Positions 1-61,637 of a DNA stretch of 61,637 nucleotides are shown one piece after another. Below the pieces are notes generated by a model, which saw only the letters and a program-made list of their open reading frames with translations, had not been told where the DNA came from and did no database searches. The DNA is taken from NCBI GenBank assembly GCA_002428225.1, contig DIUD01000038.1, forward strand, positions 1 through 61,637, given 5' to 3'. How positions within the stretch are numbered: position 1 is the first letter of the stretch; each line of letters begins with the position of its first letter. Both the position numbers and the translations under genes were made by a program. The stretch comes from Roseovarius sp. UBA6167 (GTDB lineage Bacteria > Pseudomonadota > Alphaproteobacteria > Rhodobacterales > Rhodobacteraceae).

Positions 1-212
1 TCCATCAGCATCGACTTGCCGCGCCCCACGCCGCCCCAGAGGTAAAGGCCCCTGGGCGGCTCGGGCGCGCGACGAAACCAGCCCTTGCGCGCAGGCGCGG
101 CCAGGGCGGCGCGGATACGCTCGAACTCGGGCAGGACGGCCTCCTGCACCGGATCGCGGGTCAGTTTGCCCTCGGCGACAAGCCGGGCGTAGCGACGGGG
201 AAGCGTTTCCAT
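1..212 (-). CDS. zapE: Cell division ATPase ZapE (AFG1 family), 5' part; truncated by window edge
   Basis: Manual translation METLPRRYARLVAEGKLTRDPVQ...GLYLWGGVGRGKSMLM, the AFG1/ZapE Walker A context. Confidence 0.9.
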   Translation of the reverse strand, partial: METLPRRYARLVAEGKLTRDPVQEAVLPEFERIRAALAAPARKGWFRRAPEPPRGLYLWGGVGRGKSMLM

Positions 213-251
213 GCCGCGCGCCATAGCGCGATGCGCCGCAGGCGGCAATGC

Positions 252-1226
252 TCAGCCGTGCCCGGACAGCCGGCGCATCACGCCCACAAGCTCGGCGGTG
301 ATCCCCGGTTCCGAGAGCGCGTGACCGGCCAGCGGCACTATCCGAAGATCGCAGGCAGGCCAGAGCGCGGCCAGCCGGTGCGCGGCGGCGGGCGGGCAGA
401 TCATGTCATAGCGCCCGTGCACGATGGTGCCGGGAATATGGGCGATCCGGTGCATGTTGGCATGGATGTGCCCGTCATGATCGAGAAAACCGCGATTGAT
501 GAAATAGTGATTCTCCAGCCGGGCAAAGGCGCGGGCATAATCGGCGGGGCTGTCGCCGCCCGCGCCGGTGGAATGCACCGTGGCCAGCGCGTTTTCCCAT
601 CCCGACCACGCCTTGGCATGGGTGACCTCCTGCGCGAAATCGCCGGAGAAAAGCCGCTTGTGATAGGCCGCGATCAGGTCGCCGCGCTCGGCCTCGGGGA
701 TGAGCGACGTGAAGCGCGCCCATGTCTCTGGCCAGAATGCCGCAGCCCCCCCGCCGTAGAACCAGTCAAGCTCGGCCTCGGTCATGGTAAAGACGCCGCG
801 CAGGATCAGATGGCGCGCGCGGTCGGGATGGGTCTGGGCATAAATCAGCGCCAGCGTCGCGCCCCAGCTTCCGCCGAAGACGAACCAGCTCTCGATGCCG
901 AGCGCCTCGCGGATGCGCTCGATATCGGCCACCAGGTGCCAGGTCGTGTTGGCCTCGACGCTGGCATGGGGCCGTGAGCGCCCGCAGCCGCGTTGATCGA
1001 ACAGCACGATCCGGTAAACCTCGGGGTCGAAATAGCGCCGCATCGCCGGGCTCGATCCGCCCCCCGGTCCGCCATGCAGCACCACCACCGGCAGGCCGTC
1101 GCGCCGCCCCGACTGCTCGACATAGACCGAATGACCGTCACCCACGTCGAGCATCCGCCGCTCGAAGGGCTCGACGGGGGGATGCAGATATTGCACTGCG
1201 CTTTTATGGCCCGAGACTCTGTCCAT
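252..1226 (-). CDS. pip: Proline iminopeptidase
   Basis: [21 protein letters not shown] nucleophile elbow; start trimmed to MDRVSG. Confidence 0.95.
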
Positions 1227-1274
1227 GCCTGTCCTATATATCGCCGGAGAACATTGAGCCACAGGGAGACCGGA

Positions 1275-2021
1275 ATGCAACCCGCGCAGAGCACGATTGA
1301 TCCCGCCGAGGTCGCAAAATTCGAGGCCATGGCCGCCGAATGGTGGAACCCGAACGGCAAGTTCAAGCCGCTGCACATGCTCAACCCCTGCCGTCTGGAT
1401 TACATCACCGCGCAGATCGCCGCCGAGTTCGACCGCGATCTGGGCACGGCACGCCCCTTCAAGGGGCTGCGGCTTCTCGATATCGGCTGCGGCGGCGGCT
1501 TGCTGAGCGAGCCGATGGCGCGGCTTGGCGCGTCGGTCGTCGGCGCCGATGCCGCCGCGGGCAACCTCCCCGTGGCGCAGATCCATGCCGAACGGTCGGG
1601 GCTTGCCATCGACTACCGTCACACCACCGCCGAGGACATGGCCGCGGCGGGCGAGCGGTTCGACGTTGTGCTCAACATGGAAGTGGTCGAGCATGTGGCC
1701 GATCCGCTGACCTATCTGAGCGCCTGCCATGATCTGCTCAAGCCCGGCGGGCTACATGTCTGCTCGACGATCAACCGCAATCCCAAGAGCTTTGCCATGG
1801 CCATTGTCGGCGCGGAATATATCATGCGCTGGCTGCCAAGGGGCACGCATGACTGGTCGAAATTCATCACCCCCGACGAGCTTCATGACCTCCTGCGCGA
1901 GGCGGGGCTCGACCCGGTGGACCGCAAGGGGTTCGTCTTCAACCCGATCACCTGGCAATGGCGCCTGTCAGAGCGCGACCTGAGCGTGAACTACGTCACC
2001 GCCAGCCTGCGGGCAGCCTGA
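1275..2021 (+). CDS. ubiG: Ubiquinone biosynthesis O-methyltransferase UbiG
   Basis: [26 protein letters not shown] motif, MEVVEHV; GGAG RBS upstream of ATG 1275. Confidence 0.96.
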
Positions 2022-2042
2022 GCCGCCGGCAGGGGCCGCGCC

Positions 2043-2465
2043 TCACTTTCTGAGCGAATCGCGGATTTCCATGAGGATGTCGATCTCGCTCGGGCCGGGA
2101 TCGACGGCAGGGGCGGCTTCCTTTGGTCCCGCCTTCGCATCCCTGGCACGGTTGACCGCCTTCACCAACAGGAACACCACCCAGGCGATGATGAGAAAAT
2201 TGATCACCGCCATGATGAACCGGCCATAGGCAAAGACCGCGGCGCCCGCCTCTTCGGCGGCGGCGATGGAGGGATGGTCGCCCGAGCCGAGCACGATATA
2301 AAGGCCCGAGAAATCGACGCCGCCGAGAAACAGGCTGATGATCGGGTTTATCAGGTCGGCGACCATCGAATTGACGATGGCGGTAAAGGCCGAACCGATG
2401 ATGATACCCACGGCCATGTCCATGACATTGCCCCTGGCGATGAATGCCTTGAATTCCTGAATCAT
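2043..2465 (-). CDS. mscL: Large-conductance mechanosensitive channel
   Basis: [21 protein letters not shown]...EIRDSL. Confidence 0.97.
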
Positions 2466-2613
2466 TGCTGTCCCTTTTTTTCACGCTGACACCGCGGGAT
2501 CTGGCCCGCTCATGCGGGGTGATTATCATATCTTTCAAAAGGACCACTGAAAATTCCCCCTGCGGCAAGGAGAAAGATCGCGCCGCGCGCCGCTGCCGCC
2601 GGCACATGGCCAC

Positions 2614-2810
2614 TTGAACCTGACGCGCAATGCCATGGCGACCGACCTGGCGCCCGATTGCGCGACGGTGATTCAGGTGGCGACCGGGACCACCACGATT
2701 CCGATCTTCGTCCGGCTTGCCAGCAGGGCGCTGAACGGGGTGCATCCCGGCACGGTCAGGATGGTCACCGGCGCGCTAGTCGCGCTCGCGGGCGTGGTAG
2801 TTGAGCGATC
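2614..2810 (+). pseudogene. Possible remnant of an EamA/DMT transporter C-terminus
   Basis: Hydrophobic stretch ...ATDLAP...TTIPIFVRL...GALVALAGVVV resembles the last DMT helices; no intact gene. Confidence 0.3.
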
Positions 2811-2812
2811 CA

Positions 2813-3175
2813 TCAGAACCGCGCCGCCAGATCGGCAACGCCCTCGGGCAGGTCAGGCCAGACGGGGGCCTCGCCGGCCCGAATGGCGCGGCGGCACTCG
2901 GCCTGCATCAAAGATACCCATGCTTTCCACCCCGCCGCGCGGATCAGGTCGCCGATCTCGAACCCGACCGCACCGCGCGCGGTCTTCTCGCTGGCCCCGT
3001 CCGCGCGCAGGGCGGCATAGATCACCCCCGCCTGCGCGATGTTCATTTGTGTGGCCTCGGATGCAACATCGAGGATGCGCGCGCGGCAATCGGCCTTGAT
3101 CGTCGTGGCGCGGGCATCGAGAGCCAGTGCGGCCTTCTGCTCGGCGGTGATAACCTGACTGAAATCAATCGTCAT
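2813..3175 (-). CDS. Hypothetical phage-type protein of the kind found downstream of tail fibre genes (possible fibre assembly factor)
   Basis: N-terminus MTIDFSQVITAEQKA and C-terminal PVWPDLP; ATGA overlap with the upstream gene. Confidence 0.6.
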   Translation of the reverse strand: MTIDFSQVITAEQKAALALDARATTIKADCRARILDVASEATQMNIAQAGVIYAALRADGASEKTARGAVGFEIGDLIRAAGWKAWVSLMQAECRRAIRAGEAPVWPDLPEGVADLAARF

Positions 3176-3483
3176 AGTCTGGTCTCCACTTCATATGGCG
3201 GCAAGGCTACAGGCCCGTCGCCCGTCAACGTGATCGGCGCGGGAAAGAGCGTTTCGTGCGGCGCGTTTGCACCATGGGGAAGAGCCAGCGTCAGGTGCAA
3301 TTCGCCGCCGATCCGCTCGACCGGCCCCGCGAACCAGTCGCCCGTGATCGCATCCTGCGGCAGGGTCGCGCCTTCTGGCAGTGGCGTGAAGTCGAACGCC
3401 TCGCCGTTGATCGTCAGGGTGTCGCCGCTGCGGCTCAACTCGAGTGGCATATCGCGGCGTTGTGGTGAAAGTTTGATCTGCAT
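3172..3483 (-). CDS. Hypothetical phage tail-fibre-associated protein
   Basis: MQIKLSPQRRD...TLTINGEAFDFTPLPEGATLP...GPVERIGGELHLTLALPHG, a family recalled from downstream of proteobacterial phage fibre genes; AAGGAG RBS. Confidence 0.7.
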   Translation of the reverse strand: MQIKLSPQRRDMPLELSRSGDTLTINGEAFDFTPLPEGATLPQDAITGDWFAGPVERIGGELHLTLALPHGANAPHETLFPAPITLTGDGPVALPPYEVETRL

Positions 3484-3494
3484 GGCGTTCTCCT

Positions 3495-4568
3495 TCAGAA
3501 CCAGCGGCCAATGGCTATCATTTGTGGTGCCCCAAGGTTAGTATTGCTCACCCAGCTATAAATCCGATAGCCGACTGCGCCCAAACCCGGATTATTAAGA
3601 CCGATCCACCGGCTTGTGCCGCCACCAGAGCCGGCAACATAAGGGTCGGAGAAAAAACTTGCCGGGTAGCTCCATACATAATTATTCCCTTCCTGAAATA
3701 TCGCCCCTGCCGCGACCGTGGTCGTAAACTCCGGGCCCTCGAACGTGCAAATCTGCGTCCCGTCGGCAAAGCGCGTATATGACCCGTTGGCATTGCTGCC
3801 ACGCTCGATGATCGCCCCGGTCGGCACACCGCCGGACCGGGACACCGTGCCCAGGATGTTCCCCCGGCTATATCCGAAATCCGCCCGCATGAGCCGCCCC
3901 ACCGTAGTATCGGTGGCAGAGGACTGAACGGCGGCCCCGCTCACCAGCCCGCTTGCCCCGGCCACGCGCAGCGCCTCGGTCCAGGTCGCGCCATCGGCGC
4001 TGACCTTGATCGACCAGTCGTCGGTCCCGGCCGTGCCCATTTCGGCGCGGCCCGACCAGTTGGTCTGAAACAACAGGCTTGCCGTGTCTCCTTGAGCGGC
4101 CTTGTTGAGCTTCAGCTGATGGCCCGCGCCCTCATGCGTCAGCAGCGTCGCGGGACTGGCCACTGCAAGGCGATTGACCGCATCAGCCGTGGTGCCCACC
4201 CCGACACCGGCCAGATTGTCCAGATCGGGCAGGCGCTCGACCCAGGCGGTGCCGTCGAAGACGACCGAACGTTCCTCCGAGAGCACCTCGGCGCGCCATC
4301 CGGGCTGCGGCTCGATAAAGCGCCAGTTGCCGTCGGTCCAGGTTGCGATCTGGCGCTCCGCCCCGGCCCAGTCGCCGACAGCCCCGTTTGCAACGATGTG
4401 ACGCTCGCCCTCGGCAGGGTTTGCCGGTGGCGCGTTCAGGGTCCTGTCCGACACGCTCAGTTGCACGAGGATATCGAGAATCCCGAGCGCCTCGTTATGC
4501 GTGACATGCTTCTGCGCCTGCGAGGGCAGGATGAACGGCAGGGACAGGATCGAGGACTGGTCTTGCAT
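3495..4568 (-). CDS. DUF2793 protein with phage tail-fibre-type C-terminal domain (GTA tail fibre-like)
   Basis: LPFILPSQAQKHVTHNEAL DUF2793 N-terminus; C-terminal IIERGSNANGSYTRFADGTQIC...AIGRWF fibre-tip motif. Confidence 0.85.
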   Translation of the reverse strand: MQDQSSILSLPFILPSQAQKHVTHNEALGILDILVQLSVSDRTLNAPPANPAEGERHIVANGAVGDWAGAERQIATWTDGNWRFIEPQPGWRAEVLSEERSVVFDGTAWVERLPDLDNLAGVGVGTTADAVNRLAVASPATLLTHEGAGHQLKLNKAAQGDTASLLFQTNWSGRAEMGTAGTDDWSIKVSADGATWTEALRVAGASGLVSGAAVQSSATDTTVGRLMRADFGYSRGNILGTVSRSGGVPTGAIIERGSNANGSYTRFADGTQICTFEGPEFTTTVAAGAIFQEGNNYVWSYPASFFSDPYVAGSGGGTSRWIGLNNPGLGAVGYRIYSWVSNTNLGAPQMIAIGRWF

Positions 4569-4683
4569 GGCGCGACTCCGGCTGGTGACATCCGGATCCG
4601 ATCTAGGCGCGAAATCGTTAACAGGTCACGGTGCCAGCGCGCGCCCCTGCCGCGCGACACGCAACACCCATCGCCAGGCACGA

Positions 4684-5436
4684 TCAGGGCATGAGACAGA
4701 GCAATGCCGCGATCTCGGCCATCTGTTGCGCGGCGCCCAGCACATCGCCGCTCTGTCCGCCGATTTTCACCCGCGCGAGCCTGGCGACGGCCAGAACCGC
4801 AAGCGCCGCCGCGCCCGCCGCCAGCAGGCCGGACGCACCATGAAGCAGAACCGCCCCCGCAGCAGCCAGCCCCGCGCCAAGAAGAACGGTTGCCACAGGC
4901 GGCCGGCCCTGCGCCTGCGCCAGCCCGGTCTCGCGGGCTTGGGGCAGGACGGCCATCGCCCCCGCCATCGCCGCGCGCGACAGCATCGCCGAGGCGACAA
5001 GGGCGGCCGCAGCCACGCCGGGACCGGCCTCGAACAGGAACGACAGCGCCACCGCGCGCAAGCCGAGCGTCAGCGCAAGCGCGATCACCCCGTAGCTGCC
5101 GGTGCGGCTGTCGCGCATGATCTCGAGGCGCCGCTCGCGCGTCCGGCCACCCCAGATCCCGTCCGCCGTGTCGGCCAGCCCGTCCTCGTGAAGCGCGCCG
5201 CAAAGCATCACCAGCGCGCCGAGCGCCAGCAACGCCGCCACCGGCGCGGGCAGGCCAGCCATCAGCGCGGCCCAGCCGATCAGCGCGGCCCCTCCCCCCA
5301 GCACCGCCCCCGCCAGCGGCCAGGCCCAGGCCGCGCGCGCGCCGCGCGCCGCATCGCCCACGGGCACCGGCAGGCGCGTGAGCAGCCCCAGCGCAAGCGC
5401 CGGATCGCCGGGGCGGAGGAGGGCTTTGTCGGTCAT
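4684..5436 (-). CDS. cobS: Adenosylcobinamide-GDP ribazoletransferase (cobalamin synthase)
   Basis: [35 protein letters not shown]. Confidence 0.95.
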
Positions 5437-5509
5437 CGCAGCGGTTTGCTCTGGGGTTGGCGCGCCTGCCGCGATACACAAGCGCGCGCTCACTTGCAAC
5501 GAGGCTGCC

Positions 5510-6559
5510 ATGTCCGTCCCCTTCACCACGCTCGCCGATTTCGCCGCGCGCCTGCGCGATCTGCCCGGCCCCGATGCAACCGCCGCAGAGGCTGCGCGCG
5601 CGCGCGATGCCACGCTGACCAAGCCCCCCCGCGCGCTCGGCCGGCTCGAAGAGGTGGCCGCCTGGTATTGCGGATGGCGCGGCGCGGCGCGGGCGCGCGT
5701 CACCCGCCCGCAAGTGGCTGTTTTCGCGGGCAATCACGGGGTCGTGGCGCGCGGCGTCTCGGCCTTTCCGGCCGAAGTCACCGCGCAGATGGTGGCGAAC
5801 TTCAAGGCAGGCGGCGCGGCGGTCAACCAGTTGGCGGGCGCGGTTGGCGCGCGGCTCGACGTGCACGCGCTCTCGCTCGACCGGCCCACGGGCGACATCA
5901 CCGCCGGCCCCGCCATGTCCGAGGCGGAATGCGTCGCGGCGCTGCGGGCGGGCTGGGCGGCGGTGGACCCGCGCGCCGATCTTTTCGTGGCGGGCGAGAT
6001 GGGCATTGGCAACACCACGCCCGCCGCGGCGATCGCGCTTGCGCTTTTCGGCGGCCACGCCGAAGACTGGACCGGACGCGGCACCGGGCTGGACGATGTC
6101 GGATTGGCGGCGAAAGCGCGGGTCGTGGCGCAGGCGGTCGCGGCCAATCCGGGGCGCGGCGGGCTGGAGGTGCTGCGAACGCTCGGCGGGCGCGAACTGG
6201 CGGCCATGGCGGGGGCGATCATCCGGGCGCGCACGCTGTGCATCCCGGTGCTGCTCGACGGGTTCATCTGCACCGCCGCCGCCGCCTGTCTGGAGGTCGA
6301 GGCCCGGGGTGCCCTCGACCACACGCTCGCGGGCCATGTCAGCGCCGAGCCGGGGCACGCCCGCCTGCTCGAGAGACTGGACAAGGCGCCGCTTCTGTCG
6401 CTCGGGCTGCGGCTGGGCGAGGGCTCGGGCGCGGTGCTGGCGATGAGCGTGGTGCAGGCGGCGCTTGCGTGCCATTCTGGCATGGCGAGTTTCGCCGAGG
6501 CCGGCGTATCCGGGGCAGAGCCATGCTTGACGCCGGACGCCCCCCGCAATACTGATTAA
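5510..6559 (+). CDS. cobT: Nicotinate-nucleotide:dimethylbenzimidazole phosphoribosyltransferase
   Basis: [37 protein letters not shown]; divergent from cobS. Confidence 0.95.
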
Positions 6560-6568
6560 ATCCGTCGG
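6527..6568 (+). promoter_or_regulatory. Putative sigma70 promoter (TTGACG-N17-TACTGA) with an overlapping Iron-Rhodo-box-like operator CTGATTAAATCCGTCGG
   Basis: Resembles the CTGAC-N7-GTCAG iron box of Rhodobacterales; sits directly upstream of an Fe(III) ABC permease. Confidence 0.55.
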
Positions 6569-6590
6569 ATTACCCCGGAGCACCCCGCGC

Positions 6591-8255
6591 ATGAGCGAGA
6601 CACTCCTCCATCGCCTCGCCTGGATCGTGGTGGCGCTCTGCCTCGCGCCGATTGTCGCGGCGGTGCTGGCGGCGTTGACCGGGGATCTGGAAACCTGGCG
6701 CAGCGTTCTGGCGACGGTGCTGCCGCGCTACACGCTCAACACGCTCAAGCTGGTGGTGATCGTCGGCACCAGCACGGCGGTGATCGGATCGCTCACCGCC
6801 TGGCTGGTGACGGTCTATCGCTTTCCCGGCGCGCGGCTGCTGGAGGTGGCGCTGGCGCTGCCGCTCGCCTTTCCGGCCTATGTCATGGCCTATGCCTATA
6901 CCCATATGCTCGACCATCCCGGCCCGGTACAGACCGCCTTGCGCGCGCTCACCGGCTGGGGGCCGCGCGATTACTGGTTTCCCGAGGTGCGCAGCCTTGG
7001 CGGCGCGGCGCTGATGCTGACCATCGTGCTTTATCCTTACGTTTATCTGCTGGCGCGGGCCTCGTTCCGGCAGCAATCGGCCAATGCGTTCCTGGTGGCG
7101 CGAACGCTGGGGCGTTCGCCCGCATATGCGTTCCGCCGGGTGGCGCTGCCGATGGCGCGGCCGGCGATTGCCGGTGGCGCGCTGCTGGCGGTCATGGAGA
7201 CGATCGCCGATTTCGGCACGGTCGCGTTTTTCAACGTGCAGACCTTTGCCACCGGCATCTATCAGGCGTGGTTCAGCCTCGGCGACCGGGCGGCGGCGGC
7301 GCAACTGGCGCTTTGCCTGCTGAGCTTTGCGCTGCTTCTGGCGGGGCTGGAACGCGCGAGCCGGGGCCGGATGCGCACCGCCGGGCGCGGCGCGCGGTTC
7401 GAGACGATGGAGCGCCCGCGCCTGCGCGGGCTGGCGGCGGCGGGGGCGGTCACGCTGTGCTTTCTGCCGGTTCTGCTGGGGTTCATCCTGCCGGCGGTCA
7501 TGCTGGGCGTGATGGCGGCGGGATCGGGGCAGAACCTGCTGTCGCCGCGCTACCTTGGCTTCATATCGAATTCGCTGACGCTGGCCGCGGTGGCCTCGGT
7601 GCTGACGGTGCTGGGCGCGATCCTTGTGGGGTTTCGTGCCCGCACACGGCCCGGACGTGTCTCGCGCGCGCTGGTGCTCGGGGCGGGGCTGGGCTATGCG
7701 GTGCCGGGCGGCGTGATCGCGGTCGGGCTGATGGTGCCGATGGCGGCGTTTGACAACGCGCTCGACGCTTTCATGCGCGAGACCTTCGGCATCAGCACCG
7801 GGCTTCTGATAACCGGGTCGATCTGGCTCATGGTGGTGGCCTATGTGGTGCGCTTCATGGCCGCGGCCCTCAACGCCTATGACAGCGGCATGGCGACGGT
7901 GCCGCTACATTTCGATGCGATCGGGCGCTCGCTCGGGCAGCCGGGGCCGCGGCTTCTGGCGCGGGTGCACCTGCCGGTGGCGCGCGCCTCGGTGCTGACC
8001 GCGCTGCTCATTGTCTTTGTCGATGTGATGAAGGAACTGCCCGCCACGCTGATCCTGCACCCGTTCAACTTTCAGACGCTGGCGGTGCAGGCGCATCGCC
8101 TCGCCGCAGATGAGCGGCTGGCCGAGGCGGCGGTGCCGTCGCTGGTGCTGGTGGGATTCGGCCTCGTGCCGGTGCTGATCCTGTGCCGGACGCTGGGGCG
8201 CGACGGGCGCTCTCAGCGCGCAGCGCGGCTTGGCACGGCGATCTCGGCAGGGTGA
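6591..8255 (+). CDS. Fe(III) ABC transporter permease (FbpB/FutB family)
   Basis: Two BPD_transp_1 repeats; LPLAFPAYVMAYAY, METIADFGTV, DVMKELPATL. Confidence 0.92.
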   Translation: MSETLLHRLAWIVVALCLAPIVAAVLAALTGDLETWRSVLATVLPRYTLNTLKLVVIVGTSTAVIGSLTAWLVTVYRFPGARLLEVALALPLAFPAYVMAYAYTHMLDHPGPVQTALRALTGWGPRDYWFPEVRSLGGAALMLTIVLYPYVYLLARASFRQQSANAFLVARTLGRSPAYAFRRVALPMARPAIAGGALLAVMETIADFGTVAFFNVQTFATGIYQAWFSLGDRAAAAQLALCLLSFALLLAGLERASRGRMRTAGRGARFETMERPRLRGLAAAGAVTLCFLPVLLGFILPAVMLGVMAAGSGQNLLSPRYLGFISNSLTLAAVASVLTVLGAILVGFRARTRPGRVSRALVLGAGLGYAVPGGVIAVGLMVPMAAFDNALDAFMRETFGISTGLLITGSIWLMVVAYVVRFMAAALNAYDSGMATVPLHFDAIGRSLGQPGPRLLARVHLPVARASVLTALLIVFVDVMKELPATLILHPFNFQTLAVQAHRLAADERLAEAAVPSLVLVGFGLVPVLILCRTLGRDGRSQRAARLGTAISAG

Positions 8256-8833
8256 GAGACCGCCAGATCCGCCTGCGTATCGACATCGCGCAGCATGTCG
8301 ATCACAGCTACCCGAGACGCCCCGAGGCTGCGGATCGTGTCCGCGCGGGCATATGCGCCCGACCAGCGCACCCCCTCGAAAAGCCGCGCGGGCACGGCGG
8401 CGCCGCGCCGCAGCCCGATGAGCCAGTAACCGCCATCGGTGGCGGGGCCGATCACCGCGTCATGCCCCCCGAGCGCCGCGAAGGCGCGGGCGATGTGGCC
8501 CCGCGCGATGCCGGGGATGTCCGCGCCGATGATGCAGACCGGCCCCGGCGGCAGGCTGCGCAAAAGCCGCCCCATCCGGTCCCCCAGATCGCCCGCCCCC
8601 TGCGGCACGCGGGGCAGATGCGCGGGCCAGACGCGGCTGGCCATCCCCTCACGGTCGGGACTGACGGCCAGCACGAGGCGCCAGCGCGGATCGTCGATCC
8701 GGCGCAGCAGGCGCATGACCTGATGGCGGAACCACCACGCCGCCGCCACCATGCCGATATCGCGCCCCAGCCGTGTCTTGACGCGGCCGGGGCGCGGCTC
8801 CTTCACCATCACGACAAGGGTGGCCCGCCTCAT
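8213..8833 (-). CDS. DUF2064 / TIGR04282-family nucleotidyl/glycosyltransferase-like protein
   Basis: [47 protein letters not shown]. Confidence 0.88.
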
Positions 8834-9981
8834 GCGAAGAAATCGCGCAGGATGCGGGCATAGACGGCCTTCAACTGGTGGATTTGCGCCACCTCGACGC
8901 GCTCATCCACCTGGTGCATGGTCTGGCCGACAAGGCCGAATTCCACCACCGGGCAGTGATCCCTGACAAAACGCGCGTCCGACGTGCCGCCCGAGGTCGA
9001 GAGTGCCGGCACCACGCCGGTCTCAAGCTCGACCGCGCGCGCCACCAGGTCAGAGAGCGGACCGGGGGGGGTGAGAAACGCCTCGCCCGAGACCTTGACC
9101 TCCATCGCGCCGCTCACGCCGAACTCGGCGGCCACGCGGTCAAGCTCGCCCTGCATCCACGCGGTGAGCGCGCCGCTGTCATGGGCATCGTTGAAGCGGA
9201 TGTTGACGGTGGCTCGGCAACGGGCGGGAATCACGTTGGTGGCGGGGTTGCCGGTGTCGATGGTGACGATGGCCAGCGTCGAGGGGTCGAAATGCGCGGT
9301 CCCATCGTCGAGCCTGTGCGAGGCGAGCCGGTCCATCAGCCGCGCCATGGCCGGAAGCGGATTGCGCGCGCGAAGCGGATAGGCGGAATGGCCCTGCACG
9401 CCGGTCATGGTGAAGAAGGCCGTAAGCGAGCCGCGCCGCCCGATCTTTATCATCTCGCCCATGCGCGCGGGGCAGGTCGGCTCGCCCACGAGGCAGGCGC
9501 TCATCCGCTCGCCCTCGGCCTCCATCCAGTCGAGCAGCGCACGGGTGCCGTCGATCGCGTCGCCCTCCTCGTCGCCGGTGATGGCGAGGATCACCGCCCC
9601 CTCCGGGGGCGTCTCTCGCACGAGATCCACCGCCGCCGCGACAAAGGCGGCAACGCCCGATTTCATGTCACACGCACCGCGCCCCCACAGCGCACCGTCA
9701 CGTTCGAGCGCGCCGAAGGGCGGCACGGACCACGCGGCCTCGTCCCCCACCGGCACCACGTCGGTATGACCGTTGAAGCCAAAGGTCCTGGCCGCGCCCT
9801 TCGCACCCCATCGGGCAAAGAGATTGGCCACGCCGCCCCGGTCCACGCGGGTGCACTGAAACCCTGCGCCCGACAGCACCGCCTCCAGCAGCCGCAGCGC
9901 GCCGCCCTCCTCGGGCGTGACCGAGGGACAGCGGATCAGATCGGCGGTCAGGCGAACGGGATCAAGCGGGGCATGGGACAT
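8830..9981 (-). CDS. dapE: Succinyl-diaminopimelate desuccinylase
   Basis: [37 protein letters not shown]. Confidence 0.96.
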
Positions 9982-10104
9982 GGGGCGCGGCCTTTCATCG
10001 GATGCCGCGGGCCTAGCGCGGATCGCGGGCAGGTGCAAATGGCACCGCGATCCTGCCCCCCGCACAAGCGCCGGCGCAAGGACCGCCGGGGCACGGGAGC
10101 CTGC

Positions 10105-10206
10105 CTATCCGGCGACCCGGACCATGACCACCGTCAGCACCACCAGCACAACGAGCGCCAGCATCGCGATCCTGCCGGACATGCGGGGGTCCTTCGGCGC
10201 CTGCAT
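10105..10206 (-). CDS. Small single-pass membrane protein (33 aa, MQAPKDPRMSGRIAMLALVVLVVLTVVMVRVAG)
   Basis: TGATG overlap with the upstream gene, GGAGAG RBS, one hydrophobic helix. Confidence 0.55.
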   Translation of the reverse strand: MQAPKDPRMSGRIAMLALVVLVVLTVVMVRVAG

Positions 10207-10652
10207 CACGCTCTCTCCGCCGCCGCGCGCAGCCGTGCCTCGATGCGCGCGCGGTCGGGCTGATACTTGATGAGGTGCTTGTCGCCGGTGGCCGTGACCA
10301 CCTGCACCGCGCTGCCCAGCCCCCGCACCGTGACAATCTCCGACAGCCGCACCGCGCGTCCCTGCGGGCCTAGCAACCGGCGGTCGGTCAGATCCCAGCG
10401 CGCCGTCAATTCGTCCGAGGCGACATAGAACGCGCGCACCGCGATCGCCGCCAGCCCGCCGACCGCCCCGGTCCAGACATGGGGATTTCCCATCAGCCAC
10501 AGGACAACCATGCCAAGCGCCATCGCCCCCGCCGCCAGCCAGGCGTGATCGCGCCAGTGGGTCGCGCGGTCGGGGCGAAAGCTCTCGATCACGCGCTCGC
10601 CCTCCTCCAGCGCGACGGCGGGCGTCATGGAATGGATCGGACCCTCGCTCAT
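10206..10652 (-). CDS. Hypothetical membrane protein (two TM helices + bacterial PH-like domain)
   Basis: LEEGERVI..F, two TMs, WDLTDRRL; coupled within the pyrB operon. Confidence 0.7.
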   Translation of the reverse strand: MSEGPIHSMTPAVALEEGERVIESFRPDRATHWRDHAWLAAGAMALGMVVLWLMGNPHVWTGAVGGLAAIAVRAFYVASDELTARWDLTDRRLLGPQGRAVRLSEIVTVRGLGSAVQVVTATGDKHLIKYQPDRARIEARLRAAAERA

Positions 10653-11167
10653 GTGCCCCTCGCAAGCCAGATCACCAGCGCCACCAGCACGGCCAATCCG
10701 GCGAAAAAGACCAGCGCCACAAGACGCGCGCCCCGCCCTGATCGCGGCTCGCCCCCGGGTGCCACCACGCCCGTCGCCCCGCCCGAGGGCAGCGGCGTGA
10801 AGCGCACCGGCGCGCGCTCTTCCTCGAACCGCCCGACCAGCCGCAGCGCCGCCCCCACCACCACAAGCCGCTGCGCGCGGCCCTGAAAGGCGCGCGACGG
10901 CACCAGCAGGACGCGCCCGGCAAGTGCGTCGAGCTGCCCGCGCATCCCGGCCAGGTCGCGCTCGGCGATCCCGTGGCCTTCGGCCAGATAGGACGACAGC
11001 GGCATGTCCTGCAAATCCGCCACGTCGAACAGTTCGACCTTATCGCGCGCCAGCGCCTGCGCCCCGAGCGCCGCGATCACCTCTTCATCGGACAACCCCG
11101 CGTCCATCACCGCGAAGACCCGCAGCACATGCGCCTCATGCGCCGGAATATCGAGCGTGACGCTCAC
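10649..11167 (-). CDS. Conserved hypothetical protein downstream of pyrB with C-terminal TM anchor
   Basis: [19 protein letters not shown]; 4-nt overlap with pyrB. Confidence 0.7.
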
Positions 11168-12105
11168 GCCGCGCGCCGCGCCCGCAGGTTCCGCGCCAGC
11201 AGGTCCATCGCCGCCATGCGCACCGCCACGCCCATCTCCACCTGATCGCGGATCACCGAGCGGTTGATGTCGTCGGCGATCTCGCCGTCGATCTCGACAC
11301 CGCGGTTCATCGGCCCCGGATGCATCACGATGGCGTCGGGCCTGGCAACCGCCAGCTTTTCGGCGTCAAGCCCGAAGCGGTGGTAATATTCCCGCTCCGA
11401 GGGGATGAACCCGCCATCCATCCGCTCACGCTGCAATCGCAGCATCATCACCACATCGACGCCTTCCAGCCCCGCGCGCATGTCGTCGAACACCTCGACG
11501 CCGAACTCGGCGATCCCCGCCGGCATGAGCGTGGGCGGCCCGATCAGGCGCACGCGGTTCTCCATCCTGCCCAGAAGCAGGATGTTCGACCGCGCCACCC
11601 GGCTATGGGCGATATCGCCGCAGATCGCTATGGAGAGACGGTGCAGCCGCCCCTTGGCGCGCCGGATCGTCAGCGCATCGAGCAGCGCCTGCGTGGGGTG
11701 TTCGTGGCGCCCGTCGCCCGCGTTGAGCACCGCGCAGCGCACCTTCTGCGCCAGCAGGTCGACCGCGCCGGATTGCGGGTGCCGCACCACCAGCAAATCG
11801 GGATGCATCGCGTTGAGCGTGAGCGCCGTGTCGATCAGCGTCTCGCCCTTCTTGAGGCTCGACGCCTGCATCGCCATGGTCATCACATCCGCGCCAAGCC
11901 GCTTGCCCGCCAGCTCGAAACTCGCCTGGGTGCGGGTCGATGCCTCGAAGAACATGTTGATCTGCGTCAGCCCCGCCAGCGCATCGCCATGCTTGGCCGC
12001 GCTGCGGTTGAGCGTCACGTAATCTTCGGCAAGGTCGAGAATCTCGGTGATGTCGCCGGGCGCCAGCGGCTCGATCCCCAGAAGATGCGCGTGTGGAAAG
12101 GACAT
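11164..12105 (-). CDS. pyrB: Aspartate carbamoyltransferase catalytic subunit
   Basis: [32 protein letters not shown]. Confidence 0.97.
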
Positions 12106-12227
12106 GCCGCCTCCTTGCGGTTTCTGCCGCGTGACTTGCGCCGACTTGCGCTTATAGAAAGGCGCGCCCCTGTCGGCAAGGCGCGCGCGGGCGCATCCGG
12201 GGCCTGCCCTGCGCGGGTCTGCTCTGC

Positions 12228-13586
12228 TCAGGTCTGCGCCCCCCCCTGGCTTGCCGCTTCGACGGCACCGACCAGCCGCGCCATCACCCGGTCGAGAACG
12301 CCCTGGTCGAGCGCCTCGGCCATGACCCGGATCAGCGGCTCGGTGCCGGAGGCGCGAACGAGCAGCCGCCCGTCGCTGCCCAGTTCGGCCTCGGCCTCGG
12401 CCATGGCGCTCTGCACGATATCGCTTGCAAGCGGGGTCTTGCCCTCGGTGAAACGCACGTTGACAAGCCGCTGCGGCACCGGCTCGAAGACCTGCGCGAG
12501 CGCGCTTGCCTTCTGCCCGGTCTCGACCATCGCGGCGAGGAATTGCAGCGCCCCGATGAGGCCGTCGCCGGTGGTGGCGTAATCGGTCATCACGATATGG
12601 CCCGACTGCTCGCCGCCCAGGTTGTGCCCGCCCGCACGCATCGCCTCGACCACATGCCGGTCGCCCACCGGCGTGCGCCTGAGCGCGATGCCCTGCGCCG
12701 CGAGATGCCGCTCCAGCCCGAGATTGGACATCACCGTGGCCACCAGCGTGTCGCCCGCAAGCCGCCCCTCGCGCGCCCAGCGTGTCGCAATCAGCGCCAT
12801 GAACTGATCGCCGTCGGCCACCCGGCCCTGTTCGTCGATGAGCACCACCCGGTCGGCATCGCCATCGAGGCAGATGCCCAGATCGGCGCGCGTCTCCAGC
12901 ACCTTGCGCGCCGCCGCGTCGGGCTTGGTCGAGCCGCAATCGAGGTTGATGTTGTAGCCGTCCGGCTCCACGCCAAGGGCGATCACCTCGGCCCCCAGCT
13001 CCTCTAGCACCTCGGGCGCCGCGCGATAGGCCGCGCCATTGGCACAATCGAGCACGATCCGAAGCCCGTCGAGACGGCGCCCGCGGGGAAAGGTCGTCTT
13101 GGCATATTCCACATAGCGCCCGCGCGCATCGTCCACGCGGCGTGCACGGCCGATATCGCCGGGGGCCGCGGGGCTGACACCCTCTGCCATCAGCCGCTCG
13201 ATGGCCGCCTCGGCCTCGTCGCTCAGCTTGAACCCGTCGGGACCAAAGAGCTTGATGCCGTTATCGTCGGCGGGGTTGTGGCTGGCGGAGATCATCACAC
13301 CCACATCGGCGCGCAGGGAATGCGTGAGATAGCCGATCGCAGGTGTCGGCATCGGCCCCAGCAGGAACACGTTCATCCCGGTCGAGGTGAAGCCGGCGGT
13401 CAGGGCATATTCGATCATGTAGCCCGAACGCCGCGTGTCCTTGCCGATCACCACGCGGTGCTCCTTCTTGTCGGTGCGGAAATAGCGCCCCGCCGCCGCG
13501 CCCAGACGCAGCGCCATGTCGGCGGTCATCGGCCAGCTGTTCGCCTGCCCGCGAATCCCGTCCGTGCCGAAAAGCCTCCTGGCCAT
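12228..13586 (-). CDS. glmM: Phosphoglucosamine mutase
   Basis: [35 protein letters not shown]. Confidence 0.96.
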
Positions 13587-13687
13587 TGTGCAACTCCCTG
13601 AGCAATCTCGCGCACCGTGCATCGTGCAGCCCACCGGCTCATATCCTGCGTTTGCGTCGCTGTCCAATGTTGCGCAACGCGTGGCCC

Positions 13688-13750
13688 GGCATCGGGCGGA
13701 CGACTGCGCGCGCCATGGCCCGCGATGGCAGCGAAATGATCGCCGCCGAT
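13688..13750 (+). pseudogene. Probable remnant of an SDR oxidoreductase N-terminus
   Basis: Translates [21 protein letters not shown], similar to the SDR Rossmann GIGRA.A.AMAREGA.VIATD; no continuation. Confidence 0.45.
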
Positions 13751-13768
13751 GCGGTCCGGGCGAGGGGA

Positions 13769-14125
13769 TCAGCCCTGCGGCGCATCCACGAGCGCAAGAA
13801 GCGCCTCGGGCGGGCGGCCGATCACGGCGCGATCCCTTGCAATGGCGATGGGGCGCTCGATCAGGATCGGGTTCTCGGCCATCGCCCCGAGGAGCGTCTC
13901 GGGGTCGCTGTCGCGGCTCAGCCCCAGTTCGCGGAACCTTGCCTCACCCGTGCGCATCATAGCGACAGGCTCAAGCCCGAGCCGCGCCAGCACCGCGCGC
14001 AATTCCTCGATCGTGGGCGGATCGTCGAGATAGCGCCGAACCTCGACCGCCGCGCCATGCTCTTGCAACAGCGCCAGCCCCTGCCGCGATTTCGAGCAGC
14101 GCGGATTGTGCCAACAGGTCATCAC
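13769..14125 (-). CDS. arsC: Arsenate reductase, glutaredoxin-dependent ArsC family
   Basis: [23 protein letters not shown]. Confidence 0.9.
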
Positions 14126-15180
14126 AGCCAGTCCTCCCGTTTGCTGCCCACGGCCTCGGCCACGGTGGCATACCCGTCGCGCGCCAGCAGCGCATCGAGC
14201 CCGCGCGCGATGCGCGCCGCCAGCGACAGCCCCTCATAGACCAGCGCCGAATAAAGCTGCACCGCGCTCGCGCCGGCGCGGATCTTGGCATAGGCGTCCT
14301 CGGCAGAGGCGATCCCGCCCACGCCAACGAGCGGCAGCCGGCCCTCCGTCAACTGCGACAGCCGCGCCAGAACGCGCGTCGATTTCCCGAACAGGGGCGC
14401 GCCCGACAGCCCCCCCGCCTGATCCCTCTGCGGGCTTTTCAGCCCGTCCCGGGCCAGCGTCGTGTTGGTGGCGACGATCCCCGACACCCCGCCCTCGCGC
14501 GCCACATCGGCGATTTCCGAAAGCTCCGTGTCACTCAGGTCCGGCGCGATCTTGAGGAATATCGGGATGGGCCGCGCCAGCGCGTCGCGCGCCGCCATCA
14601 CCCCCGCCAGCAGCGCCGAGAGCGCCTCGGCCCCCTGCAAGTCGCGCAGGCGCTCGGTATTGGGGCTGCTGACGTTGACCGTGGCGAAATCGAGATGCGC
14701 GCCGCAATGCGCCAGGACGCGCGCGAAATCGCCCGCGCGGTCGGCGCTGTCCTTGTTGGCGCCAAGGTTGAGGCCGATGATCCCTTCCTTGGGGCGCTTT
14801 GCCAGCCGCGGGGCCACCGCCTCCATCCCGTCGTTGTTGAAGCCGAAGCGGTTGATAACGCCGCGATCCTCGGTCAGGCGGAAAAGCCGCGGGCGCGGAT
14901 TGCCCGCCTGCGGGCGCGGCGTGACGGCACCCACCTCGACAAAGCCGAACCCCGCCCGGCAGAGCGGGGCGAGGGCCTCGGCGTTCTTGTCGAAGCCGGC
15001 GGCAAGGCCCACCGGATTGGGCAGGGCCAGCCCCGCGAGATCGGTGCGCAGGCGCGGGCCTGTCACCGGCCCCGGCTGCGGCGCAAGCCCCAGCCTCAAC
15101 GCCCGCAGCGCCAGCGCGTGCGCGCGCTCCGGGTCGAGCCGGTGCAGAAGGCCAAGGCCGACCCGCTCCAGCGCCCTCAT
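14122..15180 (-). CDS. pyrD: Quinone-dependent dihydroorotate dehydrogenase
   Basis: [35 protein letters not shown]. Confidence 0.96.
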
Positions 15181-15515
15181 GCCAGCCCTGCCGGGAATTG
15201 ATGCGCGCCGCCGGCCAGCGGCAAGGGCTGCGCCCAGACCACATCGGCAAGCCGCAGCTCGCGGTAGAGATGCGGGAACAGCGCACCGCCGCGCGACGGC
15301 TCCCAGCGCAGCGCCTCGCCCAGCCGGTCGCTGTCCACCGCCAGAAGCATCAGCCCCGCCTCGCCCGCGAAATGCCGTGCCGCCGTCTCGGGGGCCTGTC
15401 GGGCGGTCGAGAAATGCACGAACCCGTCCGCCAGATCGGCCGGCGCGCCGCGCGTCGCGCCCTGCGCGCGCAGGGCCGCCCATTCGGGCGCACGGAATAT
15501 CTTGTAGATCAGCAT
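15177..15515 (-). CDS. DUF952 family protein
   Basis: [27 protein letters not shown]; usual partner upstream of pyrD. Confidence 0.92.
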
Positions 15516-15573
15516 GACCGTGGTGATGCCCCGCCCGTGCCGCCCCGTCAAGCGATGCCTGCCGCCCGCCCCT

Positions 15574-16536
15574 TCAGGCCGCCAGCCCCCTGGACCCCAG
15601 CTTGAGGAATTTCTCGCGCCGGTCGCGGATCAGGGCCGCGCGGTCCTTGGCCGAAAGCTCGCTCAGCATGGCCGAGATCGCCTTGCCCACGGCGGCGATG
15701 GTGGCGGCGCGGTCACGATGCGCGCCGCCCAGGGGCTCGTCAATGATGCGGTCGATCACGCCCAGCCTGACCAGGTCCTGCGCGGTGAGGCGCAGCGCCT
15801 CGGCGGCCTCGCGCATCTTCTCGGCATCCTTCCACAGGATCGAGGCGCAGCCCTCGGGCGAGATCACCGAATAGACCGAATGTTCCAGCATCGCCACGCG
15901 GTTGGCGCTGGCAAAGGCCACCGCACCGCCCGATCCCCCCTCGCCGATAATCACCGAGACCAGCGGCACACCGAGGCACAGGCAGGTCTCGGTGGCGCGC
16001 GCGATGGCCTCGGATTGCCCGCGCTCCTCGGCGCCCTTGCCCGGATAGGCGCCGGGCGTGTCCACCAGCGTCACCACCGGCAGACCGAAACGGTCCGCCA
16101 TCTGCATCAGGCGCACCGCCTTGCGATAGCCCTCGGGCCGGGCCATGCCGAAATTGTGGGTAAGGCGCGACTTGGTGTCGTGGCCCTTTTCATGGCCGAT
16201 CACCATGACAGGCCGATCGTTGAGCCGCGCCAACCCGCCCATCACCGCCGCATCCTCGCCAAAGACACGGTCGCCGGCGAGCGGGGTGTATTCGGTAAAG
16301 AGCGCGTCGATATAATCATGGCAATGCGGCCGGTCGGGATGGCGGGCGACCTGGCACTTGCGCCAGGGCGTGAGCGATCTGTAGAGATCGCGCAACAGCG
16401 CCGCCGCCTTGGCATCGAGCGCGCGCGCCTCTTCCTCGACATCGGTCTCCTGGTTGGTGCGGGCAATCGCGCGCAACTCCTCGGCCTTGCCTTCGATCTC
16501 GGCAAGCGGCTTCTCGAAGTCGAGGTAATGGGTCAT
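15574..16536 (-). CDS. accA: Acetyl-CoA carboxylase carboxyltransferase alpha subunit
   Basis: [39 protein letters not shown]. Confidence 0.97.
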
Positions 16537-16598
16537 CGCGCGGCCCTCCGGTCTGGACGCCCCGCTATATGGCGGCAGGCGGCGGGATTTGCAATCGG

Positions 16599-17195
16599 TC
16601 AAACCGGCCAGAGCACGGGCACCAGCGTGGCCAGCAAGAGCGCGGCCATCACCCGGTTGAAAAGGCGCAGGCGCGCGGGGCTGCGCAGGACGCCGCGGAT
16701 CTGCTGGCCCAGCGTGGTCCAGGTGGTGGTGCTGATGATGCCGCAGGCCACATAGATCCCCGCCACCACAAGCACCGCGCCAAGATCACGCCCCGCCGCG
16801 TAGAGCGTCACCGCCGAGAGCGCCATGCTCCACGCCTTGGGGTTGACCCACTGAAAGGCCGTGGCCTGAACGAAGGTGAGCGGGCGGCCTTCGGTCTTGG
16901 CATCCTCAGGCGGGGCGGCGTTGGCGATTTTCCACGCCAGCCACAGCAGATAGCCGACCGAGAGAAGCTTGAGCACGAGATAGGCGGGCGGCCAGAGATC
17001 GAAAAGCTGCATCACCCCGAGCCCCACGCAGACCAGCATCGCCGGAAAGCCCAGCCCCACCCCCAGCATGTGCGGGATGGTGCGCGCGAAGCCGAAATTC
17101 GTGCCCGAGGCCATCAGCATCAGGTTGTTCGGCCCCGGCGTGATAACCGAGACAAAGGCAAAGGCGACAAGGGCCGAAAGAAGTTCAAGCGTCAT
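16599..17195 (-). CDS. LysE/RhtB family translocator
   Basis: [16 protein letters not shown]. Confidence 0.92.
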
Positions 17196-17232
17196 GGCAC
17201 AACATCCTGTGGCACAACATATGGCACGACAC
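17195..17232. repeat. Three imperfect direct repeats TGGCAC(A/G)ACA just upstream of the LysE gene
   Basis: Copies at 17195, 17210 and 17222. Confidence 0.7.
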
Positions 17233-17332
17233 CATGCGGCCGCCTCTCCCGCGCGCCGCCGGCGGGGTGCAGGACATCCGCGCAGAGCCGGCCAGCCGCG
17301 CCATTTCACGGTCTTCACGACGGCCCCGCGCG

Positions 17333-17364
17333 AAAACAGAAACGGGGGCCGCTGTTTCGGCCCC
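17333..17364 (-). terminator. Intrinsic terminator of the putative sRNA
   Basis: 7-bp GC stem, 6-nt loop, U-rich tail on the minus strand. Confidence 0.7.
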
Positions 17365-17428
17365 TCGTTCCCGCCTGCTCGTTCCCGCCTGCCACCATTA
17401 TCCGCGCGGACCAACCCGCACATCGTCA
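17333..17428 (-). ncRNA. Putative small RNA (~95 nt)
   Basis: Bounded by a TTGACT-N17-CTATAT promoter and a GGGGCCG-aaacag-CGGCCCC hairpin followed by GTTTCTGTTTT; internal 14-nt tandem repeat. Confidence 0.55.
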
Positions 17429-17434
17429 CCCAAG

Positions 17435-17463
17435 ATATAGTCGATTCTTATCGAATCAGTCAA
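17435..17463 (-). promoter_or_regulatory. sigma70-type promoter with two GANTC sites in the spacer
   Basis: -35 TTGACT (17458-17463), 17-bp spacer containing GATTC and GAATC, -10 CTATAT (17435-17440). Confidence 0.7.
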
Positions 17464-17491
17464 CAAGATGTGTTTCGCAGATCAAGAATAT

Positions 17492-19504
17492 TCAGGCCGC
17501 CAGCCCCCGCCCCCCAAGCAGCGCCGCAACCCCCGGCATCCGCCCGCGAAACGCCTCGTAAAGCCTTGCCGCCTCGTCGGTGCCGCCGCGCGACAGGATT
17601 TCACGCTCAAGCGCGCGCGCCCGGCCCGGATCGAACGCCCCGCCCGCCTCGATGAAGCTGGCAAAGGCATCGGCATCCATCACCTCGGACCACATGTAGC
17701 TGTAATAGCCCGCAGCATAGCCGTCGCCCGAAAACACATGGGCGAAATGCGGGGTGGCGTGGCGCATGGCGATGGCGGGCGGCATCTCGATCTCGCGCAG
17801 CACCTCTGCCTGCCGCGCCATCACATCCGCCGGCACCACGCCCTCGTGAAAGGCCAGATCGACAAGCGCCGAGGCCACATACTCGACCGTCTGAAAGCCC
17901 ATGTCGAAACGCGCCGCCCCCAGCACCTTGTCGAGCAACGCCTGCGGCATCGGCGCGCCGGTCTCCACATGGCGGGCATGGCGCCCGAGCACCTCTGGCA
18001 CCTCCAGCCAGTGCTCGTATAGCTGGCTGGGCAATTCCACGAAATCGCGCGCCACGTTGGTGCCCGAGAGCGACTCGTAGGTCACGTCCGACAGCATCTG
18101 ATGCAGCGCATGGCCGAACTCGTGAAACAACGTGCGCGCGTCGTCATAGCCCAGCAGCGCCGGATCGCCCTTGGCGAAATTGCACACGTTGATTACCACC
18201 GGGGCCTGCGGCCGCGGCCACTTTGCCTGCCCGCGCATGGCCGAGCACCACGCGCCCGACCGCTTGGAGCCGCGCGCGAAATAATCGCCGATGAAGACCG
18301 CGACGTGACGGCCCGCGCGCCTTACCTCCCACGCCCGGCAATCGGGGTGATAAAGGGGCACGTCGAGCGGGATGAATTCCAGCCCGAAGAGGCGTTGCGC
18401 GCAATCGAAGGCCGCGCCGATCATGGCCTCGAGCGAGAGATAGGGCTTGACCTCCGCCTCGTCGAAATCGTGCTCGGCCTGCCGCCGCTTCTCGGCGTAA
18501 TAGCGCCAGTCCCAGGGCGCCGGATCGCCATTGATCCCATCGGCGCGCATCATCGCGGCGAGCGTGGCGGCATCGCGTTCGGCCTGCGCGCGGGCGGGCT
18601 CCCAGACCGCCATGAGCAGGTCGCGCACGGCCCCGGGCGTCTTGGCCATCTCGGTTTCCAGCTTGTAGGCGGCAAAGCTGTCATAGCCCAGAAGCCGCGC
18701 GCGCTCGGCGCGCAGCGCGAGGATCTCGGCGGCGATGGCGCGGTTATCGGTCGTGCCGCCCATGGCCCCGCGCGCGGCCCAGGCTTGATAGGCCCGCCGG
18801 CGCAGATCGCGGCGCGTCGAGAATTGCAGGAACGGCACGATGAGCGAGCGCGACAGCGTGATGACCGGCCCCTCTGCCCCCCTTTCGCGCCCCGCCGCAC
18901 GGGCAGCATCAACGACGAAACCGGGCAGCCCCTCCAGATCCTCCTCGGCAAGGGCCATGTGCCAGCCCGCCTCATCCGCAAGCAGGTTCTGGACAAAGGC
19001 GGTGCCAAGCTCGGCCAGCCGCGCCATGATCGCGCGCATCCGCGCCTCTTCGGCCCCGCTCAGCATGGCCCCGGCCCGACGAAAGGCGCGATGCGTGAGC
19101 ATCAGGAGCCGCGCCTCCTCCGGCCCCAGCCCGAGCGCGTCACGTCCCTGCCAGAGCGTGTCGATACGCGCAAACAGCGCCTTGTTGCCGTAAATCTCCG
19201 AGGAATGGGCAGCAAGGCGAGGCGCGAAATCGCGTTGCAGAGCCTGCCGCGCCGGGGTGCTGTCCGCCCCCGCCAGCGTGAAGAACACCGACAACACCCG
19301 GTCGAGCGCCTTGCCCGAAGCCTCCAGCGCCTGAATCGTGTTGGCGAAGCTGGGCGCCTCGGGATTGTCGGCAATCGCCGCGATCTCGGCGCGCGCCGCC
19401 GCCATCGCCGCCTCGAAGGCGGGGGCGAAATCCTCGTCGGTGATCGCGTCGAATGGCGCAAGGCCAAAGGGCGTGTCCCACTCAACCAGCAACGGGTTGG
19501 TCAT
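17492..19504 (-). CDS. dcp: M3 family metallopeptidase (peptidyl-dipeptidase Dcp-like)
   Basis: FHEFGHALH, DFVELPSQ, GYAAGYYSYMW. Confidence 0.93.
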   Translation of the reverse strand: MTNPLLVEWDTPFGLAPFDAITDEDFAPAFEAAMAAARAEIAAIADNPEAPSFANTIQALEASGKALDRVLSVFFTLAGADSTPARQALQRDFAPRLAAHSSEIYGNKALFARIDTLWQGRDALGLGPEEARLLMLTHRAFRRAGAMLSGAEEARMRAIMARLAELGTAFVQNLLADEAGWHMALAEEDLEGLPGFVVDAARAAGRERGAEGPVITLSRSLIVPFLQFSTRRDLRRRAYQAWAARGAMGGTTDNRAIAAEILALRAERARLLGYDSFAAYKLETEMAKTPGAVRDLLMAVWEPARAQAERDAATLAAMMRADGINGDPAPWDWRYYAEKRRQAEHDFDEAEVKPYLSLEAMIGAAFDCAQRLFGLEFIPLDVPLYHPDCRAWEVRRAGRHVAVFIGDYFARGSKRSGAWCSAMRGQAKWPRPQAPVVINVCNFAKGDPALLGYDDARTLFHEFGHALHQMLSDVTYESLSGTNVARDFVELPSQLYEHWLEVPEVLGRHARHVETGAPMPQALLDKVLGAARFDMGFQTVEYVASALVDLAFHEGVVPADVMARQAEVLREIEMPPAIAMRHATPHFAHVFSGDGYAAGYYSYMWSEVMDADAFASFIEAGGAFDPGRARALEREILSRGGTDEAARLYEAFRGRMPGVAALLGGRGLAA

Positions 19505-20549
19505 CTCTCTCTCCCTTCGCGCCGCAGACCGGGCAATCGGGCCGGGCGCTCAGCATGATCTTGCGGCTTTCGCCGTAAAGCGCATCGTAAATCAGCATCT
19601 CGCCGCGCAGGGCCCGGCCCGCGCCGGTAATCACCTTGATCGCCTCGACGGCCATCATCGCCCCCACCACGCCGGGCAGCGGCCCGAGCACCCCCGCCTC
19701 GGCACATGACGGCACAAGGCCCGGCGCGGGGGCCTGCGGGAAAACGCACTGGTAACAGGGCGCGCCGCGCGCCGGGTCGAACACGCTCAACTGCCCCTCC
19801 CATTGCGCGAGCGCGCCCGAAATCAGCGGCTTGCCAAGGGCGGTGGCGGTGGCGTTGACCAGATAGCGGGTGGCGAAATTGTCGGTGCCGTCAAGGATGA
19901 GGTCATAGTCGGCAAAGAGGTCGGCGGCGATCTCGGGGGCAAGGCGGCGGGCATAGGGGCGCACCGTGATATTCGGGTTCTGCGCCAGCATCGCCCGTTG
20001 TGCGGATTGCACTTTTGGCAAACCTATATCGGTATCTCTGTGGATAACCTGCCGTTGCAGGTTGGAATTATCCACCTCGTCATCGTCGATCACCCCGATG
20101 GTGCCCACCCCCGCCGCCGCCAGATACAAGAGCACCGGAGAGCCGAGCCCGCCCGCGCCGATCACCAGCACGCGCGCCTGCTTGAGCGCCTTCTGCCCCG
20201 GCCCGCCGATCTCGCGCAGAACGATATGGCGGGCGTAGCGGCCAAGTTCCGCCTCGGAGAAAAGCGGCTTCTTCTCCGGGTCCACGGCGCGCGCCCCCGC
20301 CCGCCTGCGCAGACGCTCAAGCCCCGCGCGATAGGCCAGCACCGCAACCGCCGCCCCGCCGAGAAGCAGCCAGAGCGCGGCGCTCCCGCCCATGGCCAGG
20401 CGGACCGGATGCCCCTCGCGCAGCACGAGATGGCCCAGCACCACCGCCCCCCAGAGCCCCGCGATCATCCCAAGGCGCAGCCGGCGCGGCGTGCCCGTCA
20501 GCGCGCCCAGACCCCAGAGCACGGCGGCCAAGGCCAGAACCAGCCCCAT
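19482..20549 (-). CDS. moeB: HesA/MoeB/ThiF family adenylyltransferase with N-terminal TM extension
   Basis: RYARHIVL, GAGGLGSP, SNLQRQ, DGTDNF, CYQC and CPVC. Confidence 0.88.
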   Translation of the reverse strand: MGLVLALAAVLWGLGALTGTPRRLRLGMIAGLWGAVVLGHLVLREGHPVRLAMGGSAALWLLLGGAAVAVLAYRAGLERLRRRAGARAVDPEKKPLFSEAELGRYARHIVLREIGGPGQKALKQARVLVIGAGGLGSPVLLYLAAAGVGTIGVIDDDEVDNSNLQRQVIHRDTDIGLPKVQSAQRAMLAQNPNITVRPYARRLAPEIAADLFADYDLILDGTDNFATRYLVNATATALGKPLISGALAQWEGQLSVFDPARGAPCYQCVFPQAPAPGLVPSCAEAGVLGPLPGVVGAMMAVEAIKVITGAGRALRGEMLIYDALYGESRKIMLSARPDCPVCGAKGERDDQPVAG

Positions 20550-21004
20550 CAGCCAAGCCCCGTCGAGCCAAAGCCGCCCGCGCCGCGCGCGGTCCCGTCA
20601 AGCGCGGCAACCAGATCGAACCGCGCCTGCACCACCGGGGCCACCACCATCTGCGCGATGCGTGCGCCATGGACAATCTCGAACGGCTCGGTCCCGGCAT
20701 TCATCACGATCACCCCCAGAGGCCCGCGATAATCGCTGTCGATCGTGCCGGGGCTGTTGGGCAGGGTGATGCCATGCCGGAGCGCCAGCCCCGAACGCGG
20801 GCGCAACTGCACCTCATGGCCCGCAGGCACGGCGATGCGCAGCCCCGTCGGCACCAGCACCCGCCCACCGGGAACCAGCACCACCGCGCCACGATCGGGG
20901 AAATTCGCGCGCAGATCGGCCCCCGCCGCGCCCGCCGTCGCATAGGCGGGCAGGCCAAGCGCCCGATCCGCGCCCTCCTCCCATGCCACCTCGATGCTCA
21001 GCAT
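20549..21004 (-). CDS. dut: dUTP diphosphatase
   Basis: [31 protein letters not shown]. Confidence 0.97.
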
Positions 21005-21043
21005 CGCCCCATCGCCTTCATCTTGCCAAAAATATCCAGATCC

Positions 21044-22237
21044 TCAGGCCAATGCCCGCGCAACGCGCTCGGCCAGACGCGCCGCCACCTGCGTCTTGCC
21101 CATGCGCGGCCAGCTTTCCGCGCCCTCGGCGGTGATGAGCGTCACGGCATTCTCCGCCCCGCCCATGATCCCGGTCCCGGCGCTCACGTCATTTGCCACG
21201 ATCCAGTCGCAGCCCTTGCGCGCGCGCTTGGCGGTGGCGTTGTCGAGCACGTCACAGGTCTCGGCGGCGAAACCCACCACGAGGCGCGGGCGGCCCGTCT
21301 GCAACCGGCTCAACGTCGCCAGAATGTCGGGGTTCTCGGCAAACTCGAGGCTCGGCAGTCCGTCCCTGGTCTTCTTCAGCTTGCGGGCGCTTGCGCGCGC
21401 CACGCGCCAGTCGGCCACGGCGGCGGCAAGGATCGCGGCATCCGCGGGCAGGGCCGCGAGCACGGCGTCGTGCATCTCGAGCGCGGTCTCGACGCGGATC
21501 ACCTCGACGCCCTCGGGCGGGGGCACCGAGGCGGGGCCGGTGACAAACACCACCCCTGCCCCGAGCGCGGCGAGTGCGCGCGCAATCGCCGTGCCCTGCG
21601 CCCCAGAGGAGCGGTTGGCGATATAGCGCACCGGGTCGATCGGCTCATGCGTCGGCCCGGAGGTAACAAGGATGCGCCGGCCCGTGAGAGGGCCGTCCTC
21701 GAGCCGCGCGGAGATGGCGGCGAGGATCTCGGGCACCTCGGCCATCCGGCCGGGGCCATGCTCGCCGCAGGCCATGCCGCCCTCGTTGGGGCCGACAAAT
21801 CCGATGCCGTCGGCGCGCAGCATGGCCAGGTTGCGCTGTGTCGCGGGATGCTGCCACATGCGCACGTTCATCGCCGGCGCGAGCAGCACGGGTGTGTCCG
21901 TGGCCAGAAGCAGCGTCGAGGCCAGATCGCCTGCAAGGCCATGGGCCATCCGGGCCATGAGATCGGCGGTGGCAGGGGCCACGACGATGAGATCGGCAGA
22001 GCGCGACAACTCTATATGGCCCATCTCGGCCTCGTCGGTCAGGTCGAACAGATCGGAAAACACCTTGCGCCCGGCCAGCGCCGAGACCGAAAGCGGTGTC
22101 ACGAATTGCGCGCCGGCACGGGTGAGCACGGGCGTGACCGCATGGCCGCGCTCGCGCAACCGGCGGATCAGGTCGAGCGCCTTGTAGGCCGCGATGCCGC
22201 CGCCGATGATCAGAAGGATGCGTGACGCGCCGGGCAT
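21044..22237 (-). CDS. coaBC: Phosphopantothenoylcysteine decarboxylase/ligase
   Basis: GGIAAYKA, APAMNVRMW, DPVRYIANRSSG, VGFAAET. Confidence 0.96.
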   Translation of the reverse strand: MPGASRILLIIGGGIAAYKALDLIRRLRERGHAVTPVLTRAGAQFVTPLSVSALAGRKVFSDLFDLTDEAEMGHIELSRSADLIVVAPATADLMARMAHGLAGDLASTLLLATDTPVLLAPAMNVRMWQHPATQRNLAMLRADGIGFVGPNEGGMACGEHGPGRMAEVPEILAAISARLEDGPLTGRRILVTSGPTHEPIDPVRYIANRSSGAQGTAIARALAALGAGVVFVTGPASVPPPEGVEVIRVETALEMHDAVLAALPADAAILAAAVADWRVARASARKLKKTRDGLPSLEFAENPDILATLSRLQTGRPRLVVGFAAETCDVLDNATAKRARKGCDWIVANDVSAGTGIMGGAENAVTLITAEGAESWPRMGKTQVAARLAERVARALA

Positions 22238-22339
22238 GGCTCTCTCCAACAGATGCGCGCAGAGACTAGGGCGCGCGCCAGACCGGTGCAAGGGCCGCGC
22301 GCAGGCCAGCCCCCGCACCCCATGCGCGGATCGGGGCGC

Positions 22340-23119
22340 TCAGAACGTCGCGTTGAACGCCCCGCCATCGAGCAGGATGTTCTGGCCGATGATGAACCCG
22401 GCTTGCTGGCTGCACAAAAAGGCGCAAGCGGCACCGAACTCCTCGGGCGTGCCATAGCGGCCTGCCGGAATGGTCGCCGCGCGGCGCGCGCGCGCCTCCT
22501 CCAGGGCAATGCCCTCGCGCGCGGCGACGCCCTGATCGAGCGACACCGCGCGGTCGGTGGCGTGGATGCCGGGCAGCAGGTTGTTCATCACCACGCCCCG
22601 CCCCGCCACCTGCCGCGCGGTGCCCGCCACATAGCCGGTAAGCCCGGCGCGCGCCGCGTTCGAGAGACCTAGGATCGGAATGGGCGACTTTACCGATTGC
22701 GAGGTGATGTTGACCACCCGGCCCCAGCCGCGCGCCATCATCCCCGGCACCAGCGCCTTGATAAGCGCGATCGGGGCAAGCATGTTGGCGTCGAGCGCGG
22801 CGATGAAATCCTCGCGCTCCCAGTCCGTCCACATCCCCGGCGGCGGGCCGCCCGCGTTGTTGACGAGGATATCGACATCGCCCGCCGCCTCGAGCAGCGC
22901 CGCGCGCCCCGCCTCGGTCGAGACATCGGCGGCGACGGTCACCACCTCGACCCCGAACCCGGCGCGGATCACCGCGGCCGACGCCTCAAGCGCCTCGGCC
23001 CCGCGCGCATTCATCACCAGATCGGCACCCGCCTCTGCAAGCGCGCGCGCGCAGCCCAGACCAAGGCCCTTGGAGGACGCACAGACCAGCGCCCTTTTGC
23101 CACGAATTCCAAGATCCAT
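22340..23119 (-). CDS. SDR family oxidoreductase
   Basis: ASSKGLG, VNNAGGPPPG, NILLDGG. Confidence 0.92.
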   Translation of the reverse strand: MDLGIRGKRALVCASSKGLGLGCARALAEAGADLVMNARGAEALEASAAVIRAGFGVEVVTVAADVSTEAGRAALLEAAGDVDILVNNAGGPPPGMWTDWEREDFIAALDANMLAPIALIKALVPGMMARGWGRVVNITSQSVKSPIPILGLSNAARAGLTGYVAGTARQVAGRGVVMNNLLPGIHATDRAVSLDQGVAAREGIALEEARARRAATIPAGRYGTPEEFGAACAFLCSQQAGFIIGQNILLDGGAFNATF

Positions 23120-23227
23120 CGCGTGTTCCTCCTGTTTCCAAGCCAGAGTTAACACCCCAACGCGCAGAATGGCCAGAGCCCTCCAGAGCCGGGCGCCGCC
23201 CGCCGGGGCGCGGGGCCGGGGCGCGCG

Positions 23228-23767
23228 CTATCCCAGCGCCCTGGCCAGACGCGGCAGGCGGGCCTTTTTCAGAAGCGGGCGCATCTGCCAGTCGCGCGCC
23301 GAGAGGGCGCGCGCCGTCTTTAGCACCTGCGCCGCCACGGCCGCGACCATCGCCGGCTGCGCCCGCCATATTCCGTGCACGAACGCATCCGGGTCGGCGC
23401 GCCACAGCCCCTCCTCGGCCAGGATGTTGCGCGGGAAATCGCGCGCGTTCAGCGTCAGGATCCCGTCCGCGTGGCCCGCGACGGCGGCCGCCAGCACATG
23501 AATATCCCCGGGGTCGGGCAGGTAAAGCCGTGCCTCCAGACCGGCCGGCACGCTCGTGCAGCCACGCGGCCAGCGCGCCGCCATGCGCGCGGCCTCGGCT
23601 TCGGCCTGCGCGCGCCCCTCGGGGCCGTGCCGCGCCGCCGTGTGCTGCCATTCCGCCAGCAGGCGCGCCGACCAGAGCGGAGCAAAGGCACCGTGGGCCG
23701 CCACCCCCAGCAGCATCTCGCGCATCACCGTGGGATAGAGCACGCAGGCGTCGAGCACGACTTTCAT
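23228..23767 (-). CDS. PIN domain protein (RSP_2648-like)
   Basis: VVLDACVLYP, LPDPGDIHVLAAA, TLNARDFP. Confidence 0.88.
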   Translation of the reverse strand: MKVVLDACVLYPTVMREMLLGVAAHGAFAPLWSARLLAEWQHTAARHGPEGRAQAEAEAARMAARWPRGCTSVPAGLEARLYLPDPGDIHVLAAAVAGHADGILTLNARDFPRNILAEEGLWRADPDAFVHGIWRAQPAMVAAVAAQVLKTARALSARDWQMRPLLKKARLPRLARALG

Positions 23768-24963
23768 AACCGGAAGAACAGCGCCTTGAGATAGCCCGAT
23801 TCGGCCAGTTGCGGATGCAGCGGATGATCCGGCCCGGCAAAGCCCGTGTGGATGAGCGCGCCCCCCGCGCGCCCCGCGCGCCCGATGCCGCGCGTGCAGG
23901 CGGTGCGGAACCGGCCCAGGTCGGCGGCGTGCGAGCAGGAGCACAGGCCGAGATAGCCGCCCTCGGCCACCAGCCCGGCGGCCAGCCGCGCCACCCGCTC
24001 ATAGGCGCGCAACCCCTTTTCCAGCGCCGGTTTCGACGGCGCAAAGGCAGGCGGGTCGCAGATCACCACGTCGAATCGCGCGCCCTCGGCGACCAGCGCC
24101 TCCATCCCCTCGAACGCATCGCCCCGGCGGGGAACGAGGCGCCCGGCCATCCCCATGCGCGCCGCGCCCTCCATGCCCAGATCGAGCGCCGCTTGCGAGC
24201 CGTCCACGGCAAGCGCGCTTGCCGCGCCACCGGCAAGGCAGGCCAGCGAGAACCCGCCCACATGGCTGAACACGTCGAGCACCCGCGCGCCGCGCGCCAG
24301 CCGCGCGGCAAAGGCATGGTTGGGGCGTTGATCGTAATAGAGCCCGGTTTTCTGCCCGCCCGTCAGATCGGCCATGTAGATGGCCCCGTTCATCGCCACC
24401 GGCACCGGGGCATCCGGGGCGCGGCCCGCCAGAACGGCGCTTGCGTCGTCCAGCCCCTCGAGCGCGCGGGCGCGCCCCGCGGCGTTCTTGAGCACGGTTG
24501 TCACGCCCGTCACCTCCTGCACCACGGCGGCAAGATCGAACAGAACGCCCTCGGCCCAGGCCGCATTGGGCTGGATCACCGCCACCTCGCCAAACCGGTC
24601 GATCACCACGCCCGGCAGGCCATCGGCCTCGGCATGGATAAGCCGGTAGAAAGGCGCATCGAAAAGCCGTGTGCGCATCTCCCGGGCGCGGATGAGGCGG
24701 GCGCGCAGCCAGTCCCGGTCGATCCGCGCGCCCGGATCGCGGTCGAGCATCCGCGCCATGATCTTCGAGGCCGGGTTGACCGCGACCACGCCGAGCGCCG
24801 CGCGCGCCCCGTCCTCCAGCACCGCGATCGTGCCGGGGGCAAGCGCGCGCGTGCGCCGGTCGGTCACAAGCTCGTTGTCGAATACCCACGGGCTGCCATG
24901 GCGGATGGCGCGGCCATCGGTCCTGGGCAGGAGGCGGATCACGGGATAGGGGGGCGGTGTCAT
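23764..24963 (-). CDS. RlmI-like class I SAM RNA methyltransferase (RSP_2647-like)
   Basis: N-terminal PUA-like region, EADGLPG, GQKTGLYYDQR, DPPAF, CSCS. Confidence 0.9.
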   Translation of the reverse strand: MTPPPYPVIRLLPRTDGRAIRHGSPWVFDNELVTDRRTRALAPGTIAVLEDGARAALGVVAVNPASKIMARMLDRDPGARIDRDWLRARLIRAREMRTRLFDAPFYRLIHAEADGLPGVVIDRFGEVAVIQPNAAWAEGVLFDLAAVVQEVTGVTTVLKNAAGRARALEGLDDASAVLAGRAPDAPVPVAMNGAIYMADLTGGQKTGLYYDQRPNHAFAARLARGARVLDVFSHVGGFSLACLAGGAASALAVDGSQAALDLGMEGAARMGMAGRLVPRRGDAFEGMEALVAEGARFDVVICDPPAFAPSKPALEKGLRAYERVARLAAGLVAEGGYLGLCSCSHAADLGRFRTACTRGIGRAGRAGGALIHTGFAGPDHPLHPQLAESGYLKALFFRL

Positions 24964-25078
24964 GGCGGTCCCTTTAGGCTGTTTGAACGGTCTGGAAAAG
25001 CGCCGAATCGGTCGGGCGCGCCCGGACCGCGACACCCGCGCCCCGCCTGTCCCTTGCGCGCGGCGCGGATCGTGGCCT

Positions 25079-25366
25079 TCAAGCGTCGCGCGGACGCGGG
25101 CGCGGGCGCGACCGCCAGCCGCCCCGGCGGCGCGGGCGCGCGGCCTGCGCCAGCCCCTCGCGCAGCACGGCCGTCATCGGGTGGTCGGGATGACCGGGCG
25201 CGTGGCGCGCGACGAGCACCGCAAGCGCGGCGCGCATATCCTCGCCCTCGGGAACCGACAGCGCCCAGTCGAGAAAGATCGACCGACATTCACCCGGCCC
25301 GACCCCCTCGATCCGATAGGCCTCGGCGATCAGCCCCTTTGCATCATACGGCGCGCCCCGTGTCAT
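25079..25366 (-). CDS. Conserved hypothetical protein downstream of glnE
   Basis: DAKGLIAEAYRIEG...CRSIFLDWAL...HPMTAVL; operonic with glnE. Confidence 0.8.
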   Translation of the reverse strand: MTRGAPYDAKGLIAEAYRIEGVGPGECRSIFLDWALSVPEGEDMRAALAVLVARHAPGHPDHPMTAVLREGLAQAARPRRRGGWRSRPRPRPRDA

Positions 25367-25369
25367 GGC

Positions 25370-28156
25370 CTAGCCCGCCTCCTGCCCGAGCGCCCGGTCG
25401 ATCGCCCCGGCGGCGGCGCGGCACAACTCGCCCAGTCGCCGCTCCAGCGCCTCGATGCTCTCCTCGCCGGTCTCGCGCAGCAGCAGGCCCGCGCCCGCCT
25501 CACCGATCCGGTCGGGCGCAAGCACACCCCCGCCCAGCAGCCGCGCGACCATGTGCACCTGCCAGCAAAGCGCATGGGCCGCCCGCAGGTCCACGCCATC
25601 AGCCGCATCCATCCAGCCACAAGCGACCGCGCCCGCGATCCCCGCCGCCACATCGCGCGCGCCCTGCCCCGCCAGCAGATTGCCCGCCTGCGCAACGAGC
25701 TCGATCTCCATCAGCCGCCCCGGCCCGAACTTCACGTCCCACGGCCCCGCTTGCGGCTTGGCCTCGGCCACGCGGGCGCGCATATCGGTCACGGCCGCGA
25801 TCACCTCGGCGCGCGAATGCCCGTCCGGGAGAAGAGCCTTGCGGAACGCCTCGACATCGCGGGCAAGGCTCTCTTCGCCGCAGATCACCCGCGCGCGCGT
25901 CAGCGCGAGATGCTCCCACAGCCAGGCCTCCTCCTTCTGATAGTTCTGGAACGCGGGCCAGCTTGTCGCCACCGGCCCCTGATTGCCCGAGGGGCGCAGG
26001 CGCATGTCCACCTCGTAAAGCCGCCCCTCGGCCATCGGCGCGGTCAATGCGGTAATCATCGCCTGCGTGAGCCGCGCGTAATAGGGCCGGGGCGCGAGCG
26101 GGCGGCGCCCGCCCGAGGCTTCGGAGCCTTGCGCGTCGTAGATCACGATCAGGTCGAGATCGGAGCCGGCATTGAGCCGCTCCGCCCCGAGAGAGCCCAT
26201 GCCGAGCACCACCGCGCCGCGCCCCGGCGGGACCCCGTGCTTTTCGGCAAACTGCGCGATCACCACGGGCCAGAGCGCGCCGATGACCGCGCCCGCAAGA
26301 TCGGCATATTGCGCCGCCGCCGTCCCGGCATCGATGAGGCCGCGCAGGTGGTGCACGCCCACGCGGAAATGCCATTCCTTGTGCCAGCGCCGCGCCTGGT
26401 CGAGCGCGTGCTCGTAATCGGTCTCGGCCTGCATGACCCCGGCGAGTTCTGCCTCCAGCGCCGCCCGCCCCGGCCATGGCGCAAAGAAATCGCCCGCGAT
26501 CACCGCATCGAGCACGGCGGCATTGCGCGACAGATAGGCGCCCAGCGCAGGCGCGGTGCCGACTATGTCAACAAGCAGGTCAATCAGCTGCGGATTGGCG
26601 TCGAACAGCGAAAACACCTGCACCCCCGCAGGCAGCCCGCGCAGGAACCCGTCGAACGCCAGCAGCGCCTCGGCCGGATTGGCCGCACGGGCCAGCCGCG
26701 CAAGGATCTCGGGGCGCAGGCGGGCAAAGATCTGTTGCGCGCGCTCCGAGCGCAGCGCCGGATAGCCGCGCCATCGCTCGATCACCTCTTCGTCGAACGC
26801 GGCCTCGGGGGCGGGCGGCACCGTTCCGCCGGAAGATTCCTGCCGGAAGAAATCCTCGATCAACGCATCGACCGCCAGGAGCCGCTCGGTGATCTCGGCG
26901 CGCAACTCCGCCGTCTCGCGGCCCGTGAAGGCGGCGAGGCGGTCGAACTCGGCGGGGGTGCCGGGCAGGAGATGGGTCTGCGCGTCGCGCAGCATCTGCA
27001 CGCGGTGCTCGATCTCGCGGTGAAAGCGGTAATGCGAGGTCAGCGCCTCTGCGGCGTCCTGCGGCACCCAGCCCTTTTCGGCCAGCCGCGCCAGCCCCTC
27101 GACCGTGCCGCGCACCCGCAGATCGGGGTCGCGCCCGCCCGCGATGAGCTGCCGTGTCTGGGTGAAGAACTCGATCTCGCGGATACCGCCGCGCCCGAGT
27201 TTCATGTTATGCCCCTCAAGCGTGAGCGCGCCACCCAGACCCTTGTGCTCGCGGATCGCCAGCCGCATGTTGTGGGCGTCGTCGATGGCGGCAAAATCGA
27301 GATGCCGCCGCCAGACAAAGGGCCGCAGCGTGTCGATGAACCGCGCGCCCGCCGCGATGTCGCCCGCGCAGGGCCGCGCCTTGATCCACGCCGCGCGCTC
27401 CCATGTGCGCCCGAGGCTCTCGTAATAGGTCTCGGCGGCGGCCATGGCCATGCAGACGGGCGTCACGCCCGGATCGGGGCGCAGCCGCAGATCGGTGCGG
27501 AACACATAGCCCTCGGCGGTGCGGTCGTTGAGCATGGCCGCCATCCTGCGCGTGGCCCGCACGAGGCTGGCGCGCGCCTCGTGATACTCGTCGCGCCTGA
27601 ACCGCCCCTCGTCGAAAAGGCAGATCAGGTCGATGTCAGAGCTGTAATTGAGCTCATGCGCGCCCATCTTGCCCATGGCGAACACCACCATGCCCGCGCC
27701 GGTGGCCAGGTCGTCCTCGGTCATGCCGGGCAGCTTGCCGCGCCGGATCTCGGCCCCGAGCGCCGCGCGCAAGGCAAGATCGCAGGCCAGGTCGGCGAAA
27801 TCGGTGAGATGGCCGGTGACCTCTTCCAGCGACCAGGCGCCGCCCAGATCGGCAAGCGCGATCAGCAGCGCCACGCGCCGCTTGGCCATGCGCAACGCGC
27901 TTGGCAGCTTGTCGGGGGCGGTGGCGCGCAGGCTGTCTAAAAGCGCGGCAAGCGCCGCCTCGGGGGCCTCGGCGGCCTCGGTGAGCCATGCCCCCTCCTG
28001 CGCCACCAGCGACCTGAGAAACGGGCTGCACCCCGCCGCCCCCGCCACCAGATCGGCGAGCGGGGGGGCAAGGCCCGGCACATGGGCAAGCGCCTCCTGC
28101 CCCTCGGACGGCTCGAAGGGGCGCGGCAGGCGGGTCAGACGATCGGCAAGGCTCAT
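25370..28156 (-). CDS. glnE: Glutamine synthetase adenylyltransferase
   Basis: Two nucleotidyltransferase domains: MGKMGAHELNYSSDIDL and MGSLGAERLNAGSDLDL; DLRLRP and DMRLRP. Confidence 0.95.
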   Translation of the reverse strand: MSLADRLTRLPRPFEPSEGQEALAHVPGLAPPLADLVAGAAGCSPFLRSLVAQEGAWLTEAAEAPEAALAALLDSLRATAPDKLPSALRMAKRRVALLIALADLGGAWSLEEVTGHLTDFADLACDLALRAALGAEIRRGKLPGMTEDDLATGAGMVVFAMGKMGAHELNYSSDIDLICLFDEGRFRRDEYHEARASLVRATRRMAAMLNDRTAEGYVFRTDLRLRPDPGVTPVCMAMAAAETYYESLGRTWERAAWIKARPCAGDIAAGARFIDTLRPFVWRRHLDFAAIDDAHNMRLAIREHKGLGGALTLEGHNMKLGRGGIREIEFFTQTRQLIAGGRDPDLRVRGTVEGLARLAEKGWVPQDAAEALTSHYRFHREIEHRVQMLRDAQTHLLPGTPAEFDRLAAFTGRETAELRAEITERLLAVDALIEDFFRQESSGGTVPPAPEAAFDEEVIERWRGYPALRSERAQQIFARLRPEILARLARAANPAEALLAFDGFLRGLPAGVQVFSLFDANPQLIDLLVDIVGTAPALGAYLSRNAAVLDAVIAGDFFAPWPGRAALEAELAGVMQAETDYEHALDQARRWHKEWHFRVGVHHLRGLIDAGTAAAQYADLAGAVIGALWPVVIAQFAEKHGVPPGRGAVVLGMGSLGAERLNAGSDLDLIVIYDAQGSEASGGRRPLAPRPYYARLTQAMITALTAPMAEGRLYEVDMRLRPSGNQGPVATSWPAFQNYQKEEAWLWEHLALTRARVICGEESLARDVEAFRKALLPDGHSRAEVIAAVTDMRARVAEAKPQAGPWDVKFGPGRLMEIELVAQAGNLLAGQGARDVAAGIAGAVACGWMDAADGVDLRAAHALCWQVHMVARLLGGGVLAPDRIGEAGAGLLLRETGEESIEALERRLGELCRAAAGAIDRALGQEAG

Positions 28157-28392
28157 GGGGCCGAGTTGATAGCGGTGCCATGGCTCTGGTCAATGCGCAA
28201 TCGCAATGAAACACCTTGGAAAACCGCGCCATGACCATGAGCAGGCGCCTCGGGCAGGCGGAACTTTCAACCGCTTCAGCGCTCTCTCGGCATCCGCAAG
28301 GTTGCGCTACCCTCGGGCTGAAGGTTGCGCTACCTTCGCGGCAGTTTCAGGAACGATCCGGGCTGACAGACCCGCAACCCCAGGAGAAGCCC

Positions 28393-28581
28393 ATGGGCAT
28401 CAACACCGAACGCGACATCGAGGCCAATCTTCAGATCGGGCCGACGGATCAGGGCATGGTGCGCCTGTTCATCGAGGCGCAGGGCATCGAGATCCCGATG
28501 GATTTCGACCCCGAAGAGGCCGAGGAGATCGCCGAGGAACTCCGCGCGGCCGCCGCTGCGGCACGGCGCAAGGGGCCATAG
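28393..28581 (+). CDS. Small conserved protein (DUF6324-like)
   Basis: MGINTERDIEANLQIGPT...IPMDFDPEEAEEIAEEL; AGGAG RBS. Confidence 0.8.
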   Translation: MGINTERDIEANLQIGPTDQGMVRLFIEAQGIEIPMDFDPEEAEEIAEELRAAAAAARRKGP

Positions 28582-28695
28582 GCCGCGCTTGCCCGACCGC
28601 TGCACCCGACGCGCCGCGAGGCACTGACCGGGCAGCGGAGGGCAAAGGAACCCGTGCCCTGGCAAAATCATCAGCACGGCACGAACACACGCCCC

Positions 28696-28724
28696 TTGTC
28701 TCGGGGCCGCAAAACGCCTAACTC
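28696..28724 (+). promoter_or_regulatory. Putative 6S RNA promoter TTGTCT-N17-TAACTC
   Basis: Correct spacing, ends 6 nt before the 6S RNA 5' end. Confidence 0.55.
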
Positions 28725-28730
28725 TTGGCA

Positions 28731-28892
28731 GTGGCGGGTGCTGCCCTTCTCGATAGCGGTTGCATTCCGGTGGCCTTAAGCAATTCCGAGGGAACTGGCT
28801 CTGTCCGGATCCTGGTCCGGTTACCCGGTGCCCACCTGTATATACAGGTCCTCGGGAATGAGAACACCGAACGGCTGCGGCGGGCCCGTCAC
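28731..28892 (+). ncRNA. ssrS: 6S RNA
   Basis: Alphaproteobacterial 6S motifs GGGAACTG...GGTGCCCACCTG...CAGGT; termini pair (GTGGCGGG / CCCGTCAC); ~160-nt rod. Confidence 0.85.
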
Positions 28893-29000
28893 GCAATCCC
28901 CCGTCACGCGATCTTCAGTCCGTTAACCGCAATCCGTGAATCCGCTTGGCGAGACGAGGCGCGGCATGACATACATTGCCATCTGTAATCGGGTGATCTC

Positions 29001-30071
29001 ATGTTGTTTCTTGCCAGTTTGCTTGCTCTTGCCACCGTTTCGGCCACCGCCCTGGCGGGGATGGGAGAGATGCTCGGCGACGACGGCCCGGAAGAGGACG
29101 AGCGCATCACACCCGAGCAAGACGACGAGGCGCCGGTCGGCCCGTCCTTGCTCGACACCGCGTTTGCCGTGACGGGCGAGGATCCCGACACCTCTGATGA
29201 CCTGTCCGCTGCTGACATGCCGGCTGCTGACAAGTCCGCGACAACCGGCTGGCAGATCGTCGAGAGCGACGCCGCAGGCGACTCGATCACCGGCAGCGAT
29301 GCGCCGGAAATGATCCTCGGGCGCGACGGCGACGACACGATCGAGGCCGGCGGGGCCGACGATGAGGCGCGCGGCGGCGCGGGCGATGACGTGCTCCGGG
29401 GCGGCGCGGGCGCGGATACGCTGCACGGCGACGATGGCGACGACATGCTGGAGGGCGGGCCGGGCGATGACCGGCTGTTCGGGCACAATGGCGATGACAC
29501 GATCCTTGGCGGCGCCGGCGATGACAGCCTCGTGGGCAGCGCGGGCAACGACACGCTCCAGGGTGGCGAGGGCGATGATGCGCTGCATGGTGCGCTCGAC
29601 GATGACTGGCTGCATGGCGGGATGGGGGCGGATACGCTCTTTGGCGGTCACGGCAACGATACGGTGATCGGTATTGTGGACGATCCCGCGACCGCACGGA
29701 TCGACGATATCGACGACGGGCGCGATTTCCTCAACGGCGGCGGCGGCGATGACGTGATCCTTGCCGGGCGCGGCGATGTCGTCACCACCGGCAGCGGCGC
29801 GGATACGGTCCTGCTTGGTGACTGGCTGACGGCGGATCACCAGGCGGAGATTCTCGATTTCTCAGCCGACGATGACATGCTGATGGTGTTCTATGACGAG
29901 ACCGGGCCAGAGCCGGAAATTACCCTCGAACCTGATACCGAAAACCCCGCCGATCAGCGCCTGCTGCTCGACGGGCTCGAGATCGCGCGCATCGCGGACG
30001 CGGCGGGGGTGACGCTGGCGCATGTCACGCTGGTGCCGCAATCGGAACTGGCGGGCATCGCGCGGCTCTGA
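29001..30071 (+). CDS. RTX-type calcium-binding protein
   Basis: Many GGxGxD nonapeptide repeats; acidic; hydrophobic N-terminus. Confidence 0.9.
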   Translation: MLFLASLLALATVSATALAGMGEMLGDDGPEEDERITPEQDDEAPVGPSLLDTAFAVTGEDPDTSDDLSAADMPAADKSATTGWQIVESDAAGDSITGSDAPEMILGRDGDDTIEAGGADDEARGGAGDDVLRGGAGADTLHGDDGDDMLEGGPGDDRLFGHNGDDTILGGAGDDSLVGSAGNDTLQGGEGDDALHGALDDDWLHGGMGADTLFGGHGNDTVIGIVDDPATARIDDIDDGRDFLNGGGGDDVILAGRGDVVTTGSGADTVLLGDWLTADHQAEILDFSADDDMLMVFYDETGPEPEITLEPDTENPADQRLLLDGLEIARIADAAGVTLAHVTLVPQSELAGIARL

Positions 30072-30129
30072 GCGCGGATTTCCGCTTTCAATTCCGGCGA
30101 AATTCCCCTACTAGCGCGTATCCTTCGGG

Positions 30130-30209
30130 ACATGCGCCCGTTGCGACCCGGACCTTGCTGGACGACGTCCCGGCTTGCGCCCGTCACATTCTGTCAAAAG
30201 GAGACCCCG
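30130..30209 (+). promoter_or_regulatory. Alphaproteobacterial S15 autoregulatory leader
   Basis: GCTGGACGACGTCCCGGC core at 30157-30174 in the rpsO 5' UTR. Confidence 0.6.
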
Positions 30210-30479
30210 ATGTCGATCACTGTCGAAGAAAAGGCCCGCGTCATCAAGGAATTCGCAACCAGGGAGGGCGACACCGGTTCCCCCGAGGTTCAGGTTGCGA
30301 TTCTCACCTCGCGGATCACCACCCTGACCGAGCATTTCAAGACCCACAAGAAGGACAACCACGGTCGCCGTGGCCTTCTGATGATGGTCGCGCAGCGCCG
30401 CAAGCTGCTCGATTACCTCAAGCGCAAGGAAGAGGCGCGCTATACCGACCTCATCAAGCGCCTCGGCATCCGCCGCTGA
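30210..30479 (+). CDS. rpsO: 30S ribosomal protein S15
   Basis: [25 protein letters not shown]. Confidence 0.98.
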
Positions 30480-30485
30480 AACCGC

Positions 30486-30514
30486 AAACCGCGCCCCGAA
30501 CCGGGCGCGGTTTT
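30486..30514 (+). terminator. Intrinsic terminator after rpsO
   Basis: AAACCGCGCCC-loop-GGGCGCGGTTTT. Confidence 0.75.
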
Positions 30515-30647
30515 CGCATGATCCGATTGCAGCCCGGTCCGGCCTTGCCGGGAAGCAGGATGAAGACACAAGGGCCGCGGGGCAATGGGGCCCCGGATGA
30601 AACGGGTCCAACGGGATACGCCCGCCCGGACCAAGCTAGGAAACGTG

Positions 30648-32780
30648 ATGTTTACTGAGACGAAAAAATCAATGCAGTGGGGCGAGGAAACGCTCACGCT
30701 GGAAACCGGCAAGATCGCCCGTCAGGCCGACGGCTCGGTGATCGCCACGCTTGGCGAGACCTCGGTCATGGCCAACGTGACCTTTGCCAAGGAACCCAAG
30801 CCGGGCCTGGATTTCTTCCCGCTGACGGTGCATTATCAGGAGAAATACTATGCCGCAGGCAAGGTGCCCGGCGGCTTTTTCAAGCGCGAGGCGCGCCCCT
30901 CGGAAAAGGAAACGCTGACCGCGCGGCTGATCGACCGTCCGATCCGCCCGCTTTTCGTGCCCGGCTTCAAGCATGAGACGCTAGTCATGTGCACCGTGCT
31001 CAGCCACGATCTGGTCAACGATCCGGACATGGTGGCGATGATCGCGACCTCCGCCGCGCTGACCATTTCGGGCGCGCCGTTCATGGGGCCGATCGGTGGC
31101 TGCCGTGTGGGTTATGTGGATGGGGAATACATCCTCAACCCCGAGATCGACGACATGCACAATCTGCGCTCGAACCCCGAGCAGCGGCTTGATCTGGTGG
31201 TCGCGGCCACACGCGACGCGGTGATGATGGTCGAATCCGAGGCATATGAGCTTTCGGAAGACGAAATGCTGGGCGCGGTGACCTTTGCGCATGAACAGAT
31301 CAAGCCGGTCTGCGACCTGATCGTGGAATTCGCCGAGGAATGTGCGAAAGAGCCGTTCGACTTCCGCCCGCCGGATTACTCGGCGCTTTACGCCGCCGTG
31401 AAGGCCGCCGGTGAAGAGCAGATGCGCGCCGCTTTCGCCATCCGCGACAAGCAGGAACGCACCCATGCGATTTCCGCCGCGAAAGAGGCGATCAAGGCGC
31501 AACTGACCGAGGAACAGCTTGCCGATGCCAATCTCGGCGCGGCGCTCAAAAAGCTCGAATCGGGGGTGCTGCGCGGCGATGTGGTCAGGAACGGCAACCG
31601 GATCGACGGGCGTCGTCTGGATGAGATCCGCCCGATCGTGTGCGAGACCGGCCTTCTGCCGCGCACGCATGGCTCGGCGCTCTTTACCCGTGGCGAGACG
31701 CAGGCGCTGGTGGTGACCACGCTCGGCACCGGCGATGACGAGCAGTTCGTCGATGCGCTGCACGGGAATTTCAAATCGAACTTCCTGCTGCATTACAACT
31801 TCCCGCCCTATTCGGTCGGCGAAGCCGGGCGCGTCGGCCCTCCGGGACGGCGCGAGATCGGGCACGGGAAACTTGCCTGGCGCGCGCTTCAGGCGGTTCT
31901 GCCGCCGGCGACCGATTTCCCCTACACGATCCGCCTGGTGTCCGAGATCACCGAATCGAACGGCTCTTCGTCGATGGCCTCGGTCTGTGGCGGGTCGCTG
32001 GCGATGATGGATGCGGGCGTGCCGCTCAAGACATCCGTGGCCGGGGTGGCCATGGGCCTCGTGCTTGAGGACGACGGATCTTTCGCCATCCTGTCGGACA
32101 TTCTTGGTGACGAGGATCACCTCGGCGACATGGATTTCAAGGTGGCGGGCACGGCCGACGGCATCACCTCGCTGCAAATGGATATCAAGGTCGCGGGCAT
32201 CACCCCCGAGATCATGAAAAAGGCGCTGGCGCAGGCGCGCGAAGGCCGAATGCATATCCTGGGCGAGATGGACAAGGCGCTCTCGGGGGCCAATGATTTC
32301 TCGGTCCACGCACCGCGCATCGAGACCATGCAGATCCCCACCGACAAGATCCGCGAAGTAATCGGCTCGGGCGGCAAGGTAATCCGCGAAATCGTCGAGG
32401 TTTCGGGCGCCAAGGTCGATATAAACGACGAGGGCATCATCAAGATCGCCTCGCCCAATGGCGATTCGATCCGGAAGGCCCATGACATGATCTGGTCCAT
32501 CGTCGCAGAACCCGAAGAGGGCGGCGTCTACAAGGGCACGGTCGTCAAGATCGTCGATTTCGGCGCTTTCGTGAACTTCTTCGGCAAGCGCGACGGGCTG
32601 GTGCACGTCAGCCAGATCGAGAATCGTCGCCTGAACCATCCCTCCGATGTGCTCAAGGAAGGTCAGGAGGTCTGGGTCAAGCTTCTGGGCTTTGACGATC
32701 GCGGCAAGGTTCGCCTGTCGATGAAGGTCGTCGATCAGCAGACCGGCGAAGAGGTCAAGGCAGAAGAAGCGGCTGACTGA
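30648..32780 (+). CDS. pnp: Polyribonucleotide nucleotidyltransferase
   Basis: Two RNase PH domains ([28 protein letters not shown]), KH and S1. Confidence 0.98.
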
Positions 32781-32802
32781 TCCGCGCCGGCCTGACACGG
32801 AG

Positions 32803-32841
32803 AAAAGGCGCGCCGCATCCCCCTGCGGCGCGTTTTCTTTT
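32803..32841. terminator. Bidirectional intrinsic terminator between pnp and the cytochrome c gene
   Basis: AAAAG-GCGCGCCGCA-loop-TGCGGCGCG-TTTTCTTTT. Confidence 0.8.
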
Positions 32842-32846
32842 GCCCG

Positions 32847-33248
32847 TCACCCTTCCTGGATGCTCTCCAGATAGGCCAAAAGCGCGGCCAGCGGGCGCGG
32901 CGTCGGCGTCAGCACACCGTCGCCGACATCGACCGGCACCGTATCGCCGCGCAAGAGCAGGCCGAATTCCGGCATCTCCTGCCCCGGCAGCCCGGTCCGG
33001 TCATAACCGTCTATCACCGAAAGCACATGCGCGCGCGGAAACGCCCCGTCGCCGAACCGCGTGAGGTCAGCGGGCGGCGGCACCATCCCCACGGCCCATG
33101 GCCCGTCTCCCTTGCCGCCCGACCCGTGGCATTGCGCGCAATTTTCGGCAAAAATCGGCGCGCCCTCCTGCGCGTCGGGCATCGACGCCGCCTGCACGCA
33201 GGCAGCAAGCCCGAGGGCGGCAATCAGGGTGGCAAGGGGATACTGCAT
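32847..33248 (-). CDS. Monoheme cytochrome c lipoprotein
   Basis: Lipobox LAAC, heme motif CAQCH, distal MPEF; alternative start at 33260. Confidence 0.88.
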   Translation of the reverse strand: MQYPLATLIAALGLAACVQAASMPDAQEGAPIFAENCAQCHGSGGKGDGPWAVGMVPPPADLTRFGDGAFPRAHVLSVIDGYDRTGLPGQEMPEFGLLLRGDTVPVDVGDGVLTPTPRPLAALLAYLESIQEG

Positions 33249-33303
33249 CGCGGACCTCATGCTCTTTTGCGCCCGAGGCTACCAAGCCGCCGGCGCGCGC
33301 GCA

Positions 33304-33317
33304 ATGATCCGCATCAG
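33304..33317. promoter_or_regulatory. FNR/Dnr-like box upstream of the cytochrome c gene
   Basis: ATGAT-ccgc-ATCAG vs consensus TTGAT-N4-ATCAA. Confidence 0.4.
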
Positions 33318-34888
33318 GCCAGCTCGCCCGCAAGCGCCCGGTCGATGAGCGCGACCGTCTCTTCCACGCCGTAAAGCGCGATGAACCCGCCAAAGCGCGG
33401 CCCTTGCGAGGCCCCCAGCAGCACCTCGTAAAGCGCGCGGAACCAGTCGCGCAGCGGATCGAACCGGTCGCGCCCCACGTCATAGACGATCCCTTGCAGC
33501 ATCTCGTCATCGCGCGCGCCCTCATGCGCGGCAAGCCGGTCGCGCAGATCGGCAAGCGCCTCGCGCTCCAGATCATTGGGCGCGCGATAGACCTTGTGCG
33601 GCGCGACGAAATCCTCGTAATAGCGCACCGCGCCCTCTGCCGCGGCATCGAGATCGGGATTCGTCTCGGGGCTCGCGTCCGGCGCATAGCGGCGGATGAA
33701 GCCCCAGAGCGTGGCCTTGTCCCGCGCGGCAGACACAGACGCGAGGTTGAGCAGCATCGAGAAGGGCACGACCATCCGGCTCTCGGGGACATCGCCGTTG
33801 TGGATGTGATGCACCGGGTTGTTCAGCCGCTGCGCCATGTCCTGCCCGGCATAAGCGCGCAATTGCTGATGGTATTCGTCCAGCGCCCTTGGGATCACGT
33901 CGAAATGCAGCCGCTTCGCCGTCCTGGGCTTTTGATACATGAAATAGCTGAGCGATTCCGTCGCCGCATAGCGTAGCCATTCGTCGATCGAGATGCCGTT
34001 GCCGGAGGATTTCGAGATCTTCTGCCCGGTCTCATCCAGAAACAGCTCATAGGTGAAATGCTCGGGCGGATGCACACCAAGCGCCCGGCAGATGCCGTCA
34101 TAGATCGGCGTATTGGTGGAATGGTCCTTGCCATACATCTCGAAATCGACGCCAAGCGCCGCCCAGCGTGCGCCGAAATCGGGCTTCCATTGCAGCTTTA
34201 CATGCCCGCCGGTCACCGGCAGCGTCCATTCGCGGCCCTGCTCGTCGTCAAAGGTGATCTCGCCCTTGCGGCCGTCCACATGCTTCATCGGCACATAGAG
34301 CACGCGCCCCGTCTCGGGGTGAATGGGCAGGAAGATCGAATAGGTCTTGCGCCGCTCCTCGCGCAGGGATTTCAGCATGATTGCCATGATCGCGTCATAA
34401 CGCTCGGCGGCGCGCAACAGCACCTCGTCGAACTGCCCCGAGCGGTAGAACTCGGTCGCCGAGATGAACTCGTAGTCGAACCCGAACGTGTCGAGAAACC
34501 GCCGCAGCATTGCGTTGTTGTGATGGCCAAAGCTCTCGTATTCGCCGAACGGGTCGGGCACCGAGGTCAGAGGCTTTTGCAGATGCTCGCGCAGCGCCTC
34601 CTGCCCCGGCACGTTGCCGGGCACCTTGCGCATCCCGTCAAGGTCATCCGAAAAGCAGATGAGCCGCGTCGGGATATCGCTGATCGTCTCGAAGGCACGG
34701 CGGATCATCGTCGTGCGCAGCACCTCGCCGAAAGTGCCGATATGGGGCAGCCCGCTCGGGCCATAGCCGGTCTCGAACAGCACATGGCCCTTTTCCGGCG
34801 GCGCCTTTTCATAGCGTTTGAGCACCCGGCGCGCTTCCTCGAACGGCCAGGCTTTCGATTGCATCGCGGCTTCGCGCAGATCGGACAT
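33314..34888 (-). CDS. lysS: Lysine--tRNA ligase, class I
   Basis: [24 protein letters not shown]. Confidence 0.96.
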
Positions 34889-35008
34889 CGCTCAAACTCC
34901 GGGGTTTCGCGCGAGCAGGGCGCCGCGCGGGTCTGCGGCTACCTATTGCCGCGCGGCGGGACAGTCAATATTCTGCGCCGCAACATTCCCTTGCCTGAAA
35001 GGCTTGTC

Positions 35009-35434
35009 ATGTCCGATCCCGCCCCTCATCCGCTCAGCCCCGAGGATTGCCTTGTGGCGGTGATGATTGCCGTCTCCGCCTCGGATGAGAACATCCGCAC
35101 CGCCGAACTGATAAAGATCGAAAGCCAGATCAACAATCTGCCGGTCTTTGCCAGCTACGATCCCGACCGGCTGCGCCTCATGTCGCAGACCGTCTTTGAC
35201 CTTTTCGCCGTCGAGGACGGGCTTGACGCGCTCTTCGGCCTGATCCGCGCCAATCTTCCCGAACGCCTCAATGAGACCGCCTATGCGCTTGCCTGTGACG
35301 TGGCCGCCGCCGACGGCAGGCTCGACGACCGTGAATTGCGCCTGCTCGAGGAAATGCGCTACGAGTTGAACATCGACCGGCTGCACGCGGCGGCGATCGA
35401 GCGCGGGGCGCGCGCGCGTCACATGACCGTCTGA
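35009..35434 (+). CDS. TerB family (tellurite resistance-like) protein
   Basis: MIAVSASD, ETAYALACDVAAADG, AAAIERG. Confidence 0.85.
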   Translation: MSDPAPHPLSPEDCLVAVMIAVSASDENIRTAELIKIESQINNLPVFASYDPDRLRLMSQTVFDLFAVEDGLDALFGLIRANLPERLNETAYALACDVAAADGRLDDRELRLLEEMRYELNIDRLHAAAIERGARARHMTV

Positions 35435-35504
35435 GCGCGATTGCCCCTCGCGCCGCGACGCCGACGCGCCTATAAGACCGGGCAAAGCCACGCGGAGATG
35501 TCCC

Positions 35505-36293
35505 ATGACCGGAGAATTGTCCCCCATCGACAAGGCCAAGTTCGTCGCCGCCAAACGCTCGGTCGATCATATCGAGGACGGGATGCGCGTGGGTCTCGGC
35601 ACCGGCTCTACCGCCGCGTGGATGGTGCGCTGCCTCGGCGAGAGGGTGCGCGAGGACGGGCTGCGCATCCGCGGCGTGCCCACCTCGACCCGCACCGCCG
35701 ATCTCGCCCGCGAGGTCGGCATCGAGGTCATCAGCCTCGACGAGGCGAAATGGCTCGACGTGACCATCGACGGCGCGGACGAGTTCGACGCCGATTTCAA
35801 CCTCATCAAGGGCGGCGGCGGGGCGCTGTTGCACGAAAAGATCGTCGCCACCGCCTCTGACCAGATGATCATGATCGCCGATGTGGGCAAGGAGGTCGGC
35901 ACGCTCGGCGCCTTTGCGCTGCCGGTCGAGATCATCCCCTTCGGCTGGCAGACCACGAAATCGCTGATCGAGGAGTTGCTGATCAACATGGACGTGCTCG
36001 GCCGAAATGCCACGCTGCGGATGAGCGGCCAGCGCCTCTTTACCACCGACGAGGGCAATTACATCGTCGATTTGCATCTCGGCCGCATCGGCAACCCGCA
36101 TCAGCTTGCCATGGCGCTCAACCAGGTGCCGGGGGTGGTCGAAAACGGGCTGTTCCTCGATATCTGCGACGTGGTGATCCTCGGCTACGGCGACGGGCGG
36201 GTCGAGACGCGCGACATCAATGATGGCACCGTGGCCCATGACCGGATCGACTTTGTCGAGAGCGAGAATCTTTTCGCCGATCTCGGCGATTGA
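35505..36293 (+). CDS. rpiA: Ribose-5-phosphate isomerase A
   Basis: [27 protein letters not shown]. Confidence 0.97.
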
Positions 36294-36339
36294 ACCTTGC
36301 CTGCTTGGCACGGCGACCCCCAGGGATTACATGCGCCCC

Positions 36340-36738
36340 ATGGCACGACACCACACACATGACGGCCCCGGCCCGTCGCAGCGTCAGTTGCGGGTTGGCG
36401 AACTCATCCGCCGCACCCTGTCGGAGGTGCTGATGCGCGGCGACATCCACGATCCAGACCTCAACCGCCTGTCGATCACGGTCGGCGAAGTGCGCTGCTC
36501 GCCCGACCTCAAGATCGCCACCGCCTTTGTCATGCCCCTCGGCGGCGACCCCACAGGCGAATCCGTCGGGCTTCTGGCGCGCAACAAATCGGAACTGCGC
36601 CGCATCATCGGGCGCAAGGCAGGGCTGAAGTTCACCCCGGACCTGCGCTTTCGCCTCGATGAGACCTTCGACCGGATGGACGAGACGCGGCGGCTTTTTG
36701 CCGACGAGAAGGTGCGCCGGGATGTGGAGGGCGAGTGA
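36340..36738 (+). CDS. rbfA: Ribosome-binding factor A
   Basis: [27 protein letters not shown]. Confidence 0.95.
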
Positions 36739-36761
36739 GCCGCCCCTGGCCCAAGGCCACA

Positions 36762-36843
36762 TCATTGCCCGACCCTGTCGGGCAACCTCTCGGGCGGGTC
36801 AGCGCACCTGGCAAGAGATGCTCCGGTCAAGCCGGAGCATGAC
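36762..36843. repeat. CGTC-type REP-like palindromic element (two hairpins)
   Basis: TTGCCCGAC-GTCGGGCAA hairpin plus GAGATGCTCCGGTCAAGCCGGAGCATGAC(G); near-identical to the reverse complement of 53350-53378. Confidence 0.7.
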
Positions 36844-37600
36844 GCGCGTTCTTTCGCGCGTCTGCGCCCTTGCCCTCCTGCTTGCGCCCCTTCCCGCCGC
36901 GGCGGCCTCCTGCCGTGCGATCACCTTTGAGGGTGCAGGCTATACCCTGTGCGAGGCCGATGCCGCGCGCGACGACATCCGCCTGTTTCTCAACGATCCG
37001 GCGAGCGACGCGCCGCTGGGCAGTTTCTCCAATATCGACCGGCTGCTCGCGCGCGACGGCAAGCGCCTCGCCTTCGCCATGAACGCCGGCATGTATCACG
37101 CCGACCGCAGCCCCGTGGGCCTCTATACCGAAAACGGCGAGAGGCGCGCGCCCCTCGTCACCTCTGCCGGTCCGGGCAATTTCGGGATGCTGCCCAACGG
37201 CGTGTTCTGCATCTCCGCAACCCGCGCGCATGTCATCGAATCGCGCCGCTTCGCGCGGCAGGCTCCCGCCTGCCGCTTTGCCACGCAATCGGGGCCGATG
37301 CTGGTGATCGACGGCGCGCTGCACCCGCGCTTCCTGAAGGACAGCGACAGCCTGTATATCCGTAACGGTGTCGGCACGTCGGCTGACGGGCACCGGGTCT
37401 GGTTTCTGATTTCCGACGCGCCGGTGAATTTCCACCGCTTCGCGCGCGTCTTCCGCGACCATCTCGGCGCGCGCCAGGCGCTCTATCTCGACGGCAATGT
37501 GTCGCGGCTGCACGCGCCGGGTCTGGGCCGCTCGGATCTCGGGTTTCCGCTCGGGCCGATGGTGGGGGTGGTGGTTGACGCGGGGGCCGCGCCCGAGTAG
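36839..37600 (+). CDS. Phosphodiester glycosidase family (YigE/DUF2233) exported protein
   Basis: Signal peptide, [33 protein letters not shown]. Confidence 0.9.
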
Positions 37601-37649
37601 GCGCTCTGCCCTGATCGGCAGACAATCCGCAGGTAACAAGGGGCCGGAC

Positions 37650-38555
37650 ATGGCACGCAAGCCCAAGGGGCGCGATATCTCGGGATGGCTGGTGGTGGAC
37701 AAGCCCGCGGGTCTGACCTCTACCGCCGTCGTCAACAAGGTCAAATGGGCGCTCGATGCGCGCAAGGCGGGCCATGCCGGCACACTTGACCCCGAGGCGA
37801 CCGGCGTTCTGGCCATCGCGCTTGGCGAGGCGACCAAGACCGTCCCCTACATCACCGAGGCGCTCAAGGCGTATCGCTTTACCGTGCGGCTCGGGCAGGC
37901 GACCAATACCGACGATACCGAGGGCAAGGTCATCGCCGAGAGCGACGCGCGCCCCGGCGATGACGCGATCAAGGCCGCGCTCGGTGCCTTCGTGGGCGAG
38001 ATCATGCAGGTGCCGCCGCGTTTCTCGGCGGTCAAGATCGACGGGCAGCGCGCCTACAAGCGCGCCCGCGACGGCGAGGAATTCGAGGTCGCACCCCGCC
38101 CGCTCTGGGTGGAGGAACTGCTGCTCGTGGACCGCCCCGATCCCGACCATGCGGTGATCGAGATGACCTGCGGCAAGGGCGGCTACGTGCGCGCCATCGC
38201 CCGCGATCTCGGGGCGGCGCTTGGCTGCCATGGCCATGTGGTCACGCTGCGCCGGCTCTGGTCGGGGCCTTTTGACGCCGGCGACGGCGTGAGCATGGAG
38301 ACCATCGAGGCGCTCGCCCGCACCGGCGATCTTGACGCCCATATCCGCCCGCTCGAGGAAGGGCTCTCTGATCTGCCCATGGTCACGGCGACGCCCGAGG
38401 GCGCGGCGCGGCTGCGCAACGGCAATCCCGGCATGGTGATAGCGCGCGACGTGGACCATGGCGAGGAATGCTGGGCCGCGTGGGAGGGCCGCGCGCTGGC
38501 CGTGGGGCACTATCGGGCGGGCGAATTGCACCCGGCGCGCGTCTTCAACCGATGA
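37650..38555 (+). CDS. truB: tRNA pseudouridine(55) synthase
   Basis: [28 protein letters not shown]. Confidence 0.97.
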
Positions 38556-39109
38556 GCGCCCCCGAGGACCGACACGACCCCGGCGGCAAGGTGCGGCTGC
38601 GCCTGCCCGAGGGCGTGCGGGGCGGCGCGACGTTTTCGCCCTGCGGGCGCTACCGGCAGGCGCTCGTGCGCGACTGGACGCCCGAAGGCACGACACCCCG
38701 CGCCGTGCTGTTCGTCGGGATGAACCCGTCCGTGGCCAGCGCCGAGGTCTCCGACCCCACCTGCCACCGCGAACTGACCTTTGCCCGCGACTGGGGCTTT
38801 ACCCGCTATCTCAAGGGCAATGTGCTTGACTGGCGCGCCACCGCGCCGCGCGACCTGCCCGGCCCCGACCTCGCGTGCAGCCCCGCCAATATCCCGGCGC
38901 TTGTCGCCATGGCCGACGAGGCAGAGCTGATCGTCATGGCCCATGGCAGGCTGCCCGCGCGCTATGGCGGGATCGTGCGCGCCACCACCGAGGCCCTGCG
39001 CCAGACGGGCCGCCCGCTCGGATGCTTCGGTCTGAACAGGGACGGCTCGCCGCGCCACCCGCTTTACCTGCGCAAGGATGCGAAACTCCTCCCCTTTCCG
39101 GCAGGTTGA
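38552..39109 (+). CDS. DUF1643 domain protein
   Basis: [26 protein letters not shown]; ATGA overlap with truB. Confidence 0.88.
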
Positions 39110-39151
39110 AAAATCAAGGGGGGGGTGCGCCCGAAGACCGTCCGCGCATCC

Positions 39152-39313
39152 GGCGGCGGCATCGAGCCGGCCCTCGGCCAACACCCCGAGGCGGTTGGCA
39201 TGACCGCCGGCCAGGCGGGTGGTTTCCAGATCGTTCACCCGATCGCGCCACGCCGCCACGATCATCGCCACCGGACAGACAAAGGACGAAGTGGCGTTGG
39301 CGGCGCCAAAGGC
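39152..39313 (-). pseudogene. Degraded internal fragment of a PhnD/PtxB-type phosphonate/phosphite ABC binding protein
   Basis: AFGAANATSSFVCPVAMIVAA...DL...LAGGHAN.LGVLAEGRLDAAA follows the PhnD pattern AFGD.NSTSS...GSH...EG..DAAA; in-frame stop just upstream. Confidence 0.6.
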
Positions 39314-39411
39314 CCGAACATATCAACGCCCGTCTGCGCGTCGGCATTTCTGCCGCTTGATCTTCTCCCCGGCAGTGATAACTATGGTTCTCCGAAGCAG
39401 GGCAGACGAGT

Positions 39412-39816
39412 ATGATACGGTTTTCGCTGAAATGCGATACGGGACATCGCTTTGACAGTTGGTTTCAATCTGCCGAGGCGTTTGAGAAATTGAGCGCCTC
39501 TGGGATGCTCGCCTGCGCGATCTGCGGCGCGAACTCGGTCGAAAAGGCGCTCATGGTCCCTCAGGTGCGGAACACGCGCCCCGATCCCGTTCCCCATCCC
39601 GCCGAACAGGCGCTCGCCGAATTGCGCCGCCGGGTCGAGGAAACGGCCGATTATGTCGGCCCCCGGTTCGCCCGCGAGGCGCGCGACATGCACGAGGGAT
39701 TGATCCCCGAGCGTGCGATCTATGGCGAGGCAAGGCCGGACGAGGCCCGCCGCCTGATCGAGGACGGAGTGCCGGTCGCGCCGCTGCCCTTCACCCCCCG
39801 CCGCAAATCGAACTGA
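39412..39816 (+). CDS. DUF1178 family protein
   Basis: C..GHRFDSWF, CAICG, YVGPRFAREAR, IYGEA. Confidence 0.92.
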   Translation: MIRFSLKCDTGHRFDSWFQSAEAFEKLSASGMLACAICGANSVEKALMVPQVRNTRPDPVPHPAEQALAELRRRVEETADYVGPRFAREARDMHEGLIPERAIYGEARPDEARRLIEDGVPVAPLPFTPRRKSN

Positions 39817-39825
39817 GGAGGCCCC

Positions 39826-40473
39826 ATGCATATCGTCATCACCGGCGCATCGCGCGGCATCGGCGCGGAACTTGCGGCGCGCTATCGCGCCGAGGGCCAC
39901 GACGTCACCGGCACCGCACGCAAGGGCGACGGCGATCTGGTCAGGCTCGACGTGACGCGCCCCGAGGAATTCGCGGCACTGGCCGCGCATGTCGGGCCGC
40001 GCCCGGTCGATCTGCTGATCTGCAATGCCGGGGTTTACCCGGACGGAGGCCAGAACCTCGACACCGGCTATCCGGCCCCGATGTGGGCCGAAACCTTTGC
40101 CACCAACGTCACCGGCGTGTTTCTCTCGGTGCAGACGCTCCTGCCCAACCTGCGCGCGGCGAAGGCGGCAAAGATCGCCATCATCTCCAGCCAGATGGCC
40201 AGCCAGACCGTCGCGACGGGCGGCAGCTACATCTACCGTGCCTCCAAGGCCGCCGCGCTCAACCTCGGGCGCAACCTCGCCGCCGATCTTGCCCCCGTGG
40301 GCATCGCCGTGGGCATCTATCACCCCGGCTGGGTGCAAACCGACATGGGCGGACCAAAGGCCGCGATCTCGGCGGCAGAGGCCGCCGCGGGGCTGATCGC
40401 GCGCTTCACCGCGCTGGACCTCGAAAGCACGGGCCGTTTCCAGACATGGGACGGGCACGATCACCCCTATTGA
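39826..40473 (+). CDS. SDR family oxidoreductase (CsgA/C-factor-like)
   Basis: TGASRGIG, YRASK, HPGWVQTDMGG. Confidence 0.92.
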   Translation: MHIVITGASRGIGAELAARYRAEGHDVTGTARKGDGDLVRLDVTRPEEFAALAAHVGPRPVDLLICNAGVYPDGGQNLDTGYPAPMWAETFATNVTGVFLSVQTLLPNLRAAKAAKIAIISSQMASQTVATGGSYIYRASKAAALNLGRNLAADLAPVGIAVGIYHPGWVQTDMGGPKAAISAAEAAAGLIARFTALDLESTGRFQTWDGHDHPY

Positions 40474-40619
40474 CGAGGGCGTGACGGCGGCGGGCGCGCG
40501 GCCCTGGTCGGTCCGGGGAGGTGGCTGCGTGTCGGGTCGCCCGTGACCATATATCGCCCTTGCAATGGACTGGCGGCACCGTCAAGTTTACCGCAGGCTT
40601 CAGGATTTGGAGGACAGCC

Positions 40620-41795
40620 ATGGAAGATATCGTAATTCTCGACGGGTGCCGCACGGCGATCGGCACCTTTGGCGGGGCTTTGGCGGGGACACCGCCGGGC
40701 GAGCTGGGGGCGATCGTCGCCAGGGAGGCGCTCGCGCGCGCGGGCGTCGAGGGCGGGCAGATCGGCCATGTTGTCTATGGCCATGTCATCAACACCGAGC
40801 CGCGCGACATGTATATCAGCCGTGTTTCCGCCATAAAGGCCGGCATCCCCGACACCACGCCGGCGATGAACGTCAACCGTCTGTGCGGTTCGGGCGCGCA
40901 GGCGATCGTCTCGGTGATCCAGTCGCTCGCGCTTGGCGATGCCGAGTTCGGCCTCGCCGGCGGCGCCGAGAACATGAGCCGCGCGCCCTATATCATCCCC
41001 GACCAACGCTGGGGCGCCAAGATGGGCGATACCAGGTCGCTCGACATGATGCTCGGCGCGCTCAACTGCCCCTTTGGCACCGGCCATATGGGCGTGACCG
41101 CCGAGAATGTCGCCAGGGAGCATGGCATCAGCCGCGCCGAGCAGGACGCCTTTGCCCTCGAGAGCCAGCGCCGCGCGGCAAAGGCCATCGCCGAGGGGCG
41201 GTTCACATCGCAGATCGTGCCGGTCGAGGTGCGCGTCAAGCGCGATACCGTGGCCTTTGCCACCGACGAGCACCCCAAGGCCACCACAGCCGAGGCGCTG
41301 GCCGGGCTGAAACCGGCGTTCCAGAAGGATGGCACCGTCACCGCCGGCAATGCCAGCGGCATCAACGACGGCGCGGCGGCGGTGGTGCTCGCGCGGGCCG
41401 GGGCAGCACAAAAGGCCGGGCTGAAGCCGCGTGCGCGTGTGCTCGGTTACGCCCATGCCGGGGTGCGCCCCGAGGTCATGGGGATCGGCCCGATTCCGGC
41501 GGTGGAAAAGCTGCTCGCGCGGATCGGGCTGACGGCGGCGGATTTCGACGTGATCGAATCGAACGAGGCCTTCGCCGCGCAGGCGCTTGCCGTCAACGAG
41601 GGGCTGGGCCTCGATCCTGCCCGCGTCAACCCCAATGGCGGGGCCATAGCACTTGGCCATCCCGTAGGCGCGACCGGCGCGATCCTGACGGTCAAGGCGC
41701 TCTACGAGCTGGAGCGCACGGGCGGCAAACGCGCCATCATCACCATGTGCATCGGCGGCGGTCAGGGCATCGCGCTGGCCATCGAGGCACTGTAA
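40620..41795 (+). CDS. bktB: Acetyl-CoA C-acyltransferase (beta-ketothiolase, BktB-like)
   Basis: [27 protein letters not shown]. Confidence 0.9.
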
Positions 41796-41808
41796 TGCCC
41801 GGACCGCG

Positions 41809-41824
41809 TTAAGCCAATCTTCAC
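41809..41824 (+). promoter_or_regulatory. CtrA-like binding site TTAA-N7-TTCAC
   Basis: One mismatch to TTAA-N7-TTAAC, ~50 bp upstream of the hybrid kinase. Confidence 0.55.
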
Positions 41825-41875
41825 CGCGATACCGGATGGTGACCCGAACACCATCCGGCGTGGCGGAGGAGGGGC

Positions 41876-44014
41876 ATGAGCCTGGCGAACAAGCTGGCGG
41901 AAGAACGGCGCGCGCGACTGGCTGCCGAACGTCTGCTGGAACACAAACAGGCCGAGCTGCGTGAGGCCAACCACAAGCTCAGCCTGCATGCGCGCGCGCT
42001 CAGCCATGAGGTGCACGAGACCCGCGCCGAGAACCTGCGTGTCAAATCCGACCTGACCGTGGCGCATCAGAAGGTCGAGATCGCCGAGCGCAGGCTCTGG
42101 CACTCGATCCAGACGATCGAGGACGGCTTTGCCTTTTTCGACGCCGACAGCCGGATGATCGCCGCCAACCGCGCCTGGCTTGCGGTTTTCGACGGGCTGG
42201 ACGAGGTGAAACCGGGGATCAGCTATGCAGAGATCCTCCGGATCATCACCGATGAGGGCATCTTCGATATCGGCGATCAGGCGCCGCATGAATGGCGCGA
42301 ATTCATGCTCGACCGCTGGCAAGGCCCCGCTCCCGAACCCATCGTGCTGCAGCTCTGGAGCGGGCACTATATCCGCATCATCGACCAGCCCGGCGCGGAC
42401 GGCGATGTGGTCAGCCTCGCGCATGACATCTCCGACACGATCCGCCACGAGAAGGAGCTCAAGGAGGCCCGCCGCCGCGCCGAGGCCGCCAACCGCGCCA
42501 AATCCGCCTTTCTCGCCAACATGAGCCACGAGATCCGCACGCCGATGAACGGGGTCGTGGGCATGGCCGATCTGCTTACGGAAAGCGCGCTGGATGAGGA
42601 ACAGCGCCTCTATGTCACCACGATCAAGCATTCCGCCGAGGCGCTCATGGTCATCATCAACGATGTGCTCGACTATTCAAAGATCGAGGCCGACAAGTTC
42701 GTGCTGCACCCCGAGCCCTTCGATCTCGAACGCTGCATCCACGCGCTGGTGACGTTGATGCAGGCCCAGGCGCGCGACAAGGGGATTGATCTTCTGGTGG
42801 ATTACGACCTCTTTCTGCCGCCGCGCCTTGTCGGCGACCAGGGGCGCATTCGACAGGTTCTTACCAACCTCGTGGGCAACGCCGTCAAGTTCACCGAGGC
42901 GGGCCATGTCCTGATCCGTGTCACCGGCATCCAGGCGGGTGACGGGGCCGAGGCCGATATCCGCATCACCATCGAGGATACCGGCATCGGCATCCCCGCC
43001 GACAAGATCGACCACATTTTCGGCGAGTTCAACCAGGTGGACGACGCCCAGAGCCGCAAGTTCGAGGGCACCGGCCTTGGGCTTGCGATCACGCAGCGGC
43101 TGGTGCGGCTGATGGGCGGCGACATCTGGGTGGAATCCGAGCCGCACCACGGCTCGACCTTCGGGCTGTCGCTGCACTTGCCGGTGGCCGAGGCGGGGGT
43201 GCCCGAGGCGCTGAGCCTTGCGCCCGGCCTGTCCCGCGCGCTGGTGGCCGAGCCGCACGACACCTGCCGGGCGCTGCTGGAGCGGCAGCTTGCCGCCCTC
43301 GGGCTGGCGGTGACGGCCTGCCGCGACGGGCGGGCCGCGCTCGATCTGCTCGCCGGGGCCGATCTGGTGGTGGCGGCCCATGCGATGCCCGGCCTGGACG
43401 GGACCGAGCTTGCGCAGGCGTTGCGTGCGGCCGGTCATGCCATGCCGATCGTGCTTTTGAGCGCGAGTCCCGCCAGCCTTGCCCGTGACCCCGCCCGCGA
43501 CCTCGTTCAGGCGGTGCTGCAACGGCCGGTGGCCCGCCACGAGCTGATCGCGGCCCTGGCCGAGCTTGCGCCCGCCGAACCCGCCCCCGAGGCCGCCCCG
43601 CGCGCCCTGCGTGTGCTGGCCGCCGAAGACAACAAGACCAACCGGCTGGTATTCTCCAAGATGGTGCATACGCTCGATATCGAGCTGCATTTTGCCGAGA
43701 ACGGGCGCGAGGCGGTGGCGCTGTTCCAGAGCATTGCGCCCGATATCGTGTTCATGGACATCTCCATGCCCGAGATGGACGGCAAGGAAGCGACCCGCGC
43801 CATTCGCGAAATCGAGGCGCACGAGGGCGGGCATGTGCCGATCGTCGCCATGACCGCCCATGCGATGAGCGGCGACGATGCGGACATCCTTGCCGCCGGG
43901 CTCGATCACTACCTGACCAAGCCGCTCAAGCGCGCGGCCATCGTCGAGCGGATACTGGACGCCACCCCGCCTGGCGTGCGCCCGCCCGAGGCCGCCATTC
44001 AGGAGGCAGGATGA
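41876..44014 (+). CDS. Cytoplasmic hybrid histidine kinase (PAS-HisKA-HATPase-REC-REC)
   Basis: FLANMSHEIRTPMNG, NLVGNAVKFT, GTGLGL, C-terminal FMDISMP; no TM segments. Confidence 0.93.
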   Translation: MSLANKLAEERRARLAAERLLEHKQAELREANHKLSLHARALSHEVHETRAENLRVKSDLTVAHQKVEIAERRLWHSIQTIEDGFAFFDADSRMIAANRAWLAVFDGLDEVKPGISYAEILRIITDEGIFDIGDQAPHEWREFMLDRWQGPAPEPIVLQLWSGHYIRIIDQPGADGDVVSLAHDISDTIRHEKELKEARRRAEAANRAKSAFLANMSHEIRTPMNGVVGMADLLTESALDEEQRLYVTTIKHSAEALMVIINDVLDYSKIEADKFVLHPEPFDLERCIHALVTLMQAQARDKGIDLLVDYDLFLPPRLVGDQGRIRQVLTNLVGNAVKFTEAGHVLIRVTGIQAGDGAEADIRITIEDTGIGIPADKIDHIFGEFNQVDDAQSRKFEGTGLGLAITQRLVRLMGGDIWVESEPHHGSTFGLSLHLPVAEAGVPEALSLAPGLSRALVAEPHDTCRALLERQLAALGLAVTACRDGRAALDLLAGADLVVAAHAMPGLDGTELAQALRAAGHAMPIVLLSASPASLARDPARDLVQAVLQRPVARHELIAALAELAPAEPAPEAAPRALRVLAAEDNKTNRLVFSKMVHTLDIELHFAENGREAVALFQSIAPDIVFMDISMPEMDGKEATRAIREIEAHEGGHVPIVAMTAHAMSGDDADILAAGLDHYLTKPLKRAAIVERILDATPPGVRPPEAAIQEAG

Positions 44015-44763
44015 GCGCGCAGGAACACGGGCCGCCCGGGCGTGGACAGTTCCGGCGCATGGGCATAGCCGCCGGTGTCGAAATCCAGCAGGCTGGCCGG
44101 ATCGCTCAGGCGGTTCTGGATGATGAACCGCGCCATCGCGCCACGCGCGCGCTTGGCATAAAAGCTGACGATCTTCGCCGCGCCGCCGCGATCCTCCATG
44201 AAAACGGGCGTGAGCACCCGCAGGCCAAGGGCCGCCTCGTCGACCGCGCCGAAATATTCCTGGCTGGCACAGTTCACGAGAACCCCCGTGCCAACCGCCG
44301 CGGCCTGCGCCTTGAGCGCGCGCGCGATCCGGTCGCCCCAGAAGTCATAAAGCGTCCGGCCGCGCCCTGTCGCCAGCCGGCTGCCCATCTCCAGCCGGTA
44401 TGGCGCGATCGCGTCGAGCGGGCGCAACACGCCGTAAAGCCCCGAGAGAATCCGCAGATGATCCTGCGCCCAGGCCATCTCGTCGGGATCGAGCGATCCG
44501 GCCTCCAGCCCCTGATAGGTATCGCCCGCAAAGGCGAGGGCTGCGGGTTTTTCGTCCATCGTGCCGAAGGCCGCGAACCGTCCCGCATTGAGCCGCGCGA
44601 GGCTTGGGGAAATCTTCATCAGCCGTTGCAGGCCCTCGGCCCCGAGCCCGCGCGCCACCTGCGCCAGTTCCTCCGCCTCGCCGTGAAAGGCGGGACGGGT
44701 GGCGGTGATGCCCGCAACCGGGGTCATGTCCATCTTCTTGGCGGGCGAGACGACGACCAGCAT
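43999..44763 (-). CDS. yaaA: Peroxide stress protein YaaA
   Basis: VSPAKK, ILSGLYG, YRLEMG, KRARG. Confidence 0.94.
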   Translation of the reverse strand: MLVVVSPAKKMDMTPVAGITATRPAFHGEAEELAQVARGLGAEGLQRLMKISPSLARLNAGRFAAFGTMDEKPAALAFAGDTYQGLEAGSLDPDEMAWAQDHLRILSGLYGVLRPLDAIAPYRLEMGSRLATGRGRTLYDFWGDRIARALKAQAAAVGTGVLVNCASQEYFGAVDEAALGLRVLTPVFMEDRGGAAKIVSFYAKRARGAMARFIIQNRLSDPASLLDFDTGGYAHAPELSTPGRPVFLRAHPAS

Positions 44764-44793
44764 AAGTGTTTCCTTCATCGGCACAGAGCGGAT

Positions 44794-46842
44794 TTAGTCC
44801 GCCGCGTGCAGAACGTCCAGAAAGGCCGCGCCGAAACGCTCGGCCTTTTGCCGGTCCATGCCCGGCAGGCGTTCGAGCGCGTCAAGCGTCGCGGGCCGCC
44901 GCTCGGCGATCTGGCGCAGCGTCGATCGGGTGCACGAGAGCGGCCGGAGCGTGCCGCACGGGCCGCGCGCAAGATCGCGGCTCACCTCGGCCAGCCGGTC
45001 ATACAGCGCGCCCTCGGGCCGCCCGGCCAGCTTGCGGCGGGTGGGGTGCATGGCCTCGGCCACGGCGCCGGTGATGACCTCCAGAAAGGCCGCGCCGTAA
45101 CGCTCCAGCTTGGTCGCGCCGACGCCGCCGATCCGCGCCATGGCATCGAGCGTGGCAGGGCGCGTCTCGGCCATCTCGATCAGCGTGCGGTCGGTAAAGA
45201 CGATATAGGCCGGCACGCCCGCCGCCTCGGCCAGCGCGCGGCGTTTCGCCTTGAGCGCGGAAAGAAGCGGTGCATCTTCGTCCGAGACGAGCGCGCGGGG
45301 CGCGGGGCGCGCCGCGGCACCCCTGAGCGTATCGCGCCGCAGCCGGATCGCGGCCTCGCCGCGCAGGATCGGGCGCGCGCCCTCGCACATCACCAGCGCG
45401 CCGTGGCGCTCGGGGTCGGGGCGCACGAGGTCATGCCCCATCATCTGCCGGAACACCCCCTGCCAGAGCCGCTTGTCATGGGCGCGGCCCACACCGAAGG
45501 TGGGCAGCGCGTCATGGCCGCGCGTGCGCACCTTTTCGGTGGCAGTGCCGGTCAGGATGTCGATGAGGTGGCCCGCGCCAAAGCTCTCGCCGGTGCGCAG
45601 CATGGCCGAGAGCGCCATGCGCACCGGCTCGGTCGCGTCAAAGCTCTCAGGCGGCGCGTCGCACAGATCGCAATTTCCGCAAGGGCCGGCCTCTTCGTCG
45701 AAATAGCGCAACAGGCTTATCCGGCGGCATTCCAGCGCCTCGGCCAGCCCCAGAAGCGCGTTCAATCGCCCGTGATCGGCGCGGCGGCGCTCGGGCGGGG
45801 CCGGCCCCTCGTCGATCTGGCTGCGGCGCAGGCGGATGTCGTCGGGACCGTAGAGCGTCAGCGTCTCGGCGGGCGCGCCGTCGCGGCCCGCGCGCCCGAT
45901 CTCCTGGTAATAGCTCTCGATGGATTTGGGCAGATCGGCATGGGCGACCCAGCGGATATCGGGCTTGTCCACGCCCATGCCGAAGGCGACCGTGGCCACG
46001 ACGATCAGCCCGTCCTCGGTGTTGAAGCGGTCCTCCACCGCGCGGCGCGCGGGCGCCTCCATCCCGCCGTGATAGGCGCAGGCGGCGTGCCCGGCCTCGT
46101 AGAGCGCCTTTGCCAGCGTCTCGGTCCTGGCGCGGGTGCCGCAATAGACGATGCCCGATTGCCCGCGCCGGGCGCCCGCGAAATCGAGGAGCTGGCGGCG
46201 GGGGCTGTCCTTGGTGGCAAAGGCGAGGTGGATATTGGGCCGGTCAAAGCCGTAGAGAAAGGTCTGCGGGGCGGTGCCGTCAAAGAGTTTCTCGATGATT
46301 TCGGCCCGTGTCTCGGCATCGGCGGTGGCGGTGAAGGCGGCAAGCGGCACGCCGAGCGCGCGGCGCAAGTCGCCTATCGCGAGGTAATCGGGGCGAAAAT
46401 CATGGCCCCACTGGCTTACGCAATGGGCCTCGTCCACGGCGATGAGACCGACCCCGATCCGCCGCAGCATCGCCGTTGTTCCCGAAGAGACCAGCCGTTC
46501 GGGCGCGAGGTAAAGCAGCTTCAATCGCCCCTCGTCGAGCGCGCGCCAGACCTCGGCCGTCTCCTCCTCGGTATTGCCGGAGGTGAGCGCACCCGCCGCC
46601 ACCCCCACGGCCCTGAGCGCGCGCACCTGATCGCGCATCAGCGCGATGAGCGGCGAGACCACCACCGTCACCCCCTCGCGCAAGAGCGCGGGCAACTGGA
46701 AACAGAGCGATTTTCCGCCCCCCGTCGGCATGATCGCCAGCGTGTTGCAACCCGAGGCGACGGTCTGGACGATTTCCTCCTGACCGGGGCGGAAGGCATC
46801 GAATCCGAAAACATCGCGCAAAAGCGTGGCAGCGCCGGACAT
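44794..46842 (-). CDS. recQ: DNA helicase RecQ (two HRDC-like C-terminal domains)
   Basis: MPTGGGKS, DEAHC, QEIGRAGRDG, CGNCDLC. Confidence 0.97.
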   Translation of the reverse strand: MSGAATLLRDVFGFDAFRPGQEEIVQTVASGCNTLAIMPTGGGKSLCFQLPALLREGVTVVVSPLIALMRDQVRALRAVGVAAGALTSGNTEEETAEVWRALDEGRLKLLYLAPERLVSSGTTAMLRRIGVGLIAVDEAHCVSQWGHDFRPDYLAIGDLRRALGVPLAAFTATADAETRAEIIEKLFDGTAPQTFLYGFDRPNIHLAFATKDSPRRQLLDFAGARRGQSGIVYCGTRARTETLAKALYEAGHAACAYHGGMEAPARRAVEDRFNTEDGLIVVATVAFGMGVDKPDIRWVAHADLPKSIESYYQEIGRAGRDGAPAETLTLYGPDDIRLRRSQIDEGPAPPERRRADHGRLNALLGLAEALECRRISLLRYFDEEAGPCGNCDLCDAPPESFDATEPVRMALSAMLRTGESFGAGHLIDILTGTATEKVRTRGHDALPTFGVGRAHDKRLWQGVFRQMMGHDLVRPDPERHGALVMCEGARPILRGEAAIRLRRDTLRGAAARPAPRALVSDEDAPLLSALKAKRRALAEAAGVPAYIVFTDRTLIEMAETRPATLDAMARIGGVGATKLERYGAAFLEVITGAVAEAMHPTRRKLAGRPEGALYDRLAEVSRDLARGPCGTLRPLSCTRSTLRQIAERRPATLDALERLPGMDRQKAERFGAAFLDVLHAAD

Positions 46843-46944
46843 GGGATTCCCTGCAAGGTTGGACTAAGTCTGCTCTTGCGTGGACCTTTTCACACAAGGA
46901 CTGGGGGAACAAGCCCCCGTTCGGCCAGAACCGCCCTGCCCCGC

Positions 46945-47025
46945 TCAGGCCAGCGCGGCGGCGGGGCGGATTGCGCCGGTCTCGATCCCGCGCCAGATTT
47001 CGGTGAGGGGGACGGCCATGGTCAT
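46945..47025 (-). pseudogene. Asparaginase (L-asparaginase II family) collapsed to a 26-aa minigene MTMAVPLTEIWRGIETGAIRPAAALA
   Basis: N-terminus (..VPL.EIWRG) fused in frame to C-terminus (RGIETG.IRPAA) of the roseobacter asparaginase usually divergent from ialB; GGAG RBS and stop retained. Confidence 0.75.
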
Positions 47026-47218
47026 GCGCGCGCTCCGTTTCCAGGTGCTTCAAGCAGGGCGAAGCGGGCGAAAATCCGCCAATTCCACCTTTCACTTCTC
47101 GCCTGTTTCAGGCTAATGTTGCATCGTCGAGTAAGGCCGGGTCGCATAAAACAACGATCCCGTAAAGGGCGGCGGACGACCAAGGATATTGAGGCACTGA
47201 CGGCTTGGAGGCTGGACA

Positions 47219-47740
47219 ATGATGGCAAGGATGGCGGCGGGGCTCGCTTTGGCCGGGGCAATTGCGACGGGCGTGGCAGCACAAGGCACGAGCACGAACC
47301 AGGTGGCCACCAGCACTGCGTGGAGCGTGTTCGAGGAGAGCGACCCGCGCGAATGCTGGGCGGTGTCGGCGCCGACCGAGACGGTCAACACGCGCGACGG
47401 GCGCGTGGTGGCGGTGCGGCGGGGCGACATCCTGTTGATGACGTTTTTCCGTCCCGGCGCCGAGGTGCAGGGGCAAATCACCTTTACCGGCGGCTATCCC
47501 TTCGCCCCCGGCTCGACCGTGAACATGCGGGTGGGCGACGAAAGCCACGAGATGTTCACCGAGGGCGAATGGGCCTGGCCCGCAACGGCTGAGGACGATG
47601 CCAGGATCCTCGCAGCGATGAAGCGCGGGGTGGACGCGGTGCTGACCGCGCGCTCGGCGCGCGGCACACAGACAAAGGATACGTTCTCGCTCATGGGTTA
47701 CACGGCGGCGGTGGAAGAGGCCGAAAACCGCTGCAAATAG
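47219..47740 (+). CDS. Invasion-associated locus B (IalB) family exported protein
   Basis: Signal peptide, WSVF...ECWAVS, FTGGYPF, DTFSLMG. Confidence 0.88.
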   Translation: MMARMAAGLALAGAIATGVAAQGTSTNQVATSTAWSVFEESDPRECWAVSAPTETVNTRDGRVVAVRRGDILLMTFFRPGAEVQGQITFTGGYPFAPGSTVNMRVGDESHEMFTEGEWAWPATAEDDARILAAMKRGVDAVLTARSARGTQTKDTFSLMGYTAAVEEAENRCK

Positions 47741-47780
47741 CCCCGCGATCCGCGCGCAACGCGCGGGCGGGCGGGCAGGG

Positions 47781-50024
47781 TCACAGCTTCGACCGCAGGT
47801 AGGTCATCGCCGCGGCTCGCAGGTTTTGCGAGCCGCGAGCACGTTCCTCGTGCAGGAGCGCGCGCAATTCGCTCAAATTCGTGCGACGAATCAAGCTCTT
47901 GACCGGGCCAATGGAGGCGGGGCGCATCGACAGCGAGCGAAAGCCGAGCGCGGCAAGACAGGTGGCCTCGATCGGGCGGCCCGCATCCTCGCCGCAAAAG
48001 CTGAGCCGGGTGCCGAGCGTCGCACAGCGATAGACGATCCCTTCGAGGAAATTGAGATAGCTCACGTCGAGCGTGTCGTAACGGCGGCGCACGCGCTCGT
48101 TCTCGCGGTCGGCGGCAAAAAAGAACTGTTTGAGATCGTTGCCACCGACCGAGAGAAAATCCACCTCCCTGTAGAACGCATCCGGCGCAAAGGCGAGCGA
48201 AGGTGTCTCCAGCATGGCGCCGACTTCGATCTCGCCCGGAATCGGGTGCCCGAGGATGCGCTCGCGCTCCAGCGCCTTGTCCATCTCGGCACGGGCGGCG
48301 GAAAACTCCTGGTGCTGTGCCACAAAGGGGAACATGACCGAAAGCGGACGTCCATTTGCCCCGCGAATCAGCGCCTGAAGCTGCATCCGCATGACGCCCG
48401 GTTTTTCAAGCCCCACGCGCACCGCCCGCCAGCCCATGGCCGGGTTGGGTTCATCCGTAGGCTTCATGTAGGGCAGCACCTTGTCCGAGCCGATATCGAG
48501 CGTGCGAAAGACCACGCGGCGGCCCTTGGCCGCGTCCATCACGCGGGCATAAAGGGCGCTCAGCTCGGCGCGCTTGGGCATGTGGCTGCGGGTGAGAAAC
48601 TGCAATTCGGTGCGAAAAAGGCCCACGCCGTCGGCCCCCGAATTTTCCAGACTGGGCAGGTCGGCCATGAGACCCGCGTTCATCTTGAGGGTGATCCGGG
48701 TGCCGCAAAGGGCCTGCGCCGGCTTGTCGCGGATCGAGGCATACCGCTCCTGCGCCTTGGCCTGCATCGCCATCTTGTCACGAAAGGCCGAGGTCACGGC
48801 GTCGTCGGGACGCAGGTGCACGATACCCTGGTCGCCATCGACAAGGATGAAATCACCGTTGAGCGCCTCGGTGGTGATGCGCTCGGCATTGATGACCAGC
48901 GGAATCGCCAGCGCGCGCGCGACGATCGCAGCATGAGAGCCGACAGCCCCCTCCTCGAGCACGATCCCGCGCAAGCCCCGCCCGTAATCGAGCAGATCTG
49001 CCGGCCCGATATTGCGCGCCACGAGGATGGGATCTGCCGGCATCTCGGCGCCGGTCTCCTTGCCCTGTCCGGTAAGGATGCGCAACAGCCGGTTGGAAAG
49101 GTCGTCGAGATCGTGCAGCCGCTCGCGCAAATAGGGGTCGGGAACCTGTTCCATCCGGGCGCGGGTGGCCGATTGTTCCTTTTCCACGGCGGCCTCGGCC
49201 GACAGGCCGCTGTCGATATTGGCCTCCATCCGGCGCATCCAGCCCCTGGAATTGACGAACATCCGGTAGGCTTCGAGCACCTCGAACTGATCCTTGTCGC
49301 CGCCCTGCGCCGAGGACAGCATCCGGTCCACGCCGACGCGCAGCGTCTCGACCGCCTCGTGCAGGCGCTCCAACTCGCGCGCCGGATCCTCGGCGATGGG
49401 GTTGGTGATGACCACCCGCGGCTCGTGCAGCCAGACATGGCCTTGTGCCACACCCTCCTGCGCGCTCGTGCCCTTGAACATCACCGGGCGGACATGGCGC
49501 GCCTTCATCGCGGCCCCCTCGCCGATGAAGGCGCCAAGCTCGGTCATCTCGGCCAGCACCATGGCGACCACCTCGAGCGCATAGATCTCGTCCTCGGAGA
49601 AAAGCCGCGCCACCCTGGACTGGACCACCAGCACGCCCAGCTTTGCGCCAAGCCGCTGGATGGGAACGCCGACGAAGGAGGAATATGCCTCCTCGCCGGT
49701 CTCTGGCATGTAGCGAAAGCCGGGGGCGGCGGGCGCGTCATCGGTGTTGATGACCTTGCCCGACCGCGCGACGCGCCCGACAAGCCCCTCCCCCAGCCGC
49801 AACCGGATCAGGTGCACGGATTCGGCCCTCAGCCCCTCGGAGGCGCAAAGTTCAAGCGTGGTCTCGTCAAGAAACAGGTAGATCGAGCACACCTCGGCGT
49901 GCATTTCCTCGGCAATGAGGCGCGTGATCCGGTCCAGCCTCGTCTGCCCGCCGCCCTCCTCTGCCATGATCGCGCGAAGCCGGCCGAGCATCTGGCGGCT
50001 GTCGGTCCTGAACGTCTCGCTCAT
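47781..50024 (-). CDS. ptsP: PEP-protein phosphotransferase EI-Ntr
   Basis: N-terminal GAF domain, SHAAIVAR phospho-His, GVGLFRTE, SVGGNDL. Confidence 0.95.
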   Translation of the reverse strand: MSETFRTDSRQMLGRLRAIMAEEGGGQTRLDRITRLIAEEMHAEVCSIYLFLDETTLELCASEGLRAESVHLIRLRLGEGLVGRVARSGKVINTDDAPAAPGFRYMPETGEEAYSSFVGVPIQRLGAKLGVLVVQSRVARLFSEDEIYALEVVAMVLAEMTELGAFIGEGAAMKARHVRPVMFKGTSAQEGVAQGHVWLHEPRVVITNPIAEDPARELERLHEAVETLRVGVDRMLSSAQGGDKDQFEVLEAYRMFVNSRGWMRRMEANIDSGLSAEAAVEKEQSATRARMEQVPDPYLRERLHDLDDLSNRLLRILTGQGKETGAEMPADPILVARNIGPADLLDYGRGLRGIVLEEGAVGSHAAIVARALAIPLVINAERITTEALNGDFILVDGDQGIVHLRPDDAVTSAFRDKMAMQAKAQERYASIRDKPAQALCGTRITLKMNAGLMADLPSLENSGADGVGLFRTELQFLTRSHMPKRAELSALYARVMDAAKGRRVVFRTLDIGSDKVLPYMKPTDEPNPAMGWRAVRVGLEKPGVMRMQLQALIRGANGRPLSVMFPFVAQHQEFSAARAEMDKALERERILGHPIPGEIEVGAMLETPSLAFAPDAFYREVDFLSVGGNDLKQFFFAADRENERVRRRYDTLDVSYLNFLEGIVYRCATLGTRLSFCGEDAGRPIEATCLAALGFRSLSMRPASIGPVKSLIRRTNLSELRALLHEERARGSQNLRAAAMTYLRSKL

Positions 50025-50082
50025 CGCGGCTGTCCCCCGTTTTCATGGCCGGGGCCGCCCCCCCGCGCAGACCGGGCAGGGG

Positions 50083-51321
50083 TCAGGCGGCCTTGTCCAG
50101 CCCAAAGGCATCATGCAGCGCCTGCACCGCAAGTTCCATGTATTTCCGGTCGATCAGCACGGAAATCTTTATCTCGGAGGTTGCAATCACCTTGATGTTG
50201 ATTCCCTCGTCGCTGAGCGTCTTGAACATTTTCGCGGCGACACCCGATTGCGAGCGCATCCCGATGCCCACGGCAGAGACCTTGGCCACATCGGTGTCGG
50301 CAATGAGGTCGCGATAGTTGATATGCCCCGCCGCCTTGGCCTCGCTCAGCGCTTTCTCGGCCCGTTTCACCTGATCGGTGGGGCACGAGAAGGTCATGTC
50401 GGTGCGGCCCGCTTCGGCGATGTTCTGGATGATCATGTCCACATTCACGCCTGCCTCGGCCAGCGGCCCGAAGATCGCCGCCGCGATGCCCGGACGGTCG
50501 GCGACCGAGACCAGCGTCATCTTCGCCTCTTCGCGGGAATAGGCGATCCCGCTCACCACGTTCGATTCCATGATTTCCTCCTCGGCACAGACGAGCGTGC
50601 CGGCCTCGTCCGATGGTTCCTCGAAGCTGCTGAGCACGCGCAGCCTGACATTATAGCGCATCGCCAGTTCCACCGACCGCGTCTGGAGCACCTTCGCCCC
50701 GAGCGAGGCCAGCTCCAGCATCTCCTCGAAGGCGATCCGGTCGAGCTTGCGCGCCTTGGCGCTGATGCGCGGGTCGGTGGTATAGACCCCGTCCACATCG
50801 GTGTAGATATCGCAGCGCTCGGCCCCGAAGGCGGCGGCAAAGGCCACGGCGGTGGTGTCCGACCCGCCGCGCCCGAGCGTGGTGATCCGGCCCTCGGGGC
50901 TGACGCCCTGGAAACCCGCGACCACGGCCACGCGCATCCCTTCGGCGAACTTGGCCGAAATGTTATCTGTCGGGATGTCCTCGATCCGGGCGGCGGAATG
51001 AGCCGAATTGGTCCTCAGCGGCACCTGCCAGCCCTGCCAGCTGCGCGCCGGGATCTCCATGTCCTGCAACACAAGCGCCATCAGGCCCGCGGTCACGTTC
51101 TCGCCCGAGCTTACCACCGCGTCATATTCACGCGCATCGTGCAGGGGAGAGATGTCATTCACCCAACCGACAAGCTCGTTGGTCTTGCCCGCCATGGCCG
51201 AAACGATCACGATGACATCATAGCCCTTGGCCACCTCGACGCCGACGCGCTTGGCCGCGCGGCGGATGCGGTCGATATTGGCAACCGAGGTGCCACCGAA
51301 TTTCATCACGAGAACGGGCAT
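50083..51321 (-). CDS. lysC: Aspartate kinase
   Basis: KFGGTSV, TTLGRGGSDT, two ACT domains. Confidence 0.97.
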   Translation of the reverse strand: MPVLVMKFGGTSVANIDRIRRAAKRVGVEVAKGYDVIVIVSAMAGKTNELVGWVNDISPLHDAREYDAVVSSGENVTAGLMALVLQDMEIPARSWQGWQVPLRTNSAHSAARIEDIPTDNISAKFAEGMRVAVVAGFQGVSPEGRITTLGRGGSDTTAVAFAAAFGAERCDIYTDVDGVYTTDPRISAKARKLDRIAFEEMLELASLGAKVLQTRSVELAMRYNVRLRVLSSFEEPSDEAGTLVCAEEEIMESNVVSGIAYSREEAKMTLVSVADRPGIAAAIFGPLAEAGVNVDMIIQNIAEAGRTDMTFSCPTDQVKRAEKALSEAKAAGHINYRDLIADTDVAKVSAVGIGMRSQSGVAAKMFKTLSDEGINIKVIATSEIKISVLIDRKYMELAVQALHDAFGLDKAA

Positions 51322-51413
51322 GGGCACGGTCCTGAACAGGAATGTCGCGCGCGGGTTTACGCGCGCCCAGGGTCGGACGCAAGGGCATGACGCCACCGTT
51401 CAGCCGGCACCCG

Positions 51414-52562
51414 TCAGGCCAGAAACCGCGCCGCTGCTGCGCCGGTCAGGTAGCTGATGCGCCCGCCCGCGATGGTGGCCCCGATCCGCCGGGTGTCCCG
51501 CTCGATCACCGCCAGATCGGCGCGGGCGCCTTCGGCCAGCCTGCCGCGATCCGCAAGGCCCATGATCCGCGCGGGCCCCGAGGAGACAAGCGCCCAGGCC
51601 CCGGCCAGGTCGCAGATCCCCGCATCGACAAGGCAGAAGGCGGCGCGCGCCAGCGAGGGCGCATGATAATCCGAGGCCAGCGCATCGACGAGGCCCATGG
51701 CCACCATCTCGCGCGCGCCCGCATTGCCCTTGTGCGAGCCGCCCCGCACGAGGTTGGGCGCGCCCATGACGACCGCATCGCCCAGGGCGCGCGCGGTCCG
51801 GGCGGCCTCGACCGTCTCGGGAAACTCCGCGATCTGCGCGCCAAGGGCATGAGCGGCGCGCCGGTCCTTTGGCGCGCGGTCGTCATGACTGCCAAGCCGC
51901 ACGCCCCGCGCGCGCAGCCGCGCGGCAAGCGCGGCAAGACGGTCGGCCACTTCGGGAAGCCGCCCGTGTAGTTCCTGCAACAGCGCCAGATGCGCCTCGG
52001 GGCTGCGCCCGGCCTTGAGCGCCTGCCCGGTCAGGCGCGGCGGGCGCACGGCCCTTGCCAGCGCATCATGGGGCAGGTGGTCGTTGAACACGACATAGCC
52101 CAGCCCATGCCGTGCGACCATCTCCTCCAGCGCGGGATAGTCCTCGAACGCTGTCACCTCCAGGCGCAACTGCGCGCGCAGATCGGTGGCCACCGCGCCT
52201 TGCACGTTGTCCAGCGCCACCAGCATCCGCGCGGCAAAACCCGCCCCGCGCATCCCCCCCTCCCAGCTGAGGAACTGCGCGAGATAGGCGGTGGTGATCC
52301 CATGCGCGGCAAGCTCTGCCTCCGCGCTGAACAGCCCCGCGCCAAGGTCCGATAGCGCGCCGCGCCGGGGTGCCAGGTAATGCTCGAACCCGTCGCCATG
52401 CAGGTCGATCATGCCGGGCAGGATCAGAAAGCCTGAGAGGTCCACCACCCGCCCGGCACACCCCGCCACGATCCGGCCCCCGTCAAGCGCCAGATCGCCG
52501 GGGCCGGGGCCATCGGGCCACAGCACCTCGGCCCCGCGCAGCGTCAGCGCGGGCGCGCTCAT
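51414..52562 (-). CDS. phnM: PhnM-like amidohydrolase (alpha-D-ribose 1-methylphosphonate 5-triphosphate diphosphatase family)
   Basis: [34 protein letters not shown]. Confidence 0.85.
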
Positions 52563-53284
52563 TCCAGCAGCCGCCCGGTCAGCGCATCGCCAAGCGTCAG
52601 ATCGTGGTCGAACCGGCCATGGGCGAGAAATTCCAGCACCTGCGCAATGACCAGCGGGTTGTTCATCATGAAGGTATGCGTCACCGGCAGGGTGATGTGA
52701 TCGGCCATACCCTCGACCATCGTGGAGGCGACCGAGACCTTGCCATCGTCCGGCCCGTCGATCAGGTTCGAATAGATCGGGTTGAGCGAGCGGTTGCCGG
52801 CGATCACGCCCAACTCGAAATCCACCGGCGGCAGGCTCTCGGCAAAGCTCTCGGGCCCGGTATGGAGCTGCTGGCCCGCAGGCCCGTTGATCCAGGCGAA
52901 CAGCTCGAACCCGCCCAGTTCGTCCACCAACTCGCTGCCGTGATTGGGCGGCGCGAGCATGACCACGCGGCCCAGATTCGCGGGCCGGTTGTCGCGCAGC
53001 CAGTGGCGCAAGAGGGTGCCGCCCATGGAATGGGTGACGAAATGCACCGTGGTCTCGCCGCAGACGCGCATGGCAAAGGGCAGCGTCTCGCGCGCGAGCC
53101 GGTCGATCTCGGCCTTGGTAGAGGGATAGCCGGGGCTGAATACATCATATCCCTTGGCCTCGAGCACCTCCTGCATCACCAGAAACGAGGCCTCGGAACG
53201 GGCAAGCCCATGCAGCAGCACCACACAATCGGCGCGGGCGGGGGCGCTCCACACGAGCAGGGCAAGAAGGGTCACGCGGATCAT
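52559..53284 (-). CDS. Exported alpha/beta hydrolase (lipase/esterase-like)
   Basis: Signal peptide, LLHGL, THSMGG, DDGKV, HTF. Confidence 0.9.
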
Positions 53285-53348
53285 GGCAACGAGATAGGCG
53301 GAAAGCGACGCTGTGAACAGGGGGGATGTGTCATCCTCTGGCCCGCCC

Positions 53349-53411
53349 CGTCATCCTCCGGCTTGACCGGAGGATCTCCCCATCGCAGAGATCCCCGCCG
53401 TCGGCGGGATG
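53349..53411. repeat. CGTC-type REP-like palindromic element
   Basis: CGTCATCCTCCGGCTTGACCGGAGGATCTC hairpin plus a degenerate second hairpin; partial GTCATCCTC copy at 53330. Confidence 0.7.
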
Positions 53412-53424
53412 CCGCGGGAGGGCA

Positions 53425-55107
53425 CTAGCCGCCCGCGCGCGCCTGCGCCGCCGCGCGGATCGCGCTCAAGGTGGTGCGCGGGGTGATCGCCTCGGGCGAG
53501 ATCGCCAGATCGAGCACCGCAGCCGTGCCGCAGGCCCGCGCGCGCGCAAAGGCCGCCGCGAAATCCCCCGTCCGTTCCACCCGCTCGCCGTGAAATCCGT
53601 AAGCACGCGCAAGCGCCGCGAAATCGGGACTGACCATGTCGGTGCCCGAGATGCGGCCGGGATATTCGCGTTCCTGATGCGCGCGGATCGTGCCGTAGAT
53701 TCCGTTGTTGAGGATCAGCACCACGGGCCGCGCCCCCACCTGCGCGGCGGTGGCCAGTTCCTGGCACGTCATCTGGAAATCGCCGTCGCCCGCGAAACAG
53801 ACCACCAGCCGCTCGGGATGCACCACCGAGGCGGCGATGGCGGCAGGCAGGCCGTATCCCATCGCCCCCGATTGCGGCGCCAGATAGCGCATCGCGCCCC
53901 CGTATTTCAGCAACCGCCCGGACCAGATCGCGAAATTGCCCGCGCCATTGGTGACGATGGCATCCCCGGGCAGCACCTCGCGCAGATGCGCGGTGACGCG
54001 GCCCATATCGACCGGCGAGGGTTGATCGGGCAGATCGAATGTCGCCTCCCAGGCCGCGCGCGCCTCGGCGCGCCAGGCGCCCCATGCGCCCGTGACCGGC
54101 CCGCCCGCAGCCAGCGCCGCGGCAAAGGCGTTCGGCCCGGCATGGATGCCAAAGGCGGGCTGATAGACCTTGCCCAGTTCCAGATCCGAGCCGTGCACAT
54201 GGATCACCCGTTGCGCAGGCTCGGGCACCGAAAGCGCGGTGTAGCCGTCGGTGGAATTTTCGCCGAAGCGAGCGTTGAGCGCGAGGATCACATCGGCGCG
54301 GGTCAAGAGGTCGCGGACATGGGGTGCCATGCCCACCCCCGCCTCGCCGCAATAGACCGGCGAGTGATTGTCGAACCGGTCCTGATAGCGAAACACCGAC
54401 AGGACGGGCATGTCCGAGCCCTCGGCAAAGCCGCGCAAGGCCGCGCGCCCCGCATCGGACCAGTTGCAGCCGCCATAGATCAGGACCGGACGGCGCGCCC
54501 CCGCGAGCAGGCCGCGCGCATCGGCGAGCGCCGCAGGCTCGGGCGCGGGTTCGGCATAGCGGGCGGGACCGCGGAGCGGGGGCACCTCAGTGAGGCTCGT
54601 CAGCATGTCCTCGGGCAGCGCCACCACCACCGGGCCGGGGCGCCCGACAAGGGCGGTCTTCCACGCCCGCGCGACGATTTCGGGGATGCGGTCCACCTCG
54701 TCGATCTCTACCGCCCATTTGGCCAGCGGGCCAAAGGCCGCGCGGTAATCCACCTCCTGAAACGCCTCGCGCCCCTTCATGCCGGTGCCCACCTGCCCGA
54801 CGAACAGGATCATCGGCGCGCTGTCCTGCATCGCGGTATGCACGCCGATGGCGGCATTGGTCGCACCGGGGCCGCGCGTCACCCAGGCGATGCCGGGCGA
54901 GCCGGTCAGCTTGCCATAGGCGGCGGCCATGAAGGCCGCGCCCCCCTCCTGCCGGCAGAGGATATAATCGAGTCGCCCGCGCGTGTCGTGCAGCGCGTCG
55001 AGCACGGCAAGATAGCTCTCGCCCGGAACGCCGAAGCCGTGCCGCGCCCCGAGCGCGACGAGACACTCCACCAGCAATTGCCCGCCATTGCGCCTGTTGC
55101 CCTGCAT
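53425..55107 (-). CDS. Thiamine pyrophosphate-dependent enzyme (acetolactate synthase-like)
   Basis: FGVPGESYL, RQEGGAAFMA, GDGDF..NN TPP motif. Confidence 0.92.
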   Translation of the reverse strand: MQGNRRNGGQLLVECLVALGARHGFGVPGESYLAVLDALHDTRGRLDYILCRQEGGAAFMAAAYGKLTGSPGIAWVTRGPGATNAAIGVHTAMQDSAPMILFVGQVGTGMKGREAFQEVDYRAAFGPLAKWAVEIDEVDRIPEIVARAWKTALVGRPGPVVVALPEDMLTSLTEVPPLRGPARYAEPAPEPAALADARGLLAGARRPVLIYGGCNWSDAGRAALRGFAEGSDMPVLSVFRYQDRFDNHSPVYCGEAGVGMAPHVRDLLTRADVILALNARFGENSTDGYTALSVPEPAQRVIHVHGSDLELGKVYQPAFGIHAGPNAFAAALAAGGPVTGAWGAWRAEARAAWEATFDLPDQPSPVDMGRVTAHLREVLPGDAIVTNGAGNFAIWSGRLLKYGGAMRYLAPQSGAMGYGLPAAIAASVVHPERLVVCFAGDGDFQMTCQELATAAQVGARPVVLILNNGIYGTIRAHQEREYPGRISGTDMVSPDFAALARAYGFHGERVERTGDFAAAFARARACGTAAVLDLAISPEAITPRTTLSAIRAAAQARAGG

Positions 55108-55167
55108 CGCTGCCTCCCTCTCTCGCCGCTCGCCGAGCCTGCCCCTGCGATGTGCCAAAGACAAGCC

Positions 55168-55608
55168 CTACCAGCGGTCGAGCGCGACCTCGTCCTCGTC
55201 GCGCGCGGCCACCCAGGCGGCCCCGTCGCGGCCATGTTCCTTCTTCCAGAACGGGGCGCGGGACTTTAGGTAATCCATCAGGAATTGGGCCGCCTGAAAG
55301 GCGTCCGCGCGGTGGCGCGCGGCGGTGGCGACCATCATGATCGTCTCGTCGGCGCGCAACCGCCCGTAGCGGTGCACGATCAGCACATCGCCAAGCGACC
55401 AGCGCGCGCGCGCCTCCTGCGCGATCTTCGTCAGCGCGCGCTCGGTCATGCCGGGGTAATGTTCGATCTCCATGACGTCGAGCCGCCCGCCCACGTCGCG
55501 CACGATGCCGGTAAAGGTGACGACCGCGCCCATGCCGCTTTGCCGTGCGGCAAAGGCGCGGGCCTCGTCGCCCAGATCAAACGCCGCCTCCTGCACGCGG
55601 ATATCCAT
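55168..55608 (-). CDS. moaE: Molybdopterin synthase large subunit
   Basis: EHYPGMT, HRYG, MDYLKSRAPFWKKE. Confidence 0.96.
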   Translation of the reverse strand: MDIRVQEAAFDLGDEARAFAARQSGMGAVVTFTGIVRDVGGRLDVMEIEHYPGMTERALTKIAQEARARWSLGDVLIVHRYGRLRADETIMMVATAARHRADAFQAAQFLMDYLKSRAPFWKKEHGRDGAAWVAARDEDEVALDRW

Positions 55609-55616
55609 GGCCCCCG

Positions 55617-55862
55617 TCAGCCCCCGGTCATCGGCGGAAAGAACGCCACCTCGCGAGCGCCCGCGAGCGGCGCGTCGAAATCCGTCAGTTCCTGATCCAC
55701 CGCCACCCGCAGCGCCGAGAGATCGGCGAAAGCCGCCGCATAGCGATCCTCGCGCGCGCGCAACTCCGCGACCAGCTCGCGCACGGTGGCGGCCTGCGTG
55801 TCCACCCGGTCGCGGGGATGTCCGATGCGTTCGCGCACCCAGGCGAAATAGAGCACATCCAT
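55617..55862 (-). CDS. moaD: Molybdopterin synthase sulfur carrier
   Basis: LYFAWVRE, C-terminal FFPPMTGG. Confidence 0.96.
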   Translation of the reverse strand: MDVLYFAWVRERIGHPRDRVDTQAATVRELVAELRAREDRYAAAFADLSALRVAVDQELTDFDAPLAGAREVAFFPPMTGG

Positions 55863-56527
55863 CAGCGATCATCCTTCAGGTATGGCAGGGCCTTGAGCAG
55901 GTAATCCCCCCCGGTGAGAAGGGTCAGCGCGGCGGCGATCCAGAGCAGCACCAGGCCAATATTGCCCGCCCAGATCATGCCCCCGTATTTCCACCACAGC
56001 CCCAGCACATCCTGCTCGCGCCCGTCAAGAATGTCGATCACCAGCGCCCCGTCCATGCCAAAGACCGACATGCCGAAATAATGCTCGAACACGCCCTGGG
56101 CAAAGAGCACGGCAATGGCGACCATCTGCGCCGTGGTCTTCCACTTGGCCAGTTGCGTGACCCGGAGCCTGCCCGCCGTGTCACCGAGAAATTCGCGCAG
56201 CCCCGAGACGAACACCTCCCGGAACAGGATGATCGTGGCAGGCAGCACCAGCCAGGGCGACATCGACGAATAGCCGACGATCACCATCAGTGCGATCACC
56301 ACCATCGCCTTGTCGGCGATGGGGTCGAGCATGGTGCCGATCCTGGTGACCTGTTTCCAGTTGCGCGCCAGATAGCCGTCGAACCAGTCGGTGATGGCCG
56401 CGCCGACAAACAGGACAAGCGCGAACCAGTCGGCATAGGGCCGGGTGAAATAGAGAAACATCACCGCCACGCCGGGCGCAGCAAGCAGCCGGAGCGTAGT
56501 CAGGATATTGGGCAAGGTCCACGTCAT
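55862..56527 (-). CDS. pgsA: CDP-diacylglycerol--glycerol-3-phosphate 3-phosphatidyltransferase
   Basis: PNILT, TDWFDGYLAR, LDPIADK, KWKTTAQ. Confidence 0.95.
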   Translation of the reverse strand: MTWTLPNILTTLRLLAAPGVAVMFLYFTRPYADWFALVLFVGAAITDWFDGYLARNWKQVTRIGTMLDPIADKAMVVIALMVIVGYSSMSPWLVLPATIILFREVFVSGLREFLGDTAGRLRVTQLAKWKTTAQMVAIAVLFAQGVFEHYFGMSVFGMDGALVIDILDGREQDVLGLWWKYGGMIWAGNIGLVLLWIAAALTLLTGGDYLLKALPYLKDDR

Positions 56528-56601
56528 GAGCACGTTTCTAACCTGACCGAATGGCAAGGGAAAGCACGGGTTTGGACTTGATCGCGATGGCCCGGCGACG
56601 C

Positions 56602-56615
56602 ATGATCCACATCAA
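56602..56615. promoter_or_regulatory. FNR/FnrL-type box upstream of the universal stress protein gene
   Basis: ATGAT-ccac-ATCAA, one mismatch to TTGAT-N4-ATCAA. Confidence 0.6.
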
Positions 56616-56671
56616 GGTGCCCAACTGGCCGATGCGCCATGCTCCGGCACATGAACAGGAAAGGATCCCCT

Positions 56672-57079
56672 ATGTACAAGCACGTTCTGGTTCCCGTCTC
56701 CTTCGAGGCCGAGCGCGACAGCGCCGGTGCGCTGACCGTGGCGCGCCTTCTTGCCGGCGACAAGGGCCATATCAGCCTGCTTCATGTCGTCGAGCAGGTG
56801 CCGGCCTATGTCATCTCCTACCTGCCTGCGGACTATCAGTCCGAGGCGCGCAAGGAGATCGAAGCTGACCTGGCTAAAACCGCCGGGGATCTGCCCGATG
56901 CCAGCGCCCATGTGGTCGAGGGCCATGCGGCGCGCACGATCCTTGACTGGGCCGAGAACCACAAGCCAGATTGCATCGTCATCGCCAGCCATCAGCCCGG
57001 GATGCAGGATCTGCTGCTCGGCTCCACCGCCGCCAAGGTGGTGCGCCACGCGCAATGCGCGGTGCATGTGATCCGCTGA
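56672..57079 (+). CDS. Universal stress protein
   Basis: YKHVLVPV, IVIASH, LLGSTAAKVVRHA. Confidence 0.93.
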   Translation: MYKHVLVPVSFEAERDSAGALTVARLLAGDKGHISLLHVVEQVPAYVISYLPADYQSEARKEIEADLAKTAGDLPDASAHVVEGHAARTILDWAENHKPDCIVIASHQPGMQDLLLGSTAAKVVRHAQCAVHVIR

Positions 57080-57129
57080 GTCTCGGCGAATCGCGTTGAT
57101 CCCCGCCCCTGCCGCGCCTATCGTGGGGC

Positions 57130-57651
57130 ATGGCGATTGTCGCAAGCCTCCTTCTGGCCCTGATCGTGGCGGTCCTGACGCTCAGCCCCGTGCCGGTCGG
57201 TGTCTCGGGTATTTCGCATCTCGACAAGCTCGCGCATGTGCTGGCCCTTGCCGCCGTCACTGCGCCGCTCGCATGGCGATTTCCGCGATGGTGGTGGGTG
57301 GTGGCGCTTGGCGGCCTGGCCTATGGCGGGGTGATCGAGATCGTTCAGCCCTTGACCGGACGCAGCGCGGAATGGGGCGATTTCCTGGCCGACGGGATCG
57401 GGGCCTTTGCCGGGGCCGGCCTCGCCTTCGCCGGTCGGCTGAGATGGCCCGCCACTCTTGCAGGGCGGGGGCCTGTGGATAACGACACGCGGCACCCCGG
57501 TCGGGTCGGCTCGCTTTCGTTCACGGTGACGCGCCCGGCCAGCACGGTTCCCAGCACGGTTCCCAGCACGGTTCATGGTGCGGCTTCGTCGGGCGACGGG
57601 CCGCCTCTCCCGCCCGCGCTTTTGGCAAGATGCGCTGCAAGGCGGGGCTGA
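57130..57651 (+). CDS. VanZ family membrane protein with an atypical C-terminal extension
   Basis: DKLAH, IEIVQP..GRSAEWGDFLAD. Confidence 0.8.
   Translation: MAIVASLLLALIVAVLTLSPVPVGVSGISHLDKLAHVLALAAVTAPLAWRFPRWWWVVALGGLAYGGVIEIVQPLTGRSAEWGDFLADGIGAFAGAGLAFAGRLRWPATLAGRGPVDNDTRHPGRVGSLSFTVTRPASTVPSTVPSTVHGAASSGDGPPLPPALLARCAARRG
57539..57574. repeat. Perfect 12-bp tandem repeat x3 (CCAGCACGGTTC)
   Basis: Copies at 57539, 57551 and 57563. Confidence 0.9.
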
Positions 57652-57684
57652 AACCGAGGTGGACCGCCGGACCTGTTGATCCCC

Positions 57685-58995
57685 TCACCCCTTGCGGGCC
57701 CGCAGCCGGGCGAAATATTCCAGCCGTTTCTTCAATTCACGCTCGAAGCCGCGTTCGGGCGGGGCATAGAGAACGGGCCGTTTCATGCCCTCGGGGAAAT
57801 AATTCTGCCCCGAAAAGGCGTCTTCCTCGTCGTGGTCATAGGCATAGCCCGCGCCATAGCCCTGTTCCTTCATGAGCTTGGTCGGCGCGTTGAGGATATG
57901 CCTGGGCGGCGGCTCGCTGCCGGTGCGCCTGGCCTCGCGCCGCGCGGCATTGAACGCGGCATAGCCCGCGTTCGACTTGGGCGCGAGCGCGAGATAGATC
58001 ACCGCCTGCCCGAGCGCCAGTTCCCCCTCGGGGCTGCCCAGGCGCTCATAGACCTCCCAGGCGTGCAGGCATACCGACTGCGCCTGCGGGTCGGCCAACC
58101 CGATATCCTCGATCGCCATGCGCGTGATCCGGCGGGCAAGATAGCGCGGGTCCTCGCCCCCCGCGAGCATCCGCGCCAGCCAGTAGAGCGCGGCATCCGG
58201 GTCCGAGCCGCGCACCGATTTGTGCAGCGCGGAAATCAGGTTGTAATGCTCGTCCCCGGACTTGTCATATTTCGCCGCCCGCTTCATCAGCCGCGCGGCA
58301 AGCGCATCCTTGTCAAGCCGCCCCTCGACGCGCCAGGCCACCACCTGCTCGATCAGGTTCAGAAGCGCGCGCCCGTCGCCATCGGCCATCTCAAGCAGCG
58401 CCTCGCGCGCCGGGCCGTCGAGCGGCAGCGCGCGATCCAGTTCGCGTTCGGCCCGCTGCGCCAGCCGCTCCAGATCGGCGAGCGAGAGCCGTTCCAGAAC
58501 CAGCACCTGCGCCCGGCTCAGCAGCGCCGCGTTCAACTCGAATGACGGGTTTTCCGTCGTCGCCCCCACCAGAAGGATCGTGCCATCCTCCATATGCGGC
58601 AGGAACCCGTCCTGCTGCGCCTTGTTGAAGCGGTGGATCTCATCGACGAACAGGAGCGTGCCCTGCCCGTTGGCGCGCCGGTGGCGCGCCTCGTCAAAGA
58701 CGCGGCGCAACTCGGGCAAGCCGGTGAAAATGGCGCTGATCTGCACGAAATGCAGGTCGGTCTGCGCCGCCAGAAGCCGTGCGATGGTGGTCTTGCCCAC
58801 CCCCGGCGGTCCCCACAGGATGAGCGAGCCGAGGCTGCCCGAGGCCAGCATCACGCCGAGCGGCGCCTCCGGCCCCAGCACCTGCTCCTGTCCGATCACC
58901 TCTCGCAGCGTGCGCGGGCGCAGCCGGTCGGCAAGCGGGGCCGGTGGGGTGGCGCGTGGCACGGGGGCGTCGCTGTCGAAAAGATCCGCCACCAC
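57685..58995 (-). CDS. rarA: Replication-associated recombination protein A
   Basis: PLADRLRP, GPPGVGKTT, DEIHRFNKAQQD, SALHKSVRGSD. Confidence 0.96.
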   Translation of the reverse strand: MVADLFDSDAPVPRATPPAPLADRLRPRTLREVIGQEQVLGPEAPLGVMLASGSLGSLILWGPPGVGKTTIARLLAAQTDLHFVQISAIFTGLPELRRVFDEARHRRANGQGTLLFVDEIHRFNKAQQDGFLPHMEDGTILLVGATTENPSFELNAALLSRAQVLVLERLSLADLERLAQRAERELDRALPLDGPAREALLEMADGDGRALLNLIEQVVAWRVEGRLDKDALAARLMKRAAKYDKSGDEHYNLISALHKSVRGSDPDAALYWLARMLAGGEDPRYLARRITRMAIEDIGLADPQAQSVCLHAWEVYERLGSPEGELALGQAVIYLALAPKSNAGYAAFNAARREARRTGSEPPPRHILNAPTKLMKEQGYGAGYAYDHDEEDAFSGQNYFPEGMKRPVLYAPPERGFERELKKRLEYFARLRARKG

Positions 58996-60372
58996 CTAGC
59001 GCCTGAGCCGCAGCGTCACCCGCTGCCCGCCGCGCTCCACGTCAAGGACAAGGCTGCGCCCGGCCTCCTCCAGCGCGCGTGCCGCCACCGCGCTGTCGCG
59101 CGTCTCGGTGCCGTTCACCCCGCGCAGGATGTCCCCCGCCCGCAGCCCCGCCCGTGCACCATAGGGTCCGGGATCCTCGACGATGACGCCCTCGGCCCCC
59201 AGCGGCAGGCGAAACGCCTCGATCACCGCCGGGTTGATGGTCGAAAGCGTGACCTCCGGCAGCACCGCGCGCGCCCCCGTCACGATGCGGTTGCGCGGCG
59301 GATCATCGGGCGCGGCGATGAGGGCCACGGTGATATCCTCGGCCTTGCCGTCGCGCAGCCGGGTGATCGTCGCCCTTGCCCCGATCCCGGCCAGCGACAG
59401 GCGATAGACCATCTCGGCGGGGCTGTTGACGGGCTGGCCATCCACCGCCGCGACCACGTCGCCCGGTTGCAGCACGCCGACGAAACCGCTCTGCGGATGG
59501 ACCTGCGAGATCACGATGCCGTCGGGCCGATCGAGGCCCAGCCCCTCGGCCACATCGGGCGTCACCGGCTGACCGCCCAAGCCCGCCCAGGGGCGCTCGA
59601 ACTCGGCCTTGCCCGCGCGCGCCTGCGCCACGAACTGCGCCACCAGCCCCGAGGGAATGGCAAAGCCGATCCCGTTCGAGCCGCCCGAGCGCGACAGGAT
59701 CGCGGTGTTGATGCCGATGAGGCGACCGTTGACATCGACCAGCGCCCCGCCCGAATTGCCCGGATTGATCGGCGCATCGGTCTGGATGAAATAACCGCGC
59801 GCGTTGCCCATCGCCGTGCCCGAGCGTGCCAGCCCCGAGACGATGCCGCTGCTGACCGTCTGGCCCACGCCGAACGGGTTGCCGATCGCCAGCACCAGTT
59901 CGCCCACCTCGACCGTGTCGCTGTCGCGCAGCGCGAGCGCGGGCAGGTCCGTCGCGCCCTCGACCTGAAGGATCGCCAGGTCCGCCTCCTCGTCGCCCAG
60001 CAGCACCCTTGCCCCGTATTCACGCCGGTCATTGAGCACCACGCGGATATCCGTCGCCTCGCCCACGACGTGATAGTTCGACACGACGATACCGTCGGAC
60101 GACAGGATCACCCCCGACCCGAGCGAGTTCTGAACGCGCGGGCGGATGGCGCCGAAATCCTGAAAGAACCGCTCGAAGAACGGATCGCCGCGAAAGGGGC
60201 TGGCGCGGGTGGCGACGACGCGGCTGGCGTAGATGTTGACCACCGCCGGGGCGGCGGCCTTGACCACCGGGACGAACCCGAGGGCGATATCCGCCTGCGA
60301 GCCGGGCACACGGGTCTCGGCCAGCGCCGGGCTGGCAGAAAGGATCAGAAGAGCGCAAAGGATACGAAACAA
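58996..60372 (-). CDS. Do/DegQ family serine endoprotease (trypsin + 2 PDZ)
   Basis: Signal peptide from TTG start, SNYHVV, INPGNSGG. Confidence 0.92.
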   Translation of the reverse strand: MFRILCALLILSASPALAETRVPGSQADIALGFVPVVKAAAPAVVNIYASRVVATRASPFRGDPFFERFFQDFGAIRPRVQNSLGSGVILSSDGIVVSNYHVVGEATDIRVVLNDRREYGARVLLGDEEADLAILQVEGATDLPALALRDSDTVEVGELVLAIGNPFGVGQTVSSGIVSGLARSGTAMGNARGYFIQTDAPINPGNSGGALVDVNGRLIGINTAILSRSGGSNGIGFAIPSGLVAQFVAQARAGKAEFERPWAGLGGQPVTPDVAEGLGLDRPDGIVISQVHPQSGFVGVLQPGDVVAAVDGQPVNSPAEMVYRLSLAGIGARATITRLRDGKAEDITVALIAAPDDPPRNRIVTGARAVLPEVTLSTINPAVIEAFRLPLGAEGVIVEDPGPYGARAGLRAGDILRGVNGTETRDSAVAARALEEAGRSLVLDVERGGQRVTLRLRR

Positions 60373-60450
60373 GACGGCCTCACCTCGTGATTGTCCTGCC
60401 AGATATGCGCGGGCGGGCGCCCCATTGCAAGAACGCGCCACCCGACAGAC

Positions 60451-60478
60451 AAAAACCCCCGCCGGGCCGGGCGGGGGC
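60451..60478 (-). terminator. Intrinsic terminator after rplQ
   Basis: CCCCCGCC-loop-GGCGGGGG-TTTTT on the minus strand. Confidence 0.75.
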
Positions 60479-60506
60479 ATGAAGGCTGCGGGCGCGTGTC
60501 CCGTCT

Positions 60507-60926
60507 TCAGTCCTCGGCGGCCTCTTCGGCCTCGAGGCGCGCGCGGTCCTCGGCACCCTTGGCGCTCGGGTCTCGGTCAACGAATTCGATGATCGCCATC
60601 GGCGCCATGTCGCCATAGCGAAAGCCCGCCTTGAGCACGCGCACATAGCCGCCCTGCCGCTCGGCATAGCGGGGGCCGAGCACATCGAAGAGCTTGGCGA
60701 CGTGCTTGTCCTGCTTGAGCTGCGCCGCTGCCTGACGGCGGGCGTGCAGATCGCCGCGCTTGCCGAGCGTGACGAGTTTCTCGACCACGCGGCGCAAGTC
60801 CTTGGCCTTGGGCAGGGTGGTCTTGATCTGCTCGTGTTCGATGAGCGAGCCGGCCATGTTCGCCCACATCGCCTTGCGATGCTCGTGGGTGCGGTTGAGG
60901 CGGCGGTATCCTCTTGCGTGACGCAT
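60507..60926 (-). CDS. rplQ: 50S ribosomal protein L17
   Basis: [29 protein letters not shown]-like segment, RYGDMAPMA. Confidence 0.98.
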
Positions 60927-61022
60927 TTTCCATCTCCTAAGCCATTTTGCTTTGTCCGGGGGGCTGATGCGTGTCAGCCCCCTCTCCTTGGGGCGGGATT
61001 GCCCGGGGTGTCGAAGGGCGCC

Positions 61023-61637
61023 TTAAAAGGCGTCCTCGAATTTCTTGGCGAGATCCTCGATATCGTCGGGCGGCCAGTCCTCGACCTCCATGCCCAGATG
61101 CAGGCCCATGCCGGAAAGCACCTCCTTGATCTCGTTGAGCGACTTGCGACCGAGGTTCGGAGTCTTGAGGAGCTCGTTCTCGGTGCGCTGGATGAGGTCG
61201 CCGATGTAGTAGATGTTCTCGGCCTTGAGGCAGTTGGCCGAACGCACCGTCAGTTCCAGGTCGTCGACCGGACGCAGCAGGATCGGATCGATCTGCGGCG
61301 AACGGCCACCGGCCGAGGTCAGACCGCTGACGACGACACCGCCGCCGACGCCGATCGCGTCGTGCATCGGCTCCGCGCCTTCGAGGGCCGCGAACACCGA
61401 CAGCTGCTCGACGAGAATGCGGGCTGCCTGGCGAACCGCCTCCTCGGGCGCGATCACGCCATTGGTCTCGACGTCGATGAGCAGCTTGTCGAGGTCGGTG
61501 CGGTTCTCGACCCGCGCGCTCTCGACCGCGTAGCTGACGCGACGCACCGGCGAGAACGACGCGTCGAGCACGATCCGCCCGATGGTCTTGCTGTCGCCGA
61601 GGTTGCGCATCGTGCCCGGCACGTAGCCGCGGCCCTT
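61023..61637 (-). CDS. rpoA: RNA polymerase alpha subunit, 3' part; appears chimeric (beta- then alphaproteobacterial)
   Basis: alpha-[15 protein letters not shown]...[12 protein letters not shown]; truncated by window edge. Confidence 0.95.

Follow-up and report, generated by a model that had tools for sequence, protein, structure and literature searches.

Natural mosaic genes, for example pbp in Streptococcus or Neisseria, arise by homologous recombination. The parents of real mosaics are close relatives; the mosaic recurs among independent isolates, and the genome has no other copy of the gene. Interspecies chimeric contigs formed at conserved regions are, for their part, reported to be common in metagenome-assembled genomes (MAGs) and to be missed by marker-based contamination estimates (bioRxiv 10.64898/2026.10.15.759294). 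The rpoA gene found at the end of the window (the whole stretch of 61,637 nt from Roseovarius sp. UBA6167 that was analysed) shares features with both situations. As in natural mosaic genes, the ancestry switches sharply inside the gene, at a stretch where the two parents are identical. As in interspecies chimeric contigs, two genomes are joined in a conserved housekeeping gene by a short repeat that matches exactly, the foreign DNA lies at a contig end and the marker-based contamination is low (1.1%). However, in contrast to natural mosaics, the donors here come from different bacterial classes, a native copy of the gene is present in the bin and the join occurs in no independent assembly examined. 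With respect to usual chimeric contigs, nothing essential is different, and the locus is unusual only in that the two pieces are joined in frame, which leaves an apparently intact open reading frame spanning two bacterial classes. Considering the RpoA family (TIGR02027; PF01000, PF01193 and PF03118), both parents possess an ordinary rpoA located in the conserved rpsM-rpsK-(rpsD)-rpoA-rplQ cluster, whereas the frame in the window is partial (204 aa) and is not the gene of one organism. We conclude that the chimeric rpoA is almost certainly a metagenome assembly artefact, in which two genomes have been joined via a 31-nt exact match. There is thus no biological mosaic gene at this locus, and the frame read in the window belongs to no single organism.

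The window is the whole of contig C34 (G000:C34) of a 1.99-Mb MAG made of 87 contigs, with a completeness of 65.8% and an estimated contamination of 1.1%. The right-hand end of this contig carries, on the minus strand, the rpoA fragment, rplQ, a gene encoding a DegP/HtrA-type protease and rarA; the features relevant to the join are collected in Table 1. Against the TIGR02027 profile, the rpoA fragment scores 175.6 bits, below the cut-off of 227.8, because the gene runs off the contig. The foreign DNA corresponds to residues 144 to about 304 of the Burkholderiales RpoA protein P0001 and so covers the final part of the N-terminal domain, then the linker and the greater part of the C-terminal domain. 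Base composition does not separate the foreign part from the native one (GC and GC3 of 0.68 and 0.91 in the foreign piece, 0.62 and 0.84 in the native rpoA, with a GC of 0.68 for the whole window) and is uninformative here because both genomes are GC-rich. An Rfam scan across the window returned zero matches. Concerning the neighbouring DegP/HtrA-type protease (window 58996-60480, minus strand), the longest open reading frame has 494 aa and begins with the ATG at 60480; the protein is called as 458 aa in other assemblies, where the start corresponds to window 60372, and this downstream start is probably the true one.

Table 1. Features of the right-hand end of the window around the rpoA join
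Feature	Position in window	Strand	Remarks
rpoA fragment, 5'-open, 204 aa	61023-61637	-	Cut by contig end
Foreign DNA, internal piece of a Burkholderiales rpoA, reaching the contig end	61154..61637	-	100% nt identity to L007
31 nt common to both parent genomes, holding the false join	61123..61153	-	Longest exact in-register run between L007 and L020
3' terminus of the native Roseovarius-like rpoA (final 32 codons and stop)	61023..61122	-	100% identical to L020 and L023
Native rplQ (L17)	60507..60926	-	TIGR00059 at 148 bits, above cut-off

At the protein level, the fragment falls into two parts. Residues 1-174 are identical to P0001 (339 aa) at 174/174 positions, the hypervariable inter-domain linker included, and at only 87/174 positions to the native Roseovarius-like RpoA. 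The situation is reversed for residues 175-204, of which 30/30 are identical to the native RpoA and 10/30 to the Burkholderiales one. These counts bear out the original prediction, which had read, from the letters alone, a betaproteobacterial body followed by a Rhodobacteraceae C-terminus. Protein searches gave the same picture. The whole fragment retrieved Burkholderiales RpoA proteins, with P0001 as best match, while residues 160-204 alone retrieved RpoA from Roseovarius and other Rhodobacteraceae (91-98% identity). The relatives of P0001 carry names of Burkholderiales or Burkholderiaceae, and the best 120 listed relatives of the body are proteins of about 330-339 aa. Within the set of named species genomes, an uncultured Burkholderiales MAG of Lac Pavin comes nearest to the donor (95% amino-acid identity); after it come other uncultured Burkholderiales/Burkholderiaceae MAGs and then Cupriavidus, Ralstonia and Oxalobacteraceae at about 79% or less. 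A natural lineage whose RpoA would combine a beta-type body with an alpha-type tail, so that no chimera would exist, can be discarded on these data. Indeed, the body relatives that were aligned all end in a beta-type tail, closing on (E/D)RP (8/8), the proteins with the most similar tail are named only after Roseovarius and other Rhodobacteraceae, and the DNA on either side of the switch is 100% identical to two different genomes.

These two genomes are represented by long contigs from public assemblies. The Burkholderiales parent is found on a 28-kb contig (Draft_10001758 of JGI metagenome 3300001605, hereafter L007), which encodes P0001. The native parent is found on a Roseovarius-like contig of 264 kb (k141_1795537 of ENA assembly ERZ27315062, hereafter L020) and on a 61,283-nt contig that the Logan assembly of SRR5323095 lists as contig 45 (hereafter L023), the latter being 100% identical to the window. 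From position 61637 to position 61123, the window is identical to L007 without a single mismatch (515/515 nt); past 61123, 21 mismatches and 2 gaps accumulate within about 68 nt. The agreement with both L020 and L023 begins at 61153 and is complete (3647/3647 nt) over the sequence compared, which reaches down to 57507 where the fetched locus stops, whereas the 117 alignable nt upstream of 61153 contain 28 mismatches to L020 and, further upstream in the foreign piece, no alignment with native relatives is possible. Between the two parents, L007 and L020, the identity spans exactly 31 nt, at window 61123-61153, and all other runs that they share in the region are of 15 nt or less. This stretch falls in a conserved region encoding the C-terminal domain of RpoA, and the join that it holds is in frame. 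The switch of ancestry is far beyond chance, given that the hypervariable linker and all third codon positions match the foreign parent. The original prediction had placed the switch in a conserved stretch of about 30 nt, which is right, but at about 61118-61148, some 5 nt away from its actual position. It had also attributed the DNA past the switch to another organism, in agreement with the 515 identical positions, and the separate searches of the two parts that it had suggested led to two different classes, Burkholderiales and Roseovarius-like Rhodobacteraceae, each at 100% nucleotide identity. On these identities, C34 is assigned to a Roseovarius-like Rhodobacteraceae up to about 61153, and its last 484-515 nt derive from the rpoA of an uncultured Burkholderiales living in a similar type of sample.

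The metagenome that contains L007 comes from the surface water of an oil-sands tailings pond, the Syncrude Mildred Lake Settling Basin, and was obtained as a 454+Illumina hybrid assembly (PMC5029510). On L007, rpoA is embedded in a betaproteobacterial L36-S13-S11-S4-rpoA-L17 block, with its own L17 gene and its own flanks. When the MAG was searched with the 7-kb region of L007, nothing further was found above about 72% identity. The MAG thus lacks further DNA resembling L007, and the foreign DNA is confined to the last 484-515 nt of C34. Wholesale contamination of the bin by a Burkholderiales genome was considered as well and was rejected, the rest of the MAG being at most about 72% identical to this region. 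ENA assembly ERZ27315062 contains both organisms, namely L020 for the native parent and another contig (L111) for the Burkholderiales one, and rpoA and rplQ are intact in each of the two. L111 is 99.8% identical to L007. Two SNPs distinguish these contigs in the part shared with the window, at window 61344 and 61348, in the hypervariable linker of RpoA; the exact donor allele of the window is the one present in JGI 3300001605. This match is a hint that the MAG may come from the tailings-pond data or from a sister sample.

The native version of the gene is also present in the bin. A profile search of the MAG showed that contig C31 ends in another rpoA piece (C31:40909-41653, 316.9 bits with TIGR02027). 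This piece is the native 5' part of the gene, of alphaproteobacterial type, and runs over 278 aa from the start codon to the contig end. The terminal 2245 nt of C31 are identical to L020 (2245/2245) and stop at the equivalent of window 61217. The native piece and the foreign piece overlap by about 150 codons; codons ~128-278 of the single-copy rpoA are thus represented twice in the bin, by different sequences, and only the version carried by C31 agrees with the rest of the genome. On L020, C31-like and C34-like DNA are contiguous and rpoA is intact. There, the sequence of C31 leads into 64 nt of native rpoA that the MAG lacks (L020:2711-2774, between the end of C31 and window 61153) and then by the sequence of C34 from 61153 downward. 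C31, on its plus strand, and C34, on its minus strand, are therefore neighbours in the real genome, and together they encode an ordinary alphaproteobacterial RpoA of 338 aa, which falls in a 90%-identity cluster bearing the NCBI name Roseovarius sp. Seen from C34, the true genome continues across the 64-nt gap into C31 of the same MAG.

Independent assemblies agree with this arrangement. The exact L17 protein of the window was found in many public assemblies, and the names given to its cluster are Salipiger, Roseovarius, Pararhodobacter and similar. For an identical L17 with upstream DNA shown, 6/6 contigs have a native-type 338-aa rpoA before rplQ. The rplQ of the window is native and of Rhodobacteraceae type, as had been stated from the sequence. 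Five contigs from other samples (L017 to L019, L021 and L022, which stem from JGI samples and from metagenomes of the subsurface and of rock porewater), with about 98% DNA identity and an identical L17, carry the native junction in 5/5 cases; as on L020, an intact rpoA links their C31-like and C34-like DNA. The chimeric join is absent from all the independent contigs examined. An exact-pattern scan of JGI metagenome contigs with a 68-mer spanning the chimeric junction found nothing, but the control designed on the native junction was not found either; this negative scan carries no weight because the JGI copies of the species have a SNP inside the pattern, the exact strain being represented in ENA and Logan records, and the control failed as well.

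The arrangement of the native gene bears directly on whether the join could be real. In such a case, a very recent homologous recombination would have replaced the body of the Roseovarius-like rpoA by Burkholderiales DNA, with a crossover in the 31 nt. The in-frame join falls where the parents match perfectly, a place at which homologous recombination might resolve too, and the two organisms do co-occur in ERZ27315062. However, C31 of the same MAG carries the native 5' part of rpoA, which in L020 runs straight into the sequence of C34, and the native gene is also found in the 6/6 independent contigs with upstream DNA. The chimeric frame is consequently not the sole version of a single-copy gene in this genome, where a native fragment lies on C31, and its junction does not recur in the independent contigs examined. 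Moreover, the patch shows 0 mismatches to its donor (515 nt), the contig stops within the patch, and no second crossover lies on the contig. In an essential, single-copy subunit of RNA polymerase, a functional hybrid built from proteins of about 50% identity (87/174) also seems a priori unlikely. Recombination would require a donor-perfect patch, coexistence with the wild type in the bin, a contig ending there by chance and a working hybrid, all together, and we regard it as extremely improbable. A recombinant rpoA restricted to a subpopulation, alongside the wild-type population that yielded C31, has an almost negligible probability. The remarkable cross-class replacement inside RpoA that the original prediction had envisaged, if the join were real, is thus left without support by the native gene on C31 and in the independent contigs, whereas the assembly chimera that it had preferred is favoured by this same C31 piece and by the uninterrupted rpoA of the independent assemblies.

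The join is an artefact in either of two ways: a wrong path was taken in silico, or a chimeric read or molecule was involved. Template switching occurs preferentially at short identical stretches, of which the 31-mer is an example. Such switching, or a ligation event, in the course of library preparation or amplification could have created a physical chimera that the assembler then reproduced faithfully, and the outcome expected is the same as for a chimera made in silico. The sample of L007 was moreover assembled from 454 and Illumina data (PMC5029510), and one long chimeric read could add about 500 nt to a contig end. Logan contigs are built from the de Bruijn graph of distinct 31-mers (PMC12424806), and L023 terminates at window 61152, i.e. 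k-1 = 30 nt into the shared 31-mer. L023 starts at the first 31-mer with a native-specific base, as a contig next to a branching node does; this break shows a branch of the graph at this point, and both continuations of the shared 31-mer would exist in SRR5323095. Such a branch is sufficient by itself for an error in silico; nothing specific speaks against a chimeric molecule, which we consider very unlikely. We infer that the error arose in the assembly graph and not in a molecule of the library preparation. In the assembly error that we favour, the assembler would have come into the shared 31 nt on the Burkholderiales path and exited on the Roseovarius path, or the other way round.

The join has no biological significance and is a matter of data quality. 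We propose to trim C34 at 61153 or, more conservatively, at 61122, and to treat 61154-61637 as Burkholderiales DNA. After trimming, C31(+) followed by C34(-) can be set adjacent, 64 nt apart. If left in place, the fragment could be taken up by protein databases under the label of a 'Rhodobacteraceae' RpoA whose body is betaproteobacterial, and such an entry would distort marker-gene phylogenies or yield false calls of horizontal transfer. The locus also provides a worked example of how a 31-nt exact match joins two bacterial classes while the contamination estimate still stands at 1.1%. Finally, the same species is present at 98-100% DNA identity in many public metagenomes, including PRJNA276305 and PRJNA257561 (subsurface/rock-porewater), several JGI samples and SRR5323095, and its contigs, which reach up to 265 kb, could help to scaffold the 66%-complete MAG.
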